Below, piece after piece: positions 1-64,000 of a stretch of DNA of 64,000 nt. The DNA lies in the NCBI GenBank assembly GCA_965232515.1, contig CBDDPY010000002.1, forward strand, positions 480,001 through 544,000. The letters run 5' to 3'. The DNA is from Alphaproteobacteria bacterium. GTDB taxonomy: Bacteria > Pseudomonadota > Alphaproteobacteria > GCA-2731375. The translations under genes were made by a program, and so were the position numbers. The notes beneath the pieces are model-generated. The model worked only from the letters and a program-made list of their open reading frames with translations. It did no database searches and had not been told where the DNA came from. The first letter of the stretch is position 1. Each line of letters opens with the position of its first letter.

Positions 1-1096
<1,096 letters not shown>

Positions 1097-1197
1097 GTCG
1101 CTCGAGGCTCCCGGTATGTCCGAAGGTGTGGCGTCAGATGTAGCACGCCGCCGTTATCCGCAATAGGCTTGCCCTGGCAACGAACCTCGGAAGAAAG

Positions 1198-2643
1198 GTG
1201 ATCGCGATGGGAGGTCATGACGAATTGGCGTGGCTCGACGCCACGGCTCAGGCGGAATTGGTGCGCAACCGGCAGGTGACGCCGGCCGAACTGATCGACG
1301 CCGCGATCGCGCGGGCCGATCGGATCAATCCGTCGATCAACGCCATCGTCACGCCGATGTACGAGTTGGCCCAGGCCGCGGCCGCCGATGTGCCGCGCGA
1401 TGCACCGTTTGCCGGCGTGCCGTTTCTGCTCAAGGATCTTGGCGCCGAGTATGCCGGCACGCCCATGACCGAAGGCTCGGCCTTTCTCGCCGACACTTAC
1501 GTCTCGGAGGCCGACAGCGAGCTGGTGGCGCGGCAGAAGCGCGCCGGCCTGTTGATCATCGGCAAGACCAACACGCCGGAATTCGGCCTGCTGCCGACCA
1601 CCGAGCCGGCGCTGTTCGGCCCCAGCCGTAATCCGTGGGACCTCGACCGCAGCACCGGCGGTTCCAGTGGCGGCTCGGCCGCCGCGGTCGCGGCCGGCAT
1701 CGTGCCCATGGCGCACGCGAACGACGGCGGCGGCTCGATCCGCGTGCCGGCCGCCGCCTGCGGTCTGTTCGGCCTGAAGCCGACCCGCGGCCGCAATCCG
1801 CTCGGGCCCCACTATGGCGACATGGCCGGCGGCCTGGTTGCCGAGCACGTCGTGACCCGTTCGGTGCGCGACAGCGCGGCGCTGCTCGACGCCACCGCGG
1901 GCCCGGCGCCGGGCGATCCCTACAATGCGCCGCCGCCCGAGCGGCCGTTTCTGGACGCCGCCGGCCGCGATCCCGGCCGCTTGCGGATCGCCCTCTCGAC
2001 CGTGCCGTTGAGCGGCAGCGACGTGCATCCCGACTGCATTGCCGCCGCGACGGCCGCCGCCAGGCTCTGCAAGGATCTCGGCCATCATGTCGAGGAGGCA
2101 TCGCCCACCGTTGATGCCCAGCGTCTGCTGCGCCGGTTCGGATCGATCTGGGTCGGCTTTCTCGGCTGGGCGGTCTGCGACTGGCAGCGGCGGACCGGCC
2201 GCGAACCGACGCCGGCGCTGTTCGAGCCGGCGACCTGGCGTGCCTTCGAGCGGTCGCACGAGCAGACGTCGGCCGACTATCTGCTGGCGGTCCAGGACCT
2301 GCAGGCGATCTCCCGCGACGTCGCCGCGTTCTTCACGGACTACGACATTTTGCTGACGCCGACCATGGCGCAGCCGCCGGTGCCGCTCGGCTATTTCGAC
2401 TATGCGCCGGAGACCCGCGACCGGCACATCGCCCGGCTTGGCGAATACACCGGCTTCACGTTGATCTGCAACGTCACCGGGCAGCCGGCCATGTCCATGC
2501 CGCTGTATTGGAACGATGCCGGTCTGCCGATCGGCGTGCAGTGCATCGGCCGCTATGGCGCCGAGGCGACGCTGTTCGCGCTCGCCGGTCAGTTGGAGCG
2601 GGCGCAGCCCTGGGCCGATCGGCGGCCGCCGGTGTCTGCGTGA
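1198..2643 (+). CDS. Amidase signature family protein
   Basis: [43 protein letters not shown]. Confidence 0.92.
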
Positions 2644-2647
2644 AGGG

Positions 2648-3469
2648 TCAGCCGTAGGGCGGCTTGTGCAGGCCGCCGGGCGAGGTGGTGAAGATCTCGA
2701 CCCCGTCGGCGGTGACGCCGACCGAATGCTCGAACTGGGCCGACAGCGACTTGTCCTTGGTCACCGCCGTCCAGCCGTCGTTCAGGATCTTCACCTGCCA
2801 TTTGCCGACATTGATCATCGGCTCGACAGTGAAGAACATGCCTTCCTTCAATTCCAGGCCGCTGTCCGGCTCGCCGTAGTGCAGCACGTTCGGCGCGTCG
2901 TGGAACACCCGGCCCAGGCCGTGGCCGCAGAAGTCGCGCACCACGGAATAGCGGTGGCTCTCGGCGAACTGCTGGATCGCGTGGCCGACATCGCCCAGCT
3001 TGGCGCCCGGCCGGATCTGCTCGATGCCCAGCATCATTGCCTCGTAGGTGACATCGATCAGGCGCCGGGACAGCAGCTTCACGTCGCCGACCGGGAACAT
3101 GCGGCTGGTGTCGCCGTGCCAGCCGTCGACGATCACGGTGACGTCGAGGTTCATGATGTCGCCGTCCTTCAGCATCCGGTCACCCGGTATGCCGTGGCAG
3201 ACGACGTGGTTGATCGACGTGCAGATCGATTTCGGGAAGCCGCGATAGTTCAGCGGCGCCGGCACCGCGTCGTGCGCGATGATGTAATCATGGCAGATCC
3301 GGTCCAGCTCGCCCGTGGTGATACCCGGCCGCACATGCTCGGCGATCATGTCCAGCGTCTCGGCGGCCAGCCGGCCGGCCTTGCGCATGCCGGCGAACTC
3401 CTCCGGCCCGTGCAGCTTGATCATGCCGGTGTTCTGCACCGGCGCTTCCTGTGCGGCGACGTAGTTCAT
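2648..3469 (-). CDS. map: Methionine aminopeptidase type I
   Basis: [50 protein letters not shown]. Confidence 0.97.
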
Positions 3470-4203
3470 TCGGTGCCTGATGCCGTGCCTGATATGGTCC
3501 CCTGAAGATCGAGCCGGAGCGGCCGATCGATGGCTATTTCCCCTGTTGTCATCTTACAGCAATAACTAATCGCCTCAACGCCGTTGCCAAGGGCGCGCTT
3601 CAGCGTTTCGTCATAGACCGGGTCGATGTCGGCGGCCATGCGCACCCGGTCGCAGTCGCCGCGCTGGACCAGGTAGACCATGACCGCGCGGTGGCCCGAC
3701 GCCACCATCTCGGCCAGCTCGTCCAGATGCTTGGCGCCGCGCGCCGTGACCGAATCCGGAAACTCGGCCAGGCCCGGCTCGCGCATCAGGTGCACGTTCT
3801 TCACCTCGACATAACAGGCCGGCCGCCCGGCGTCCGTCAGCAGGATGTCGATGCGCGAATTGCGGCCGTACTTCACCTCGCGCTTCAGATCGTCATAGCC
3901 CGCTAACTCCGGGATCGCGCCCGTCCGGATGCCTTCGGCCACCAGCCCGTTCGGATGGCTGGTGTTGATGCCGACCAGGCCACCGTCGGCCCGGATCAGC
4001 TCCCAGGTGTATTTCAGCTTGCGGTTCGGGTTCCGCGCCAGCGACAGCCAGACCTCCGCGCCCGGTTCCTGCACGCCCAGCATCGAGCCCGAATTGGCGC
4101 AATGGGCCGTCACGATCTCGCCGCCTTCGAGCTCGACGTCGGCCATAAAGCGCTTGTACCGCCGGACCAGTCGGCCCGGCAGAAGGGGATCGGCAAATTG
4201 CAT
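3466..4203 (-). CDS. sfsA: SfsA family DNA/RNA nuclease (sugar fermentation stimulation protein)
   Basis: [45 protein letters not shown]. Confidence 0.95.
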
Positions 4204-4265
4204 CCTGGGCTAATTATGCCCTGTCGGATGCCGACGCAAGCCTTGGACGTTCTCGGGCCCCCGTT

Positions 4266-4643
4266 TCACCCGGATCGTGAGAATGCCATCAGCGCGACGG
4301 CGACGATCAGCAGGCCCGCGCCGATGGCGTCGGCCACGATCAGATTGCGAATGGCCGGACCGAACGCCGGCGCCGGCAGGGCGATGGCGATGAAGCCCAG
4401 CATGCTGACCAAGCCGGCGATGATCGCGGCGGCCCGGAGCGCCGGATAGAACGCCGAGGCGATGATCAGCGCGCCCAGCAGGCCGAACAGCAGGGCCCGG
4501 TGCCGCATCAGGATGCCAAGATCGCCCTGATCGATCGTGACGCCGTACATCGCTTGCAGCCGCGCCACCGAAACGATGCCGACGACGGGCGCGAAGTTCA
4601 GCAGGCCGACGGCGACGAGAAGCGCCATGATCGCGTATTTCAT
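4266..4643 (-). CDS. Small membrane protein, about 4 TM helices, unknown function
   Basis: Hydrophobic segments and LMRHRALLFG motif; start taken at MKYAIM (alternative 4652). Confidence 0.7.
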   Translation of the reverse strand: MKYAIMALLVAVGLLNFAPVVGIVSVARLQAMYGVTIDQGDLGILMRHRALLFGLLGALIIASAFYPALRAAAIIAGLVSMLGFIAIALPAPAFGPAIRNLIVADAIGAGLLIVAVALMAFSRSG

Positions 4644-4821
4644 GCGGGTCATTCGCCTTTGCAACGCGGTTGAGTTCTCGGCGAGCCTCGCCCGACCGCC
4701 GGCGCGCGGCAATTACCTCCGGCGTAATCGCTTTGCGGCCGTCAGTCTTTATGGCGATGCAGGCGGCCCGACCGGATGCTATACAGGGCTCGCCAATTCC
4801 AACATCGCGTGACGAGCATCC

Positions 4822-5595
4822 ATGTCGACATCCGCTGACGTCGTAACCGCCTGCCTGATCATTATCGGCGACGAGATCCTCTCGGGCCGCACCAAGGACA
4901 AGAACCTGGCGTATCTGGCCGAGAAGCTGAACGAGACGGGCGTGCGGCTGTCCGAATGCCGCGTGGTGCCCGACATCGAGGCCGAGATCGTCGCCGCCGT
5001 GAACGCCTGTCGGGCCAAGTTCGACTACGTCTTCACCACCGGCGGCATCGGCCCGACGCACGACGACATCACCGCCGACAGCGTCGCGGCCGCCTTCGGC
5101 GTCGGCATCGACTACCACCCGGAAGCCATGGCGCTCCTGCAGGCGCACTACGACAAGACCGGCATGGAGTTCAACGAGTCCCGCAAGCGCATGGCCCGCG
5201 TTCCTGACGGGGCCGAGCTGATCGACAACCCCGTCAGCAAGGCGCCCGGCTTTCAGATCGAGAATGTCTTCGTGCTGGCCGGCGTGCCGGCGATCATGCA
5301 AGCCATGTTCGAGAGCCTGCGGCACAAGCTGGTCGGCGGCAAGCCGGTGCGCTCGGTCGCCATCGCCGTCTATCTCGGCGAGGGCATCATGGCCCCCGGC
5401 CTCGGCGCCCTGCAGGAGAAGTATCCCGACGTCGCCATGGGCTCCTATCCCTTCTACCGCGACGGCCGCTTCGGCACCTCGATCGTCAGCCGCTCCCCCG
5501 ACGAGGAGCGCTTAGCCGACGCCGCCGACGAAATCCGCGCCCTCATGCGCGACCTCGGCGGCGAACCCATCGACGACGAAAACAGCCCGGCCTGA
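4822..5595 (+). CDS. CinA-like/MoCF_biosynth (molybdopterin-binding) domain protein
   Basis: IIIGDEILSGRTKDKN, FTTGGIGPTHDDIT, LAGVP. Confidence 0.9.
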   Translation: MSTSADVVTACLIIIGDEILSGRTKDKNLAYLAEKLNETGVRLSECRVVPDIEAEIVAAVNACRAKFDYVFTTGGIGPTHDDITADSVAAAFGVGIDYHPEAMALLQAHYDKTGMEFNESRKRMARVPDGAELIDNPVSKAPGFQIENVFVLAGVPAIMQAMFESLRHKLVGGKPVRSVAIAVYLGEGIMAPGLGALQEKYPDVAMGSYPFYRDGRFGTSIVSRSPDEERLADAADEIRALMRDLGGEPIDDENSPA

Positions 5596-5623
5596 GGCCA
5601 CCTCTCACTCCCCGCCCTACCGG

Positions 5624-5689
5624 GTCATCCTGGCGCCGGCCAGGATCCATTGGGAATCAGCCGTTGATGCTGGCCGTCGCCAGCATGAC
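5624..5689. repeat. REP-like palindromic repeat, family B copy 1
   Basis: GTCATCCTGGCG..GCCAGGATCCA...GATGCTGGCC..CGCCAGCATGAC; near-identical copy at 42418-42485. Confidence 0.8.
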
Positions 5690-5797
5690 GGAAATGCGAG
5701 AGTAACTCTGGTGCGAGATGCACCCGACGATTTCCCTCTCCCCTCGCCAACGCGGACGGGTAGGGTGGAGTGCCGATTCCGAATACCGCGTTCCCGT

Positions 5798-5837
5798 GCC
5801 CGCCTGGCGGAATTGGTGGACGCAGGGGACCTTAAAA
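5798..5837 (+). other. tRNA-Leu(UAA)-like 5' half (acceptor 5' strand, D arm, anticodon loop) with no 3' half
   Basis: GCCCGCCTGGCGGAATTGGTGGACGCAGGGGACCTTAAAA aligns to 5896-5934; no T arm or CCA follows. Confidence 0.75.
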
Positions 5838-5895
5838 GGCTACAGCACCTGCTGCACTAACACGACATTGACCGTCACGACTTGCAACCGCGAAC

Positions 5896-5984
5896 GCCCA
5901 CTTGGCGGAATTGGCAGACGCAACGGGCTTAAAACCCGTAGGTCCGAAAGGACCGTCCCGGTTCGAGTCCGGGAGTGGGCACCA
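5896..5984 (+). tRNA. tRNA-Leu (anticodon TAA)
   Basis: Acceptor GCCCACT/AGTGGGC, anticodon stem ACGGG/CCCGT with loop CTTAAAA, variable arm GGTCC-GAAA-GGACC, T arm CCCGG-TTCGAGT-CCGGG, encoded ACCA end. Confidence 0.96.
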
Positions 5985-5993
5985 CAACGCGGT

Positions 5994-6056
5994 CGACCTG
6001 AAGGTTGGCTTTCGGCCGAATCTAACCATCGGGGTAACTCCGCCACGACTAGGTCG
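5994..6056 (+). ncRNA. Putative structured RNA (three-way junction) directly 3' of the tRNA
   Basis: CGACCTG(5994-6000) pairs with TAGGTCG(6050-6056); GGTTGG(6003-6008) pairs with CTAACC(6022-6027); GGG-GTAA-CTC GNRA hairpin (6031-6040). Folded by eye only. Confidence 0.4.
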
Positions 6057-6250
6057 CTTCAGTTGAAGTCGCTACTCCATAGTCCAAGTGATTCTCTGCA
6101 TCCTCTAGTCATTTTAGAATATACGGTGTTGAATGTGTCTTATGATTGAGTTAATATATCTCAAACCTACTTTTCTAAACTAGAATCGAATTCTGAAGGC
6201 GCTAACTTTGCTATTAATTGAGTGCAGTCCTTTCAACTAAGGAGGGTCGA

Positions 6251-6478
6251 ATGTCTCACAACGAGTATGAAGTCGAATTCACCGTCCGCGCTAGGGACGA
6301 GAGCGGAGAAATGAAGATGCTTGGTTGCGGATGCGGTTGTTCTCTTAACGGAAGTGTTTCTGTAACGAATACTAGGATCGTTGATATCAACCTTGAGGGT
6401 GGTGAGATACAAGTTATGCAATCATCCGTTGATAAGTATCTCAAAACCAAAAAGAAAAAAAATAAGAGAAGAAATTGA
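6251..6478 (+). CDS. 75-aa putative radical SAM substrate/RiPP precursor with GCGCGCS motif and basic tail
   Basis: Strong AAGGAGG RBS 5 nt before ATG 6251; stop overlaps the rSAM start (TTGA). Confidence 0.75.
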   Translation: MSHNEYEVEFTVRARDESGEMKMLGCGCGCSLNGSVSVTNTRIVDINLEGGEIQVMQSSVDKYLKTKKKKNKRRN

Positions 6479-7848
6479 CCAAGTTCCTTATTCGGAAGGA
6501 ACCATTTGGCGGTGTTGTTTGCAATACGTCGGACAACGACAATGTTCTGTTCGTAAACGCGAAAGCGTATAGCGTCATTAGCGCTATATCTGAACGGAAA
6601 ACCGATCCGGAGATAATTGCACAACTTCAGTCAGCATATGAGAGCTTGCCAGCTAGAAAGTGCCTTTCATTCATATCAAGATATCGCAGGTTGTTCACAG
6701 AACCAAGTGAATGGAATCTTTTTCTCGAGATTGGAGATGAGGACAGCGCGGTCAATTGCGACGCGAAGCGAGCGCCAGCACTGCACATGCCTCTTGATTT
6801 CTATTGGGAAACGACCAGGAAGTGTAATCTTCGTTGCTTGCACTGTTACAACAACTCAGGGCCCTCTGGCGCGCACCCCAACAAGCAACAAATCGAAAAG
6901 GTGTTCGAAGACCTTGATGGGGTATCCCTTCGGACTGTCACTATCTCCGGAGGAGAGGCCCTATTGCGAAAGGATATCCGCGAGATTGTTGAGCGTATGA
7001 GAAAGCAGACGTTCTGTCTCGTGTTGGGCACTAATGGAACGCTAATCAACGATCAAAATGCGGATTGGATAGCCGACAACTGTAACTATGTGAATCTTAG
7101 TCTAGATGCGCCATTCGCCAAAGAATACGACGCTTTTAGAGGAAAAACTGGCTCTTTTTTGGAATGTGAATCCGGTCTAAGGAAATTGCTTTGCCGCGAT
7201 GTTAACATAGTAGCTCAGACGACGATTTCGAAGTACAACATAAACTCTCTGGAAAAACTAGCAGATTTCCTACTTGACTGTGGAGTGTCTCAGTGGTCAT
7301 GTAGATTCCCGTTCTTTACTGGAAACATAAATAATAATAAAGATGTATTCTTGAATAAAAACGAGCAATTATTGTGCCAAAATATTATCGAAAGTGTGTA
7401 CGAAAAATACAAGGCTGAATTTGTTGACCTAGCTCTTGGTCTCAGCATTCCTTGGTCTTATGAAAAGCCGTATCAGAAATTGACCAATAAGAACCGGCAC
7501 GTCTCATGTGCTGCCGGCACTGTCTTGGCCGTACTCCATGCTGATGGAACTATGGCCCCGTGCCAACTTTTCTCTGAGACAGACAATAAGTCGGACCCAA
7601 TTTGGGAATCTAGCATTTACGATCAGTGGCATAATGCAAAATGCTTTGTAGATATGCGCAACATCGAGTTAAAGGAGTTATCGCCCTGTTGGACCTGCTC
7701 GAATGCCAATGCCGGTTGCGGAGGTGGCTGCCGAGCCAGAGCCTATATCAAAGATGGACATTTGTACGGGTCTGACTCTGAATGCGGCTATCGCCCAGAG
7801 AATGCGATCTCCAAAGACGATATTTGTGGACGGCCAGCAGAGCGCTGA
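6475..7848 (+). CDS. Radical SAM/SPASM peptide maturase with N-terminal RRE (PqqD-like) domain
   Basis: CNLRCLHC (CxxxCxxC), ISGGEALLR, GTNGTL, SLDA; SPASM CAAG...DGTMAPC...CWTC...CGGGCRARA...C; N-terminus LIRKEPFGG...VNAKAYSVI...EIIAQL resembles an RRE. Confidence 0.9.
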   Translation: MTKFLIRKEPFGGVVCNTSDNDNVLFVNAKAYSVISAISERKTDPEIIAQLQSAYESLPARKCLSFISRYRRLFTEPSEWNLFLEIGDEDSAVNCDAKRAPALHMPLDFYWETTRKCNLRCLHCYNNSGPSGAHPNKQQIEKVFEDLDGVSLRTVTISGGEALLRKDIREIVERMRKQTFCLVLGTNGTLINDQNADWIADNCNYVNLSLDAPFAKEYDAFRGKTGSFLECESGLRKLLCRDVNIVAQTTISKYNINSLEKLADFLLDCGVSQWSCRFPFFTGNINNNKDVFLNKNEQLLCQNIIESVYEKYKAEFVDLALGLSIPWSYEKPYQKLTNKNRHVSCAAGTVLAVLHADGTMAPCQLFSETDNKSDPIWESSIYDQWHNAKCFVDMRNIELKELSPCWTCSNANAGCGGGCRARAYIKDGHLYGSDSECGYRPENAISKDDICGRPAER

Positions 7849-7979
7849 GATCTTGACTCCGTGTTCGGCATGACGCTGCTCGCGTGGACATCCGCAAGGC
7901 AGAAACAGCTGGCTGAAGAGGAAGATCGCTCATGATCCGCGCCGAGCTCGAACAGAAGCGTTGGAGTCAGATTGAGTAT

Positions 7980-8140
7980 TGGGGTCTGCCTCGAAACTCA
8001 TGCTGGCCGGGCCAAGCGGCGGGTGAGCAGCACAGCGGAGGCGGCGTAGTGCAAAGCCTCGGCTGCGGCGATGGTGCCTTTGAACTGCTTCGCCTGACTT
8101 CGGTTGCAGTTGATCCCAGTGAAGAAGTGCTTGACCACCC
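7980..8140 (-). mobile_element. Degenerate IS5-family transposase C-terminal remnant with probable terminal sequence
   Basis: Minus strand WVVKHFFTGINCNRSQAKQFKGTIAAAEALHYAASAVLLTRRLARPA* resembles the IS5 C-terminus WVVERFFAWINRNRRLAKDFEATI...LLxRRLAR. Confidence 0.7.
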
Positions 8141-8408
8141 AGCAGGATGAAGACCGCGACGATGTCGATGCCAGTGGCGTCGTGCCGTATGGACAACGAT
8201 GTATGGTAGGCAATGGATCACGATTTCCCATGTGCCACGAACCTGCCCGGCCGACCGGCCTCTGGAAAACGCTCCAAGCGTTCAATCGAACGAAACACGC
8301 GTTCGGTGACTGAGCGCGCCGCATCGGGTTTCTTTCTGCGATGTAGTCGCGGATGTTGGCGAGGTCGCTGACCGCAGACAGCTGCCACCGAATTCGTACG
8401 CGGTCCAA
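8141..8408 (-). pseudogene. RelE/ParE family toxin, frameshifted
   Basis: RIRWQLSAVSDLANIRDYIAERNP, then other frames give DAARSVTERVFRSIERLERFPEAGRPG and IVIHCLPYIVVH; split across three frames. Confidence 0.75.
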
Positions 8409-8410
8409 TG

Positions 8411-8617
8411 CTAAAAGAACGCGCGAACGTCCGCGTGTGTCGCGTAGGCGGCTGGTTCATTGAGGCGGCGGTTGACCTCGGCGACCTGGTCGGGGCTGAG
8501 CTGGAAGCTCGTCGGATCCTGCTCGGCCAGGCTCATCAACAGATCGGCCGCTTCGTCCTGGCGATCTTCCGGCAGGGCGCGGATTTTGACAATCGCCTGC
8601 TCAAGTCGTTTAGTCAT
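8411..8617 (-). CDS. Putative antitoxin (addiction-module type), 68 aa
   Basis: MTKRLEQAIVKIRALPEDRQDEAADLL...LSPDQVAEVNRRL...ATHADVRAFF, immediately upstream of the ParE-like gene. Confidence 0.75.
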   Translation of the reverse strand: MTKRLEQAIVKIRALPEDRQDEAADLLMSLAEQDPTSFQLSPDQVAEVNRRLNEPAAYATHADVRAFF

Positions 8618-8673
8618 GCGGTGATTACAACGGTCAACCGGCTGGACGGCGAGGCGACAGACGAGCAAGCCGG

Positions 8674-9318
8674 TCAGCGGCCAGAGAGACGAGTCCGCGG
8701 ACATCGCTGATCGCGGACGGTCCGTGCCCCACGCCGCCGCCGCTGCGTGACAGCGATGCCGGCGACACCCACCGAGAACAGCAGCAGGGCGCCCGGCGTG
8801 GGCACCTGTACCGCGTCTTTGTTCCAGATCCCGGGGCTGTCGGTGTTGGATGCGCCGACAACCACGAAGAGCGCGATGTCGACAACCTGATCGGGTGTGC
8901 AATCGACGAAGCCGAGCGTGAGCGTTACTCCCGGCGCATTGCAGGTCAGCAGGAGCGTCAGGATCGAATCGTCGAACGCCAGGGCGCCCCAATTCACGAT
9001 CTCGAGCTGGTCGTCGAAGTCGAACGAGAAATCCGAGACGACGCCGGGCGTCGTGCTGCTGATCGTCAAGGGGCCAACGTCCGTCGATACGGCCAGCGAA
9101 AAGGCAGCAACGTCGGTCTTGTTGGTCTCGCCCGGCGTCGGCAGCGTGGCGAATTCGACAAAGCCGCTGATACGGTCGTCGGTGTCGATCGGCAGGCCGT
9201 CGGAAATCGTGTCGAAGCCGTTGCCGACATAGTTGTAGATAACCGCCCCCTGGGCATGAAACGCCAGGCCGACAGCGGCCGTCAGGGCGCACGTCAGCGC
9301 CATTACGTGTCTGATCAC
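8674..9318 (-). CDS. PEP-CTERM-type sorting domain surface protein
   Basis: Signal peptide, acidic low-complexity body, C-terminal VPTPGALLLFSVGVAGIAVTQRRRR; GGAGG RBS before GTG 9318. Confidence 0.8.
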   Translation of the reverse strand: MIRHVMALTCALTAAVGLAFHAQGAVIYNYVGNGFDTISDGLPIDTDDRISGFVEFATLPTPGETNKTDVAAFSLAVSTDVGPLTISSTTPGVVSDFSFDFDDQLEIVNWGALAFDDSILTLLLTCNAPGVTLTLGFVDCTPDQVVDIALFVVVGASNTDSPGIWNKDAVQVPTPGALLLFSVGVAGIAVTQRRRRGARTVRDQRCPRTRLSGR

Positions 9319-9465
9319 CGGAGCCTCCGTTGTTCTAATTCTCCCGTCGTCGGCGCGGCTTTCGATTCTTAGGCACGGCCATGTTTCAGTTCGATGTCCG
9401 CCCATCCCCCACAAGATGTTTTCCATCGGCCCCTCGCGCTATAACGGAGGCAGGAGGACATCAGC

Positions 9466-10317
9466 ATGAATCTTGCCGATCGTGACCGGCTCGGCCGGCT
9501 TCATCCCGAGACCGTGGAGGTCGTTGACGGCCTGCGTTGGGGCGTGATCGACACCGGGCCGGCGCCGTCCGGCACGACGCTGTTGTTGCTGCCCGGCACG
9601 CTGGGGCGGGCCGATATCTTCTGGCAGCAGATCCTGGCGCTCAAGGACCGCGTGCGGGTGCTGGCGGTGACTTATCCGCGCAACGCCGATCTCGACCGGT
9701 GGGTCGCCTGCCTCGTGCGACTGCTCGACCGCCGGCATATCGCGCAAGCGACCGTACTCGGCTCGTCGCTCGGCGGCTATCTGGCGCAACTCTTCGCCGC
9801 CCGCCGGCCCGAGCGGACCGTCAGCCTGATCGCCGCCAATACCCTGTCGTCGACGGCGGGGATCGCCGACCGGCCGCCATACTCGGCCGACATCGCGGCG
9901 CTGTCGGTCGCGGCCATGCGGCGCGGCTACCGCGACCGGCTGGAGGCGTGGGGCGTGGCGCATCCCGAACAGGCGGGGCTGGTGACGCTATTGCTGGCCG
10001 AGGTCGACGGTCGTATTCCGGCCGGGCATCTGAAGGCGCGGATGCAGGCGCTCAAGGTCGCGCCGCCACTGCCGCGGATCAGCCTGGCGTCGGAACGGAT
10101 CGCCATCGTCGAGTGCGCGGACGATCCGATCGTACCGGCGCCGATCCGGGAAAGCGTGCATGCCCATCTCGATGCCGGCGTCTGCTACCGGTTCCGCCAC
10201 GGCGGGCACTTCCCTTATTTGGTGCGGCCTGACGAATACACGACAATATTGTCCGAGCGGCTCGGGCTTGCCGAAGGCGCGTCGGTCTGGGGCGAAGGGC
10301 GGGAGAGGGCGGCCTAG
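9466..10317 (+). CDS. Alpha/beta hydrolase (maspardin-like)
   Basis: LLPGTLGRADIFWQQI, GSSLGG nucleophile elbow, DDP, GGHFPY. Confidence 0.85.
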   Translation: MNLADRDRLGRLHPETVEVVDGLRWGVIDTGPAPSGTTLLLLPGTLGRADIFWQQILALKDRVRVLAVTYPRNADLDRWVACLVRLLDRRHIAQATVLGSSLGGYLAQLFAARRPERTVSLIAANTLSSTAGIADRPPYSADIAALSVAAMRRGYRDRLEAWGVAHPEQAGLVTLLLAEVDGRIPAGHLKARMQALKVAPPLPRISLASERIAIVECADDPIVPAPIRESVHAHLDAGVCYRFRHGGHFPYLVRPDEYTTILSERLGLAEGASVWGEGRERAA

Positions 10318-10326
10318 GCGGCGACG

Positions 10327-10827
10327 TCAGCTCTCGACGGGCTCGGCGACGGCGCGGTCCTGCTCCCAGCCCTCGTGCTGCAGCACGATGCGCTCGATTG
10401 CGACCTCGTTGCCGTTCGCGTCCAGCTCGGGCAGGGCTTCGAACTCCGAAACCCAGGCACGGAAGATCATATAGCTCAGCACCACGTTGCCCTGCTGATT
10501 CAGGAGGTCGATACGCAGGTCCTTGCGGAAGTTTTTCAACGACATCGCCCCGTCCCCCTGCGGACTGTAGGCCAGCTCGGCCCAGTCGCGGAACGTCGTG
10601 TCGTGGGTGATGCCGCGCTCCAGCACGATGGGATCGAACGATGTCGCGCCCGGCGCCGTCAGCAGGTGGCTCGGCATGCGGCCGTCGCGGTGCAGCACCA
10701 CTTCCGTGCGCCGGCGCAGGCCGCCGATACGCGAGACGCCGGCGACGACATCGCCGTCCAGGATTAGCTGGAACTTGAAGCTCTTATAAGGATCGAGGCG
10801 ATGCGGGTTCGCGGGAAACGGGACCAT
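10327..10827 (-). CDS. Phage tail tube protein (T4 gp19-like, eCIS Afp1/5 type)
   Basis: DPYKSFKF, IVLERGIT, FRKDLRIDLLN, RAWVSEF..LPELDANGNEVAIE...LQHEGW. Confidence 0.9.
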   Translation of the reverse strand: MVPFPANPHRLDPYKSFKFQLILDGDVVAGVSRIGGLRRRTEVVLHRDGRMPSHLLTAPGATSFDPIVLERGITHDTTFRDWAELAYSPQGDGAMSLKNFRKDLRIDLLNQQGNVVLSYMIFRAWVSEFEALPELDANGNEVAIERIVLQHEGWEQDRAVAEPVES

Positions 10828-10862
10828 GAATATGCTCCATTCCTGTCGACGGCCGTGCGTCG

Positions 10863-12047
10863 TTAGTTGTGGCTGTCGGCGGTGCGCTGTTGAATACGTA
10901 GGATGACGAACTCGGCCGGCCGCACGGGCGCGAAGCCGACTGTGATGTTGACGAGACCCTGGTCGATGTCGGCCGCGGTGTGGGTGCCGCGGTCGCACCG
11001 GACGAAATAGGCGTCGCGGGGCGTGGCGCCCTGAAAGGCGCCGTTGCGGAAAAGCAAATGCAGGAACGAAGACACATTCAGCCGGATCTGGGCCCAGAGC
11101 GGTTCGCCGTTCGGCTCGAACACGGTCCATTGCACACCGGTCTCGATGCTGGCCTCGATAAACAGCGCCAGCCGCCGCACCGGCACGTAGCGCCACTCGG
11201 CGCCGCTGCCGGCAGGCTCCAGGCTGCGGGCGCCCCAGGCGACGATGCCGGCGCCCGGAAACGTCTTGATGACGTTGACCGAGCGATCGGTCAGACGCGC
11301 CAGATCGGCATCGCCGACGTCGGTCTCCAGGCCGCTGACACCGAATAATCCGGCGTCGACACCTGCCGGCGCTTTCCAGATACCGCGCTGTCTGTCGGTC
11401 CGGGCGTAGAGGCCGGCGATGCTGCCGCCCGGCGCGATCGCCCGGTCGCCGGTCCGTTTGCCGGGCGTCGTGGTCAGCAGCCGCGGAAAATACGTCGCGG
11501 CGTTGGCATGACGCAGTTTCGGGTTTGCCCGCAGCCAGGCCGTGACCGCCCGCGATGTGCGCCGGATTTTATCGCCATGCGGAATGTCATGCAGATAGAT
11601 CATGCGCCGCCGGTCCGCGTGGCCGACCGCGGCCGCGGCCACCTGGCCGGCTTCGGCGGCGGTCATGCGCGCCGTGTCGGGGGTCAGCAGCAGGTCCGCC
11701 GTGTCGGGCAGGGCGTGCAGCCCGGTCCCGCGATCTGCCCGGCCGATGATATCGCCGGCCCGGGCGGACGCACCCTTTCGACGTGAGTTCGACTTTGCAC
11801 GGACGATCCAGGCGCTCCGGCCGCCATTGGCGAAGAACTGCCGCACTGCCAGTGGAGCCTCCAGATCGCTGGAATCGGCGGCAAAGATCTCCGCCAGCTC
11901 GGCCGTCGAGGTGATTCGCACGACCTGGTCTACCGGACCCCGGGGAAAGGTCCCGACAATGGCGGCCACCCCGGTCTGCCGGCCGGCGATGGGCCGGATG
12001 CCCGGGGAAAGCTCTTGGACATAGACCTCCGCAGTCGTCAGCGTCAC
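10863..12047 (-). CDS. Contractile tail sheath protein (eCIS Afp2/3/4 type), compact 394 aa
   Basis: VYVQE, FFANGG, YFPRL, RGIWKAPAG, WGARSL, WRYVPVRRL, VFEPN..PLW, GFAPVRPAEFVILRI; GGAGG RBS before GTG 12047. Confidence 0.92.
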   Translation of the reverse strand: MTLTTAEVYVQELSPGIRPIAGRQTGVAAIVGTFPRGPVDQVVRITSTAELAEIFAADSSDLEAPLAVRQFFANGGRSAWIVRAKSNSRRKGASARAGDIIGRADRGTGLHALPDTADLLLTPDTARMTAAEAGQVAAAAVGHADRRRMIYLHDIPHGDKIRRTSRAVTAWLRANPKLRHANAATYFPRLLTTTPGKRTGDRAIAPGGSIAGLYARTDRQRGIWKAPAGVDAGLFGVSGLETDVGDADLARLTDRSVNVIKTFPGAGIVAWGARSLEPAGSGAEWRYVPVRRLALFIEASIETGVQWTVFEPNGEPLWAQIRLNVSSFLHLLFRNGAFQGATPRDAYFVRCDRGTHTAADIDQGLVNITVGFAPVRPAEFVILRIQQRTADSHN

Positions 12048-12564
12048 GAACGCTCCTCCCATGATCTCGGGCTGCGCCAAATGGTGGGACGACGCGGCCA
12101 TTGGGAAGATTTACCGGGGTCAAGCAAAGCTTCGAATGAACTGCTTCACATCCTCGACAAAGACCAGGCTAGTCATAGAGGACGCTGCCCGCCGACCAAG
12201 ATACGGGCAGGCGTGAACAGGTCGTGTGACCGGTTGACCCATGTAACGGGCAAGTCGAGCAAACCGGTCCGCGGTCGTGCAAGCGGATGTCGATTTGACG
12301 CTTCACGAGCCCCGATGCGCGGCATCGGTACGGCGTCACGACCCGACTTTGCGTTAACCAGTCTTTTACTCTTGTCCCTCAGTGTGGCGCGCGCGGGCTT
12401 GTGGATAACCCGTTTGACCAACGTTGAGGACTGCGAAGCAATTGTATCGGAACTGCCCGCTCCCTACGGATGACGTTCTCATTCTTGCTCAAAGCACATC
12501 CACTCAAAACCCTTACTCCACTCCAATCAACAACATCATCATCATCAGCACAGAGGTGTGAGAG

Positions 12565-13806
12565 ATGCCGAAGAAGGTTGTAACGGCCAGGGCCAAGAAA
12601 AAGCCCGTCAAGGCCAAAGCTGCCGTTCGCAAAACGGCCGCGAAACGAACGAGCACCGCGCGCAAGCGCGTTGCCGCTAAGCGCGTGACCGCCCGCAAGA
12701 GCACCGTCCGCCGCGCCAGCACGGCCCGGAAGACGACTGCCAAGAAGCGTCCGGCCGCGAAGAAGAGCACGGCTCGCAAGACGACCGCGCGCAAGACGAC
12801 GGCCCGCAAGACCGTCGCCCGGAAGCGCCCGGCCGCCAAGAAGACGACCGCCCGGAAGACGACGGCTCGCAAGACCGTCGCCAAGAAGCGTCCGGTCGCC
12901 AAGAAGCGCACCGTCGCGAAGAAGAGCACGGCTCGTAAGACGACCGCGCGCAAGACGACGGCCCGCAAGACCGTCGCCCGGAAGCGCCCGGCCGCCAAGA
13001 AGCGCGTCGTTCGCAAGTCCACGGCCCGTAAGTCGACCGCTCGGAAGACTGTCGCCCGGAAGCGTCCGGCGGCGAAGCGCACCGTTCGCAAGTCGACCGC
13101 TCGGAAGACCGTCGCCCGGAAGCGTCCGGCGGCGAAGCGTACCGTTCGCAAGTCGACCGCTCGGAAGACTGTCGCCCGGAAGCGTCCGGCGGCGAAGCGT
13201 ACCGTTCGCAAGTCGACCGCTCGGAAGACTGTCGCCCGGAAGCGTCCGGCGGCGAAGCGCACCGTTCGCAAGTCGACCGCTCGGAAGACCGTCGCCCGGA
13301 AGCGTCCGGCGGCGAAGCGCACCGTTCGCAAGTCGACCGCTCGGAAGACCGTCGCCCGGAAGCGTCCGGCGGCGAAGCGTACCGTTCGCAAGTCGACCGC
13401 TCGGAAGACTGTCGCCCGGAAGCGTCCGGCGGCGAAGCGTACCGTTCGCAAGTCGACCGCTCGGAAGACTGTCGCCCGGAAGCGTCCGGCGGCGAAGCGC
13501 ACCGTTCGCAAGTCGACCGCTCGGAAGACCGTCGCCCGGAAGCGTCCGGCGGCGAAGCGTACCGTTCGCAAGTCGACCGCGCGTAAGACTGTTGCGCGCA
13601 AGCGCGTGGTCGCCAAGAAGCGTCCGGCCGCGAAAAAGCGTACGACCGCTCGTAAGGTCAGTGCGCGTCGGCCCGTCCGCAAGGCGAGCGCGCGTAAGCG
13701 CGTGTCGATGAAGCGGGCTCGCCGTCCTGTCGCTCGGAAGATCAGCCGGGCCCGGACCGTGAGCCGGCGTTCGGTCGCCAAGCGGTCGATGCGGAAGGCT
13801 GCTTGA
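12565..13806 (+). CDS. Histone H1-like, very basic nucleoid-type protein
   Basis: 413 aa almost entirely K/R/A/T/V/S/P with no acidic or aromatic residues; GAGG RBS; codon usage fits the host. Confidence 0.8.
   Translation: MPKKVVTARAKKKPVKAKAAVRKTAAKRTSTARKRVAAKRVTARKSTVRRASTARKTTAKKRPAAKKSTARKTTARKTTARKTVARKRPAAKKTTARKTTARKTVAKKRPVAKKRTVAKKSTARKTTARKTTARKTVARKRPAAKKRVVRKSTARKSTARKTVARKRPAAKRTVRKSTARKTVARKRPAAKRTVRKSTARKTVARKRPAAKRTVRKSTARKTVARKRPAAKRTVRKSTARKTVARKRPAAKRTVRKSTARKTVARKRPAAKRTVRKSTARKTVARKRPAAKRTVRKSTARKTVARKRPAAKRTVRKSTARKTVARKRPAAKRTVRKSTARKTVARKRVVAKKRPAAKKRTTARKVSARRPVRKASARKRVSMKRARRPVARKISRARTVSRRSVAKRSMRKAA
13030..13580 (+). repeat. 60-bp tandem repeat, about 9 copies (RKSTARKTVARKRPAAKRTV)
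   Basis: Successive 60-nt blocks 13081-13560 are identical except at two synonymous C/T positions. Confidence 0.95.
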
Positions 13807-13814
13807 CTGCCTTA

Positions 13815-13912
13815 GGGGACCGTCCGGTCACGATTTGAGGACGGTCCCCATAAGGCGCTTATACTCCAGTCCTTCGACAGGCGGCGGTTCCCCGGAACCG
13901 CCGTTTCTCGTT
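13815..13912 (+). terminator. Two hairpins downstream of the H1-like gene; second is a probable intrinsic terminator
   Basis: GGGGACCGTCC/GGACGGTCCCC (13815-13849) and CGGCGGTTCC/GGAACCGCCG (13882-13903) followed by TTTCTCGTTT. Confidence 0.6.
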
Positions 13913-13960
13913 TCTGCCCGGCGTTAACCATCGGCGGATTGCCAAATAGGGGGAACCGTA

Positions 13961-15178
13961 ATGCGTGCGCCTCGAACGCTTATCGTTGCCTTGATGGTCC
14001 TTGGTCTGGCCGGCTGTCAATCCGGCAAGCTCGCGCCCAAGCTGGACGCGGAACGGGCCCAGCTGGAAGATCTTCGCCGCCTGGTGTCGATGCTGGACGA
14101 GACGGTCCAGGTGCAGCGCCGGCTCGGCACCGTAAGCCATCGCCTGACCGTCGCCGGTGCCGAGATCTGTGGCGATCGGACCAGGCCCTACTACGGCATA
14201 AATCTGATTGGACACCCGCGGGATGTCGCGCGTCTGCGGCACCGCGACATTTATCGCCAGGCTTTCGGCCTGGGCGATGGATTTACCATCGTCGATCTGA
14301 CGGCGGATGGTCCGGCGGCTGAAGCCGGGCTGCGCGCCGGCGACGTTGTCGTCGCCCTCGCCGGCGAACCCGTCGTCGGCCCGGCCGATGCCGGGCGTTT
14401 GTCGCGCCTCTTCGGCGGCGCCGGCGGCCGGCTCGCGATCGACATCGCCCGCGATGGCGCGACTGAAGCCGTTGAGATCGCGCCCGTGTCGGAGTGCGCT
14501 CAGGATGTGCGGCTGGCCGGCGGCAACGCCGTCGCCATTGACGCGCTGGCCGGCCCGGTGCTTGTCACGCCCGGCATGGTGCGCTTTGCGGTTACGGATG
14601 ACGAGCTTGCGGTCGTCGTCGCGCATGCTCTCGCCCGTGCTCTGCTTGATCCGGCGCCGCGGTCCGCCGCCACCGTCGCCGTGCCCAAAGGGGTGACATC
14701 GGCGATCGGCTCGGCTGCCGGCGTCAGGGTCCGGCCGATCGATATCGAGATTGGCGACCGGCAGCTCGGCGCCGCCGCCGAGGCCAAGGCCGACCAGCTC
14801 GGCCTCTATCTCGCCGCTCGCGCCGGCTTTGACGTCAGCCATGCTGCCCGGTTCTGGCGCCGGCTGGCGGTCGCGCATCCGCGCGCGGTCCATGGCGACC
14901 GCACCGGGGCCCGCCCCGGATTGGCGAAGCGCCTCGCGGCGATCGAGCAGACCGTGCGGGACATCGCAACGAAGCAGCGGGACGGCGCGGCGCTGCTGCC
15001 GGCTGGGGTCGATCTGCCGGTGGCCGCCATGCCGACGGAGGCCGACCTGGTCGATCTGCCGAGTTCGGTGCGCGATCACGCCATTATCGCGGCGCGTCAG
15101 TCGCGCGAGCCGTTTCAGCGCTTCTGGGGACGCGCCCGCAGCGTACAATGGGTTGAGCAGCCGACGTCCGACGAGTGA
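13961..15178 (+). CDS. Lipoprotein with PDZ domain and degenerate M48 peptidase-like domain
   Basis: Lipobox LAGC; GPAAEAGLRAGDVV (PDZ); DDELAVVVAHALAR, EAKADQLGLYLAARAGFD, FWRRL. Confidence 0.75.
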   Translation: MRAPRTLIVALMVLGLAGCQSGKLAPKLDAERAQLEDLRRLVSMLDETVQVQRRLGTVSHRLTVAGAEICGDRTRPYYGINLIGHPRDVARLRHRDIYRQAFGLGDGFTIVDLTADGPAAEAGLRAGDVVVALAGEPVVGPADAGRLSRLFGGAGGRLAIDIARDGATEAVEIAPVSECAQDVRLAGGNAVAIDALAGPVLVTPGMVRFAVTDDELAVVVAHALARALLDPAPRSAATVAVPKGVTSAIGSAAGVRVRPIDIEIGDRQLGAAAEAKADQLGLYLAARAGFDVSHAARFWRRLAVAHPRAVHGDRTGARPGLAKRLAAIEQTVRDIATKQRDGAALLPAGVDLPVAAMPTEADLVDLPSSVRDHAIIAARQSREPFQRFWGRARSVQWVEQPTSDE

Positions 15179-15285
15179 TCGAGGACACAGACGGCGTCGT
15201 CTCCGGGTGCCAGATATGATCGAGCGGCCATTGCCGGCGCCGTTTGCGGGCAGCTGCCGTTTGTTGTTGTTGAAGGTTCGGGCAT

Positions 15286-16845
15286 ATGCCGGCAAAGGTT
15301 CTCGCCATCGGTCTCGATGCGGCTGAAGCGACGTTGATCGAACGTTGGGCCGCGGCCGGTGACTTGCCGACATTTCGCCGCTTGGGCGAGACCGGCGCGG
15401 TTTGCCGCATGGGCAACTCGCTGGAGACGCTGCCGGGCGCGATCTGGCCCGAGCTGACCAGCGGCATGTCCTGCGGCCGGCGCCCGCTCTATTACCATTC
15501 CGCGCAGTTGCATACCGGCGAAACGACGCCGCGCGCGGTCGCTGTCGACGACGTCGATCCCGACGAGTACTACTGGGTAAAGGTTAACGCGGCGGGTCGT
15601 CGTGTCGCCGCCGTCGACCTCCCGCAGACCGTGCCGGCATCCGGCTTCGATGGCATTCAGCTGTTTGAATGGGGCCTGCACGACCGGAATTTTTCGATCG
15701 CCAGCCAACCGCCGGCGTTGCTGTCCGAAATCAAACAGCAGTACGGCGACCATCCGGTGACGGCCTGCGACGCGCACGGCGAGACTCCCGCCGGCTACCG
15801 GCGTCTGCGTGAAGGGTTGTTGACGGGCGCGACGCGCAAGACCGAGCTGCTGCTGGACTTGCTGGGCCGCGAGGATTGGGACCTTTTCACCTGCGCCTAT
15901 GGCGAGACGCATTGTGTCGGCCATCAGTTCTGGCGCTTCTTCGAAGCTGCCGCCGGCGCGCCCGGGGAGTTCGCCGACACCATTCCGGCCCTTTACCGCG
16001 AGATCGACGCCGGCATCGGCCGCCTGCTTTCGGCCGCGGGCCCGGATGCGGTCGCGCTGATCTATACCAGCCACGGCATGGGACCCTATATCGGCGGCTA
16101 TCAGCTTTTGCCCGAGGTGCTGATCCGGCTCGGCCTGGGTGCGATCGAACCCGCCCGTCCGATGGTCGCGCACCGGATCCGCCGCTGGCACGCGCTGGCG
16201 GCGCGACTGCCGAATTCATGGCGGCCATTTATCCGCGCGGTCGGCCGGACGGCAATGCTGCGCGGGCTCAAGGCGTCGACCGGCATCGAGCTCGATCCGC
16301 TGTCGTCCTCGAAAGTTCGCGCCATCGCGGTGAAGAACAACCGCTGCGGCGCGATCCGTCTGAACCTGCGCGGCCGCGAGCCGTTCGGCGCCGTCGAACC
16401 GGGCCGGGAGGCCGAAGCCGTGTTGTCGGAACTGCGCCGGGAGCTGGCGGCGTTGCGCGAGCCTGAAACCAACGAACCGATCGTCGATCATACGATAACG
16501 GCCGAGGAAGCGTTCGGCCGCGACCACCACCCCGATGCGCCGGACCTGATGGTGGTGTTCCGAACCAATCTCGGCCCCATCGAGGCCTGCCGATCCGATC
16601 GCGTCGGCACGGTCCGGGTGCCGATCTATCATCCGAATATTCCGCGGACCGGCGACCATACCGTCGAATCCAGGCTTTGGGCGGTCGGTCCCGGCATCGC
16701 GGCGGGCGAACGCCTGCCGGACGCGAACGTGCTCGATCTGGCGCCGACGATCCTGCGGCTGCTCGACGTGCCGTTGACCGGCACGTTCGACGGTCGGCCG
16801 ATCCCGGCCATCGTATCGATGCAGACGGTCGCGCCGGCGGGCTGA
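15286..16845 (+). CDS. Alkaline phosphatase superfamily / type I phosphodiesterase-nucleotide pyrophosphatase
   Basis: VLAIGLDAA, ETHCVGHQFW, TSHGM, RTGDH, DLAPTIL. Confidence 0.8.
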   Translation: MPAKVLAIGLDAAEATLIERWAAAGDLPTFRRLGETGAVCRMGNSLETLPGAIWPELTSGMSCGRRPLYYHSAQLHTGETTPRAVAVDDVDPDEYYWVKVNAAGRRVAAVDLPQTVPASGFDGIQLFEWGLHDRNFSIASQPPALLSEIKQQYGDHPVTACDAHGETPAGYRRLREGLLTGATRKTELLLDLLGREDWDLFTCAYGETHCVGHQFWRFFEAAAGAPGEFADTIPALYREIDAGIGRLLSAAGPDAVALIYTSHGMGPYIGGYQLLPEVLIRLGLGAIEPARPMVAHRIRRWHALAARLPNSWRPFIRAVGRTAMLRGLKASTGIELDPLSSSKVRAIAVKNNRCGAIRLNLRGREPFGAVEPGREAEAVLSELRRELAALREPETNEPIVDHTITAEEAFGRDHHPDAPDLMVVFRTNLGPIEACRSDRVGTVRVPIYHPNIPRTGDHTVESRLWAVGPGIAAGERLPDANVLDLAPTILRLLDVPLTGTFDGRPIPAIVSMQTVAPAG

Positions 16846-16869
16846 TCCGGTTTTCGAAGAGGGAAGCCG

Positions 16870-17802
16870 ATGACTCTTGATGTATCGGTTGTCGTCGTTT
16901 CCGACTATGCCGGCGGTGACGCCAAGTCGTGGGACGATCTGCGCAAGACGCTAACCAGCTTGTCGCGGCAGGATTTCCAGGGGCAGGCCGAATTCATCCT
17001 CGTCGAGGCGGCGGAATTCCGCGACACCATTCCCGCCGAACTCGAGCGGATCATCCCCGGTCTGCGCATCGTCTGGTCCGAGGCGACGGCGTCCTACGAT
17101 ATGAAGAACGCAGGCGCCGAGGCGGCGACGGCGGACATCGTCGCCATGCTGGACGCGGACTGCACGCCGTGCGAGGTCTGGCTTCGTCGTCTGGTCGACA
17201 CGATGCGCGCCTATCCCGATGCCGTTGCCGTCAGCGGCAAGACCACCTATCCCGGTCGCACGCTGCTCGAGCGCATCCTGGCGCTGATTGGCCGATCGTT
17301 CCTCTATCGCCGCCAGACCGGGGACACGGATTCGATTTCGAACAATAACGCCGGTTACCGGCGCGACATTCTGCTGCGCTACCCGCTGTCGAACGCCATC
17401 GGACCGTTCGGCGCGGGCCTGCAGAACACGGCGATTGTCTGCGACGGCCACCGGGTGATGTTCGAGCCGCGCATGCAAGCGGTGCATGACTTCGAAGGTT
17501 GGGCGATGGAGCGCGATGTCCGGCGAAATGTCGGCTATGCAACCGTTGCCGTGCGTCAATACGAGCCGCGAACCAAGCAATCCTGGTTCGTCCAGCTGGG
17601 CGTCTTCAGCCTGCCGCTGTTCTATGCCGGGCGGGTGCTGATGTCGTCGCGGCAGTGTGTTCGCTACCACCGCGACTACCGGGTGCCAGGCTACGCCTTG
17701 CCGATGGCGTTGGTACTGGCGTTCATCGTGCACGCTATGGAATTGCCGGGCATGCTATGGGCATTCCGCAACCGGCCGATCACCGACACGGTTTACCGTT
17801 AG
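16870..17802 (+). CDS. Glycosyltransferase family 2
   Basis: VSVVVV, KNAGAEAA, MLDADC (DxD), hydrophobic C-terminus. Confidence 0.85.
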   Translation: MTLDVSVVVVSDYAGGDAKSWDDLRKTLTSLSRQDFQGQAEFILVEAAEFRDTIPAELERIIPGLRIVWSEATASYDMKNAGAEAATADIVAMLDADCTPCEVWLRRLVDTMRAYPDAVAVSGKTTYPGRTLLERILALIGRSFLYRRQTGDTDSISNNNAGYRRDILLRYPLSNAIGPFGAGLQNTAIVCDGHRVMFEPRMQAVHDFEGWAMERDVRRNVGYATVAVRQYEPRTKQSWFVQLGVFSLPLFYAGRVLMSSRQCVRYHRDYRVPGYALPMALVLAFIVHAMELPGMLWAFRNRPITDTVYR

Positions 17803-18302
17803 CAAGGCGAGGCAGGTTTTCGAGCGAAGCTGCCGAGGATGTAGCTGAAGGCGGGGATCGGCGCGTCGTCGGCGCGCACAGGCACGCAGCAGAGCCGGTA
17901 ATTGGTGAGCCGGCCTCGCGGTTCCCAGTAGGTGCCGGCCAGATAGGCCGGTTGGCTCCCGGCCTTTGCCTCGCCACAGAGGCGATACAGTGCGTCGCGC
18001 ACCACGGTCTGGCGCATTGACGAAAGCGTCTGCCCAACGGCGGCGCGCAAGTCCTCGAATTCCACCCGCTCGCCACAAAGGACGACGATCGAGTCGGCCG
18101 GGCTGTCGCCGATGAGCAACAGAAAACTGGCTTCGCGAATGCCCGGGTGCGCGTTGAGCGACATGTCGTGCAGACTGGGGGGCGTCCCGTCCCGGCGGGC
18201 CTGGCGCCAGTGCGCGATCAGCCTTCTATCCGCGCGACGTTCGTCGGTCTCCGTCCGAGGCAGTCGATCGTCGTCGGCGTCGACCATCACAGCCGCCGGC
18301 AT
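17799..18302 (-). CDS. PAS-like (PAS_5/DUF1457-type) domain protein
   Basis: ERR...LIAHWRQAR...PPSLHDM...YRLCCVPV...YILG pattern; start uncertain. Confidence 0.55.
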   Translation of the reverse strand: MPAAVMVDADDDRLPRTETDERRADRRLIAHWRQARRDGTPPSLHDMSLNAHPGIREASFLLLIGDSPADSIVVLCGERVEFEDLRAAVGQTLSSMRQTVVRDALYRLCGEAKAGSQPAYLAGTYWEPRGRLTNYRLCCVPVRADDAPIPAFSYILGSFARKPASPC

Positions 18303-18714
18303 GTGATGGCGTTTGCCGGCATTCGCGGCGGGTCGGCGACATCGGCATACAATCGGGGGCCGGGGGCTTGTTGACGGTGCTCCGTCGCCCGGGAACATGC
18401 CGTTTCGACGTTGACGCAAGACATGACATCAACGTAGCGCTCCGAATTCGGACGCTGTATCAGGAATTCTACCTAATACTATCGCGGTGATCTTGTGACT
18501 TCGGTCGTATCTAGTATTCGTAAGATCTAATGGCTTAACGATCCTCGAAATACGCCGGGCGCGCCGCTTTGGTCGGTATTCGCATTCGCGAGTACGATAG
18601 GCATTCGAACTGAAATCCATCATATTTCGAAATAGGCATGTTGCCTAAATCGAGGAGTTGTTTGTGATATCCATACGTATTCACAGAAGTGAAATAAAAA
18701 ATTCATAAACAAGA

Positions 18715-19971
18715 ATGTCGCGCGGTAATTTTTTATTTACGCGATTTGAGCAACATCCCGAGCAAGAACAGAGCTTGTTTGATACGCGTATTTCGGGGGC
18801 GGGGGTGTCTCAACAGCTGCGTCAGTTAGTGCTGTCCGTATCGCCGCTTGCCAGCGATATGCGTTGCGTCGACGTCTATGACCGTTTTGCCGTGGACCCG
18901 GAAATGTTGACGGCGGCCGTCGTCGACGCGAACGACGTGCCGCTCGGCCTCGTCAACCGGCACGAATTCTTTCTGCAGCTTGCGCATCGCTATGGCCGGG
19001 CGCTCTATGACCGCAAGCCGATCACCACGCTGATGAATACCGAGCCGCTGATCGTCGATGTCGACGCCAGCCTCGAGAGTCTGAACGACCGGATCGTCAG
19101 CGACGCGCAGAGCGCGCTGCTGCGCGGCTTCATCGTTACCCAGGACGGCCGCTATCTCGGCGTCGGTACGGCGCTCTCGCTGATGCAGTTGAACGTGCGT
19201 CACATGCATGCCCGGGCCAGGGATCTGGAAGAAGCGCGCCGCAACGCCGAGCAGGCCAACACCGCCAAGTCGCAGTTCCTCGCCAGCATGAGCCACGAGC
19301 TACGCACGCCCCTGAACGCTATTCTGGGCTTTTCGGAGATCATCCGCGACGAGAGCCTGGGCCGGATCGGGATTCCGAAGTACCGCGAATATGCCGACGA
19401 CATTCATCAAAGCGGCCGGCACTTGCTGAATGTCGTGAACGATGTCCTCGACATGGCTAAGATCGAGGCCGGAAAGATCGAGCTGCAGGACCACCAGATC
19501 GACATCGGCGAGTCGATCGAACGCAGCATCAAGTTCGTCGCCACCCATGCCGCCACCGCCAACGTCGCGCTCGAGATGCGGGTGCCGGCCGGACTGCCGC
19601 TGGTTCGTGCCGACGAAGTGAAGCTGCGCCAGGTCCTGCTCAACCTGCTGTCGAATGCGGTGAAGTTCACCCCGAGCGGCGGCCGCATCCGCGTCGAAGC
19701 GTCGGCCGATTGGCGCCACGGCCTGACGATTATCGTCAGCGACAATGGGATCGGCATCGCGCCACGGGATATCCCCGGGGTGCTGCAGCCATTCGGTCAG
19801 GCCGACAGCGGCTTCGCCCGGAAATACAACGGCACCGGTCTCGGCCTGCCGCTGGCGCGCTCGATTGTCGAACTGCACGGCGGCGAGCTGTCGCTCGACA
19901 GCAAGGTCGGCGTCGGCACCACGGTGCGACTGCGTTTGCCCGCCGACCGCCTCAGCGCCGACGCCGCCTAG
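18715..19971 (+). CDS. Cytoplasmic sensor histidine kinase with N-terminal CBS-like domain
   Basis: FLASMSHELRTPLNAILGFS (H box), NLLSNAVKFT, DNGIGI, GTGLGL; N-terminus PLGLVNR...KPITTLMNTEPLIVD...GRYLGVG; start uncertain. Confidence 0.9.
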   Translation: MSRGNFLFTRFEQHPEQEQSLFDTRISGAGVSQQLRQLVLSVSPLASDMRCVDVYDRFAVDPEMLTAAVVDANDVPLGLVNRHEFFLQLAHRYGRALYDRKPITTLMNTEPLIVDVDASLESLNDRIVSDAQSALLRGFIVTQDGRYLGVGTALSLMQLNVRHMHARARDLEEARRNAEQANTAKSQFLASMSHELRTPLNAILGFSEIIRDESLGRIGIPKYREYADDIHQSGRHLLNVVNDVLDMAKIEAGKIELQDHQIDIGESIERSIKFVATHAATANVALEMRVPAGLPLVRADEVKLRQVLLNLLSNAVKFTPSGGRIRVEASADWRHGLTIIVSDNGIGIAPRDIPGVLQPFGQADSGFARKYNGTGLGLPLARSIVELHGGELSLDSKVGVGTTVRLRLPADRLSADAA

Positions 19972-19980
19972 TGCTTGTCC

Positions 19981-22077
19981 TCAGTCCTTGCCGAGGATCC
20001 CTTTCAGGCCCTTGGTGATGCCGTCGACGGCCTTCTCGGCATCCTTTTTCAGGTTCTCCGCCGCGCCGCCGATGTTGGAGGAATCGACCGGCGACTTCAG
20101 CGCGTCGGTGGGCGACGGGGCCGGCGCCTGCGCGCCGCCGCCTTCGCCCTTCGCCAGCTTCAGGCAGGGATTGTCGGAATTGCCCATTTCCGCCAGCCCG
20201 ACGACGGCCGCCGGCGGGAACAGGGTGGCACCCAGCAGTCCGCCGAGCTTGCGGGCCGCGGCCACCTCGTCCGGCGTAAAGCTGGGCTCGACGAACGTGC
20301 CGCCGATCTTGACCGGCACGGACACGTTCAGCGTGGCGCTCTTCGGCTGCGGCGAAACGACCAGGTTCAAGGCTTCCTCGCCCAGGTTCACGTCGCCTTC
20401 GCCGCTGACGATGGTGTACTCGGTGTTGATCAGCATGACCTGCGACTTGGCGACGCCGTTCTCGATCTTGAAGTCGCTCGCCATGCACTCGACCACGGTC
20501 CATTCGGACTTGCTGCCGAACACCGATCCCATCACCGAGCTCAGGCCGCCGACCAGCAGGTCGAAGGCCTCGGTCCGGGCCCGGCCCTCGTTCATCAGCA
20601 CGCGGCTGTGGCCGTTCAGGCTGCCCATGATCGCCGCCACCGAGTTGCCGCTGCCCTGAAGGTCGACGTCCAGGCTGGCGCTGCCTTCCAACAGGTCGGT
20701 GACGCCGGCCTCGGTGATCAGCTTGCCGAGATCGAGCGACTCCGACTTCAGCCTCACGTCCAAGGCCGCGGCGTCGGCCTGCCGCGCCAGCGAGACCATG
20801 CCGTCGATCTTGCTGTCGGCGACCGTCGCGGTCAGCGGCTCGACCTGCAATCGGCCGTCCTTCAGCGCCACCTTCACCACCGTGTCGCGCACGGTCAGCG
20901 TCGGCGTCACCAGTTCGGCGATCGTCACGTCGATGTCGGCGTCGGCGGCCGACAGGCCGTCCAGCGGCAGCGGATCGGACGGGAACACCTTGCCGGTAAC
21001 CGCGGTGCCGCCGCCGCTGTCGGCCCCGGTGCCGCCGCCGCCCGCGGCCTCGGCGCCGCCGGCCGGCTGCAGCTCGACCAGGTCGACCTTGTTCGAGGCC
21101 AGCTTGGCCGTAACGCTCGGCCGCTCGCCCGCCATGCGCAGGGCCACGTTGCCGGCAAGATCGGTGTTGCCGAAGTTGAACTGGATGTCATTGACATCGA
21201 GCGCGTCGGGCGCGCCGACGATCTTCGCCGTCAGTTCCAGCGGCCCCGCCGTCGGCAGGCCGTCGCCGGCGAAGGCCTTCAGGCCGGACAAATTGCGCGC
21301 GTTCACCGACAAGGCCAGATCCAGGCCGCTCGGCGCCTGCGGATCGGCGATCCCGCCATTCAGCGCCACTTGAATGCCGAACGCGTCGGCCTTGATGTCG
21401 ACGGGGAAGGGGCCGCCGCCCGTTGCCGCGGCGATCGAGCCGACCTGGCCCTCGACGATCAGCGGATCATCGCCCCAATTGCCCTCGACCTCGATGACCA
21501 TGGGGTCGTCGGCGCTTTCCGAGGCGACGCGGGCGCGCACCAGCGCAGCGTCGATGCGCTCGCCGCTACGCGCGTCGGTCATGCTCAGCGTCACGTTGTC
21601 GATCGACAGATCGCCGAGATGCGCGGCGATGCCGCCGCCGCCGCCAGTGTCGCCGCTGTCACTTTCGCTTGGCGCGGTGCTGTCGGCGGCGCCGGCGAAG
21701 TCCCAGTTGTTGCGGCCTTCGGCATCGGTCTCCAGCGCGATGGTGGCGTCGGCAAGTTCCAGCCTCGGCACCGAGACCTCGCCGCCCAGCAGCGGCAGCA
21801 GCTCGACGTCGACCGCGAACTTTCCGATTTGCGCCAATGCCGGGGCCTCGCCCCATTCGGCGTTGGCGAAACGGATGCCCTCCGCGCTCACCGACGTCGT
21901 CAGGCCGAACCGCAGATCGAAATTACCGTCAATGGTCAGATCTCGGCCGGTCGCGTCTTTGACGGCCTGGGTGATCTGCTGCTTGTAGGTGTCGGCGGGG
22001 ATCAGGAACGGTACGGCGACGACAACAACGATCAAAACGAGCACGAGAACGGCGAAGCCGATCAGGATGCGTTTCAT
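19981..22077 (-). CDS. AsmA family protein
   Basis: N-terminal TM anchor, ATGRDLTIDG, VELLPLLGG, GRNNWDF, C-terminal VPVKIGGT. Confidence 0.85.
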   Translation of the reverse strand: MKRILIGFAVLVLVLIVVVVAVPFLIPADTYKQQITQAVKDATGRDLTIDGNFDLRFGLTTSVSAEGIRFANAEWGEAPALAQIGKFAVDVELLPLLGGEVSVPRLELADATIALETDAEGRNNWDFAGAADSTAPSESDSGDTGGGGGIAAHLGDLSIDNVTLSMTDARSGERIDAALVRARVASESADDPMVIEVEGNWGDDPLIVEGQVGSIAAATGGGPFPVDIKADAFGIQVALNGGIADPQAPSGLDLALSVNARNLSGLKAFAGDGLPTAGPLELTAKIVGAPDALDVNDIQFNFGNTDLAGNVALRMAGERPSVTAKLASNKVDLVELQPAGGAEAAGGGGTGADSGGGTAVTGKVFPSDPLPLDGLSAADADIDVTIAELVTPTLTVRDTVVKVALKDGRLQVEPLTATVADSKIDGMVSLARQADAAALDVRLKSESLDLGKLITEAGVTDLLEGSASLDVDLQGSGNSVAAIMGSLNGHSRVLMNEGRARTEAFDLLVGGLSSVMGSVFGSKSEWTVVECMASDFKIENGVAKSQVMLINTEYTIVSGEGDVNLGEEALNLVVSPQPKSATLNVSVPVKIGGTFVEPSFTPDEVAAARKLGGLLGATLFPPAAVVGLAEMGNSDNPCLKLAKGEGGGAQAPAPSPTDALKSPVDSSNIGGAAENLKKDAEKAVDGITKGLKGILGKD

Positions 22078-22263
22078 GTCACTCTCCAACGCAGGCGGCG
22101 CCGCCCCCCGTTGCCCGGTTCGCCGCGGTGTCTTTCCCTCTATATGCAACTTAGTCCAGCCAGGGCTTCGGGCCTAGTGCCGTTTCCCCAATCGGTCGCT
22201 AGGCCATTTTCTGCTAAACTCACCCGGATTGGCCGAGCGCCGCCCCGGAAGAGGTGTCAAAGC

Positions 22264-23229
22264 ATGAGCCGTGGTCAGAAATTCGCAGCAGCCGGCGTCA
22301 TTCCGGCAACCCTGTTGGCGTTCGACGACGACTTCGGCATCGACGAGGCATCGAGCCGCCGGCACCTGCGCGATACCGCCGAGGTCGCTGGAATCGGCGC
22401 GATCACCGTCAACGGCCACGCATCAGAGGTGCATGCCTGCAGCTTCGACGAGCAGCGGCGCATTCTCGACTTCTCGCTCGACGAGGTCGGCGATCGCCTG
22501 CCGCTGGTGAACGGCGTCTATGCCGACGGCAGTCTGCATGCGGCCGAGATCGCCCGCATGTCGGAGGCCGCCGGCGCTTCGGCCCTGCTGGTGTTCCCGC
22601 CCAACAGCATGTCGATGGGCGGCCAGCTCCGACCCGAGATGGCAATGGCGCATTTCAAGACCATCGCGGACGCGACCGATCTGCCGATCATCCTGTTCCA
22701 GTACCCGATGGCGACCAATCTCGGCTATCCGTTCGAGACGCTGCTGCGCCTCGTCGACGAGGTGCCGTCGATCGTCGCCATCAAGGACTGGTGCAACGAC
22801 GCCATGCTGCACGAGCGTCACATCCGCACGTTGCAGGCTCTGCCGCGCCCGGTCTCGGTGCTGACCACGCACAGCGCCTGGCTGATGGCCTCGCTCAGCA
22901 TGGGCGCGGCCGGGCTCCTCTCCGGCGCCGGCAGCGTCATCGCCGATCTGCAAGTCGCCCTGTTCCAGGCCATTCAGCGGTCCGATCTGGCGGCGGCCCG
23001 GGCGGTCAACGACCGGATCTATCCGCTGTCCCAGGCCTTCTATTCGCCGCCGTTCCTCGACATGCATAACCGCATGAAGGAATGCCTCGTGCTGCTGGGC
23101 CGGCTGCCCAAGGCCGTGGTTCGTCCGCCGTTGATGAAGCTGTCCGCGGCCGAGATTGACCGGCTGAGGGCGGCACTGGCCGCCGCGGGCGTCGAACCGG
23201 CCGGCGCCGCGCGCCATGCGGCCGAGTAG
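22264..23229 (+). CDS. Dihydrodipicolinate synthase (DapA/NanA) family aldolase
   Basis: GVIPATL, NGHASE, LPIILFQYP, IVAIKDW, VRPPL. Confidence 0.88.
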   Translation: MSRGQKFAAAGVIPATLLAFDDDFGIDEASSRRHLRDTAEVAGIGAITVNGHASEVHACSFDEQRRILDFSLDEVGDRLPLVNGVYADGSLHAAEIARMSEAAGASALLVFPPNSMSMGGQLRPEMAMAHFKTIADATDLPIILFQYPMATNLGYPFETLLRLVDEVPSIVAIKDWCNDAMLHERHIRTLQALPRPVSVLTTHSAWLMASLSMGAAGLLSGAGSVIADLQVALFQAIQRSDLAAARAVNDRIYPLSQAFYSPPFLDMHNRMKECLVLLGRLPKAVVRPPLMKLSAAEIDRLRAALAAAGVEPAGAARHAAE

Positions 23230-23398
23230 CTTGCCCGACTAATCCCAAGCTGGTACAAATGGTTAGCGCCGTTCGCTGAATATTAACCTTAACAAGCGTC
23301 GGTGGGTCTGAAGTGCGTCGATCTGGGACAGATACGGTTGGCATGCCGCTTGCTCCTATCGGTTCGACGGCTCGAGGAGCAGGGATTAGGCCTTTGTT

Positions 23399-23743
23399 AT
23401 GAAACAGAATTCGACCGAATCCACCGTGTTTTCGTGGGTCTTGCGGCTGGGCCTGCCGATGGTGTTGCTGTTGGGCGGCATCATGCTGGCCAGCGGCCTG
23501 GCGTTGGCCGACAGCCGCACGACGATGGCTGGATTTGCCACCTGTCCGGTTGCCGACGGCGCGGCCGATCGCTGCCGCGCCAACGACGGCGATGGCGTGA
23601 TGCTGCGGCGGCAGTCGGGACAGCTTTGGATCGGCCCTTACCAGATCGCGCCGGTGCGTTCCGCCGACGGCTTCTTTTTCCCTTATCTGCGAGACGCCGT
23701 TCTTGACGAAGCCTCGACGACGACACGCACGCGATCGATCTGA
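23399..23743 (+). CDS. Small secreted hypothetical protein
   Basis: Signal peptide-like N-terminus ending ALA; two Cys. Confidence 0.45.
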   Translation: MKQNSTESTVFSWVLRLGLPMVLLLGGIMLASGLALADSRTTMAGFATCPVADGAADRCRANDGDGVMLRRQSGQLWIGPYQIAPVRSADGFFFPYLRDAVLDEASTTTRTRSI

Positions 23744-23887
23744 CCGGTTTTAGCAGCACCTATCCAAGCTCGAGCCGGCGGCGACGCCGGCTTTTCTTTT
23801 GGCCGTCCGACGCAATATGCCGGTCCCCGATCATGCTCTAATATCTCGGCAGCGGGTTGTCGGATCCGCATAACAGGGGAGGGTGGC

Positions 23888-24922
23888 ATGACGACATTTC
23901 GCGTCGGCATCAGCGCCGATTTCGAGAGCGACGGCGTCGCGACGTTTCCGAGCTACGATATTTCCGCGCTGCGGAATGCTGCCGGTGTGGACGTTTCGGT
24001 GCTGCCGGCGGAATCGCCGCTGCGGCCCGAGACCATTGCCGATCTCGACGCGGTGATCCTGCTCGGCGAACAGCTCCGGACATCGAGCCTCACGTCCGGC
24101 TGCCGCCTGGCGCATGTCGCCCGCGTTGGTGTTGGCTACGACACGGTCGACGTGCCGGCCTGCACCGACCATGACGTCGTCCTGACGATCTGCCCCGACG
24201 GCGTGCGCCGGCCCATGGCCATCGCCATCGTCACGCTGTTGCTGGCCTTGAGCGGCAACCTGCTGGCCAAGGACCGGGTTGCGCGCAAGGGCGCGCCCGG
24301 TTGGGACGAGCGCATGGGCTATCACGGCACCGGGCTGATCGGCCGCACGCTCGGTTCCGTCGGCATCGGCAATATCGGCGCCGAGATGTTCCGCATGGCC
24401 CGGCCGTTCGAGATGCGCTACATCGCGCACGATCCTTACGCCGATGCCGCCGTCGCGGCCGAACTCGGCGTCGAGCTGGTCGGGCTCGATGACGTCTTCG
24501 CGCAGTCCGATTTCCTTGCCTTCAACTGCCCGCTGACCGACGAGACCCGCGGCATCGGTTCCGCCGCCGGCATCGCCCGAATGAAGCCGACGGCCTACCT
24601 GATCAATACCAGCCGCGGGCCGGTGGTCGACCGCGACGCGCTCTACGAAGCGCTCGCCAGCGGGCGCATCGCCGGCGCCGGCCTCGATGTCTTCGATCCC
24701 GAGCCGCCCATGGCCGACGATCCGTTGCTGACCCTCGACAACGTCGTTTTGGCGCCGCATTCGCTCGGCTGGACCGATCAGATGTTCACCGAGTTCGGCC
24801 GTCTCAACGCCGAGGCCGTGCTCGACGTCGCAAGCGGCCGTGCGCCCAGGAACGTCGTCAACAAAGATGTGCTCGACCGTCCCGGTTTTCAGGCCAAGCT
24901 CGCGGCCTTCTCGGGCCGCTAG
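23888..24922 (+). CDS. D-isomer-specific 2-hydroxyacid dehydrogenase
   Basis: GVGYD, GIGNIG, INTSRGPVVD, GLDVFDPEP, LAPHSLG. Confidence 0.92.
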   Translation: MTTFRVGISADFESDGVATFPSYDISALRNAAGVDVSVLPAESPLRPETIADLDAVILLGEQLRTSSLTSGCRLAHVARVGVGYDTVDVPACTDHDVVLTICPDGVRRPMAIAIVTLLLALSGNLLAKDRVARKGAPGWDERMGYHGTGLIGRTLGSVGIGNIGAEMFRMARPFEMRYIAHDPYADAAVAAELGVELVGLDDVFAQSDFLAFNCPLTDETRGIGSAAGIARMKPTAYLINTSRGPVVDRDALYEALASGRIAGAGLDVFDPEPPMADDPLLTLDNVVLAPHSLGWTDQMFTEFGRLNAEAVLDVASGRAPRNVVNKDVLDRPGFQAKLAAFSGR

Positions 24923-25812
24923 TCCTCGCGCGGGTCAATAACCCTCGCGAGCGCCGGGAAGTAGCGGTCGCCGTCTCCGTTGGCGATGGTCTCCTCCAGC
25001 AGCTTACGGGCGACATCGGCGCCGCGCAGCGCCAGGCCGATATCGTCGGCGAGGCCGAGCGCGTAGCTCAGGTCCTTCAGCGCGTAGCGGGCCGGGAAGG
25101 CGCGTTCCGGGAATTCGCCCGGCAGCATCGCCTTCATGCCGTGGTTGCGCAGCGCGAAGCTGTCGGCCGAGCCCTTCGACAGCGTGTCGAACAGCACCTT
25201 GCCGTCGACGCCGGCCCGGCGGCCGACGGCCAGCGCTTCCGCTAGCGCGACGACGGTCTGGAACAGCACCATGTTGTTCATCTGCTTGACCACCTGGCCG
25301 GCGCCGGTCTCGCCGCAGAGCGTGATCTCGCTGGCGAAGCAAGCGAGATAAGGTTCCAGGCGGGCGAACAGCCCGGCATCGGCGCCCACCATCACGCTCA
25401 AGGTGCCGGCTTCGGCGGCGGCGCGCGTACGCGCCACCGGCGCATCGGCAAAGGCGACACTGATCTTGGCATAGCGCAGCGCCACCTCGCGGCTCAGTTC
25501 GACCGGCGTCGTGCCGGTGTCGACCACGATCTGCCCGGGCTCCAGCGCCTCCATCAGGCCGTCCTCGTCGTCCAGGCAGACGCAACGCACGGCGTCGCCG
25601 TCCGGCAGCGACAGGAAGATCAGATCGGCGGCCTGCGCGACCTCGGCCGGACAGTCCTTCTGTTTGACGCCGGCCGCGGCCAGCCGTTCCAGCGGCGCCG
25701 GGTCCGGGTCGAAGGCCACCATCGGCAGCCCGCTCTTGGTGGCCAGGTTGCGGCAGATCGGCTCGCCCATGACGCCGAGGCCGATAAAGCCGAGGCTACT
25801 GACGTCGCGCAT
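24919..25812 (-). CDS. NAD(P)-dependent beta-hydroxyacid dehydrogenase (3-hydroxyisobutyrate DH family)
   Basis: GFIGLGVMG, DAPVA, GTLSVMVG, GAGQVVKQMNN, LKDL. Confidence 0.9.
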   Translation of the reverse strand: MRDVSSLGFIGLGVMGEPICRNLATKSGLPMVAFDPDPAPLERLAAAGVKQKDCPAEVAQAADLIFLSLPDGDAVRCVCLDDEDGLMEALEPGQIVVDTGTTPVELSREVALRYAKISVAFADAPVARTRAAAEAGTLSVMVGADAGLFARLEPYLACFASEITLCGETGAGQVVKQMNNMVLFQTVVALAEALAVGRRAGVDGKVLFDTLSKGSADSFALRNHGMKAMLPGEFPERAFPARYALKDLSYALGLADDIGLALRGADVARKLLEETIANGDGDRYFPALARVIDPRED

Positions 25813-26650
25813 GTATCTTCTCCAGCACAGGCAGGATGTGGTTGCGGAACCGCGCCGGGTTCTCCGACATCGGGAAATGGCCAAGCGCCGGCATGATCTC
25901 GGCCTCGGCGCCGGCGATCTTGCCGGCCGTCCGAACCGTGTCTTCCGGCGTGCATGAGAAATCGTATTCGCCGGTCAGCAGGTAGACCGGGCATTTGCCG
26001 GCATCGATATCGGCGACCCGGTCGCGGAAATCGGAATCGGCGCGATAGAAATGGAGATCGCCCTTGAACACCCCCGGACCGCTCTGCATGTAGGCCCACA
26101 GCGTTTCCCAACGGAACTCGTCCGGGCTTTGCGGCGCGACAAGGCCGGAGATCAGCGCCGCGCAGACCTCGCCGCCATGCACGTCGGGCCGGTGCAGCCA
26201 GGTCGTGTCGTACCAGGGCTGCTGGTGATCCGAGCCTTCGAGGCCGATCACCGCGCCCAGTTCGTCGGCGAACGCGCCCGCCAGATGCAGCACGATCCGC
26301 CCGCCCATGGAGCAGCCCATGACGACGGGTTGCGCCAAATCCAGGGCCCGGCAGAACGCCATCACCGTTTCGGCATAAAGGTCGGTCGTCAGGGCATATT
26401 CCTCATCCTGCCAGCCCGGCGGCGGGGCCGATTTGCCGTGCCAGGGCAGGTCGAAGGCGATCACCCGAAACCGCTCGGTCACGACTTCGTCCAGCATCAG
26501 GTGCCGGAATTGCTGGCCATGCGCGCCGGCGGTGTGCAGGCAGACCAGCGGCATGCCGTCACCCGCTTCCTCGAAATAGATCCGGTTCGGACGGCCGGCG
26601 ATCTTCAGCGTCAGATATCGCCCGACGATGGGCTCCAGCTCGGCCGGCAT
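25796..26650 (-). CDS. Alpha/beta hydrolase
   Basis: LHTAG, FDLPWHGKS, GCSMGG, GEYD, GHFPMSENP. Confidence 0.88.
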   Translation of the reverse strand: MPAELEPIVGRYLTLKIAGRPNRIYFEEAGDGMPLVCLHTAGAHGQQFRHLMLDEVVTERFRVIAFDLPWHGKSAPPPGWQDEEYALTTDLYAETVMAFCRALDLAQPVVMGCSMGGRIVLHLAGAFADELGAVIGLEGSDHQQPWYDTTWLHRPDVHGGEVCAALISGLVAPQSPDEFRWETLWAYMQSGPGVFKGDLHFYRADSDFRDRVADIDAGKCPVYLLTGEYDFSCTPEDTVRTAGKIAGAEAEIMPALGHFPMSENPARFRNHILPVLEKIHARRQ

Positions 26651-26651
26651 G

Positions 26652-27032
26652 TCAGCCGCCGCCCGCCAGGCGGCGCGGCGCCGCCAGCACGTCCTTGACA
26701 TAGCGCAGGTTCGCCATCAGCGGCTGCAGCGATCCGTCGATACGGGCGACGCCGATCTTCGTCATGGCGAAGATGTCGTGATAGCCGGGCGCCGGCATCG
26801 GTTGCCAGAAGGACTGCCAAGCGTCTTCCGGCGCCCGCACGGCGAAGGTCCACGGCCGCATCAGCACCGGCCCGCGCGTGACCTCGTCGATGCGGCCCGC
26901 GCGGATCGCCACATGCCAGGGCTGGTCGCCGACCTCGATCAGGATGTCGTCGGAAAAGAACCGCCCCCGTCGTACCAGGGCGGCGTCGCCATTCACCAGC
27001 TCCGGCAGCCGCTCGATCAACAAACTCTCCAA
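26652..27032 (-). CDS. Hypothetical protein (possible SCP2-like fold)
   Basis: Co-oriented and abutting the hydrolase; IDGSLQPLMANL C-terminus. Confidence 0.65.
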   Translation of the reverse strand: MESLLIERLPELVNGDAALVRRGRFFSDDILIEVGDQPWHVAIRAGRIDEVTRGPVLMRPWTFAVRAPEDAWQSFWQPMPAPGYHDIFAMTKIGVARIDGSLQPLMANLRYVKDVLAAPRRLAGGG

Positions 27033-27096
27033 CGCGATCAGGGGTGAACGTTGCGCCGAGTCTAGGGCGGCGGCGCGAAGCCTGTCAAAACGGTCG

Positions 27097-30000
27097 CTAG
27101 CCGGCGAGCTTGTTCAGCGCGGCCTCGGTGCGGGGCAGCCAATAGGTCATGCCCAGGTCTTGATACAGCGCGGCCGTGGCCCGCAGCGCCGCGACGGCTT
27201 CGTCATGGCGGCCGATCGTCGCGTAAAGCTCGCCCAACGAGAGCTGGCCGTGCGCCTGATGCGGCCGCAGGCCCTGCGACGCGGCGCCCGCGATGGCGGC
27301 CAGATAATGCTGTTCGGCCTGCTCTGGGTCGGTTTCGGCAACCAGATCGCCCTGCAGGCGAAGGGCCCAGATCTGGCCCTCGCGCTCCTCCTGCGCTTCG
27401 GCGAGTTCCAGGCCGCGCCGCGTCATCTCGGCCGCTTCGTCGCGGCGGCCGGCGATCAGCGCGGCTTCCGCGAACCAGAAATAGGGGCGGGCATAGTGCA
27501 CCGACCGCTCCCAGACCGCCGGATCGATCGACCGGTTCAACAGCGCGAAGCCCTCGTCCTGCCGGCCCTCCACCACATAGACATAGCCCAGCGCCGACAG
27601 GATCACCGGCGCCAAAGTGTAAAGCTCGTAGAGATCGCCGATCTCGGTCGCCCGTTCCAGGTGCTTCGCCGCCAGGTCAAACCGGCCCTGCCGGGCATAG
27701 GCGTGCCCCAGTCCGCGGGTCAGCACATAGAGGCTGTAATGGTCCTCCGCGTCCTCGGCTGTCGACAGACCCAGCGTTTCGTAGGTCTCGACCTCGTCGA
27801 AATTGCCGAGCTCGGCGATCGACGAGATCAGCACCGAACAGGAAAACACGAACGGCAGGCCGCCCAGCGCGAACTTGCGCTCCGATGAATTGGCCTGCAT
27901 GTCGGCGATGGCGCGCTTCAGCCAGGTCGCGGCGGCGGTGAAATCGCCCATGCCGTAATAGGTCTGACCCAGGCGATAGGCCGCGAGGTAGCCGAGTTCG
28001 GTATCGCCGACCTGCTCGGCGATATCGCGGGCCTGATGGATGACGGTTTCGGCGTCGCCATAGTCGCCCTGCCGCCAGTAGGTCGCGCCCAGATGCAACA
28101 GCGCCCAGCCGATCCGGTCGTCGTCGCCGATGCGCCGCGCCAGTTCCTCGGCCCGCCACAGATGCTCGGTCGTGGTCTCGTGGTCGCCGACCACGAACAA
28201 CGCGTTGCGCAGCTGAAATCTGAGATCGATGTCCTGCGCGATGGTTTCGTCGGTTTCCGGCAGGTGATGCAGCGCGTCGAGCGCCCGCTCGAAATCCGCC
28301 ACCGCGGCGCGCAGGGCGGCGCGGCGCAGCGCCTTGTTGCCGGAGTCGCGGCAATAGGCCACCGCCTTCGGCCAGTCCTCGGCCGTCAGCGCATGGTGCG
28401 CCAGACGCTCGACATGCTCGTCCAGACGGCCGGCATAGCGTTCCTCGATCGTGTCCACCGTGCATGTATGCAGCGACCGGCGGCGCTCGCGCAGCACGCT
28501 GGCATACGCCACCTCCTGCGTCAGCGCGTGCTTGAAGGTGTATTCCGCTTCCGGAATCAGCCGGGTTTGCTGCAGGAACTCGGCCGCCCGAAGCTGCGAC
28601 AGGGCTTCGTGCAAGGCGTCGTCGTCCAGGTTCGCCATCGGCTGTAGCAGGGCCATGGGCACGTCCTTGCCGATCACCGAGGCCACCTGCAACAGGTTCT
28701 TCGCGTCCGGCGCCAGCCGGTCGATGCGCGCCGCCAGCACCTCCTGCACGCTTGTCGGGATCTCGAACTGGTCCAGCGGCTTCGCCGGCAGGAAGGCGCC
28801 GCGCGCGCCGGTGATCACGCCGGTTTCGATCAGCGCGCGTACGGTTTCCTCGAGGAACAGCGGCGTCCCGCCCGTGCGTTCGTACAGAAGTCGCCGCGCG
28901 TGCGCCAAATCCGGACTGTCGCCCAGCAAGTGCCGCAGCAGCTCGGCCGCCGTGTCGTCTTCCAGCGGATCGGCGCGGATCAGCCGGAAATAGCTGCGGC
29001 TGGCCCAGTCATGCGCGTATTCCGGCCGGTAGGTCACCAGCAGCAGCATCGGCACGGCGGCGATGCCGTCGACCAGGGCGTCGAGGAAGCCCTGGGTCTC
29101 GCTGTCGATCCAGTGCAGATCCTCGACCACCAGGATCAGCGGCTGCTGCTGGCTCAGCCGCGCCAGCAGGGCGATCAGCGCGTCCAGCGTCCGCCGCCGG
29201 CGCTGCGGCGCGCCCAACGCCTGCCACTCGACGTCGTCCACCGGCAGGTCCAGCAGCGCGAACAACGGCGGCAGCACCGACAGCATCTCGATGCCGAGGC
29301 TCGAAACCTTGGACTGCACCTTGCGCACGATATCGGCCTGGCTGTCGCTTTCCCTCACCGCAACCCAGCTACGCAGCATGTCGCTGACCGGCAGATAGGT
29401 CGCTTCGCGGTTATGCGCCGCGCCGCCAGTCTCCAACACGGCCCAGCCCGCGTTTTCGGCCGCGCGGACGAATTCATGCGCCATCCGGGTTTTGCCCATG
29501 CCGGGCTCGCCGATCAGTGCGATCACCTCGCCCTGGCCGCGGCTCGCGCGCTCCAGCGCCCGGTTCATCTTCTCCATCTCGACCTGGCGGCCGACGAAGG
29601 GCGTCAGGCCGCGGGTGGCGCGGGCTTCCCAGCGCGAGCGCGCCGAGGTGCTGCCGCGCAGCTCGAACAGGTCGACCGGTTCGCGCACGCCGCGCAGCCG
29701 CATGGCGCCCAGCGCTTCCGCCAGGATAAAGCCCTCGGCCCGCTGCAGCGTCGCCATGGTCAACCCAATGCGGTCGGACTCCATGCTCTCCTCGACCCGG
29801 CTGGCGAGATGCACGACCGGGCCCACGGCGTCGTAGCGCGCGCCGGCGCTGCCGCCAAGCGGCCGCACGACGACCTCGCCCGAATGCAGGCCGACGCGGA
29901 TCGCCAGCTCGCCGCCCGACAACGCGTTCACCGCCTCCTGCATCGCGAGCGCCGCATAGCAGGCACGGACCGCGTGGTCCTCGTGCGCGATCGGCGCGCC

Positions 30001-30990
30001 GAACAGCGCCATGATGCCGTCGCCGCGGGTGTGGCTGACCGTGCCTTCGAACCGGCCGACAGCGTCGATCATCGTCTGCAGGGCCGGGTCCAGCCGCTGC
30101 AAGGCCAGCTCCGGATCTAGCCCGTCGACCAGCTCGGTCGAGCCCTTGATGTCGGCGAACAGCACCGTCAGGTTCTTGCGTTCGGGCTCCGCGTCTTCCA
30201 GCGGCCGGGCCGCGGAGGCCGTCGTATCCTCTGCCGTTGCCGGCGCCAATTCCGTCGGCTGCGACGACCGGCGCTGCGTGATCTCGTCGCGCAGTTGCCG
30301 GGTCTCGGGCGTCGGATCGGCGTCCAGCTCGCGCCGCAGCTGCCGGGCGCAGACGTCGTACTGGTTCAGCGCCGCGCTCCAGCGGCCCTGTTCGGCATAG
30401 AGCCGCATCAGGTCGCAATGCACGTTCTCCTGCGCCGGATCGATCGCCAGCATCCGGCAGGCGACCTGGATCGCCGCCGCGGTCGCGCCCGCGGTCGTCT
30501 CGTGCGCCAGCAGGCGGCCCAGGCCGGACAGCGCCAGCTCCCGCAGGCGGTGACGCTCGGCCGCCAGCCAGTCCTCGAAATCGGCCTCGCGCAGGCTCAA
30601 CCCGTCCAGCAGGTCGCCGCGATAGAGAATCGCCGCCGCCCGCAGCGACTCCGGCGTGTCGTCCGCTACCAGCCGTGCGAAGCGGTCGATATCGACCTCG
30701 ATCCGGGCGCCGTCGAAGGCCAGCGTCTCGCCGTCCGCCACCAATGGCGTCAGATCGACCGCGGCGAAGGCCTTGCGGATGGAATAGACGGTCTGGCTCA
30801 GGCTGTGCCGGGCCTGCTCCTCGCCCCGGTCGCCCCAGAACAGCGCCGCCAGCTTGTCGCGCCGCTGCGGCTCGCCGCCCGCGACGGCGAGGTAGGCCAG
30901 CAGCGCTTCGGCCTTTTTCGTTGGCAGGCGGACATCGCCGTCTACGGCAAGGCGCAGGCCACCGAGAAGCTGTAGTTGCGGCGATGGCAT
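27097..30990 (-). CDS. SARP/BTAD regulator fused to class III cyclase-like, STAND AAA ATPase and TPR domains
   Basis: KKAEALLAYL, RDKLAALFW, LYRGDLL (BTAD); VLFADIKGST, GDGIMALFGAP, RVGLHSGEV (cyclase); GEPGMGKT, VEDLHWID (Walker A/B). Confidence 0.9.
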   Translation of the reverse strand: MPSPQLQLLGGLRLAVDGDVRLPTKKAEALLAYLAVAGGEPQRRDKLAALFWGDRGEEQARHSLSQTVYSIRKAFAAVDLTPLVADGETLAFDGARIEVDIDRFARLVADDTPESLRAAAILYRGDLLDGLSLREADFEDWLAAERHRLRELALSGLGRLLAHETTAGATAAAIQVACRMLAIDPAQENVHCDLMRLYAEQGRWSAALNQYDVCARQLRRELDADPTPETRQLRDEITQRRSSQPTELAPATAEDTTASAARPLEDAEPERKNLTVLFADIKGSTELVDGLDPELALQRLDPALQTMIDAVGRFEGTVSHTRGDGIMALFGAPIAHEDHAVRACYAALAMQEAVNALSGGELAIRVGLHSGEVVVRPLGGSAGARYDAVGPVVHLASRVEESMESDRIGLTMATLQRAEGFILAEALGAMRLRGVREPVDLFELRGSTSARSRWEARATRGLTPFVGRQVEMEKMNRALERASRGQGEVIALIGEPGMGKTRMAHEFVRAAENAGWAVLETGGAAHNREATYLPVSDMLRSWVAVRESDSQADIVRKVQSKVSSLGIEMLSVLPPLFALLDLPVDDVEWQALGAPQRRRRTLDALIALLARLSQQQPLILVVEDLHWIDSETQGFLDALVDGIAAVPMLLLVTYRPEYAHDWASRSYFRLIRADPLEDDTAAELLRHLLGDSPDLAHARRLLYERTGGTPLFLEETVRALIETGVITGARGAFLPAKPLDQFEIPTSVQEVLAARIDRLAPDAKNLLQVASVIGKDVPMALLQPMANLDDDALHEALSQLRAAEFLQQTRLIPEAEYTFKHALTQEVAYASVLRERRRSLHTCTVDTIEERYAGRLDEHVERLAHHALTAEDWPKAVAYCRDSGNKALRRAALRAAVADFERALDALHHLPETDETIAQDIDLRFQLRNALFVVGDHETTTEHLWRAEELARRIGDDDRIGWALLHLGATYWRQGDYGDAETVIHQARDIAEQVGDTELGYLAAYRLGQTYYGMGDFTAAATWLKRAIADMQANSSERKFALGGLPFVFSCSVLISSIAELGNFDEVETYETLGLSTAEDAEDHYSLYVLTRGLGHAYARQGRFDLAAKHLERATEIGDLYELYTLAPVILSALGYVYVVEGRQDEGFALLNRSIDPAVWERSVHYARPYFWFAEAALIAGRRDEAAEMTRRGLELAEAQEEREGQIWALRLQGDLVAETDPEQAEQHYLAAIAGAASQGLRPHQAHGQLSLGELYATIGRHDEAVAALRATAALYQDLGMTYWLPRTEAALNKLAG

Positions 30991-31047
30991 GGGCGCGAAT
31001 CCGTTAGGCGGCCGTCGTTGCGCGCAAGATATCGTCTGGCGGCGTCA

Positions 31048-31091
31048 TTTTTGAGAGTTTTTTGATAGCCGCGATGAGAGCCGTTTGATGG
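31048..31091. promoter_or_regulatory. Four direct repeats spaced 11-12 bp, candidate SARP/wHTH binding array
   Basis: TGAGAG 31052, TGATAG 31063, TGAGAG 31075, TGATGG 31086 between divergent genes. Confidence 0.55.
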
Positions 31092-31148
31092 CGGTCAAAT
31101 AGTCTGTCACCGCCAAGAATACCGGTTTTTCGCCGGTGGGAGGAGAAA

Positions 31149-32207
31149 ATGGCAATCGACCCGGCCAAGCTGGACGATTTCAGCGGTCAGGTCGTCGGCG
31201 ATCTCGCGGCGGCCTTTTCCGGCGTCATGGTCAATATCGGCCATAAACTGGGCTTGTACAGCGCCATGGCCGGCGCTGGGCCGATGACGTCGGCTGCACT
31301 CGCCGCGCGCACCGGTCTGAATGAGCGCTACGTCCGCGAGTGGCTGAACAATCAGGCGGCCGGCGGCTACGTCACCTACGACGCCGTCGAGAAGACCTAT
31401 CTGCTGCCCGACGAGCATGCCCTGGTGCTGGCGGAGTGCGAAAGCGCCGCCTACATGGCCCAGGCCTTCGACGCCGCGTCGTCGATCTGGAAGACGGTGG
31501 ACCGCACCGTCGATGCGTTCCGAAACGGCCAGGGCATCGGCTGGCACGAGCACGACGCCGGCGTCTTCTGCGGTATCGAGTCGTTCTTCCGGCCGGGCTA
31601 TCGGGCGAACATGACGTCGAAGTGGATCCCGGCGCTGGAGGGTGTCGAGAAGAAGCTGCGCATCGGCGCCACGGTGGCCGATGTCGGCTGTGGTCACGGC
31701 GCCTCGACCATCGTCATGGCCGAGGCCTATCCGAACTCGACCTTCTACGGCTTCGACTACCATACGGGTTCCATCGAAACCGCGCGTCAGCGGGCGCAAG
31801 ACACCGGCATGGGGCACCGCGTCGCCTTCGAGGTCACCGACGCCCAGGGCTATTCCCCGGTCGGCTACGACCTGATCTGCTTCATGGACTGCCTGCACGA
31901 TCTCGGCGATCCGGTCGGCGCGGCGCGGCATGCGCGTGAAGCGCTGGCGCCGGACGGCACCGTGTTGCTGGTCGAGCCGCGGGCGGGCGATGCGGTCGAG
32001 GACAACCTCAATCCCGTCGGTCGGCTCTACTACGCGCTCTCGACCACGCTCTGCACGCCGAATTCGCTGTCCCAGAACGGTGGCGACGCGCTCGGCGCCC
32101 AGGCCGGCGAGGCGCGCCTGACCGAGGTCATGCGCGAGGCCGGCTTCGGCCGCATCCGCAGGGTCGCCGAAACCGCCTTCAACATCGTGCTGGAAGTACG
32201 TCCCTGA
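31149..32207 (+). CDS. Class I SAM-dependent methyltransferase with N-terminal winged helix (Rv2258c-like)
   Basis: GLNERYVREWL, VADVGCGHG, FMDCLHDLGDP, LGAQAG. Confidence 0.9.
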   Translation: MAIDPAKLDDFSGQVVGDLAAAFSGVMVNIGHKLGLYSAMAGAGPMTSAALAARTGLNERYVREWLNNQAAGGYVTYDAVEKTYLLPDEHALVLAECESAAYMAQAFDAASSIWKTVDRTVDAFRNGQGIGWHEHDAGVFCGIESFFRPGYRANMTSKWIPALEGVEKKLRIGATVADVGCGHGASTIVMAEAYPNSTFYGFDYHTGSIETARQRAQDTGMGHRVAFEVTDAQGYSPVGYDLICFMDCLHDLGDPVGAARHAREALAPDGTVLLVEPRAGDAVEDNLNPVGRLYYALSTTLCTPNSLSQNGGDALGAQAGEARLTEVMREAGFGRIRRVAETAFNIVLEVRP

Positions 32208-32260
32208 CCTTGCGAGATTAGCCTCGGAACCTATTTCGAGGCGTCGGCAAGGGGCGGGGT

Positions 32261-32752
32261 ATGGCGTGGCGATTGCGGCGGGCGGCGGAAGCCGATCTCG
32301 ACTGGTTGGTGGCGCAGGAACTGCGGCCGGAGAACGCGGCCTTCATCGGTCATTGGCCGCGCGATCAGCATCTGCGCAACTTGGCTGATCCCGACAAGTA
32401 CTACGCGGTCGCCGAAGCCGAGAACGGCGGCCTGCTCGCGTTCGCGATCCTGGCCGGCCTGACCAATCCGGCACACAGCATCGAACTGCTTCGCGTGGCC
32501 GTCGCCGACGCCGACCGCGGTCTCGGCAAGCCGCTGCTGCGCAAGCTCATCGACCTCGCTTTCAGGGACCTCGGCGCTAACCGCCTCTGGCTCGACGTCT
32601 ACGACGACAACGAACGCGCCCGCCACGTCTACCGCACCGTCGGCTTCCAGGAGGAGGGTGTCCTGCGCGAGGCCACCTTGCGCGCCAATGGCGCGCTCGG
32701 CTCCCTCGTCATCATGTCGATCCTCGCCCGTGAATACGAAGCTCAGCCGTAG
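32261..32752 (+). CDS. GNAT family N-acetyltransferase
   Basis: RGLGKPLL, NRLWLDV..DNERARHVY...GF.EEG.LRE. Confidence 0.88.
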   Translation: MAWRLRRAAEADLDWLVAQELRPENAAFIGHWPRDQHLRNLADPDKYYAVAEAENGGLLAFAILAGLTNPAHSIELLRVAVADADRGLGKPLLRKLIDLAFRDLGANRLWLDVYDDNERARHVYRTVGFQEEGVLREATLRANGALGSLVIMSILAREYEAQP

Positions 32753-32930
32753 CTGAAGCACAACTGAAGATAATTCTTATAACTCACTGACATTCGGATA
32801 TTTTTCGATCTGAATAATGGGGGCAGTCCTTATTATTGCGCCCGGCCGTTGCGGGCTGCAAAGTTCGGTTGCCTTTCCCGGCAGCCTGCTAGACTAGCCG
32901 CAACATCCCCGTCCGCCACGAGGAGCCGCC

Positions 32931-33584
32931 ATGACCCTGCATGCCGACCTGTTCTGGTCGTTCCGTAGCCCATATTCCTATCTCGCCACCGGCCGCATCG
33001 TCCGGCTCGCCGCCGAATACGATCTCGAGGTCGCGGTGCGGCCGGTCTACCCGATCGCCGTGCGGGATCCCGACTTCTTCAAGGAGGTCAATCCGAAATG
33101 GGTCGCGTACCTGCAGAATGACGTGCGCCGCATCGCCGAGATGACCGGCACGCCCTTCGTCTGGCCATCGCCGGACCCCGTCATCATGGACATGGAAACG
33201 CTCGCCATCGCGCCCGAGCAGCCGCTCGCCCGCCGGCTCACCCGCCTCGGCGTCGAGGCCGCGGGGCAGGGCCGGGGCCTCGCCTTCATCGACGAGGTCT
33301 CGAGGCTGCTCTGGAATGGCGAGGTCAAGGGCTGGGACCAGGGCGACCATCTGGCCAAGGCGACGGCGCGGGCCGGCCTCGACCTCGCCGCCATGGAGGC
33401 CAAGATCGCCACCGACGTCGACGCCTACGAGGACGCCATCACGGCCAACGAGGAGGCGCTCGACGCCGCCGGCCATTGGGGCGTGCCGACCATGGTCTTC
33501 GAGGGCGAGCCCTTCTTCGGTCAGGACCGCCTGGATGTCTGCATTTGGCGCCTAAAGCAGCACGGCCTCGAACCGCGCCGATAG
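32931..33584 (+). CDS. 2-hydroxychromene-2-carboxylate isomerase / DsbA (kappa GST) family
   Basis: FWSFRSPYSYL, WGVPTM, FFGQDR. Confidence 0.9.
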   Translation: MTLHADLFWSFRSPYSYLATGRIVRLAAEYDLEVAVRPVYPIAVRDPDFFKEVNPKWVAYLQNDVRRIAEMTGTPFVWPSPDPVIMDMETLAIAPEQPLARRLTRLGVEAAGQGRGLAFIDEVSRLLWNGEVKGWDQGDHLAKATARAGLDLAAMEAKIATDVDAYEDAITANEEALDAAGHWGVPTMVFEGEPFFGQDRLDVCIWRLKQHGLEPRR

Positions 33585-33696
33585 ATCTCGACTTCTGTGA
33601 TGCGGAAATAATTGCGTATGATGGAAAAATAATTCTAGACCGGCATCGGCCGAAACGCCATATTCCGGTCCAGCAAGAAGCAGCGGAGGGCAAGAC

Positions 33697-35874
33697 ATGA
33701 CCGCGCGTATCGAAAAGAGTGGCTTGCAGGTCGCGACCGTTCTGCACGACCTGGTCGAGAACGAGATCACGCCAGACACGGGCATCGAGGCTGACGTGGT
33801 CTGGGCCGCTTTCGCGGACATCGTCAAGGATCTGGCGCCGAAAAACGCCGCGCTACTGCAGAAACGCGCGGATTTGCAGGCGAAGATCGACGCCTGGCAT
33901 CTGGAGCGCCGCGGCCAGCCCGTCGACCATGCCGCCTACAAGGCCTTCCTGACCGAGATCGGCTATCTCGTGCCCGAGGGCGGCGATTTCCAAATCGACC
34001 CGCCCAACAACGACCGCGAGATCACCGAGATCGCCGGGCCGCAGCTCGTCGTGCCGGTGATGAACGCGCGGTTCGCGCTGAACGCCGCCAACGCCCGGTG
34101 GGGCAGCCTTTACGACGCCCTCTATGGCACCGACGTCATTCCCGAAACCGACGGCGCCGAGAAGGGGACCAGCTACAACCCGGCCCGCGGCGCCAAGGTC
34201 GTGGCCTTCGCCGCCGACTTCCTGGATCAGGCCGCGCCGCTCGCATCCGGCAGCCATGCCGACGCCACGGCTTACCGCGTCGCCGACAAGCAACTGTCGG
34301 TGACTGTCGCTGGCGGCGAGACCGGCCTTGTTCGGCCGGAACAGTTTGCGGGCTATGCCGGCGACGGTAACGCGCCGTCATCGGTGCTGCTGGTCAACAA
34401 CAACCTGCATATCGAGATCCAGATCGACGCCAACCATCCGATCGGCCGCGACCACGCCGCCGGCGTCAAGGACGTGGTGCTGGAATCCGCCATCACCACG
34501 ATCCAGGACTGCGAGGACTCCGTCGCCGCCGTCGACGCCGAGGACAAGGTCGTGGTCTACCGCAACTGGCTCGGCCTGATGCGCGGCGACCTGGAAGACA
34601 CGTTCGAGAAGGGCGGGTCGATGATGACGCGGCGGCTGAACGCCGACCGTGAGTTCACGGCGCCCGACGGCGCGACGCTGACCCTGCCGGGGCGTAGTCT
34701 CCTGCTGGTCCGCAACGTCGGTCATCTGATGACGTCGGACGCCGTGCTCGCATCGGACGGCGCGGAAGTGCCGGAAGGCTTCCTCGACGCCATGCTGACC
34801 AGCCTCATCGCGCTGCACGACCTGAAGGGCTTGGGCCAGCATCGCAACAGCCGCGCCGGCAGCGTCTACATCGTCAAGCCGAAGATGCACGGGCCCGAGG
34901 AGGTCGCCTTCGCCGCCGAGCTGTTCGACCGCGTCGAAGACGCCCTCGGCCTCGCCCGCAACACGCTCAAGATCGGCGTCATGGACGAGGAGCGCCGCAC
35001 CACGGTCAACCTCAAGGAATGCATCCGCGCCGTCCGCGACCGCCTGTTCTTCATCAACACCGGCTTCCTCGACCGCACCGGCGACGAGATCCACACCAGC
35101 ATGGAGGCGGGCCCCTTCCTGCCCAAGGAGGCGATCAAGGCCCAGCCCTGGATCTCGGCCTACGAGGACTGGAGCGTCGATATCGGCCTCGAGACTGGCC
35201 TCCGCGGCCGGGCCCAGATCGGCAAGGGCATGTGGCCCAAGCCCGACGAGATGCAGCAGATGATGGAGGCGAAGCAGGGCCACCCGCAGGCCGGCGCCAA
35301 CTGCGCCTGGGTGCCGTCGCCGACGGCGGCCACGCTCCACGCCATCCACTATCACCGCGTCAACGTCGCCGCCCGCCAGGAGGAGCTGGCGTCGCGCGGC
35401 CGGGCCAGCCTCGACGACATCCTGTCGATCCCGCTGCTCGCCGGCGCCAACCTGTCGCCGGACCAAATCCAGTCCGAGATCGACAACAACGCGCAAGGCA
35501 TCCTCGGCTATGTCGTGCGCTGGATCGACCAGGGCGTCGGTTGCTCCAAGGTGCCGGATATCAACGATGTCGGCCTGATGGAGGACCGCGCCACCTGCCG
35601 CATCTCCAGCCAGCACGTCGCCAACTGGCTGCACCACGGCATCTGCGGCGAAGACCAGGTGCGCGAAGCCATGCAGCGCATGGCCGCCGTCGTCGACCGC
35701 CAGAACGCCGGCGACGCCGCCTACCGCGACATGGCCCCCGGCTTCGACGCCAGCATCGCCTTCCAGGCCGCCTGCGATTTGGTGTTCAAGGGCCGCGAGC
35801 AACCGAGCGGCTACACCGAGCCGATCCTGCATGCCCGCCGCAAAGAGGTCAAAGCGGCGGGGGGCGAGCTTTAG
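33697..35874 (+). CDS. glcB: Malate synthase G
   Basis: [57 protein letters not shown]. Confidence 0.98.
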
Positions 35875-35898
35875 AGCCCTTCGCTCACTGCACGACCG

Positions 35899-36579
35899 CT
35901 AACGGTCTGGATGCAGCACCACCTCGACCTCGGCGCGTTCGCGGCGGAGCGCGAGGGCGAGGCGGGCCGGCAGCATGCGGAACGTGGTGACGGTGAGGCG
36001 TTTGCCCGACTGCAGGCGGGTCGGATGCACTTCCAGATCGAGCACGAGGTCGAGGTCGCCGAACAGCGCATGCAACTGGTCTTGTTGCCGTGGGCCCAAT
36101 TCGTCCGGCTGGACCGGGCGCAGGCAGCGCAGCAGGCGGATGCCGCCGTCGAACTGCATGTCGACGGGATAGCGGTCCATCAGCGCATGGTCCCAGTCGC
36201 GCCATTTGGATCGCGATGAGCACCCGATCAGGTCGTCGTGGCCGCAATCGGGATAGGCCAGCCGATAGCCATGCGAAAAACCGAGAAACCTGTGATCGTC
36301 GTCCGGATCGGTCCAGACCGTCGTGCGTGTGTCCGTCTGCAGCCGTTGCAGCAGCACGGCATCGGGGCAATCGCCGCCCCGCCAGAGCGGGGCCGGCGCC
36401 GCGCCGTCCTGGCCGTCGATCAGCCGGTACAGCTTGCGCGTCGCGCGCAGATCCGGTTCCTGCACGCCGCGTTCCCAGCGGCTGACCGTGGTCGGACTGA
36501 CGCGCAGCGCGTCGGCCAGGTCTTCCTGGCTGATATGGTGCTGCCGGCGATAGCGCCGAATGTCGCGCGCCAGATCCAT
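35899..36579 (-). CDS. XRE-family HTH protein with uncharacterised C-terminal domain
   Basis: ISQEDLADALRVSPTTVSRWERG. Confidence 0.75.
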   Translation of the reverse strand: MDLARDIRRYRRQHHISQEDLADALRVSPTTVSRWERGVQEPDLRATRKLYRLIDGQDGAAPAPLWRGGDCPDAVLLQRLQTDTRTTVWTDPDDDHRFLGFSHGYRLAYPDCGHDDLIGCSSRSKWRDWDHALMDRYPVDMQFDGGIRLLRCLRPVQPDELGPRQQDQLHALFGDLDLVLDLEVHPTRLQSGKRLTVTTFRMLPARLALALRRERAEVEVVLHPDR

Positions 36580-36805
36580 GGGCCCACACTGCGATCCACG
36601 ACCCGTCCGCGCCGGCAAACGACCAGTAAACGCCCTGGCGCGATCGGCGATCGTCCAATTAGGCTCGGATCATATACACCGATCGCCACCGAGCGATAGG
36701 GGGTTGCGGGGGCGCCGTTCGCCAAGACGGCGCCCTATCCCTTTTCAGGCCGGCATTTAGGCAATCGCGGCGCCGGCCGCGGAGCTCCGATCACTTCGGT
36801 TCGAA

Positions 36806-37807
36806 CTAGGTCAGCCGGTAGTGGTTCGGCGCGGCCCCCGGGGGGCGCTCATCGTCGGCGACGGGCGCTCGATTGGGAATCAACGAACGGTCGACGCTGG
36901 ACAGCACGTGCTGAACATCGGCCAGAATGTTGTCGTGATAACGGTGCGAGCTGTGCACCGAGACCTGGTTGCCGCCACGGTCCATCAGGCCGTTGGTCGA
37001 TGTTGAATTGGCGTAAGCCGCGGCATCGACGACCACTACATTGCCGGGCAGGTTGCCATAATCCTCGGCGCCGTGGCGTCCCAGCCGATTCCCGCCGAAG
37101 CGCTTCACGCTCGAGGCCTTGAGCGCCCGATCGTGCTTCGAGTAGTAGACATGAACGCGGCGCGAGAACTGCGCGATGTACTGGCCTTTGCCGCCGTGCT
37201 CGATGTCCGATGCGGCAAGGTCCGGCGCCAGCATGACCGTCTCGTTGAACATCAGGCGCCCGACCGGGGTGCCGATGTGATCGGACAGATACTCCATGCC
37301 CTTGCGCAGCAGATAGTTGCCCATCGAGTGGGCGATGCAGTAGGTGGTCGAAACGCAGTCGCGCTCATGCTTCGTCAGGAAGTCGTTTATGTCGCGCAGA
37401 AATCTGACGAACGCCGGTACGGAATCGCGAACCTCTTCGCGGTCGCTCAGGTACTTCTTGGTTTTGCCCGACGAAGGCCATGAAAAGCCGACGATGATCG
37501 GCTCGTACGGCATCAGGTTCTGCATGGCGTCGCGAAGGTCGACAATTTCGTCGATGCTGTCGTGCCAGTCGTTGTTGTAGCCGTGCAGATAGATGCCGAT
37601 CTTCGGCGTGTTGACGCCCGTGCTGCGGAGCCGCTTCAGTTCGGCCAGAACGGCGGCATCGAACCCGGCCTTGCCGTTACCCTTGAAACCGTCGCCCCGG
37701 CGGGGTCCGTCGTCGTAGTCGTAGAGATAGTCGAAACGATAGTTGGCCTGCTCGTCGTCGCCATAGCGGCCACCCTGAATACGGCGACTCGTCACCATGA
37801 ACAGCAT
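36806..37807 (-). CDS. Alpha/beta hydrolase (DUF900-like)
   Basis: YLHGYN, FSWPS, IAHSMGN, LAPD, DRALKAS, RLG, SHRY. Confidence 0.85.
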   Translation of the reverse strand: MLFMVTSRRIQGGRYGDDEQANYRFDYLYDYDDGPRRGDGFKGNGKAGFDAAVLAELKRLRSTGVNTPKIGIYLHGYNNDWHDSIDEIVDLRDAMQNLMPYEPIIVGFSWPSSGKTKKYLSDREEVRDSVPAFVRFLRDINDFLTKHERDCVSTTYCIAHSMGNYLLRKGMEYLSDHIGTPVGRLMFNETVMLAPDLAASDIEHGGKGQYIAQFSRRVHVYYSKHDRALKASSVKRFGGNRLGRHGAEDYGNLPGNVVVVDAAAYANSTSTNGLMDRGGNQVSVHSSHRYHDNILADVQHVLSSVDRSLIPNRAPVADDERPPGAAPNHYRLT

Positions 37808-37870
37808 CTGTCGCCTCCTGGTATCTGGGCTATCCCCGCCAGGATGCGACTAAATCGTGCAAGCGCAAAA

Positions 37871-39034
37871 CTAATTCAACGCATACGACAGATCCGCGAG
37901 TAGGTCGTCGATGTCCTCGATGCCGACCGACAGCCGGACCAGGCTGTCGGAGATGCCGAGTTCGGCGCGGATCTCGGGCGGGATCGAGGCGTGCGTCATG
38001 ATCGCCGGATGCTCGATCAGGCTCTCGACGCCGCCCAGGCTTTCGGCCAGCGCGAACAGCTCGGTGCGCTCCAGGAACCGCCGGCTTTCGGCCAAGCCGC
38101 CCTTCAGGATCGCCGTCACCATGCCGCCGAACACATCCATCTGACGTTTGGCCAGGTCATGCTGCGGGTGGCTTGGCAGGCCGGGGTAATGCACCGTCTC
38201 GACCTTGTCGTGCGCGTCGAGATACTCGGCGATGGCCTGCGCGTTCTCGCTGTGCCGCTCCATGCGGATGCCCAGCGTCTTCAGGCTGCGCATGGCGAGG
38301 AAGCTGTCGAACGGGCTGGCGACGCTGCCGACGGCGTTGTGCAGGTAGGCCATCTGCTCACGCAGCCTCGCGTCGTCGCGCACCACCACGACGCCGCCGA
38401 CGATGTCGGAATGGCCGTTGAGATACTTCGTCGTCGAATGCATGACGATGTCGAAGCCGTGGTCCAGCGGCCGCTGCACGTAGGGCGAGGCGAAGGTGTT
38501 GTCGGCGACTGTCAGGATGCCGCGCGGCTTGGCGGCCTCGGCGATGGCGGCGAAATCGACCAGGCGGAGCAGGGGATTGGTCGGCGACTCGGCCCAGATC
38601 ATCTTGGTGTTCGGTTGGATCGCCGCTTCCAACGCCGCTGGGTCCGACAGGTCGGCATAGCTGAATTCGAGGCCGGCCGACCGCTTCCGCACGTTCTCGA
38701 ACAGCCGGTAGGTGCCGCCGTACATATCGTCCATGGCGATCACGTGATCGCCTGAGTCCAGGAGCTCCAGAATGGTGCCCGAGCCCGCCAGGCCCGAGGC
38801 GAAGGCGTAACCCTGGGCGCCGTTCTCCAGATCCGCGACGCAGGCCTCGAAGGCCATGCGCGTCGGGTTCTGGCTGCGCGAATACTCATAGCCCTTGTGA
38901 ACGCCCGGGCTCTCCTGCACGTAGGTCGAGGTGGCGTAGATCGGCACCATGATCGCGCCCGTCGTCGGGTCCGGCTGCTGCCCCGCATGAATGGCCCGCG
39001 TCGCGAAACCCTGGCGGTTCGGTTTTCTGGTCAT
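37871..39034 (-). CDS. metB: Cystathionine gamma-lyase/synthase (Cys/Met PLP family)
   Basis: YSRSQNPTR, ESPTNP, DNTFASP, HSTTKYLNGHSD, AESLGGVESL; may act as a gamma-lyase given the CBS neighbour. Confidence 0.88.
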   Translation of the reverse strand: MTRKPNRQGFATRAIHAGQQPDPTTGAIMVPIYATSTYVQESPGVHKGYEYSRSQNPTRMAFEACVADLENGAQGYAFASGLAGSGTILELLDSGDHVIAMDDMYGGTYRLFENVRKRSAGLEFSYADLSDPAALEAAIQPNTKMIWAESPTNPLLRLVDFAAIAEAAKPRGILTVADNTFASPYVQRPLDHGFDIVMHSTTKYLNGHSDIVGGVVVVRDDARLREQMAYLHNAVGSVASPFDSFLAMRSLKTLGIRMERHSENAQAIAEYLDAHDKVETVHYPGLPSHPQHDLAKRQMDVFGGMVTAILKGGLAESRRFLERTELFALAESLGGVESLIEHPAIMTHASIPPEIRAELGISDSLVRLSVGIEDIDDLLADLSYALN

Positions 39035-39068
39035 CTGGTTTCCGTCTTTCTCATCCGTGCCACTTGCA

Positions 39069-39193
39069 GCCCTCACCCCAACCCTCTCCCGCAAGCGGGA
39101 GAGGGGGTCGCGACGGCTGTGGTTTGGTTGCCCCTCTCCCGCCTGCGGGAGAGGGAGGGGCCCGCGAGCGTCAGCTCGTGGGAGGGTGAGGGC
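39069..39193. repeat. MITE/REP-like palindromic element, family A copy 1
   Basis: GCCCTCACCC...GGGTGAGGGC terminal IR with internal CCCTCTCCCGC..GCGGGAGAGGG hairpins. Confidence 0.88.
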
Positions 39194-39216
39194 CGCATCA
39201 TGCGAAGACGTCGGCG

Positions 39217-40599
39217 CTAGGCCGCCCCCAACCGCAAGTAATTGATCAGGTCGACCTTGGTGATCAGCCCGAGAAACTCATCGCCGTCGACGACGATTGC
39301 CACCAGGTCGGCGCGGAAGATCGGCAGCAGCGCGTCGATCGGCGCGGTCGGCGCGATTACCTCCAGCTTCGCGGTCATCGAGTCCGCCACTGGCGCGCCG
39401 AACCGTTCCGGATGGTGGAAGGTCGCCAGCAGCAGGTCCGACTCGTCGATGATGCCGACGATGCGCCCGTCGTCCAGCACCGGCAGCTGCGACACGTCGT
39501 AGAGGCGCATGCGCGTATAGGCCGTGCTCAGCGGCTCCTGCGGGCCGACCGTGACCACGGCGTGGTCCGTCGCGCGGCGCATGATCAGGTCGCGCAGGTC
39601 GCCGAAGCGTTCCCGCTCGATGAAGCCCTCGGTGATCATCCAGTAGTCGTTGTACATCTTCGACAGATACTTGTTGCCGCTGTCGCAGACGAAGGTGACC
39701 ACCCGCTTTGACTCCGTCTGCTGCCGGCACCAGCGCAAGGCGGCCGTAATCAACGTGCCGGACGACGAGCCGGCGAGGATGCCTTCCAGCCGCAGCAGCT
39801 CGCGCGCCGTCGCCAGGGCATCCTTGTCGCTGACGACGATGGCGTCGGCCACCAGGTCGAGGTCAAGGTTCGGCGGCACGAAATCCTCGCCGATACCTTC
39901 CACGACCCAGGATCCGACGTCGGTCGGCATGGTGCCGGTCTTCACCGTCTCGGCCAGCACCGAGCCCTCGGGATCCGCCAGGATCATCCGCACATCAGGC
40001 GCCACGGATTTGAAGAACCGGCCGAGGCCGCTGATCGTGCCGCCCGAGCCGACACCGCAAACGACGGCGTCGACGTTTTCGTCCATCTGCCGCCAGATCT
40101 CCGGCCCGGTGCCGGTCTCGTGCGCCTTCGGGTTGGCCGGGTTCGAGAACTGGTCGACCCAGAGGGCGTTCGGGATTTCGCGCTGCAGCCGTTCGGCCAT
40201 GTCCTGGTAATAGTCCGGGTGCCCCTTGCCCACGTCGGAGCGCGTCAACACCACCTCGGCGCCGAGCGCGCGCAGGTGATAGATCTTCTCCTGGCTCATC
40301 TTGTCCGGCACGATCAGCACCAGCCGATAGCCCTTCTGCGCCGCGACCAGCGCCAGGCCCAGGCCCGTATTGCCCGCCGTCGCCTCGATCAGCGTCCCGC
40401 CAGGCTGGATCCTGCCCTCGGCTTCCGCCGCCTCGATCATCGACAGGCCGATCCGGTCCTTGATCGAGCCGCCCGGGTTCTGGTTTTCCAGCTTCACGAA
40501 CAGCTGGCACGGGCCGGTGTCGAACTTGGTCAGCTCCAGCATCGGCGTATTGCCGATCATCTCCAGCACCGAGCGTTTCGGCATCGTCATCTCAGCCAT
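39217..40599 (-). CDS. Cystathionine beta-synthase (PLP domain plus C-terminal CBS pair)
   Basis: IGNTP, NPGGSIKDR, EATAGNTG, GSGGT, EGIG, DSGNKYLSKMYND, CBS domains. Confidence 0.92.
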   Translation of the reverse strand: MAEMTMPKRSVLEMIGNTPMLELTKFDTGPCQLFVKLENQNPGGSIKDRIGLSMIEAAEAEGRIQPGGTLIEATAGNTGLGLALVAAQKGYRLVLIVPDKMSQEKIYHLRALGAEVVLTRSDVGKGHPDYYQDMAERLQREIPNALWVDQFSNPANPKAHETGTGPEIWRQMDENVDAVVCGVGSGGTISGLGRFFKSVAPDVRMILADPEGSVLAETVKTGTMPTDVGSWVVEGIGEDFVPPNLDLDLVADAIVVSDKDALATARELLRLEGILAGSSSGTLITAALRWCRQQTESKRVVTFVCDSGNKYLSKMYNDYWMITEGFIERERFGDLRDLIMRRATDHAVVTVGPQEPLSTAYTRMRLYDVSQLPVLDDGRIVGIIDESDLLLATFHHPERFGAPVADSMTAKLEVIAPTAPIDALLPIFRADLVAIVVDGDEFLGLITKVDLINYLRLGAA

Positions 40600-40636
40600 C
40601 TATCCCTCGTTCCCGGCTCCCGCAAGAAAACGCCGA

Positions 40637-40743
40637 CATGCTTCGAGACGCGGTCCTGCGGACCGCTCCTCAGCATGAGGTCATTACCCGCCGCCAACGC
40701 CGGCCTCACCCTGAGGAGCGCCGATGGCGCGTCTCGAAGGGTG
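40637..40743. repeat. REP-like inverted repeat pair, family C
   Basis: CTTCGAGACGC...GCTCCTCAGCATGAGG and CCTCACCCTGAGGAGCG...GCGTCTCGAAG. Confidence 0.75.
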
Positions 40744-40784
40744 CATTTCAGCCTAACGACAACCATTCGGACTCGATAGCCACC

Positions 40785-41171
40785 TCACCGGCGGCGGCTG
40801 ATCTCGATGCCGAGGTTGCTGACGTCATCGAAGATATCGGGTTTCTCGACCCGGACTTGAAGCGCCTCGACCTTGTCCTGGCGCAGACAGAATTCGGCGA
40901 TCATCTCGGCGAAGGTCTCCAGCAGGTGGATGTGCTCGCCGTTCGCCAGTGCCCGGATGCCTTCCAGCACCGCCTCGTAGTCGACGACGCCGCCCATGCG
41001 GTCCTCGCCGTCGTCGCCCCCGCGCCGCACCCACAGCGTCAGGCTGACCCGCACGCGCTGCGGCCGGTTGCGCTCGAAGGCATGCACGCCGATGCTGCAG
41101 GGCAGCTCCAGGTCGTGAATGAACAGCTTGTAGAGGCCCTGAGCCTGCGGATCGTCCATCTGGCCGGTCAT
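40785..41171 (-). CDS. folB: Dihydroneopterin aldolase
   Basis: IGVHAFER..PQRV, VDYE, HIHLLETFAE, VRVEKP. Confidence 0.88.
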   Translation of the reverse strand: MTGQMDDPQAQGLYKLFIHDLELPCSIGVHAFERNRPQRVRVSLTLWVRRGGDDGEDRMGGVVDYEAVLEGIRALANGEHIHLLETFAEMIAEFCLRQDKVEALQVRVEKPDIFDDVSNLGIEISRRR

Positions 41172-41457
41172 GTCGGAAAGCGGATCCGCAACCTATCACG
41201 CGCGCGCCCGCTTGCAACCGGCGACGACAGCGCTGATCTAGTGACGTAATTGCCGCCATCCGATGGCTTGATCCGTTCGTACTACCTTGGAGGAAACAGC
41301 CGCGATGATCCTGCATGCCCGTGTCGGGCACGGGCATGACGAAGGCGGGCGTCGTCTCGCCAATTCGTCATTGCCGGGCGCGAAGAGAACGAACGCAAGG
41401 TTGTTCGTGATGTGTGGCGGACTGTTAGACTGATTGGCAAGTAAGGGAGCAGCGGAG

Positions 41458-41847
41458 ATGACGACGCGCGGGGCGAAACAGATGCTGGCCGAGGCGAATG
41501 CGGCCGTGGAAACGATCGATGTCGAGACGGCGAAGGCCATGCACGGCGGCAACGGCAACGTCTTCGTCGATGTGCGCGAGGCCATCGAGCGCCAGCAGAC
41601 CGGGTCGGTCGCCGGCGCCATGCATGTTTCACGCGGCTTCCTCGAGTTCCAGGCCGATCCCGACATGCCGGGCTTCAATCCGGTCTTTGGCGAGGCTGCC
41701 CGGCTCGTGCTCTACTGCGCGTCTGGCGGCCGTTCGGCCTTGGCCGCCAAGACCTTGAAGGACATGGGCTACGACAATGTCTGCCACGTCGCCGGCGGCT
41801 TCAACGGCTGGCTGGAGGCGCGCGGTCCGGTCGAAGAGGCGAATTGA
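41458..41847 (+). CDS. Rhodanese-like sulfurtransferase
   Basis: FVDVRE, RGFLEF, LYCASGGRS, GGFNGW. Confidence 0.9.
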   Translation: MTTRGAKQMLAEANAAVETIDVETAKAMHGGNGNVFVDVREAIERQQTGSVAGAMHVSRGFLEFQADPDMPGFNPVFGEAARLVLYCASGGRSALAAKTLKDMGYDNVCHVAGGFNGWLEARGPVEEAN

Positions 41848-41855
41848 GGGAGAAC

Positions 41856-42401
41856 ATGACCGAACAACCGCAACAGGCCATGGTGCCGATCCATGGCCTG
41901 CATCATTTCGCCTATCGCTGCCGCGACGCGGAGGAGACGCGGGCCTTCTACGAGGATCTGCTGGGCCTGCCGCTGGCGCATGTGATCACGGCGGACCATG
42001 TGCCGTCGACCGGCGAGTACTGCCCCTACTGTCATATCTTCTTCCAGATGACGGACGGCTCGTACGTGGCTTTCTTCGACCTCGGCGACGGCACGGCGAC
42101 GGTGCCGGACCCCGAGACGCCGGGCTGGGTCAACCACCTGGCGCTCGAGGTCGACAACGAGGACAAGCTGCTGGCCGCCAAGGCCCGGCTCGAGGCCGCC
42201 GGCGTAGAGGTGCTGGGGCCGACCGACCACCACATCATCAAGTCGATCTACTTCTTCGATCCCAACGGCATCCGCCTGGAGCTGACCTGCCAGACCGTCA
42301 GCGACGCCCACATGGACGACGCCGCCACCCGCGCGCACGCCGACCTCGCCGCCTGGTACGCCAAGCACGGCGCGCCGGCGCGGGCAAGGGGCTCGGGATG
42401 A
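41856..42401 (+). CDS. VOC/glyoxalase family protein
   Basis: LHHFAYRC, HIFF, NHLAL, SIYFFDPNGIRLE. Confidence 0.9.
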   Translation: MTEQPQQAMVPIHGLHHFAYRCRDAEETRAFYEDLLGLPLAHVITADHVPSTGEYCPYCHIFFQMTDGSYVAFFDLGDGTATVPDPETPGWVNHLALEVDNEDKLLAAKARLEAAGVEVLGPTDHHIIKSIYFFDPNGIRLELTCQTVSDAHMDDAATRAHADLAAWYAKHGAPARARGSG

Positions 42402-42417
42402 GCATTAGGTTTTGACG

Positions 42418-42485
42418 GTCATCCTGGCGAAGGCCAGGATCCATTTGCCGAATCAGCCGTGGATGCTGGCCTGCGCCAGCATGAC
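42418..42485. repeat. REP-like palindromic repeat, family B copy 2
   Basis: Matches 5624-5689. Confidence 0.8.
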
Positions 42486-42512
42486 CGAAAGTGATCAACA
42501 GGTGAGGGACAA

Positions 42513-43631
42513 ATGGGGGACCGCCAACTCGCGGTGATCGACGTGCAGCCGGGCTCGGCCATGGAGAGCCAGTCCGGCCTGCAAATGCTGCGCCCGCGCA
42601 TCTACGGCGCCTACGCGCAGCCGGCGGACGCGAAGACCGGCGTCATCGTCATCCATCCCACCAGCAACTTCATGGGCCATTACCTGATCGCGCCGCTGGC
42701 GGCGCGCGGCATCTGCTGCCTCGGCCTGAACACGCGCTATCAGAACAACGACACCATGCTGCTGATGGAGCGCGCGATCCAGGACCTGGGCGCCGGCGTC
42801 AAGTTCCTGCGCGGCCTTGGCTGCGAGCGCGTGCTGCTGGTCGGCAATTCCGGCGGCGCCGCATTGATCTCTTTCTATCAGGCCCAGGCCGAGAACCTGA
42901 CCGTCACGAGCACGCCGGCCGGCGACCCGGTCGATATCGTCGCGTCCGACCTGCCGCCCGCCGACGGCATTATCCTCGCGGCGGCGCATCCCGGCCGCAG
43001 CCGTATCCTCCGCGAATACCTCGACGCGTCCGTGATCGCCGAAGACGATCCCGTCAGCGCCGATCCCGCGCTCGACATCTACAACCCAGAGAACGGCCCG
43101 CGCTTCGCGCCGGATTTTCTCGCCCGGTACACGGGCGCGCAACAGGCGCGCGCCGCCCGGATCGACGCCTGGGTCGAAGGCCGTTTGCGCTTCCTCGCCG
43201 CGCGCCCAGACGGCCCGCGCGACCAGGCCTTCGTCGTCTACCGCACGCTCGCCGACCCGCGCTTCCTGGACTTGAGCCTGGACGCCAACGACCGCCCGCC
43301 CGGCTCGATCTGGGGCCCGCCGCGCGACGTCAACTACGCCGCCAACTCCATGGGCCGCTTCACGACGCTCAAGGCCTACATGAGCCAATGGTCCGCCAAA
43401 TCCCAGGCCGACGGCCCCGACAACCTCGCCAAGACGAACGTGCCGGTCCTGCTGCTCCGCTACACCGCCGACGGCGCCACCTTCCCCAGCCACAACCAGC
43501 TCTGGGCCAACGCCGCCGGCGCCCGCGCCGAGATCCACGACGTCAAACACGCCAACCATTACCTAAAAGATCAGCCGGAACTGGTCGAAGAGGTGGCGGA
43601 CCGAATCGCGGCCTGGGCGGAACGGATTTAG
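42513..43631 (+). CDS. Alpha/beta hydrolase
   Basis: IHP, GNSGG elbow, AAHPG, C-terminal D and H (HANHY). Confidence 0.82.
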   Translation: MGDRQLAVIDVQPGSAMESQSGLQMLRPRIYGAYAQPADAKTGVIVIHPTSNFMGHYLIAPLAARGICCLGLNTRYQNNDTMLLMERAIQDLGAGVKFLRGLGCERVLLVGNSGGAALISFYQAQAENLTVTSTPAGDPVDIVASDLPPADGIILAAAHPGRSRILREYLDASVIAEDDPVSADPALDIYNPENGPRFAPDFLARYTGAQQARAARIDAWVEGRLRFLAARPDGPRDQAFVVYRTLADPRFLDLSLDANDRPPGSIWGPPRDVNYAANSMGRFTTLKAYMSQWSAKSQADGPDNLAKTNVPVLLLRYTADGATFPSHNQLWANAAGARAEIHDVKHANHYLKDQPELVEEVADRIAAWAERI

Positions 43632-43646
43632 GCGGTGCCTCCGTAT

Positions 43647-43772
43647 GCCCTCACCCCAACCCTCTCCCGCAAGCGGGAGAGGGAGCCGGCACCGCCGCGT
43701 TTTGTAAGCCCTCTCCCGCGTGCGGGAGAGGGAGGGACCCGCGCGACGCCAGTCGCGTGGGAGGGTGAGGGC
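43647..43772. repeat. MITE/REP-like element, family A copy 2
   Basis: Same terminal IR and hairpins as 39069-39193. Confidence 0.88.
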
Positions 43773-43809
43773 TGCGGCTGACTAAGCAACTACAGAACTT
43801 GATCTATCG

Positions 43810-44373
43810 TTACTCCGCCGCCTGCAGCGCCAGCATCTCCTGCACCGCGCCGTCTTCCATCTCGATCTGCAAAGCGTCGTTGAAGCGGTTGAAAAATCCA
43901 CAGAGCGCCGTCCGCAGCGTCAGTTCGACGATCTGCGCCTCGCTGAAATATTCGCGCATGCGCTCGAACATGGCATCCCGCATGCGCCCGGCGTTCTGGT
44001 CCACCTGCACCGCGTAATCGCGTACCAGCCGGTCGACCGCGTCCAGGCCCGGACAGTCGTCCGCCAGGATGTTCTCGACCGTTTCCAGCGGCAGGCCCTG
44101 GTCGACCAGCCGCGGCGTGTGGTGGGCGACGCAATACTCGCATTCGTTCAGTTTCGAGACCACGACGAGGCAGATCTCCAGATAGCGCTTGTCGACAACG
44201 GGATCGTCGGCGTTCTCCAGCAGCATGGCCATCAGGTGCCGCACCGCCGGCGGCCGGTGCGCAAAGACCTTCACCTGGTTCAGAAAAGGCCCATATTCCT
44301 CGCTGAAGCGTTGGTAGATCGGCCGGACGTCCTCCGGCACCTCATCGATCTCGATATCCCTGACGCGCGCCAT
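43810..44373 (-). CDS. AhpD/carboxymuconolactone decarboxylase family protein
   Basis: VSKLNECEYCVAHH, FNRFNDAL. Confidence 0.88.
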   Translation of the reverse strand: MARVRDIEIDEVPEDVRPIYQRFSEEYGPFLNQVKVFAHRPPAVRHLMAMLLENADDPVVDKRYLEICLVVVSKLNECEYCVAHHTPRLVDQGLPLETVENILADDCPGLDAVDRLVRDYAVQVDQNAGRMRDAMFERMREYFSEAQIVELTLRTALCGFFNRFNDALQIEMEDGAVQEMLALQAAE

Positions 44374-44523
44374 GTCGGTCTCCTGATTTGGGACCGGTTG
44401 TCAACCGGTTCTGGACAGCAGGGCGGCATTGTGGACCATAACGGCCGGCTGCCGCCAGCATCCGGCATCACACCTTCGTGGGCGGTTTGCGCTTGGCAAT
44501 CGGCCACGTTAAAAGCAGGGACC

Positions 44524-45021
44524 ATGAAGATTTTCCGTTTCCTGGGTTTCGTCACCGCCGCCGTCGCATGGGCCCATCCGGCGGCGGCCTTGTGTTCCGA
44601 TCCGCCGCAGCCCGGCGTCGACTGGCGGCGCTGCGTGCTGACCGAGCGCGATTTCTCCAACCGCGAGATGGCGGAGTCGCGGCTGCGCGACGGCCGCTTC
44701 ACGCGCTCCGACTTCACCGGCACGGACTTCACCGGTTCCGACATGCGCGGGGCAAAGTTCCTGACCTCGGTGCTGAAGGATGCGATCCTGGAGAAGACCC
44801 GGTTGAGCCGGGCCGACTTCACCAACGCCGATCTCACCGGCGCCAACCTCCGCGAGGCCGATCTGAACCGGGCCAAGTTCGACGGCGCCAATCTGCGCGG
44901 CGCGAACCTGACCGGTGCCTCGATCCGCGGCACCGACCTGTTCGGCGCCGACCTCTCGGGCGCCACCTGGATCGACGGCGCGCTGGTCTGCGCCGAGGGT
45001 TCCGTCGGCCAGTGCCGCTGA
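44524..45021 (+). CDS. Secreted pentapeptide repeat protein
   Basis: Signal peptide, ADLTGANLREADL repeats, terminal CAEGSVGQC. Confidence 0.88.
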   Translation: MKIFRFLGFVTAAVAWAHPAAALCSDPPQPGVDWRRCVLTERDFSNREMAESRLRDGRFTRSDFTGTDFTGSDMRGAKFLTSVLKDAILEKTRLSRADFTNADLTGANLREADLNRAKFDGANLRGANLTGASIRGTDLFGADLSGATWIDGALVCAEGSVGQCR

Positions 45022-45519
45022 TCAGCAGTCGGCGGGGCCGATCCGATATATGAAGTAAGACCAGTCCGCGTCGGCGGGCAGGGAAACGGCCCGCGCCGAA
45101 GTCAGTGGCAGCTCGCGGTCCGCCAGCACCACGGCGTTGATCCGCAATAGCGGCGGGAGCACGTCGGCCAGTAGCGCCGCCGTGGGCTTGTCTTTGTCCG
45201 CCTCGGATGTGCCGAAATCGGCGTGCGCCAGCACAGCGGTTTGGCCCAACTGCCGGGCGGCCGCCGGCAGCGTCTCGGCGAATTCGCCGACGAACATGTG
45301 CGCCGCGTCCGGTACCGTGTCGGCGGGCGCGTGCAGCTCGCGGTCGAAGGCGAAGATCTCGCGCTCCGGTAAGATCTCGCGCAAGAAGTCGTAGGTCCGA
45401 CCTTTGCCCAGGCCGATCTCCAGCACGATGCCCGGCGCACCGCCAATCAGCTTGGCGGCGGCCGTCAGGCAGGCCCGCTGCGTCTGCAGGCGGGCGATCA
45501 TGCGGTCGAGACGGTTCAT
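45022..45519 (-). CDS. Class I SAM-dependent methyltransferase (Methyltransf_17-like)
   Basis: RLQTQRACL, VLEIGLGKGRTYDFLRE, HADFG. Confidence 0.8.
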   Translation of the reverse strand: MNRLDRMIARLQTQRACLTAAAKLIGGAPGIVLEIGLGKGRTYDFLREILPEREIFAFDRELHAPADTVPDAAHMFVGEFAETLPAAARQLGQTAVLAHADFGTSEADKDKPTAALLADVLPPLLRINAVVLADRELPLTSARAVSLPADADWSYFIYRIGPADC

Positions 45520-45528
45520 ACCCTCCGG

Positions 45529-46548
45529 TCAGTCTGCCTCGAACGCGGCGTGATAGGCGTCGAGCGCCGGCGCGCCGCCGAGATGCACGTAGAGCACCTT
45601 CGAGCCCGGCTCGAACGCGCCCTGTTGCGCGAGGCCGATCAGCCCGGCCATGGATTTTCCTTCGTAGACCGGGTCCGTCAGCATGCCCTCGAGCCGCGCC
45701 GTGGTGCGGATCGCGGCGACGGTCAGGTCGTCCGGCACGCCGTAGGCTGGGCCGGCATAGTGCGGATCGACGATGATCTCGTCGTCCCGGACCTCGCGTT
45801 TGAGCCCGACCGTGTCGGCCGTGGCGCGCGCGATCCTGGCCACGGCGCTCCAGGTTTCGTCTGGCGCGGCCGAGGTGTCGATGCCGATCAGTCGTCGCGG
45901 ACGGTCCTGGCCGGCGAAGCCGACCACCATGCCGGCCTGGGTCGAGCCGGTGCAGGTCGCTACGACGACCGTGTCGAAAAACACCCCTAGTTCGTCCTCC
46001 TGCCGCGCCAGTTCGTCGGCGAATTCCGCATAGCCGAGGCCGCCCAGCGGATGGTCGGACGCGCCGGCCGGGATGGCGTAGGGCGTGCCGCCCGTCCGGC
46101 GCACCGCCTCCAGCGCCTCGCGCCAGGTCTGTTTTTCGGCGATGGTGAAGCCTTCGCCCTCCAGCACCGCCTCCGCGCCCATGAGGCGCGACAGCAGGAT
46201 GTTGCCGACCTTATCGTAGACCGGGTCGTCCCAGGGCGCCCAGGTCTCCTGCACCAGCCGACACTTCAGGCCCATGGCGGCGGCGACCGCCGCGACCTGC
46301 CGGGTATGGTTCGACTGCACGCCGCCGATCGAGACGAGCGTGTCGCAGCCCTTGGCGATGGCGTCCGGCACCAGCCATTCCAGCTTGCGCACCTTGTTGC
46401 CGCCATAGGCGAGCCCCGACGAGACGTCGTCGCGTTTCGCCCAGACCTCGATGCCGAGCTGCTTCGACAATCGCGGCAGGGGATGCACGGGCGAGGGGAA
46501 GAACGCCAGTTGTTGCCGCGGGAAGCGGTCTTGCAGATTGAGGGCCAT
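45529..46548 (-). CDS. acdS: 1-aminocyclopropane-1-carboxylate deaminase
   Basis: SGLAYGGNKVRKLE, GGVQSNHTR, PAGASDH, TDPVYEGKS (Glu) and HLGG (Leu) typical of AcdS. Confidence 0.88.
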   Translation of the reverse strand: MALNLQDRFPRQQLAFFPSPVHPLPRLSKQLGIEVWAKRDDVSSGLAYGGNKVRKLEWLVPDAIAKGCDTLVSIGGVQSNHTRQVAAVAAAMGLKCRLVQETWAPWDDPVYDKVGNILLSRLMGAEAVLEGEGFTIAEKQTWREALEAVRRTGGTPYAIPAGASDHPLGGLGYAEFADELARQEDELGVFFDTVVVATCTGSTQAGMVVGFAGQDRPRRLIGIDTSAAPDETWSAVARIARATADTVGLKREVRDDEIIVDPHYAGPAYGVPDDLTVAAIRTTARLEGMLTDPVYEGKSMAGLIGLAQQGAFEPGSKVLYVHLGGAPALDAYHAAFEAD

Positions 46549-46707
46549 GGTGCGGTCTCCAGATGTCGGTTTGGATGACCCGAGCCTACGGCATTCGCCT
46601 TCGAAGGTGTTTTCGAAGTCACGCATCATCTTAAAACACAAGGCTAGATCAATTGACTTCGATCAAATATTCTCCGCTGAAATTCAGAAATCTTCGAAGA
46701 ATCTTTC

Positions 46708-47172
46708 ATGCCGGATGCTCTTGACCGCATCGACCGCAAGATCCTGCGCGAGCTGCAGGCCGACGCGCGGCTCGCCAACGCCGAACTGGCCCGCCGCGTC
46801 GCGCTCAGCGCGGCCGCCTGTCACCGCCGCGTGCAGCGCCTGTTCGACGACGGCTTCATCAGCCGTACCACCGCCATCGTGGCGCCCGAGAAGATCGACC
46901 GCGGCACGCTGGTGCTGGTCGGCGTGGTGCTCGACCGCTCGACCAGCGACAGTTTCGCGGCTTTCGAGGAAGCGGCCGCGGCCTTGCCCTTCGTGCTCGA
47001 CTGTCATCTGGTCGCGGGCGATTTCGACTATTTCCTGAAGATCCGCGTCAAGGACATCGACGGCTTTAAGCGCCTGCACGGCGAGCAGCTCATCGACCTG
47101 CCGGGCGTGCGCCAGACCCGCACCTTTTTCGTCATGAAGCAGGTCAAGGACTCCGGCCCGCTCGATTTCTGA
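46708..47172 (+). CDS. acdR: Lrp/AsnC regulator divergent from acdS
   Basis: LDRIDRKILRELQ, VVLDRST..SF..FE, CHLVAGDFDYFLKIR, LHGEQL..LPGVRQTRTFF. Confidence 0.85.
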   Translation: MPDALDRIDRKILRELQADARLANAELARRVALSAAACHRRVQRLFDDGFISRTTAIVAPEKIDRGTLVLVGVVLDRSTSDSFAAFEEAAAALPFVLDCHLVAGDFDYFLKIRVKDIDGFKRLHGEQLIDLPGVRQTRTFFVMKQVKDSGPLDF

Positions 47173-47271
47173 CATCGTCCGCCGCTATGATCATGAGGCG
47201 ATGTCGGAACGATCGGTTCCGCCACTCGTATATGGCCGGGGGGCCGCGCGCTTGAGCAGGGAGGGAATGCC

Positions 47272-48126
47272 ATGGCGCACGGACTGAAACTTCTCGTCGC
47301 CGCGTTGCTGGCCGTACTGATCGCGGGGTCGGCAACGGCGCAGGAAGCCAAGCGGTCGATTACCAAGATCGCCGGCGAGGTCTACCGTTTCCAGAACAAC
47401 TTCCACTACTCGGTCTTCGCGGTGACGCCCGACGGCATCATCGCCACCGACCCGATCAACGCCGAGGCCGCGGCCTGGTTGAAGGCCGAGCTGAAATCCC
47501 GCTTCGACCAGCCGGTCCGCTATCTGATCTACAGCCACGACCACCGCGATCACATCGCCGGCGGCGAGGTCTTTGCCGACACCGCGACCGTGATCGCGCA
47601 CGAGAAGGCGAAGGAGAAGATCATCGGCGAGAAGCGCCCGACGGCGGTGCCGGACATCACCTTCACCGACGACATGACCGTCGAGCTCGGTGGCACGGTG
47701 GTCGAGCTGTCATATGTCGGCCGCAATCACTCGGACAATTCCATCGTCATGCGTTTCCCGGCCGAGAGCATCCTGTTCGCGGTCGATTTCATTCCGGTCG
47801 GCTCGATCGCCTTCCGCAACTTCCCCGACGCCTATCTCGAGGACTGGATCGAGTCGCTGGAGCGCGTCGAGCGCATGGACTTCGACATCCTGGCGCCCGG
47901 CCACGGCCCGCTCGGCGACAAGGGCAGCGTCGTCGCCTATCGCGGCTACATGGAGAACTTGCGCGAGCGGGTGCTGGCGCGCGCCCGCGAGGGCAAGTCG
48001 CTCGCCGAGATCAAGCAGGCCGTGAAGATGGAAGAGTACAAGGACTGGTTCGGTTACGACCGCTGGTTCGAGCTCAACGTCGAAGGCATGTACCGCATGG
48101 TCCAGGCGAACCGGCGAGGGAACTGA
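47272..48126 (+). CDS. Secreted MBL-fold metallo-hydrolase
   Basis: Signal peptide; SHDHRDHIAG, NHS, VD, PGHG. Confidence 0.88.
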   Translation: MAHGLKLLVAALLAVLIAGSATAQEAKRSITKIAGEVYRFQNNFHYSVFAVTPDGIIATDPINAEAAAWLKAELKSRFDQPVRYLIYSHDHRDHIAGGEVFADTATVIAHEKAKEKIIGEKRPTAVPDITFTDDMTVELGGTVVELSYVGRNHSDNSIVMRFPAESILFAVDFIPVGSIAFRNFPDAYLEDWIESLERVERMDFDILAPGHGPLGDKGSVVAYRGYMENLRERVLARAREGKSLAEIKQAVKMEEYKDWFGYDRWFELNVEGMYRMVQANRRGN

Positions 48127-48159
48127 TTGTAGGCTTTATTCTCAGGGCTACAGCTGTTT

Positions 48160-48285
48160 GCCCTCACCCCAACCCTCTCCCGCAAGCGGGAGAGGGGGCC
48201 GCGAACGCTGCGGTTTGTAACCCCTCTCCCGCTTGCGGGAGAGGGAGGGACCCACGCGACGGCAGTCGCGTGGGCGGGTGAGGGC
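48160..48285. repeat. MITE/REP-like element, family A copy 3
   Basis: Same terminal IR and hairpins as 39069-39193. Confidence 0.88.
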
Positions 48286-48294
48286 GAGCTACGG

Positions 48295-49740
48295 CTACCC
48301 CGCCCAAACCGGCGGCCGGCGATCGATCCACGGCCGCGCCTGTTCCAACTGCGCCGCCAGCCGCAGCAGCAGGCCGTCCTCGCCGAAGCGGCCGCCGAAA
48401 TGCACGCCGACCGGCAGGCCGTCGTCGCTCCAGTGCAGTGGGATCGACATGGCCGGACCGCCGGTCTCGTTGGCGAGCGGCGTGAACGGGATCTCGTCCA
48501 TCAGCTGCCGCTCGTAATAGTCCTCGAGGTCGGGGTTGGTCATGTCCATGGCGCCGAGCGGGATCGGCGGCTTCGCCATGGTCGTCGACAGCAGCAGATC
48601 GTAGCTTTCGAGGAAGGCCGCGAACTGTCGGCCAATGGCGTGCATGGTCTGCACGGCGCGCACATACTCGGTGCCGCTGCGCGCCTTGCCCTCGTTCGCC
48701 AGCGCCCAGGTCACCGCCTCGACGTCGTCCGCGTTCGGCTCGCGCCCCAGCGCCGCGCCGCGCAGCGCCAGCGTGTTCCACAGCCCCACGCCGATGATCA
48801 CGCGCCAGCAGTGCCGGATCGCGGCCACGTCCAGATCCGGCATTGCCGGCTCGACCGCGTGGCCCAGCTCGGCGCACAGCTTGGCGGTCGCTTCCGTCGC
48901 CTTCACGCATTCCGGATCGATGGCCGAGCCGTCGAGCGCCGTCGTGACATAGGCGATGCGCAGCCGGCCGGGATCGCGGCCGACCTCCTCGAGGAACGGC
49001 CGCTCCGGCGGCGGCGGCATATATGGCGCGCCCGCCTCGGGGCCTTGTGTGGCGTCCAGCAGCGCCGCCGTGTCGCGCACCGTGCGCGAGACGCAATGGC
49101 CGACCGACAGGCCGGCATTGCCCTCGCCCTGGTCGGGGCCGGCCGGATTGCGGCCGCGCGTCGGCTTCAGGCCGAACAGGCCGCACTGCGCCGCCGGAAT
49201 GCGGATCGAGCCGCCGCCGTCCGTCGCGTGCGCCATCGGCAGGACGCCCGCCGCCACGGCCGCCGCCGCGCCGCCGCTGGAACCGCCCGAGCTGCGTTCC
49301 AGGTTCCAGGGATTGCGCGTCGGTCCGTGCAGCTGCGGCTCGGTGGTGCCGGCGGCGCCGAACTCGGGCGTGTTGGTCTTGCCCATGATCACCAGGCCCG
49401 CGGCCTTCAGGCGCGTCGTGATGGTGCTGTCATGGTCGGGTACGAAATCGGCGAACATGTGGCTGCCCGCCGTCGTCGGCACGCCCTTGTAGAAGTAGCC
49501 GAGGTCTTTCAGCATGTAGGGCACGCCCCTGAACGGCCCGTCCGGCAGGCCGGCGGCGATCGCCGCGCGGGCCTCGTCGTACATCGTTTGTACGACCGCA
49601 TTGATCTGCGGATTGACCGCCTCGGTCCGTTCGATCGCCGCTTCCAGCACCTCCTCGGCGTTGGTCTCGCCGTCCCGGATCAGCTTCGCCAGCCCGACCG
49701 CATCATGCTTCGCGTATTCCGCAAATCCCGCCATGTCCAT
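48295..49740 (-). CDS. Amidase signature family protein
   Basis: [34 protein letters not shown]. Confidence 0.92.
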   Translation of the reverse strand: MDMAGFAEYAKHDAVGLAKLIRDGETNAEEVLEAAIERTEAVNPQINAVVQTMYDEARAAIAAGLPDGPFRGVPYMLKDLGYFYKGVPTTAGSHMFADFVPDHDSTITTRLKAAGLVIMGKTNTPEFGAAGTTEPQLHGPTRNPWNLERSSGGSSGGAAAAVAAGVLPMAHATDGGGSIRIPAAQCGLFGLKPTRGRNPAGPDQGEGNAGLSVGHCVSRTVRDTAALLDATQGPEAGAPYMPPPPERPFLEEVGRDPGRLRIAYVTTALDGSAIDPECVKATEATAKLCAELGHAVEPAMPDLDVAAIRHCWRVIIGVGLWNTLALRGAALGREPNADDVEAVTWALANEGKARSGTEYVRAVQTMHAIGRQFAAFLESYDLLLSTTMAKPPIPLGAMDMTNPDLEDYYERQLMDEIPFTPLANETGGPAMSIPLHWSDDGLPVGVHFGGRFGEDGLLLRLAAQLEQARPWIDRRPPVWAG

Positions 49741-49917
49741 TTCCTCCTGTTCTTGCGTTTTTGATTTTGACACGATCCGGGACACGCGGCCTAGCGTGTC
49801 GCGCGAATTGTTCGCCACAATTTACTTGCCGCCACCGGGCTTGGTTCAATTAACGGCAATGACGAGCCGATGTGGCCTACATCGCCGGCCCGCGGTTGAA
49901 CGCCTCGCCGGCCGGCT

Positions 49918-51507
49918 TCACCCGGCCGCCTTGATCATGTCGGCGGCTTTTTCGGCGATCATGATGGTTGGCGCGTTGGTGTTGCCCGAGGTGACGGTGG
50001 GCATGATCGAGGCGTCGACGACGCGCAGGCCCGCGAGCCCGTGCACGCGTAGCTCGCTATCGACCACGGCCTGATCGTCGCTGCCCATCTTGCAGGTGCC
50101 GACGGGGTGATAGACCGTGGCGCCGGTCTGCCGCGCGTGCTCGAGCAGCGCGTCGTCCGTATCGATATCCGCGCCCGGCTTGATCTCCGCGCCGCGATAG
50201 GCGTCCAGCGCCGAGGCCTGCATCAGCTGCCGGCCGATGCGCATGCCGGCGACGATGGTGTCACGGTCGAGCTGCGTCGAGAGAAAGTTCGGCCGCACCG
50301 CCGGGGCTGCCAGCGGGTCGGCGCTCTCGATGTGGATGCTGCCCCGGCTTTCGGGCCTCAGCTGGCAGGGCGCGCAGCTGATGCCGGGGAACTTGTCGAG
50401 AATGCGCTTCTGCGGATCGGCGAAGCTCGCCGGCATGATGTGATACTGCACATCAGGCGTTTCCAGCTCCGGCCGCGTACGCACGAAGGCGAACACCGTC
50501 GCCGCGCCCATGGTCAGAAAGCCCTCGCGCCGGAAGGCGTAGCGCAGCACTTCGCCGACCAACGGCAAACCGCGCGAGCGTTCGTTGTAGGTGCCGGGCC
50601 GGGTGCCGCGCCACGACATGCGCACGACGTAGTGGTCCTGCAGGTTCTCGCCGACGCCCGGCAGTGCGTGACGGACCTCGATGCCGAGGTCGCGCAGCCG
50701 CGCCGGCTGGCCGATGCCCGACAGCTCCAGCAGTTGCGGCGAATTCACGCTGCCGCCCGAGAGGATCACCTCGCGTGCCGCCGTCGCCTGGCGTTCCTCG
50801 CCGCCGACGCGATAGGCGATGCCGGTCGCGCGTGTGCCGTCGAACAGGATCGCCGTCGCCTGCGCGTGCGTCTCGACATGCAGGTTCGGCCGCTTCAGCG
50901 CCGGATTCAAAAAACTCACGGCGGCGCTCGCCCGCCGGCCGTTGCGCACGGTCAGCTGGTAGTAGCCGACGCCCTCCTGGTCGGCGCCGTTGTAGTCGGC
51001 GTTGCGCGGCAGGCCGATCTCCTCGCCGGCCGCAACCACCGCGTCGCTGATCGGCAGCGCCTCGGTCTGGTCCGTCACGCTCAAGGGCCCGCCCGCGCCG
51101 TGATAATCGTCGGCGCCGGTCTCGCGGTTCTCCGACTTGCGGAAATACGGCAGTACGTCGTCGTACGACCAGCCGCGGTTGCCGAGCTGGGCCCAGCCGT
51201 CGTAGTCGCGCGCCTGTCCGCGCACATAGAGCAGGCCGTTGATCGAGCTGGAGCCGCCCAGCACCTTGCCGCGCGGCATCGGGATGCGCCGGTTGCCGGT
51301 CGCGGCTTCCGGCGTCATCTCGTAGCTCCAGTTGAAGCGCGGATCGCCGACCACCTTGCCGAAGCCGATCGGCACGTGCAGCCAGGGATTGCGGTCCTTG
51401 CCGCCTGCCTCCAGCAGCAACACCTTCACCTCCGGCCGCTCGCTCAGCCGGTTCGCCAAGACGCAGCCGGCCGAGCCGGCCCCGACGATGATGTAATCGT
51501 AGCTCAT
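49918..51507 (-). CDS. GMC oxidoreductase (choline dehydrogenase-like)
   Basis: [48 protein letters not shown]. Confidence 0.93.
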
Positions 51508-51662
51508 ACGCCGGCGCCGCCGGCGGTTGGTCGGCTTGTCATTTGCCCGTTCTCCTCCCTGGTCGTCAGGGAGTCGATACAATGCCAGCAAGCCTGTTGT
51601 CGAGATCGACGGCGGGCGCCGCGACGCCAGCATCGGCATCGCGGCGCCCGGATATCGGTTTT

Positions 51663-52232
51663 CTAGGGCTTCAGGACGGGATAGGCGTAGTCGTACACGA
51701 GGTCGGTCGACCGGACCGGTTCGTGACAGGCAAGGCAGTCCTCGCGATAGTCCGTGCTGACGGTCCGGACCTTGTCGTCGGCATTGAAGAACGACCAGCC
51801 CCAGCCGTCGCCCCAGAGCGGATTGCCGGGAAACCGCCCCTTCGCGTCCTTGACCATGATGAAGTAGCCGGCCGTCGAGGCGGCGCTCGTGGCCTCGCCG
51901 GTGGTCAGCGTTTCGGTCTTGCCGTTGAACAGCTCCTTCACCAGGACGGTGCCGTCCGGGAATGCGCCGGTGCGACGGTAGGCGTCGACGGCGGCACGCG
52001 GCGCATAGACCACATGCAGCCCGACGCCGCCGCCGGTATCGGCATCGCCGGCGACAGACCAGGCGCCGAGCATGACGTAGTCGGTGCGGAAGTTCTCGGG
52101 CACGCGGATGGCGCCGTCGCTGTCGACGACGCCCTTGGCATAGGGCTTGTCGGCCATCTGGCTGTAGGCGGTGCCGGCGACGGCGGCCAGCCAGATCGCG
52201 CATAGCAGCATCAGGATTCGGGTTCTGAGCAT
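51663..52232 (-). CDS. Cytochrome P460 family protein
   Basis: Signal peptide, [22 protein letters not shown] haem motif near the C-terminus. Confidence 0.85.
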
Positions 52233-52292
52233 GTCGGATCGACCCTTTCTCGGTGCGTCCGATGCCGTGAATGGCATCGGGATCGTGCAATG

Positions 52293-52342
52293 AAGGAAAC
52301 AGATCTGTTTCCTTGCGCAAGTAGGAAACAAATCTGTCTCTT
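52293..52342. promoter_or_regulatory. Palindromic operator pair, probable TetR-family sites
   Basis: Perfect 22-bp palindrome AAGGAAACAGATCTGTTTCCTT (52293-52314) and imperfect copy AGGAAACAAATCTGTCTCTT (52323-52342). Confidence 0.75.
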
Positions 52343-52492
52343 TCGTCAACGCGAATTGGCGGCTGCGGATGTCAACAAAACGCGAGGAAGTTGTGATGTT
52401 GTAATAAATCGGCGACGGATCGTTACGTTGTGAACACGGGTCTGATCGGCTATCGTGGAGACCAAACCGTCTACCTATCCGGAGCCTTGCCG

Positions 52493-53095
52493 ATGGCACA
52501 GTCGCCCCGCCGCGAACACCTGATCGACACCGCGATCGAGCTGTTCGCGGAGCACGGCTATCACGCCACCGGGATCGACAAGATCCTGGCCACCGCCCGC
52601 GTGTCGAAGAAAACGCTCTACCGGCATTTCCGCTCGAAGGAAGAGCTGATCCTCGCCGCCCTGAAGAAGTATGACGGCCTGTTCCGCAACGACTTCATGC
52701 GCCAGGTCGAGGCCAGGGCCGACACACCGCGCGGCCGTCTGCTCGCCGTCTTCGACGTCGCCGCCGACTGGTTCCGGCAGAACAACTTCTACGGCTGCAT
52801 GTACATCAACGCGATCGGCGAGTACGCCGCGCCGGACACGCCGATCCGCCAGGTCTGCAAGGAGTTCAAGGCGCTGATGCGGCGCTATGTCGAGGATCTG
52901 TGCATCGAATTGCGGGCGCCCGACCCGGCGGGCCTCGCCGAGGAGCTGGCGCTGCTGCTCGAGGGCGCGATCGTCACCGCCCAGGTCTCCGAGACGCGGG
53001 AACGGGCGGCCCGGGTCGCCGCGACCGCGGCCGCGGTCCTCATCGACCAGGCGACCGGGACGGCAGGCGGCGACCCTGTTTCGAAAAAAGTTTGA
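52493..53095 (+). CDS. TetR/AcrR family regulator
   Basis: GYHATGIDKIL..ARVSKKTLYRHFRSKEEL; FYGCMYIN. Confidence 0.92.
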   Translation: MAQSPRREHLIDTAIELFAEHGYHATGIDKILATARVSKKTLYRHFRSKEELILAALKKYDGLFRNDFMRQVEARADTPRGRLLAVFDVAADWFRQNNFYGCMYINAIGEYAAPDTPIRQVCKEFKALMRRYVEDLCIELRAPDPAGLAEELALLLEGAIVTAQVSETRERAARVAATAAAVLIDQATGTAGGDPVSKKV

Positions 53096-53185
53096 TGCCG
53101 GCGCGACGGATTTCGCCGGTTTGACCCGTGTAGGTCAGAGAGCCCGGACGCAATCCGCCGGGCGAGGCCAACGGAGTATCCAGGA

Positions 53186-53635
53186 ATGCCCGCAAACAAA
53201 TTCATTTGCGGCGGCATCGTCGTCGCGCTGCTCGGCCTGCCGCTTGCCGCCGGCGCCCAAGGGCCAGGCGCCATGGGCGACGACGACCGCGGCCCGCGCG
53301 AGAGCCGCATGCTGCGCCTGCTCGACACCAACAACGACGGCCAGGTCAGTCTGGATGAGATCAAGGCCGAGCAGCGCCGCCTGATCGGCGCCGCCGACAT
53401 CGACGGCAACGGCGAGCTGTCGGTGGACGAGTTCCGGCGCCGCGGCGGCTGGTTCCAGCGCCTGTCGACCACGACGCTGTTCGACCTCATGGACGCCGAC
53501 GGCAATCAAGTGCTGACCGCGGACGAGATCGGCAAGCCGTCGGAGCGTTGGTTCGCGCGTTATGATGCCAACGATGACGGTCAACTCTCGGCGGACGAAT
53601 TGCCCCAGCGTCGGCACCGGCACAAGCGGCGCTGA
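53186..53635 (+). CDS. Secreted EF-hand protein
   Basis: Signal peptide; DTNNDGQVSLDE, DIDGNGELSVDE, DADGNQVLTADE, DANDDGQLSADE. Confidence 0.88.
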   Translation: MPANKFICGGIVVALLGLPLAAGAQGPGAMGDDDRGPRESRMLRLLDTNNDGQVSLDEIKAEQRRLIGAADIDGNGELSVDEFRRRGGWFQRLSTTTLFDLMDADGNQVLTADEIGKPSERWFARYDANDDGQLSADELPQRRHRHKRR

Positions 53636-53654
53636 CGGCGCTCTCCACGCTCCG

Positions 53655-54275
53655 TTGCCGGTGCCCCGCGAAGGCGATCGACGGCGGGCGGAGAGACTGG
53701 CAGCCGGGCTCTCTGTCCGCCGCACCGACGGCGCCGATGACGACCGGTTGATGGCCGGCGTCGCCGCCGGCGATCGTCGCGCATGGGCGTTGTTGGTCGA
53801 GCGCCATCTGTCCGCCATCCACGGCGCCGCCTGGTACCTGCTGGCCGACCGGGCGGAAGCCGAGGACGTGGCGCAGGAGGCGTTCCTGCGCCTGCTGCCC
53901 AAAGCGCCGGACTGGCGCTCCGACGGCGCCTCGGTCCGGACCTGGCTGCGCCGCGTCGCCGTCAATCTCAGCATCGACCGTTTGCGCGCCCATCGATCGG
54001 TGTCGCTCGACATGGTCGCCGAAACGCCGGCCGACGAGGACGTCGATGCCGATGTCGATCGCCGCCGCCGGGTCGCCGCCGCGCTCGCTGGCCTGCCCGA
54101 GCGCCAGCGCGCCGCCATCGTCCTGGTGCATTACCAGGGCTACAGCCAGCGCGAGGCCGCCGAGCTTCTGAGCATCAGCACGGATGCCCTCGAATCTCTG
54201 CTGGCCCGCGCCCGCCGAACACTGAAGCAACGGCTCGACGCCGTCGCCGCCGACCTGTTGGGAGCCTCCCGATGA
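53655..54275 (+). CDS. ECF sigma-70 factor
   Basis: AEAEDVAQEAFLRL, TWLRRVAVN, LPERQRAAIVL, ESLLARARR; start uncertain. Confidence 0.88.
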   Translation: MPVPREGDRRRAERLAAGLSVRRTDGADDDRLMAGVAAGDRRAWALLVERHLSAIHGAAWYLLADRAEAEDVAQEAFLRLLPKAPDWRSDGASVRTWLRRVAVNLSIDRLRAHRSVSLDMVAETPADEDVDADVDRRRRVAAALAGLPERQRAAIVLVHYQGYSQREAAELLSISTDALESLLARARRTLKQRLDAVAADLLGASR

Positions 54276-54835
54276 CCGACGACCGCAACGATGGACCGGC
54301 GATGACCGAGGCGCGCCTGCGCGACATCATCGCCAGCTACGGCGCCTCGCCGCAACGCTGGCCCGCGGACGAACGCGTACAGGCATTGGCGCTGCTGGCG
54401 CGGTCCGACGCCATCCAGACCCACTACGATGCCGCTGTCCGCCTCGATACCGACCTCGCTCTTCTGCACGCCCCGGCGCCGTCCGAGGCGCTCGCGGAAC
54501 GCCTTGCCGACCTGATGCCCGCGACCGCCGCGCGCGCGACCAGATCCGGCAAGCACAGCCCGAACGTCTGGCGTCCGGCCGCCATCGCCGCCTCGCTGCT
54601 CATCGCCTTCGCCCTCGGGCTGCTGCTGCCGTCACCCCTGCGCGAACAGCCCATGACGTCGCCGGACCGGACTGCGGCCACTGACGTCCGGCCGAACGAC
54701 GCCGATTTCGCGACGCTCGCCGACCTCGCGATCATCGACCTGACCGATGACGATGTCGCGGTTACCAGCGTCGGTGAGGACGATCTCGAGCCGACTCCGG
54801 CCACCGAGCAACTCGCCGCCATCCCGTTGGACTAG
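54272..54835 (+). CDS. Putative anti-sigma membrane protein
   Basis: ATGA overlap with sigma gene; YGASPQRWPADER; single TM helix. Confidence 0.7.
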   Translation: MTDDRNDGPAMTEARLRDIIASYGASPQRWPADERVQALALLARSDAIQTHYDAAVRLDTDLALLHAPAPSEALAERLADLMPATAARATRSGKHSPNVWRPAAIAASLLIAFALGLLLPSPLREQPMTSPDRTAATDVRPNDADFATLADLAIIDLTDDDVAVTSVGEDDLEPTPATEQLAAIPLD

Positions 54836-55728
54836 GTGGTTCGGTCCTCGTCGCCGGCCTCACGTCGCAACCATTCGACCACCGCCGTCACCGCTGCCCG
54901 CGGCGGTGCGCCCTCTGGTTGAACGATCCAATAGGCATCCGGGACCGCGACCTCGAGGTCGCCGCAGGGTCGCAGCAGCAGGCCGGCGGCGATGTCGTCG
55001 GCTGCCAGACGGCCGCGGGCGAGCGCGACGCCCAGCCCCTGACCAGCCGCCCGCAACACCAGATCTGAGGACGCAAAACGCGGCCCCGGTCGCAAATCGA
55101 GACCAGCGGGGCCGTGTGCCGCGCGCCAGATCGCCCAGGCGGCGTTCGGGTCGCGGTCGTGCACCAGCCGCAGACCTTTAAGGTCGGTCGGCTTTGACGG
55201 ACGTCCCGATGCCGCCCAATATCCCGGGCTCATGACCGGATACAGGATGTCGTCCATCAGGGGCGTGCTGTCCAACCCTGGCCAGGGACCACGGCCCATG
55301 CGGATGGCGAGATCGGCCCCGGCGGCCGTCAGATCGCTCAACCGTTGATCGACCAGGATCGACAACTCGATCCAGGGATAAGTTGCCTCGAAAGCGGCGA
55401 GGCGCGGCAACAGCCAGCGCGAAGCGAGCGAAGGCGTTGTCGAAATCGTCGCGGTATTGCCACGTTTCGCTTCGCGCACCGCGGCGACGGCATTCGCCAG
55501 GTCGCGCATGTTCGTCAAAGCGGCCCGGCCCAGCGCTTCCCCTTGCGGCGTGAACGAGATGGCGCGCCTGGTCGCGCGCGGCTCGATCAGGGGTACGCCG
55601 ATCCAGGCCTCCAGTTCCCGCAGATGCCGGCTGACCGCCGAATGGGTGATCTGCAGGTCCCGCGCCGCCGGCCGAACGCCGCCGGCCTCGTAGACGGCGG
55701 CGAAGGCCCGGAGGGCGTTCAGCATCAA
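54832..55728 (-). CDS. LysR family regulator (GcvA-like)
   Basis: LNALRAF, THSAVSRHLRELE, WLLPRL, DLAIRMG. Confidence 0.9.
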   Translation of the reverse strand: MMLNALRAFAAVYEAGGVRPAARDLQITHSAVSRHLRELEAWIGVPLIEPRATRRAISFTPQGEALGRAALTNMRDLANAVAAVREAKRGNTATISTTPSLASRWLLPRLAAFEATYPWIELSILVDQRLSDLTAAGADLAIRMGRGPWPGLDSTPLMDDILYPVMSPGYWAASGRPSKPTDLKGLRLVHDRDPNAAWAIWRAAHGPAGLDLRPGPRFASSDLVLRAAGQGLGVALARGRLAADDIAAGLLLRPCGDLEVAVPDAYWIVQPEGAPPRAAVTAVVEWLRREAGDEDRTT

Positions 55729-55835
55729 GTCACGTATGGTCTGAATATTAGACCAAAACTCGCGGACTCCAGAACGGTCTTGCTGGCCCGATCCTGCTAG
55801 CGTCGGTCCGGGTTTCTCGGACGCGGGGCGGCACG

Positions 55836-56864
55836 ATGGGCATGCTGGTGGAAGGTCGCTGGACGAATGACGACGACGCGGTGCGGGCGGGAGCGTTCGT
55901 CCGCCGGGCTAGCGTCCATGGCGACGCAATCGACCCCGATGTCGTCGCGGCGATGCGTGCGGAACCGGACCGCATCCACCTCATCGCCTCCTGGAGCTGT
56001 CCCTGGTCGCACCGTGCGATGGTCGCGCGGCAGCTCAAGGGGCTGACGGAATGCGTGCCGGTTCAGATGGCTGGCGGCAGACGGGTGGAGGGTTACGCCG
56101 CGAACGGCGGTAAGCCATGGCGCGTTCCCGGCGCCGAGCGCAGCATCGTTCACCTGCACGAGCTCTATGCGCTCGACGATCCGGGCTATACGGGGCGGGT
56201 CACGGTGCCGGTCCTCTGGGACAGCCGGACGGGCCGCATTCTCAGCAACGAGTCGGCGCGGATCATGGCGGCCTTCGACGACGCCGCGCCGGCCGACGGC
56301 GGTCTCGATTTCACGCTGCGGCCGCCGGGCTTGGCGCAGTCGATCGACCGGCTCAACGCCAAGATTTATTCCGGGCTCTGCAATGCCGTTTATCGCGCCG
56401 GCTTCGCCCGCCGGCAGGACGCCTACGACGACGCCGTCGCCGATGTGTTCGCGGTGCTGGAAATGCTTGAGGCGCGCCTCGCCGACCGGCGTTATCTCTT
56501 CGGCGCTGTCGTTACAGAGGCCGACTGGCGGCTGTTTCCGACGCTGGCGCGGTTCGACACGGTCTATCACACGCATTTCCGCTGTTGCCGTCGTCGCCTC
56601 GTCGACTATCCCAGCCTCTGGGGCTACACGCGCGATCTCTATGCCTGGCGAGGCGTTGCCGAAACGCTCGACATCGCCGCCATCCGCGAAGGCTATTTCC
56701 TGAACGATGGCGACACCAACCCCTACGGCATCGTCGCCGTCGCACCGGAGATCGACTGGCGTCTCCCGCATGGCCGCAATGCCCTTGGGCCGGCCAAGGC
56801 GGCATTGCGCGACGGCGGCACGGTCGAGGTCGATCCGGCCACCCTGCAGGTCGTTGCTGGTTGA
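55836..56864 (+). CDS. Glutathionyl-hydroquinone reductase (YqjG/ECM4, Xi-class GST)
   Basis: MGMLVEG.W, CPWSHR, YTGRVTVPVLWD, NES, ADWRLFPTL.RFD.VY. Confidence 0.9.
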   Translation: MGMLVEGRWTNDDDAVRAGAFVRRASVHGDAIDPDVVAAMRAEPDRIHLIASWSCPWSHRAMVARQLKGLTECVPVQMAGGRRVEGYAANGGKPWRVPGAERSIVHLHELYALDDPGYTGRVTVPVLWDSRTGRILSNESARIMAAFDDAAPADGGLDFTLRPPGLAQSIDRLNAKIYSGLCNAVYRAGFARRQDAYDDAVADVFAVLEMLEARLADRRYLFGAVVTEADWRLFPTLARFDTVYHTHFRCCRRRLVDYPSLWGYTRDLYAWRGVAETLDIAAIREGYFLNDGDTNPYGIVAVAPEIDWRLPHGRNALGPAKAALRDGGTVEVDPATLQVVAG

Positions 56865-56870
56865 TCGGCG

Positions 56871-57458
56871 ATGGACCCGCTTATAGCCGTTACCGGTTTC
56901 GTCGTTGTCGCGGTGATCACGCCGGGTCCGAACAACTTCATCGTCATGGCCGCGGCCGGACGCGGCGGTTTCGCGGCCGCCCTGTCGCCAATGGCAGGCG
57001 TCGTCGGCGGCAGCGTCGCGCTGCTCGCCGTCGCCTGGGCGGGTGCCGCGGCTCTGTTCGAGACGCTGCCGGGCCTGCGGATCGTTGTCGTGCTGCTCGG
57101 CGCGGGCTATCTCGCCTGGCTCGGCGCCGTGATGATCGGGCAGGCGGGCGCCGATGCGTCGGCGGCGACCGGGTTGCCCGATACGGCGCTCGCGGTCGCC
57201 GTCTTCCAGTTCATGAACCCCAAGGCTTGGATGCTGATGCTGACGGCGGTGTCGGCGCTGTCGGGCGAGGGCGGCGCGCTGCCGGCGCTCGCCGCGCTCA
57301 CGGTGATTGTCGCGCTCGTGTCGGCCGGATGCCTCGGCCTCTGGGCCGCCGCCGGCGCGGCGATTTCCGGCTGGCTCGCGCGGCCGGCCGCTCGCCGCTG
57401 GTTCGATCGCGCCATGGGCGGCCTGCTGATCGCCTCGGCCGCGCTGCTGCTGGTCTGA
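56871..57458 (+). CDS. LysE family translocator
   Basis: ITPGPNN, YLAWLG, FQFMNPKAW. Confidence 0.9.
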   Translation: MDPLIAVTGFVVVAVITPGPNNFIVMAAAGRGGFAAALSPMAGVVGGSVALLAVAWAGAAALFETLPGLRIVVVLLGAGYLAWLGAVMIGQAGADASAATGLPDTALAVAVFQFMNPKAWMLMLTAVSALSGEGGALPALAALTVIVALVSAGCLGLWAAAGAAISGWLARPAARRWFDRAMGGLLIASAALLLV

Positions 57459-57515
57459 TCGCGCCGCTCAAACGCCGAGCGCCGCGCGGACCCTAAGGGT
57501 CGTGAGAAATGCGGT

Positions 57516-58061
57516 CTAGGCCGTACGCCGTCTGTGTCGCATCGTCAGTCCGAGTCCGGCGAGGGCGGCGGTGAACAGAACCAGCGTGCCGGGCTCGGGA
57601 ACGTCACGGGGCGTTGCCGTCCGCAGCTGCCAGCTGCCGGAAAAGCCGGCATCGAACAGGTTCATTGCTTGAAATCTGGAGAACCAGCCGCCGTCGGAGT
57701 CGGATCTGAAGAAGTTGTCGATGCCTTGAAACCCGACAACCGTCACCAACGACAACGACGTCCCGGATACCACCGGGAGCGAGCCGCTAATGAAATCGAA
57801 GGTGAGATCCGGCGGATTGGCGTAGGCGCCGCTTGAGGACGTGTAGGACAGCGACTCGTAGTCGGCGTCCGTCAACGCCGTGCCGGGCGTGTAAGAGTCC
57901 TTGAGCGTCAACACCGCCGTTGCCGATCCGATGCAACCGGCGTTGCAGGTTCCGGTCCAGTCATAAATCACCGCGGCGTGCGCGGCTGGCCAGAATGGAA
58001 ATGCGAACAGAAGCGTCGCGATCACAAGGGCGCACTGTGCGCGGGACGATTGGGTATGCAT
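57516..58061 (-). CDS. PEP-CTERM sorting domain protein
   Basis: Signal peptide (AHA); VPEPGTLVLFTAALAGLGLTMRHRRR. Confidence 0.88.
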   Translation of the reverse strand: MHTQSSRAQCALVIATLLFAFPFWPAAHAAVIYDWTGTCNAGCIGSATAVLTLKDSYTPGTALTDADYESLSYTSSSGAYANPPDLTFDFISGSLPVVSGTSLSLVTVVGFQGIDNFFRSDSDGGWFSRFQAMNLFDAGFSGSWQLRTATPRDVPEPGTLVLFTAALAGLGLTMRHRRRTA

Positions 58062-58123
58062 CGCTTTCTTCCCTCGTTGGCCGACGTTGCCTGTGCCGAA
58101 GACATGACGCGGCGGTGCCGACG

Positions 58124-58387
58124 CTACGGCGTCAGGTCCAGGGCCTCGACGACCCGGGTATAGGGGATATTCGCCTCGTCATTCAGCCGCGCGACCTGGG
58201 CCGGATCATCGGCCTCGAACAGGCACATGCAGCGACCGTCCTCGGGTGCGAACGTTGAGCGGATATAGCGCATCGGCGTGCCGGCGTCGGCATATTCGCC
58301 CGCCTTGCGAATGGCCGCTTGCTGCGCCGCCGCCAGATCCGCCATCGCGATGCCTTCGAGTTCGCGCTCGACCATGTAAACCGTCAT
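58124..58387 (-). CDS. DUF4242 (SCO4226-like) small protein
   Basis: YMVER, YIRS, CMCLFEA, N.EANIP..RV. Confidence 0.75.
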   Translation of the reverse strand: MTVYMVERELEGIAMADLAAAQQAAIRKAGEYADAGTPMRYIRSTFAPEDGRCMCLFEADDPAQVARLNDEANIPYTRVVEALDLTP

Positions 58388-58549
58388 GTCAATCTCCCGT
58401 TTGGTTCGGTCTGCGACCGGGACTTGATTTCACGACGTAGACGAACATGAGTGAACTTGAATGTTTCTATTGATCGATAGCCACAGCCTTGGGCACCTCG
58501 TCCTATAATGGGACTTGCACACACGCGACGAACAAGCGAGGTGGCACCC

Positions 58550-59428
58550 ATGGAAATGCATCAAATCCGGTATTTCCTCGCGGCCGCAAAGGCGCTCAAC
58601 TTCACTCGCGCCGCAGAGGCCTGCCACGTTTCACAACCGTCCTTGACGAGTGCAATTAAAAAACTGGAGTCGGAGCTTGGCGCCCATCTCTTTCACCGGG
58701 AAGGCAAGCGGCTGCTGTTGACCGATTTCGGTCAGACCATGCAGCCGCACCTGACTCAGATCGCTGAGCAGACCGATGTCGTGCAAACCGTGGCGCAGAA
58801 CTTCCGACTGTTGAACAAGGTGCCGGTGCGCCTGGGCGTGATGTCGACCGTCGGTCCGGTGCGTGTATCACGCTTTCTGGAGAAGTTCTGCGGCGACTAT
58901 CCGGGCGTCGAGGTGGCCGTGCACGAAGGCACGTTGACGGACCTGGCCGAGCGGCTGGAAGCGGGCGAGCTCGACCTCGCGGTGCTCAATGCGCTGGACG
59001 GCATGGGAGAGGGGGTCCGTCTGCACGCGCTGTACGAGGAACGTTACATCGTGATCTTTCCGCCGGATCACCGCTTTGAGAAGCTGAATACCGTGAGCCT
59101 GACGGACGTATCCGGCGAGCCCTACGTCGATCGCTTGGCCTGCGAAATGCGCGAGATGGTATCGGCGGCGTGCGCGCAGAGCGACGTCGACCTCTATGCC
59201 TGTTTCCGTTCCGAGCGTGAAGACTGGGTGCAGGCCATGGTGTTGGCGAAAATCGGCTTCGCGTTCATGCCGGAGTATTCCGTAACCCTGCCGCACGTGC
59301 TGAGCCGGCCGTTGGTCGAACCGGCGCTGAGCCGGACGATCAGCTTGGCCAGCATGGCGGGGCGCAGGCATTCGCCCGCGGTGTCCGCGTTCGTGCAGTC
59401 CGCCCGTGCCTATCGCTGGCCCGGATGA
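58550..59428 (+). CDS. LysR family regulator
   Basis: MEMHQIRYF, NFTRAAEACHVSQPSLT. Confidence 0.92.
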   Translation: MEMHQIRYFLAAAKALNFTRAAEACHVSQPSLTSAIKKLESELGAHLFHREGKRLLLTDFGQTMQPHLTQIAEQTDVVQTVAQNFRLLNKVPVRLGVMSTVGPVRVSRFLEKFCGDYPGVEVAVHEGTLTDLAERLEAGELDLAVLNALDGMGEGVRLHALYEERYIVIFPPDHRFEKLNTVSLTDVSGEPYVDRLACEMREMVSAACAQSDVDLYACFRSEREDWVQAMVLAKIGFAFMPEYSVTLPHVLSRPLVEPALSRTISLASMAGRRHSPAVSAFVQSARAYRWPG

Positions 59429-59549
59429 AGGTTGCGCCGCTCAGATGAGGTTCGGCTGGCAGTACCCGCGGACCGAAATCGGATCGATCGTCTCGCAGGC
59501 TGGCCGCTGATCGGTTCCGCCGCGTTGCTTGTGTTCGGATCCGGTCCCG

Positions 59550-60719
59550 TCAAACGCCCAATGCCGCGCGCACCTTCGGTCCCAGCGTCGCCAGCCGCTC
59601 GGCCGTCTCGTTCGCGAAGACGAAGCGGATGTACTGCGCCCCATGAAGCTCGCCCCAGCCGTTCATGGCCGTCGCCGCCACGCCCTCGGCCAGCAGCCGT
59701 TCCGACATCTCGGCGCCGGTCAGGCCGAAGTCTTCCGTTCGCAGCAACATAGACCAGCCGCCCGCCGGCACGCCGACCGGCAGGCCGTCGAGCTGGTCCA
59801 GGATCGCGTCGCGCCGCCGTTCCAGCTCGGCCACGTAACCTGGCAGGGTCTGATAAGACCGTTCAAGAGCGATCGCCGCCGCGTCCTGGGCGATGCCGAC
59901 CGGCACCACGACGTTGGCGAGCGATACCGCGGTCAGGTCCGGCAGAAAGGCCTCGGGCGCGACGATCCAGCCGACCCGCCAGCCGATCATGCGCAGCTCC
60001 TTCGCCGAGCTGCCGACGGTGATCGTGCGTTCGGCCATGCCGGGCAGCGCCGCCGGATGGATCACCGGCCGGTCGTCGAACAGCAACCGCTCCATGGCCG
60101 TATCGAGGACCAGCAGCAGGTCGTGTTCGAAGCAGAGCTCCGCCACCAGGTCCCAGTCGTCGCGGTCGAGATAGCCGCCCGTCGGCATCGACGGCGACAT
60201 CAGCAGCATGGCCGTGGTCTTGGGTCCAATGGCGGCACGAAGGGCCTCGCGGTCGAGCGTACAGGGCGCGCCGGGCGTGAAATTGAACGGCACCTGGCGC
60301 GGCACGCCGCCCGCCAGCCGCACGCGATTCAACAGCCCGGCATAGGTTGGGTCGGTGACAACAACCTCATCGCTGACCTCGACCGTCGCCAGCAGCACGT
60401 TCAGGATGCCCGACAGGCCCCCGGCCGAGATCACGCAGTTCCGCGCGCCGTCATAGTTAACGCCCGACAGCCTTGTCACATGGGCCGCCGCCACGTCGCG
60501 CAACCGGCGCTGGCCGACGAAGGGTAGGTAGCTGTTGTCGTCGTCGTTGTCGGCGGCCCGCACGGTCCGCGCGATGGCCTCGGGCTCGGGCGGGATATTC
60601 ACATCCAGATTTTCCAGCCGCAGGAAATCCCGGTCGGCGGCGTCGGCGACCGCGCCCATGCGGTCGACGCCGATCCCGGCGATGTGGTCCAGACGCCGGG
60701 GACGGGGCCGTGACGTCAT
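59550..60719 (-). CDS. Class I/II PLP-dependent aminotransferase
   Basis: DPTY, SPSMPTG, DTAM, SSAKELRMIGWRVGW; GGAGG RBS before ATG 60719. Confidence 0.88.
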   Translation of the reverse strand: MTSRPRPRRLDHIAGIGVDRMGAVADAADRDFLRLENLDVNIPPEPEAIARTVRAADNDDDNSYLPFVGQRRLRDVAAAHVTRLSGVNYDGARNCVISAGGLSGILNVLLATVEVSDEVVVTDPTYAGLLNRVRLAGGVPRQVPFNFTPGAPCTLDREALRAAIGPKTTAMLLMSPSMPTGGYLDRDDWDLVAELCFEHDLLLVLDTAMERLLFDDRPVIHPAALPGMAERTITVGSSAKELRMIGWRVGWIVAPEAFLPDLTAVSLANVVVPVGIAQDAAAIALERSYQTLPGYVAELERRRDAILDQLDGLPVGVPAGGWSMLLRTEDFGLTGAEMSERLLAEGVAATAMNGWGELHGAQYIRFVFANETAERLATLGPKVRAALGV

Positions 60720-60731
60720 CTTTGCCTCCAA

Positions 60732-60750
60732 ATTATCGATTATCTATAAT
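60732..60750. promoter_or_regulatory. AT-rich near-palindrome, probable GntR operator
   Basis: ATTATCGAT-T-ATCTATAAT (one mismatch) between divergent aminotransferase and GntR genes. Confidence 0.55.
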
Positions 60751-60794
60751 CTATAATTATTGAAATCTGCGCAGAAATACAACACCCTCCCGCC

Positions 60795-61430
60795 ATGCAG
60801 GACCGCTCCATCGCCGGCCAGATCGCCGACACGCTCGCCGACCGCATCGTCGCCGGCGAGCTCGCGCCCGATACGCCGCTGCGCCAGGACCGCATTGCCG
60901 AGGAGTTCGGCGCCAGCCACGTACCCGTGCGTGAGGCCTTCCGCCGGCTCGAGGCCCAGGGCCTGGTCGTGCGCGAGCCGCGCCGCGGCGTCCGCGTGCC
61001 GCCGCTCGATGCCGCCGCCATCCTGGAGGTCTCCGAGATGCGCGCGGCGCTGGAGACGCTGGCGCTGCGTCATGCCGTGCCGAACCAGACGCCCGAGAGC
61101 CTCGCGGCCGCCCAACAGGCCATCGACGCCGCCGAGGCGTCCGACGACATCCGTGTGTGGGAGGCCGCCAACCGCCGTTTCCACCGCGCCGTTCTTCAGG
61201 ACTGCGCCATGCCGCGCCTGCTCGCCGCCATCGACGACCTGCACGCCGCCGACGCGCGATTTCTGTTTGCCGCTTGGCGTCAGATGAACTGGCAGCAGCG
61301 CTCCGAGCACGAGCACCGCGACATCCTCGCCGCGCTCCGCGTCGCCGCCACCGACCGTGCTGTCGACATCCTGCGCACCCACATCACCGCCGCCGGCGCC
61401 GCATTGCGGGTGGCCGTTGCGGAGGCTTGA
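60795..61430 (+). CDS. GntR family regulator (FCD domain)
   Basis: LRQDRIAEEFGASHVPVREAF, NRRFH, EHRDIL. Confidence 0.92.
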   Translation: MQDRSIAGQIADTLADRIVAGELAPDTPLRQDRIAEEFGASHVPVREAFRRLEAQGLVVREPRRGVRVPPLDAAAILEVSEMRAALETLALRHAVPNQTPESLAAAQQAIDAAEASDDIRVWEAANRRFHRAVLQDCAMPRLLAAIDDLHAADARFLFAAWRQMNWQQRSEHEHRDILAALRVAATDRAVDILRTHITAAGAALRVAVAEA

Positions 61431-61452
61431 CGAGTATTCGGGGAAACCGTCG

Positions 61453-61920
61453 TTAGCCGCGCATGTGCACGAACTGGTCGGGCTGCGCCAGGACCGCGGT
61501 CAGGCATTTACGCAGCAGCGGCGTCAGGACCGGCTTGACCAGAAACGCCTGCACGCCGGCGTCGCGGGCGTCGGCGACCAACTCCGGGCTCAGAGCGCCG
61601 GAGATCATCACGATCGGGATCTTGGCGTAAGAAGGATTGTTGGCCCGACGGATCGCGCGCGTCAGGTCGATGCCGTCGATCGGCCCCATCCGGCAGTCCA
61701 CCAGCATGATGTCGTACCACGACGCGCTCAGCGACTGCAGGGCGTCCGCGCCGTTGTTCACCTCGTAGACGCAGCGCACCTGCAGCTCTTCGAGCATGAC
61801 GCGAATGGCCCGCCGCATATAGAGATTGTCGTCGGCGACCAGGACATTGAGCGTCGACAGATCCGCCCCCTGACCGTCATTCGCCGGCGCAATTGATCGC
61901 GCGTCGTTCGACGTCTCCAT
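61453..61920 (-). CDS. Single-domain response regulator (CheY-like)
   Basis: VLVADD, LVDCRM.PIDG, MISG, FLVKP. Confidence 0.88.
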   Translation of the reverse strand: METSNDARSIAPANDGQGADLSTLNVLVADDNLYMRRAIRVMLEELQVRCVYEVNNGADALQSLSASWYDIMLVDCRMGPIDGIDLTRAIRRANNPSYAKIPIVMISGALSPELVADARDAGVQAFLVKPVLTPLLRKCLTAVLAQPDQFVHMRG

Positions 61921-62290
61921 GCTGGACCCCCTTCAAGCCAACGCCGCCCATCCCTGCGGGCATCCCCTTTCGAATGCGCCGCAAATTTTCCCAGAGACTA
62001 GAAGTCGGGATGAAAAAATTCTCTTAACATGGATTGATAAACCTGGATCGGCGCAACCGCCCGGATTGCCCGCCCGTGGCGCCAGAGGGGTCAGGTCGGC
62101 TGTCAGATGAAATACGTCTTTTTGCAACCCTGGCACTTGAACAGGCAGACGTCGCGGCGCGATTCCGGCTGCGGGGCCGCGTCGGCGATATGCGTGAAAA
62201 CGCTGCCCATGGATCGTGCCCCCGCCGCTTAGAGACAGATGCCGCGACGGCCGGTCCTAACCATGGACGCTTAAGGCATTTCGAACACTG

Positions 62291-63211
62291 CTATGGCGAG
62301 AGGCCGGCGATCCCCGGAATGCCGGCGACCGCCGTCGCCACGTGGTCGATGAAGGCGCGCAGGCGGCGGGTCTGGCGGCGGCTCGGGAGGTAGGCGGCGT
62401 TGATCGCGAGCGCGGGCGCGCGCCAGGCCGGCAGCAGGTCGCGCAGGCGTCCGGCCGCCAGGTCGTCCTCGACGAACCAGCGCGGCATGACGGCATAGCC
62501 GATGCCGAGCTGCGCCGCCTTGTGAGCCGCGAAGATGTTGTTCGTGGCGAACGCCACCGCCGCTTTCACGGTCTGCCGGCGGCCGTTCCTGTGCGTCAGC
62601 GGGATCGTGCCGCCCTCGAACGGGCCGAGCGCGGCGCAGGGCAGGGCGGCGAGATCGCCCGGCGACCGGACTGCGCGGCCGTCGACGAGATCCGGCGCGG
62701 CGACCATCAGCCGCTCGACCCGGCCCAGCGGCCGCACCACCAGGCTGTCGTCCGGCACCGGGCCGATCTTGATCCAGAGGTCGCAGCCGATCTCGGCGAA
62801 GCGGATCGCGTCGTCCTGCAGCCGCCAGGTGATCGTGACGCCGGGATGCGCCTGCTGAAAGCGCGCCGCGGCCTCGGCCAGATGAAGCTGACCCAGCGCC
62901 ACCGGCGCCACGACCATCAGCTTGCCGGCGAGCGCGTCCGCGTCGGCCGCGTGGCGTTCCCGCAGCGCGTCCCAACCGTCGAGCAGCGCCCGCGCATCGG
63001 CGAGGCAGTCGCGGCCGGCCTCGGTCAGCGACAGGGCATGCGTCGTGCGCTGCACAAGCTGCACGCCGAGCCGGTCCTCCAGCGCCTGCAGCTGCCGGCT
63101 GGCCGAGGCCTGCGACAAGCCGATGTCGCGCGCCGCGGCGCTGATCGAGCCGCGCTCGGCGATGCGCGCGAAGGTGCTCAGCAGGCTGAGGCGGTCGAGA
63201 TTCTTGCTCAT
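62291..63211 (-). CDS. LysR family regulator
   Basis: GSISAAARDIGLSQASASRQL, LVQRTTH..SLT. Confidence 0.92.
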   Translation of the reverse strand: MSKNLDRLSLLSTFARIAERGSISAAARDIGLSQASASRQLQALEDRLGVQLVQRTTHALSLTEAGRDCLADARALLDGWDALRERHAADADALAGKLMVVAPVALGQLHLAEAAARFQQAHPGVTITWRLQDDAIRFAEIGCDLWIKIGPVPDDSLVVRPLGRVERLMVAAPDLVDGRAVRSPGDLAALPCAALGPFEGGTIPLTHRNGRRQTVKAAVAFATNNIFAAHKAAQLGIGYAVMPRWFVEDDLAAGRLRDLLPAWRAPALAINAAYLPSRRQTRRLRAFIDHVATAVAGIPGIAGLSP

Positions 63212-63322
63212 ACGCTAAACGTATAACTAAAACTCCTGTCAGTCGTCTACAGAACAGCGGTCCGAACCGTCATCTTCCCTCTGTCAGCGGCGCAAACCGC
63301 ACCCGAAACAGGAGCAAACAAG

Positions 63323-64000
63323 ATGACTGAGATTTCCCGAACCTTCCAACTGGGTGGCGACCGCCCGGTCAACCGGCTCGGCTACGGCGCCATGCGCCTG
63401 ACCGGCCAGCCCGGCAACTTCGGCCCGTACCCGGATTGGGATGCCGGCCTTGCACTGCTGCGCCGCGCCGCCGACCTCGGCGTCGCGTTTTTCGACAGCG
63501 CCTGGGCCTATGGACCGGAAGCCGCCGACCGCATCGTCGGCGAGGCGCTCGCCGGCCGCGACGCGGTGCGGGCCACCAAGGGCGGCGTCGACAAGCCGGA
63601 ACCCGGCCGCATTGTCGTCGACGGATCGCGCGATACCCTGCTGCGGCAGATCGACAAGGCGCTCATCAACCTGCGCACCGACCGCATCGATCTGTTCCAG
63701 CTCCACCGCGTCGACCCCGAGACGTCCATCGAAACCTCCGTCGCCGCGCTCGCCGAGGCGCGGGCAGACGGCCGCATCGCCCATATCGGCCTCTCGAACG
63801 TGACCCGCGAACAGCTCGACCGCGCGCTTGCCGTCGCGCCGATCGCCAGCGTGCAGAACCGCTTCAACATGGCCGAGACGTCGGACGGCGATCTCGTCGA
63901 TTACACGGCCGACAGGGGCATCGCCTTCATTCCCTACGGCCCGCTCGGCGCCAACCCCATGCGGCCCGGCGCCAAGCTGGCCCCGCGCGAGGCGCTCGCC
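63323..64000 (+). CDS. Aldo/keto reductase (3' truncated by window)
   Basis: VNRLGYGAMRLTG, FFDSAWAYG, TKGG, LFQLHRVD, IGLSN, SVQNRFN. Confidence 0.9.
   Translation, partial: MTEISRTFQLGGDRPVNRLGYGAMRLTGQPGNFGPYPDWDAGLALLRRAADLGVAFFDSAWAYGPEAADRIVGEALAGRDAVRATKGGVDKPEPGRIVVDGSRDTLLRQIDKALINLRTDRIDLFQLHRVDPETSIETSVAALAEARADGRIAHIGLSNVTREQLDRALAVAPIASVQNRFNMAETSDGDLVDYTADRGIAFIPYGPLGANPMRPGAKLAPREALA

What the first reader, a model, noticed from the sequence alone, without database searches (positions are those of the whole stretch)
6251..7848. Candidate new RiPP/peptide-modification system: GCGCGCS peptide plus RRE-radical SAM-SPASM enzyme
Seen: a 75-aa ORF with a strong RBS carries an acidic leader-like N-terminus (MSHNEYEVEFTVRARDESGEMKML) and all three of its Cys in GCGCGCS (6323-6343). 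Its stop overlaps the TTG start of a CxxxCxxC radical SAM enzyme with a full SPASM Cys set and an RRE-like N-terminus. Known: RRE-rSAM-SPASM enzymes (AlbA, CteB, PapB; related PqqE/MftC) modify the adjacent peptide, often forming Cys thioether crosslinks. Inference: the peptide does not resemble SCIFF, PqqA, MftA or subtilosin precursors that I recognise, and its core lies mid-peptide with a long follower, so it may define a new class.
Basis: partly seen in the sequence, partly recalled or inferred. Interest (0 to 1): 0.85.

Follow-up and report, generated by a model that had tools for sequence, protein, structure and literature searches.

The report
Rare CxCxC peptide with radical-SAM maturase
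A small, horizontally acquired two-gene cassette encodes a 75-residue peptide with three alternating cysteines and a radical-SAM enzyme that most likely staples it into a cross-linked hairpin; the pair belongs to a very rare, so far unnamed family of peptide natural-product genes.

Summary
A 75-aa ORF (6251-6478) has a strong ribosome-binding site, and all three of its Cys lie in GCGCGCS. Its stop overlaps the TTG start of a 457-aa radical SAM enzyme (6475-7848). That enzyme has CxxxCxxC, a complete SPASM cysteine set and an N-terminal RRE-like fold.

The pairing is conserved. All four loci of this enzyme family with readable upstream DNA carry a 59-75 aa ORF with the motif CxCxC-(2-4 residues)-x-V-[ST]-V. 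A profile search of 1.84 billion proteins found only seven such peptides. None of 158 unrelated rSAM loci has the motif.

Neither the enzyme nor the peptide reaches any Pfam or NCBIfam family-specific threshold. About 19 enzyme clusters exist in 5.8 billion.

The cassette lies in a low-GC islet at a disrupted tRNA-Leu. The islet is missing at the same site in a same-genus genome.

The closest precedent is StsA/StsB, where a CxCxCx4GxGxG core receives three hairpin sactionines. The window peptide reads CxCxCx4SxSxT. Four of six active-site-lining positions match the sactisynthases SkfB and StsB.

Most likely this is a new thioether-ladder RiPP family. The chemistry is inferred, not shown. I rate it a new variant of a known kind, of moderate to good interest.

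The parts
5799..5837 (+). Remnant: 5' 39 nt of the ancestral tRNA-Leu, broken in the anticodon loop. This is the left edge of the islet.
   Evidence: Homology with the same-genus genome G001 (L167 1252-2294, 91% identity) runs to window 5837, which lies inside G001's tRNA-Leu at 2256-2342. The repeat finder family D1 also picks it up.
5896..5984 (+). Complete tRNA-Leu (anticodon taa) inside the islet. It is only 81% identical to the same-genus tRNA at the syntenic site.
   Evidence: ARAGORN; Rfam tRNA 58.5 bits; blastn 80.9% identity to L167 2256-2342.
5838..8416 (.). Islet missing from the syntenic site of same-genus genome G001. Its core, about 6100-7750, has low GC (0.37-0.52, against 0.62-0.73 in the flanks).
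   Evidence: In G001 the tRNA-Leu is followed after 64 nt by the homologue of window 8417-8535. Composition profile.
6240..6245 (+). Shine-Dalgarno AGGAGG, 5 nt upstream of the peptide ATG.
   Evidence: Read directly from the sequence.
6251..6478 (+). Precursor peptide gene (75 aa). It has an acidic N-terminal region, a CxCxC core, a V-S-V strand, a conserved follower (E-I-Q-V-M) and a Lys-rich tail not shared by relatives.
   Evidence: Homologous peptides lie beside homologous enzymes. Profile search; alignment A6.
6326..6340 (+). Codons for C26-G-C28-G-C30, the three invariant Cys proposed as thioether donors.
   Evidence: Invariant in 7 of 7 peptides.
6356..6364 (+). Codons for V36-S37-V38. 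Both Val are invariant and the middle residue is Ser or Thr in all seven peptides. This is the proposed acceptor strand.
   Evidence: Alignment A6.
6475..7848 (+). Radical SAM/SPASM peptide maturase (457 aa). Its TTG start overlaps the peptide stop.
6475..6744 (+). N-terminal RRE-like domain (residues 1 to about 90; three strands, then helices).
   Evidence: AF2 models. Foldseek top hits are TbiB1 and lasso B1 RREs, PqqD and SkfB. HMM alignment to SuiB starts at profile position 2 and to CteB at position 14.
6823..6846 (+). C117-x3-C121-x2-C124, the radical SAM cluster motif, followed by the invariant Y125.
   Evidence: Sequence; invariant in 17 of 17 family members.
7507..7785 (+). SPASM region with C345, C363, (C390), C405, C408, C415, C419 and C437.
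   Evidence: Invariant columns. Pfam SPASM 17.6 bits, below the 21.5 cut-off.
7967..8460 (-). Decayed ParE-like toxin gene with fragments in different frames, at the right side of the islet. It probably does not belong functionally to the cassette.
   Evidence: ParE_toxin profile positions 1-26 match one frame (15.2 bits) and positions 18-50 another (19 bits). Both scores are below the 23-bit cut-off.

Best explanation
This is a minimal two-gene RiPP cassette.

The 75-aa product of 6251-6478 is the substrate of the RRE-fused radical SAM/SPASM enzyme encoded at 6475-7848. The two genes are translationally coupled in the window.

Inferred mechanism:
1. The N-terminal RRE domain docks a conserved flanking strand of the peptide. 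This is either the N-terminal Y-T/E-V...R.D segment or the C-terminal [DE]-I-x-V-[LIM] segment.
2. The SAM cluster (C117/C121/C124) generates a 5'-deoxyadenosyl radical.
3. That radical abstracts hydrogen from a residue of the x-V-[ST]-V-x strand.
4. A Cys thiolate of the CxCxC strand, held at an auxiliary SPASM cluster, closes a thioether.
5. Three rounds give a three-rung beta-hairpin ladder (expected -6 Da, no free thiols).

This is analogous to StsB acting on StsA (Cys2-Gly15, Cys4-Gly13, Cys6-Gly11). Sulfur-to-alpha-carbon (sactionine) links are favoured over beta/gamma (ranthionine) links.

Shown here: the genes, the cofactor motifs, the folds, the conserved pairing, the invariant residues, the rarity and the horizontal acquisition.

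Inferred: that the peptide is the substrate, that the bonds are thioethers, their register and the carbon attacked, and the fate and function of the product.
For: **Conserved pairing**
- Small ORFs with the motif lie upstream, on the same strand, in 4 of 4 family loci with upstream DNA. These are the window, L082 (4-nt gap), L083 (325-nt gap) and L164 (181-nt gap).
- These loci cover three enzyme clades.
- A profile search of 1,835,955,588 representative proteins gave 12 hits at E<=0.001. Seven are 56-75 aa peptides with the motif.
- C26, C28, C30, V36 and V38 are invariant in the seven.
- The motif is absent from 158 non-family rSAM records.
- Flanking genes differ between loci, so the conserved unit is the pair.
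- Each of the two genomes holds one precursor copy.

**Enzyme**
- It has CxxxCxxC and the SPASM cysteines.
- The full-length AF2 model has pLDDT 82.0. Its best PDB matches are RiPP maturases: SkfB 6efn (E 3.5e-16), SuiB 5v1t (1.1e-14) and CteB 5why (2.7e-14).
- The N-terminal domain has an RRE fold.

**Precedent**
- StsA's core CxCxCx4GxGxG receives three hairpin sactionines (PMC10288494, sections 6 and 8 read).
- The window peptide has the same spacing, CxCxCx4SxSxT.

**Active-site-lining positions**
The six positions are those defined in PMC10288494, sections 7 and 9.

| Enzyme | Residues at the six positions | Source |
|---|---|---|
| Window enzyme | Y,S,G,S,Q,L | |
| Family | Y,[ST],[AGSN],S,x,[LI] | |
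| SkfB | Y,T,F,S,Q,L | my reading |
| StsB | Y,T,I,S,K,L | paper |
| CteB | F,F,T,S,H,Q | and paper |
| SuiB | F,L,T,S,I,A | |
| PqqE | S,S,I,S,H,A | |
Against: - No experiment exists.
- By NCBIfam score the enzyme is nearer to non-thioether models than to thioether maturases. NirJ2 scores 147.1 bits, WgkB 137.5 and ScmE 132. StsB scores 79.8, PapB 77.5 and AlbA 67.9. All are far below their cut-offs, so the family is roughly equidistant from everything known.
- The hairpin register is ambiguous. In the Ser/Thr register one peptide (P0131) has Pro and Val at two acceptor positions. In the Val register the third acceptor varies (Y/V/N).
- The six-position comparison rests on only two sactisynthases and on HMM alignments rather than structural superposition.
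- No protease, transporter or immunity gene is conserved beside the pair.
- Context was seen for only four loci. Two enzyme clades (P0003/4/7 and P0005-10) have no verified peptide.
- L081, a member of the P0005-10 clade, has an enzyme gene lacking the RRE part and has no peptide ORF.
Confidence: 0.58

Rival explanations
1. The pair is a RiPP precursor and maturase, but the radical chemistry targets the invariant V-[ST]-V rather than making Cys thioethers. Candidates are Val/Ser epimerisation (YydG/EpeE type), Val cyclopropanation (TvgB/TigE type), or a C-C or ether cross-link. The Cys would then serve as metal ligands or disulfides.
For: - The two Val and the Ser/Thr between them are as invariant as the Cys.
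- YydG (41.3 bits) and TigE (33.8 bits) appear among the PDB sequence matches, and TigE is Foldseek rank 12.
- The best NCBIfam scores are to non-thioether enzymes.
- TigB carries a TIGSVS repeat (PMC10878394, abstract read).
Against: - The GYW motif, said to be unique to all cyclopropyl synthases (PMC10878394, abstract), is present in only 1 of 17 family enzymes.
- Three invariant, alternately spaced Cys directly before the strand are the hallmark of thioether precursors, as in StsA.
- Positions 1, 2, 4 and 6 of the active-site lining resemble SkfB and StsB, not SuiB or PqqE.
Confidence: 0.22
2. The thioethers are ranthionines (S to beta or gamma carbon of Ser/Thr/Val), as made by CteB, PapB or CrpC, rather than sactionines. 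This is a sub-variant of the best explanation.
For: - Thr is the acceptor type in CteB's substrate (recalled, not from a call).
- CteB is among the top structural matches.
- CrpC installs ranthionines on a larger Cys-rich protein (PMC13692751, abstract and section 12 read).
Against: - Only 1 of the 6 active-site-lining positions matches CteB, against 4-5 for SkfB and StsB (PMC10288494 sections 7 and 9).
- PapB scores 77.5 bits against a 340 cut-off.
- No C-x-x-D/N/Q motif is conserved in the peptides.
Confidence: 0.15
3. The small ORF is not a substrate. The enzyme acts on a non-peptide substrate (NirJ/AhbD-like tetrapyrrole chemistry), and the peptide is an accessory Fe-S or regulatory protein, or is not expressed.
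For: - The best NCBIfam scores are NirJ2 (147.1 bits) and AhbD (118.3 bits).
- One source names a homologue 'AdoMet-dependent heme synthase'.
- No consensus promoter or terminator was found.
Against: - Those scores are far below the cut-offs of 500.
- In the loci recovered by the generic scan, the distant rSAM relatives (many matched from residue ~103-111 on) show no counterpart of the N-terminal domain, whereas this family has a fused RRE-like domain.
- The peptide co-occurs with the enzyme across three clades and about 35% enzyme identity, and its Cys and Val are invariant.
- The peptide has a strong RBS and its stop overlaps the enzyme's start.
- No heme d1 or siroheme genes lie in the islet.
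Confidence: 0.05

Closest known systems
StsA/StsB (and BlaA/BlaB) hairpin sactipeptides of Streptomyces and Bacillus (PMC10288494)
   Same: - The core begins with CxCxC, followed by a short loop and an alternating acceptor strand.
- The window peptide has the same spacing as StsA (CxCxCx4-x-x-x).
- The enzyme is rSAM/SPASM, with Y, T/S, S and L at four of the six active-site-lining positions.
- Three cross-links are expected.
   Different: - The acceptor strand is x-V-[ST]-V-x rather than GxGxG.
- The loop is 2 residues in five of the seven peptides.
- The RRE is fused here, whereas it is the separate protein StsC in the Sts system.
- The enzyme scores 79.8 bits on the StsB model against a 625 cut-off.
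- The hosts are Alphaproteobacteria-type genomes.
- A conserved follower of about 20-35 residues is present.
SkfA/SkfB (sporulation killing factor sactisynthase, PDB 6efn)
   Same: - It is the best PDB match by sequence (90.2 bits) and by fold (E 3.5e-16).
- Five of the six active-site-lining positions are identical or similar to the window enzyme: Y, T~S, S, Q, L.
- It has an N-terminal RRE.
   Different: - SkfB has a twitch domain rather than a full SPASM domain, makes one Cys-Met sactionine, and its operon holds export, immunity and processing genes (recalled knowledge).
- Identity is only about 18%.
CteA/CteB (SCIFF) and PapA/PapB ranthipeptide systems
   Same: Both have the RRE + rSAM + SPASM architecture, a Cys-rich precursor and a compact gene pair. 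CteB is a top structural match.
   Different: - The peptide gives no hit to any NCBIfam or Pfam model.
- PapB scores 77.5 bits against a 340 cut-off.
- Only 1 of the 6 lining positions matches CteB.
MftA/MftC (mycofactocin) and PqqA/PqqE
   Same: Both are rSAM/SPASM enzymes acting on a small peptide, and their products are intracellular cofactors made without a dedicated exporter. Val is a reaction site in MftA.
   Different: - MftC scores 95 bits against 265 and PqqE 82.6 against 381.35.
- The window peptide has no C-terminal Val-Tyr and no Glu/Tyr pair.
- No downstream pathway genes are present.
CrpA/CrpC (TIGR04463) protein thioether system of methanogens (PMC13692751)
   Same: An RRE + rSAM + SPASM enzyme modifies an adjacent Cys-rich gene product whose N-terminal region acts like a leader. 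It raises the idea of a cross-linked small protein rather than a cleaved peptide.
   Different: CrpA is large and carries ten 17-residue repeats with C-x-x-Q/D motifs. TIGR04463 is not among the 25 best NCBIfam models listed (81 families matched; the rest were not shown).

Membership tests
RRE-dependent radical SAM/SPASM RiPP maturase with adjacent precursor (general kind) | CxxxCxxC SAM-cluster motif | tested here: met
   C117, C121 and C124 are invariant in 17 of 17. Pfam Radical_SAM scores 68.1 bits against a 29.5 cut-off.
RRE-dependent radical SAM/SPASM RiPP maturase with adjacent precursor (general kind) | SPASM auxiliary-cluster cysteines (Cx9-15Gx4C ... CxxCx5-6CxxxC ... C) | tested here: met
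   C345-x12-G-x4-C363, C405xxC408x6C415xxxC419 and C437 are invariant, and C390 is present in 16 of 17. The Pfam SPASM HMM itself is below its cut-off (17.6 against 21.5).
RRE-dependent radical SAM/SPASM RiPP maturase with adjacent precursor (general kind) | RiPP recognition element (PqqD-like winged helix: three strands plus three helices) | tested here: met
   - The secondary structure is E4-9, E12-17, E23-28, H29-39, H44-54, H60-75.
- The domain-only Foldseek top six are TbiB1 and lasso B1 RREs (E 0.018-0.13, TMq 0.53-0.63), with PqqD at rank 8. No hit reaches E<=0.001.
- Pfam PqqD is not detected.
- The HMM alignment reaches the N-terminal parts of SuiB and CteB.
RRE-dependent radical SAM/SPASM RiPP maturase with adjacent precursor (general kind) | Conserved small precursor gene next to the enzyme | tested here: met
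   Found in 4 of 4 loci with upstream DNA and in 0 of 158 non-family rSAM records.
RRE-dependent radical SAM/SPASM RiPP maturase with adjacent precursor (general kind) | Enzyme-dependent modification of the peptide | not testable with these tools
   This needs co-expression and mass spectrometry.
Sactipeptides (sactisynthase plus precursor) | Cys sulfur to alpha-carbon thioether | not testable with these tools
   This needs MS/MS, desulfurisation labelling or NMR.
Sactipeptides (sactisynthase plus precursor) | Catalytic-site-proximity profile of hairpin sactisynthases (Precord et al. 2023) | tested here: inconclusive
   The window enzyme reads Y,S,G,S,Q,L, against SkfB Y,T,F,S,Q,L and StsB Y,T,I,S,K,L. 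The outgroups are CteB F,F,T,S,H,Q, SuiB F,L,T,S,I,A and PqqE S,S,I,S,H,A (paper sections 7 and 9). Only two sactisynthases could be compared. The paper's full matrix is in supplements that were closed.
StsB family (NCBIfam NF045574) | HMM score of at least 625 bits | tested here: not met
   79.8 bits.
StsA-type precursor | CxCxCx4GxGxG core | tested here: not met
   CxCxC is present in 7 of 7 peptides, but the GxGxG strand is replaced by x-V-[ST]-V-x.
PapB ranthipeptide maturase (NF047865), AlbA (NF012164) | HMM cut-offs of 340 and 850 bits | tested here: not met
   77.5 and 67.9 bits.
Mycofactocin maturase MftC (TIGR03962), PqqE (TIGR02109) | HMM cut-offs of 265 and 381.35 bits; precursor with C-terminal Val-Tyr (MftA) | tested here: not met
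   95 and 82.6 bits. The window peptide ends in a Lys/Arg-rich tail.
NirJ2 / AhbD heme-pathway rSAM (TIGR04055, TIGR04545) | HMM cut-off of 500 bits | tested here: not met
   147.1 and 118.3 bits, both matching residues 111-441 only, so the N-terminal domain has no counterpart in these models.
Radical SAM cyclopropyl synthases (TvgB/TigE) | Gly-Tyr-Trp motif supplying a Tyr ligand to auxiliary cluster I | tested here: not met
   GYW is present in 1 of 17 family sequences, and I did not check whether that one lies at the equivalent position. The motif is as stated in the abstract of PMC10878394.

The most novel reading that the evidence does not exclude
The product may not be a leader-cleaved antibiotic. 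It could be a new kind of radical-SAM-stapled mini-protein or cofactor.

In this reading the whole 56-75 aa chain folds as a small sheet. The strands would be the N-terminal Y-T-V strand, the CxCxC strand, the V-[ST]-V strand and the C-terminal [DE]-I-x-V-L strand. The sheet would be locked by cross-links to the invariant valines, a Cys-Val linkage that I do not recall for any sactipeptide and did not search for. The product would act inside the cell, for example in metal binding or redox chemistry.

This would explain why both flanks are conserved and why no protease, exporter or immunity gene travels with the pair.
Probability: 0.15. Interest if true: 0.8.

Novelty: new variant of a known kind. 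Interest (0 to 1): 0.58.

Why it matters
Radical-SAM thioether peptides (sactipeptides and ranthipeptides) are a source of narrow-spectrum antibiotics and of unusual enzyme chemistry. As far as I recall, the characterised hairpin sactipeptides come almost entirely from Firmicutes and Actinobacteria.

This finding gives a compact, testable two-gene system from Alphaproteobacteria-type genomes. Both its enzyme and its precursor are unnamed. The three donor Cys and a V-[ST]-V strand are invariant across about 35% enzyme identity.

It would extend the CxCxC ladder topology of StsA to non-glycine acceptors. It would also provide a test of whether active-site-lining residues predict sactionine chemistry in an enzyme that whole-sequence methods cannot place.

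The family is very rare: about 19 enzyme clusters in 5.8 billion, and 7 peptides in 1.84 billion representatives. The cassette is mobile, sitting in a tRNA islet that a same-genus genome lacks. This makes it a clean case of a laterally moving minimal RiPP module.

Tried and rejected
- **Complex prediction.** Complex prediction of enzyme plus peptide returned no verdict (score 0.01). It is not used as evidence either way.
- **Expression.** No RNA holder was listed. Two RNA runs with the same species label laid 0 reads on 5700-8300, which the tool marks as 'no test'. The DNA runs X1 and X3 only confirm that the stretch exists.
- **Word-index peptide searches.** These found only the input peptides.
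- **ESM Atlas.** There was no usable hit for the peptide and only generic rSAM/SPASM clusters for the enzyme.
- **Whole-genome searches** at family-level scores:

| Group searched | Genomes with a match |
|---|---|
| Relatives | 1 of 41 (own only) |
| Own order | own only of 33; G002's 158-bit match with a TAG is not family level |
| Class sample | 1 of 401 (own) |
| Family of G430 | 1 of 401 (G663) |
| Genus of G663 | 1 of 17 |
| Order of G430 | 0 of 401 |
| Phylum sample | 1 of 401 (own) |

- **Plasmids.** tblastn against plasmids gave no match at E<=1e-30.
- **att-type repeat.** No direct repeat of at least 14 nt flanks the islet.
- **Promoter and terminator scan.** 0 sites were found.
- **Closed supplements.** The supplements of PMC10288494 (precursor networks, groups A and B, six new predicted sactipeptide groups, full proximity matrix) could not be read. 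They may already contain this family.
- **Literature.** Searches for 'radical SAM'+RiPP+CxCxC, sactisynthase from 2023, 'radical SAM'/'precursor peptide'/'three cysteines'/thioether, Rhodoplanes+'radical SAM'+RiPP and StsB+sactipeptide found no description of this family in the searchable library.
- **Not inspected.** The five long repetitive proteins among the 12 profile hits were not inspected.
Full report
**Observation**

- An ORF at 6251-6478 encodes 75 residues and is preceded by AGGAGG (6240-6245), 5 nt before the ATG.
- Its only three Cys are C26, C28 and C30, in G-C-G-C-G-C-S (codons 6323-6343).
- The first 24 residues are net acidic.
- The stop TGA (6476-6478) overlaps the TTG (6475-6477) that opens a 457-aa ORF ending at 7848. 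That TTG start is right, because the N-terminus aligns residue for residue with 16 homologues.
- The enzyme has C117-x3-C121-x2-C124. Pfam gives Radical_SAM 68.1 bits and Fer4_12 36 bits. The SPASM model scores only 17.6 bits against a cut-off of 21.5.
- The SPASM cysteines are nevertheless all present and invariant in 17 of 17 family members: C345-x12-G-x4-C363, C405-xx-C408-x6-C415-xxx-C419 and C437. C390 is present in 16 of 17.

**The enzyme family**

No family-specific NCBIfam model comes near its cut-off.

| NCBIfam model | Score (bits) | Cut-off (bits) |
|---|---|---|
| NirJ2 | 147.1 | 500 |
| WgkB | 137.5 | 650 |
| ScmE | 132 | 400 |
| MftC | 95 | 265 |
| PqqE | 82.6 | 381.35 |
| StsB | 79.8 | 625 |
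| PapB | 77.5 | 340 |
| AlbA | 67.9 | 850 |

A search of 5.8 billion protein clusters gave 552 hits at E<=0.001. Only 19 of them (P0002-P0020) are full-family relatives, at 31-62% identity with E-values from 1e-193 to 1e-56. The next hit drops to 25% identity and 2.7e-39. Where sources name these proteins, they say only 'radical SAM protein' (Rhodoplanes, a Pseudolabrys MAG), 'radical SAM protein with 4Fe4S-binding SPASM domain' or 'AdoMet-dependent heme synthase'.

An AlphaFold2 model built on the 17-sequence alignment has pLDDT 82.0 and pTM 0.84. Its best PDB matches are the RiPP maturases SkfB (6efn, E 3.5e-16), SuiB (5v1t, 1.1e-14) and CteB (5why, 2.7e-14), aligned over 423-477 columns.

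**The RRE**

Residues 4-86 form three strands followed by helices in both the full-length and the domain-only model.
- Foldseek with the 100-residue domain alone gave no hit at E<=0.001.
- Its six best hits are all leader-binding RRE proteins: TbiB1 (5v1u, 5v1v) and lasso B1 (6jx3), with E 0.018-0.13 and TMq 0.53-0.63. PqqD is at rank 8 and SkfB at rank 10.
- The family HMM also aligns to SuiB from profile position 2 and to CteB from position 14.
- Pfam PqqD is not detected.

I take the RRE fold as met, with moderate statistical strength.

**Is the peptide conserved?**

Two metagenome loci and one genome locus encode family enzymes with upstream DNA. Each has a small same-strand ORF just upstream.
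- L082 1272-1460 contains C-A-C-G-C-S-G-S-V-S-V-T.
- L083 1011-1199 contains C-S-C-S-C-S-A-S-V-T-V-Y.
- L164 3020-3199(-) contains C-Q-C-S-C-A-N-T-V-T-V-Y.

With the window, that makes 4 of 4. The enzymes belong to three clades: the window/P0002 clade, the P0017/18 clade and the P0012-16 clade.

Word-index searches found nothing beyond the inputs. A profile of the four peptides, scored against all 1,835,955,588 representative proteins, gave 12 hits at E<=0.001. Seven of them are 56-75 aa peptides: the four inputs plus P0127, P0129 and P0131. The other five hits are long repetitive proteins that I did not inspect.

In the seven-peptide alignment C26, C28, C30, V36 and V38 are invariant. The residue between the valines is always Ser or Thr. 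The loop between the last Cys and that strand is 2 residues in five peptides and 4 in two. An N-terminal Y-[TE]-V...R.D segment and a C-terminal [DE]-I-x-[VIM]-[ILM] segment recur. The Lys-rich tail is peculiar to the window peptide.

As a control, I scanned 166 held records (1.26 Mb, 9,362 ORFs of 30-130 aa).
- CxCxC alone occurs in 42 ORFs.
- The full motif occurs in 7 ORFs. All 7 are in the four family loci, counted with their duplicate records.
- None is in the 158 non-family rSAM records.

Each of the two genomes has a single precursor copy.

**Context**

Flanking genes differ between loci. In G663 they are an RsmE-type methyltransferase and a UbiA prenyltransferase. In the window they are a tRNA and an alpha/beta hydrolase. 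The conserved unit is therefore the pair. No protease, transporter or immunity gene travels with it.

In the window the pair sits in a low-GC stretch, 0.37-0.52 against 0.62-0.73 in the flanks. G663 shows a milder dip, 0.59-0.67 against 0.70-0.78.

The same-genus genome G001 matches the window at 91% identity up to 5837. That position lies inside G001's tRNA-Leu(taa). After 64 nt, G001 continues with the homologue of window 8417-8535. The window therefore keeps the 5' 39 nt of the ancestral tRNA (5799-5837). About 2.6 kb (5838-8416) is absent from G001 at this site. This stretch holds a second, complete tRNA-Leu(taa) that is only 81% identical (5896-5984), the cassette, and a decayed ParE-like gene. 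No att-type direct repeat was found.

The enzyme family was not found in the other genomes searched.
- 40 relatives
- 32 other genomes of the order
- 400 of the class
- 400 of the phylum
- 401 of another order
- 400 others of the family of G430
- 16 others of G663's genus

This patchy, rare distribution fits lateral transfer of a minimal module.

**Mechanism**

The closest precedent in the literature I could search is StsA/StsB (PMC10288494; I read sections 6-10).
- StsA's core is CxCxCx4GxGxG.
- StsB, an rSAM/SPASM enzyme that whole-sequence methods place with MftC, makes three nested sactionines: Cys2-Gly15, Cys4-Gly13 and Cys6-Gly11. The evidence was -6 Da, no alkylatable thiol, and deuterium at the six residues after desulfurisation.

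The window peptide reads CxCxCx4SxSxT, which is the same spacing. The five short-loop relatives fit a tighter two-residue turn.

Two registers are possible.
- The Cys may face the hydroxyl residues ([ST], [ST], [TY]). This register is broken in P0131, which has Pro and Val there.
- The Cys may face the two invariant Val plus a variable third residue (Y/V/N).

That paper defines six active-site-lining positions. I mapped them through the HMM alignments and the family alignment.

| Enzyme | Six positions |
|---|---|
| Window enzyme | Y125, S158, G185, S209, Q364, L365 |
| Family | Y, [ST], [AGSN], S, x, [LI] |
| SkfB (sactisynthase) | Y, T, F, S, Q, L |
| StsB (paper, section 9) | Y, T, I, S, K, L |
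| CteB | F, F, T, S, H, Q |
| SuiB | F, L, T, S, I, A |
| PqqE | S, S, I, S, H, A |

This favours sactionine chemistry. It rests on two comparators, and the paper's full matrix is in supplements I could not open.

I therefore propose RRE-guided, radical-SAM-initiated formation of three Cys thioethers that lock a beta-hairpin. All steps beyond the gene, motif and fold evidence are inferred.

**Rivals**

- The invariant V-[ST]-V could itself be the target, through epimerisation as by YydG/EpeE, or cyclopropanation as by TvgB/TigE. The GYW motif, stated to be unique to cyclopropyl synthases (PMC10878394, abstract), is in only 1 of 17 family enzymes. Three invariant alternating Cys also argue for thioethers.
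- Ranthionine rather than sactionine links remain possible. CrpC is a recent example on a larger protein (PMC13692751, abstract and sections 8 and 12 read).
- A non-peptide, NirJ-like function is unlikely, given the fused RRE-like domain and the co-conserved peptide.

**Novelty and limits**

Neither gene is covered by a Pfam or NCBIfam family-specific model. Five literature searches found no description of this family. The supplementary datasets of PMC10288494 may already list it.

It is best seen as a new family, and probably a new variant, within the radical-SAM thioether peptides. Its distinguishing features are:
- a non-glycine acceptor strand;
- a mid-peptide core with conserved flanks on both sides;
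- a fused RRE;
- a two-gene module in Alphaproteobacteria-type genomes.

Weak points are as follows.
- Context was seen for only four loci.
- Two enzyme clades have no verified peptide.
- One locus (L081) has an RRE-less enzyme gene and no peptide ORF.
- There are no expression data.
- There is no chemistry.

Noticed in passing
window 5799-5837 and 5896-5984: The ancestral tRNA-Leu(taa) appears to be broken in its anticodon loop, and only its 5' 39 nt remain. A second, complete tRNA-Leu(taa), 81% identical to the same-genus copy, lies 58 nt downstream inside the islet. The 3' half of the old tRNA and the 64 nt that follow it in G001 were not found in the window.
   Followed up: partly
window 7967-8620 (- strand): There is a ParE-like toxin gene split over at least two frames, with weak Pfam matches below cut-off. 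Next to it is a small 'Unstab_antitox'-like ORF (8411-8620), whose region is conserved in G001 at 86% identity. A 78%-identical copy of window 7984-8141 lies elsewhere in the genome (G000:C2:1510873-1511030).
   Followed up: partly
window 5623-5690: A short element of about 68 nt just upstream of the tRNA recurs at many places in the genome, in both orientations, at 74-97% identity. It is also present in G001. It looks like a dispersed REP- or MITE-like repeat.
   Followed up: no
window 10327-12101 (- strand): These are contractile-tail genes: a T4 gp19-type tail tube protein (113 bits) and a tail sheath protein (Phage_sheath_1C, 36.5 bits). They may be the start of a prophage or of an extracellular contractile injection system cluster.
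   Followed up: partly
L081 1-1478: A family enzyme of the P0006-P0010 clade (about 74% identity) starts at the residue equivalent to 105. It therefore lacks the RRE part. No peptide ORF is present, and it lies directly after an HU-like gene and tRNA-Asp and tRNA-Val. It may be a truncated remnant, again beside tRNA genes.
   Followed up: partly
L163 (G002:C234:17685-18845): A same-family genome holds a more distant rSAM/SPASM relative (158 bits, profile positions 54-438) that is interrupted by one TAG. No CxCxC...V[ST]V ORF was found in that locus.
   Followed up: no
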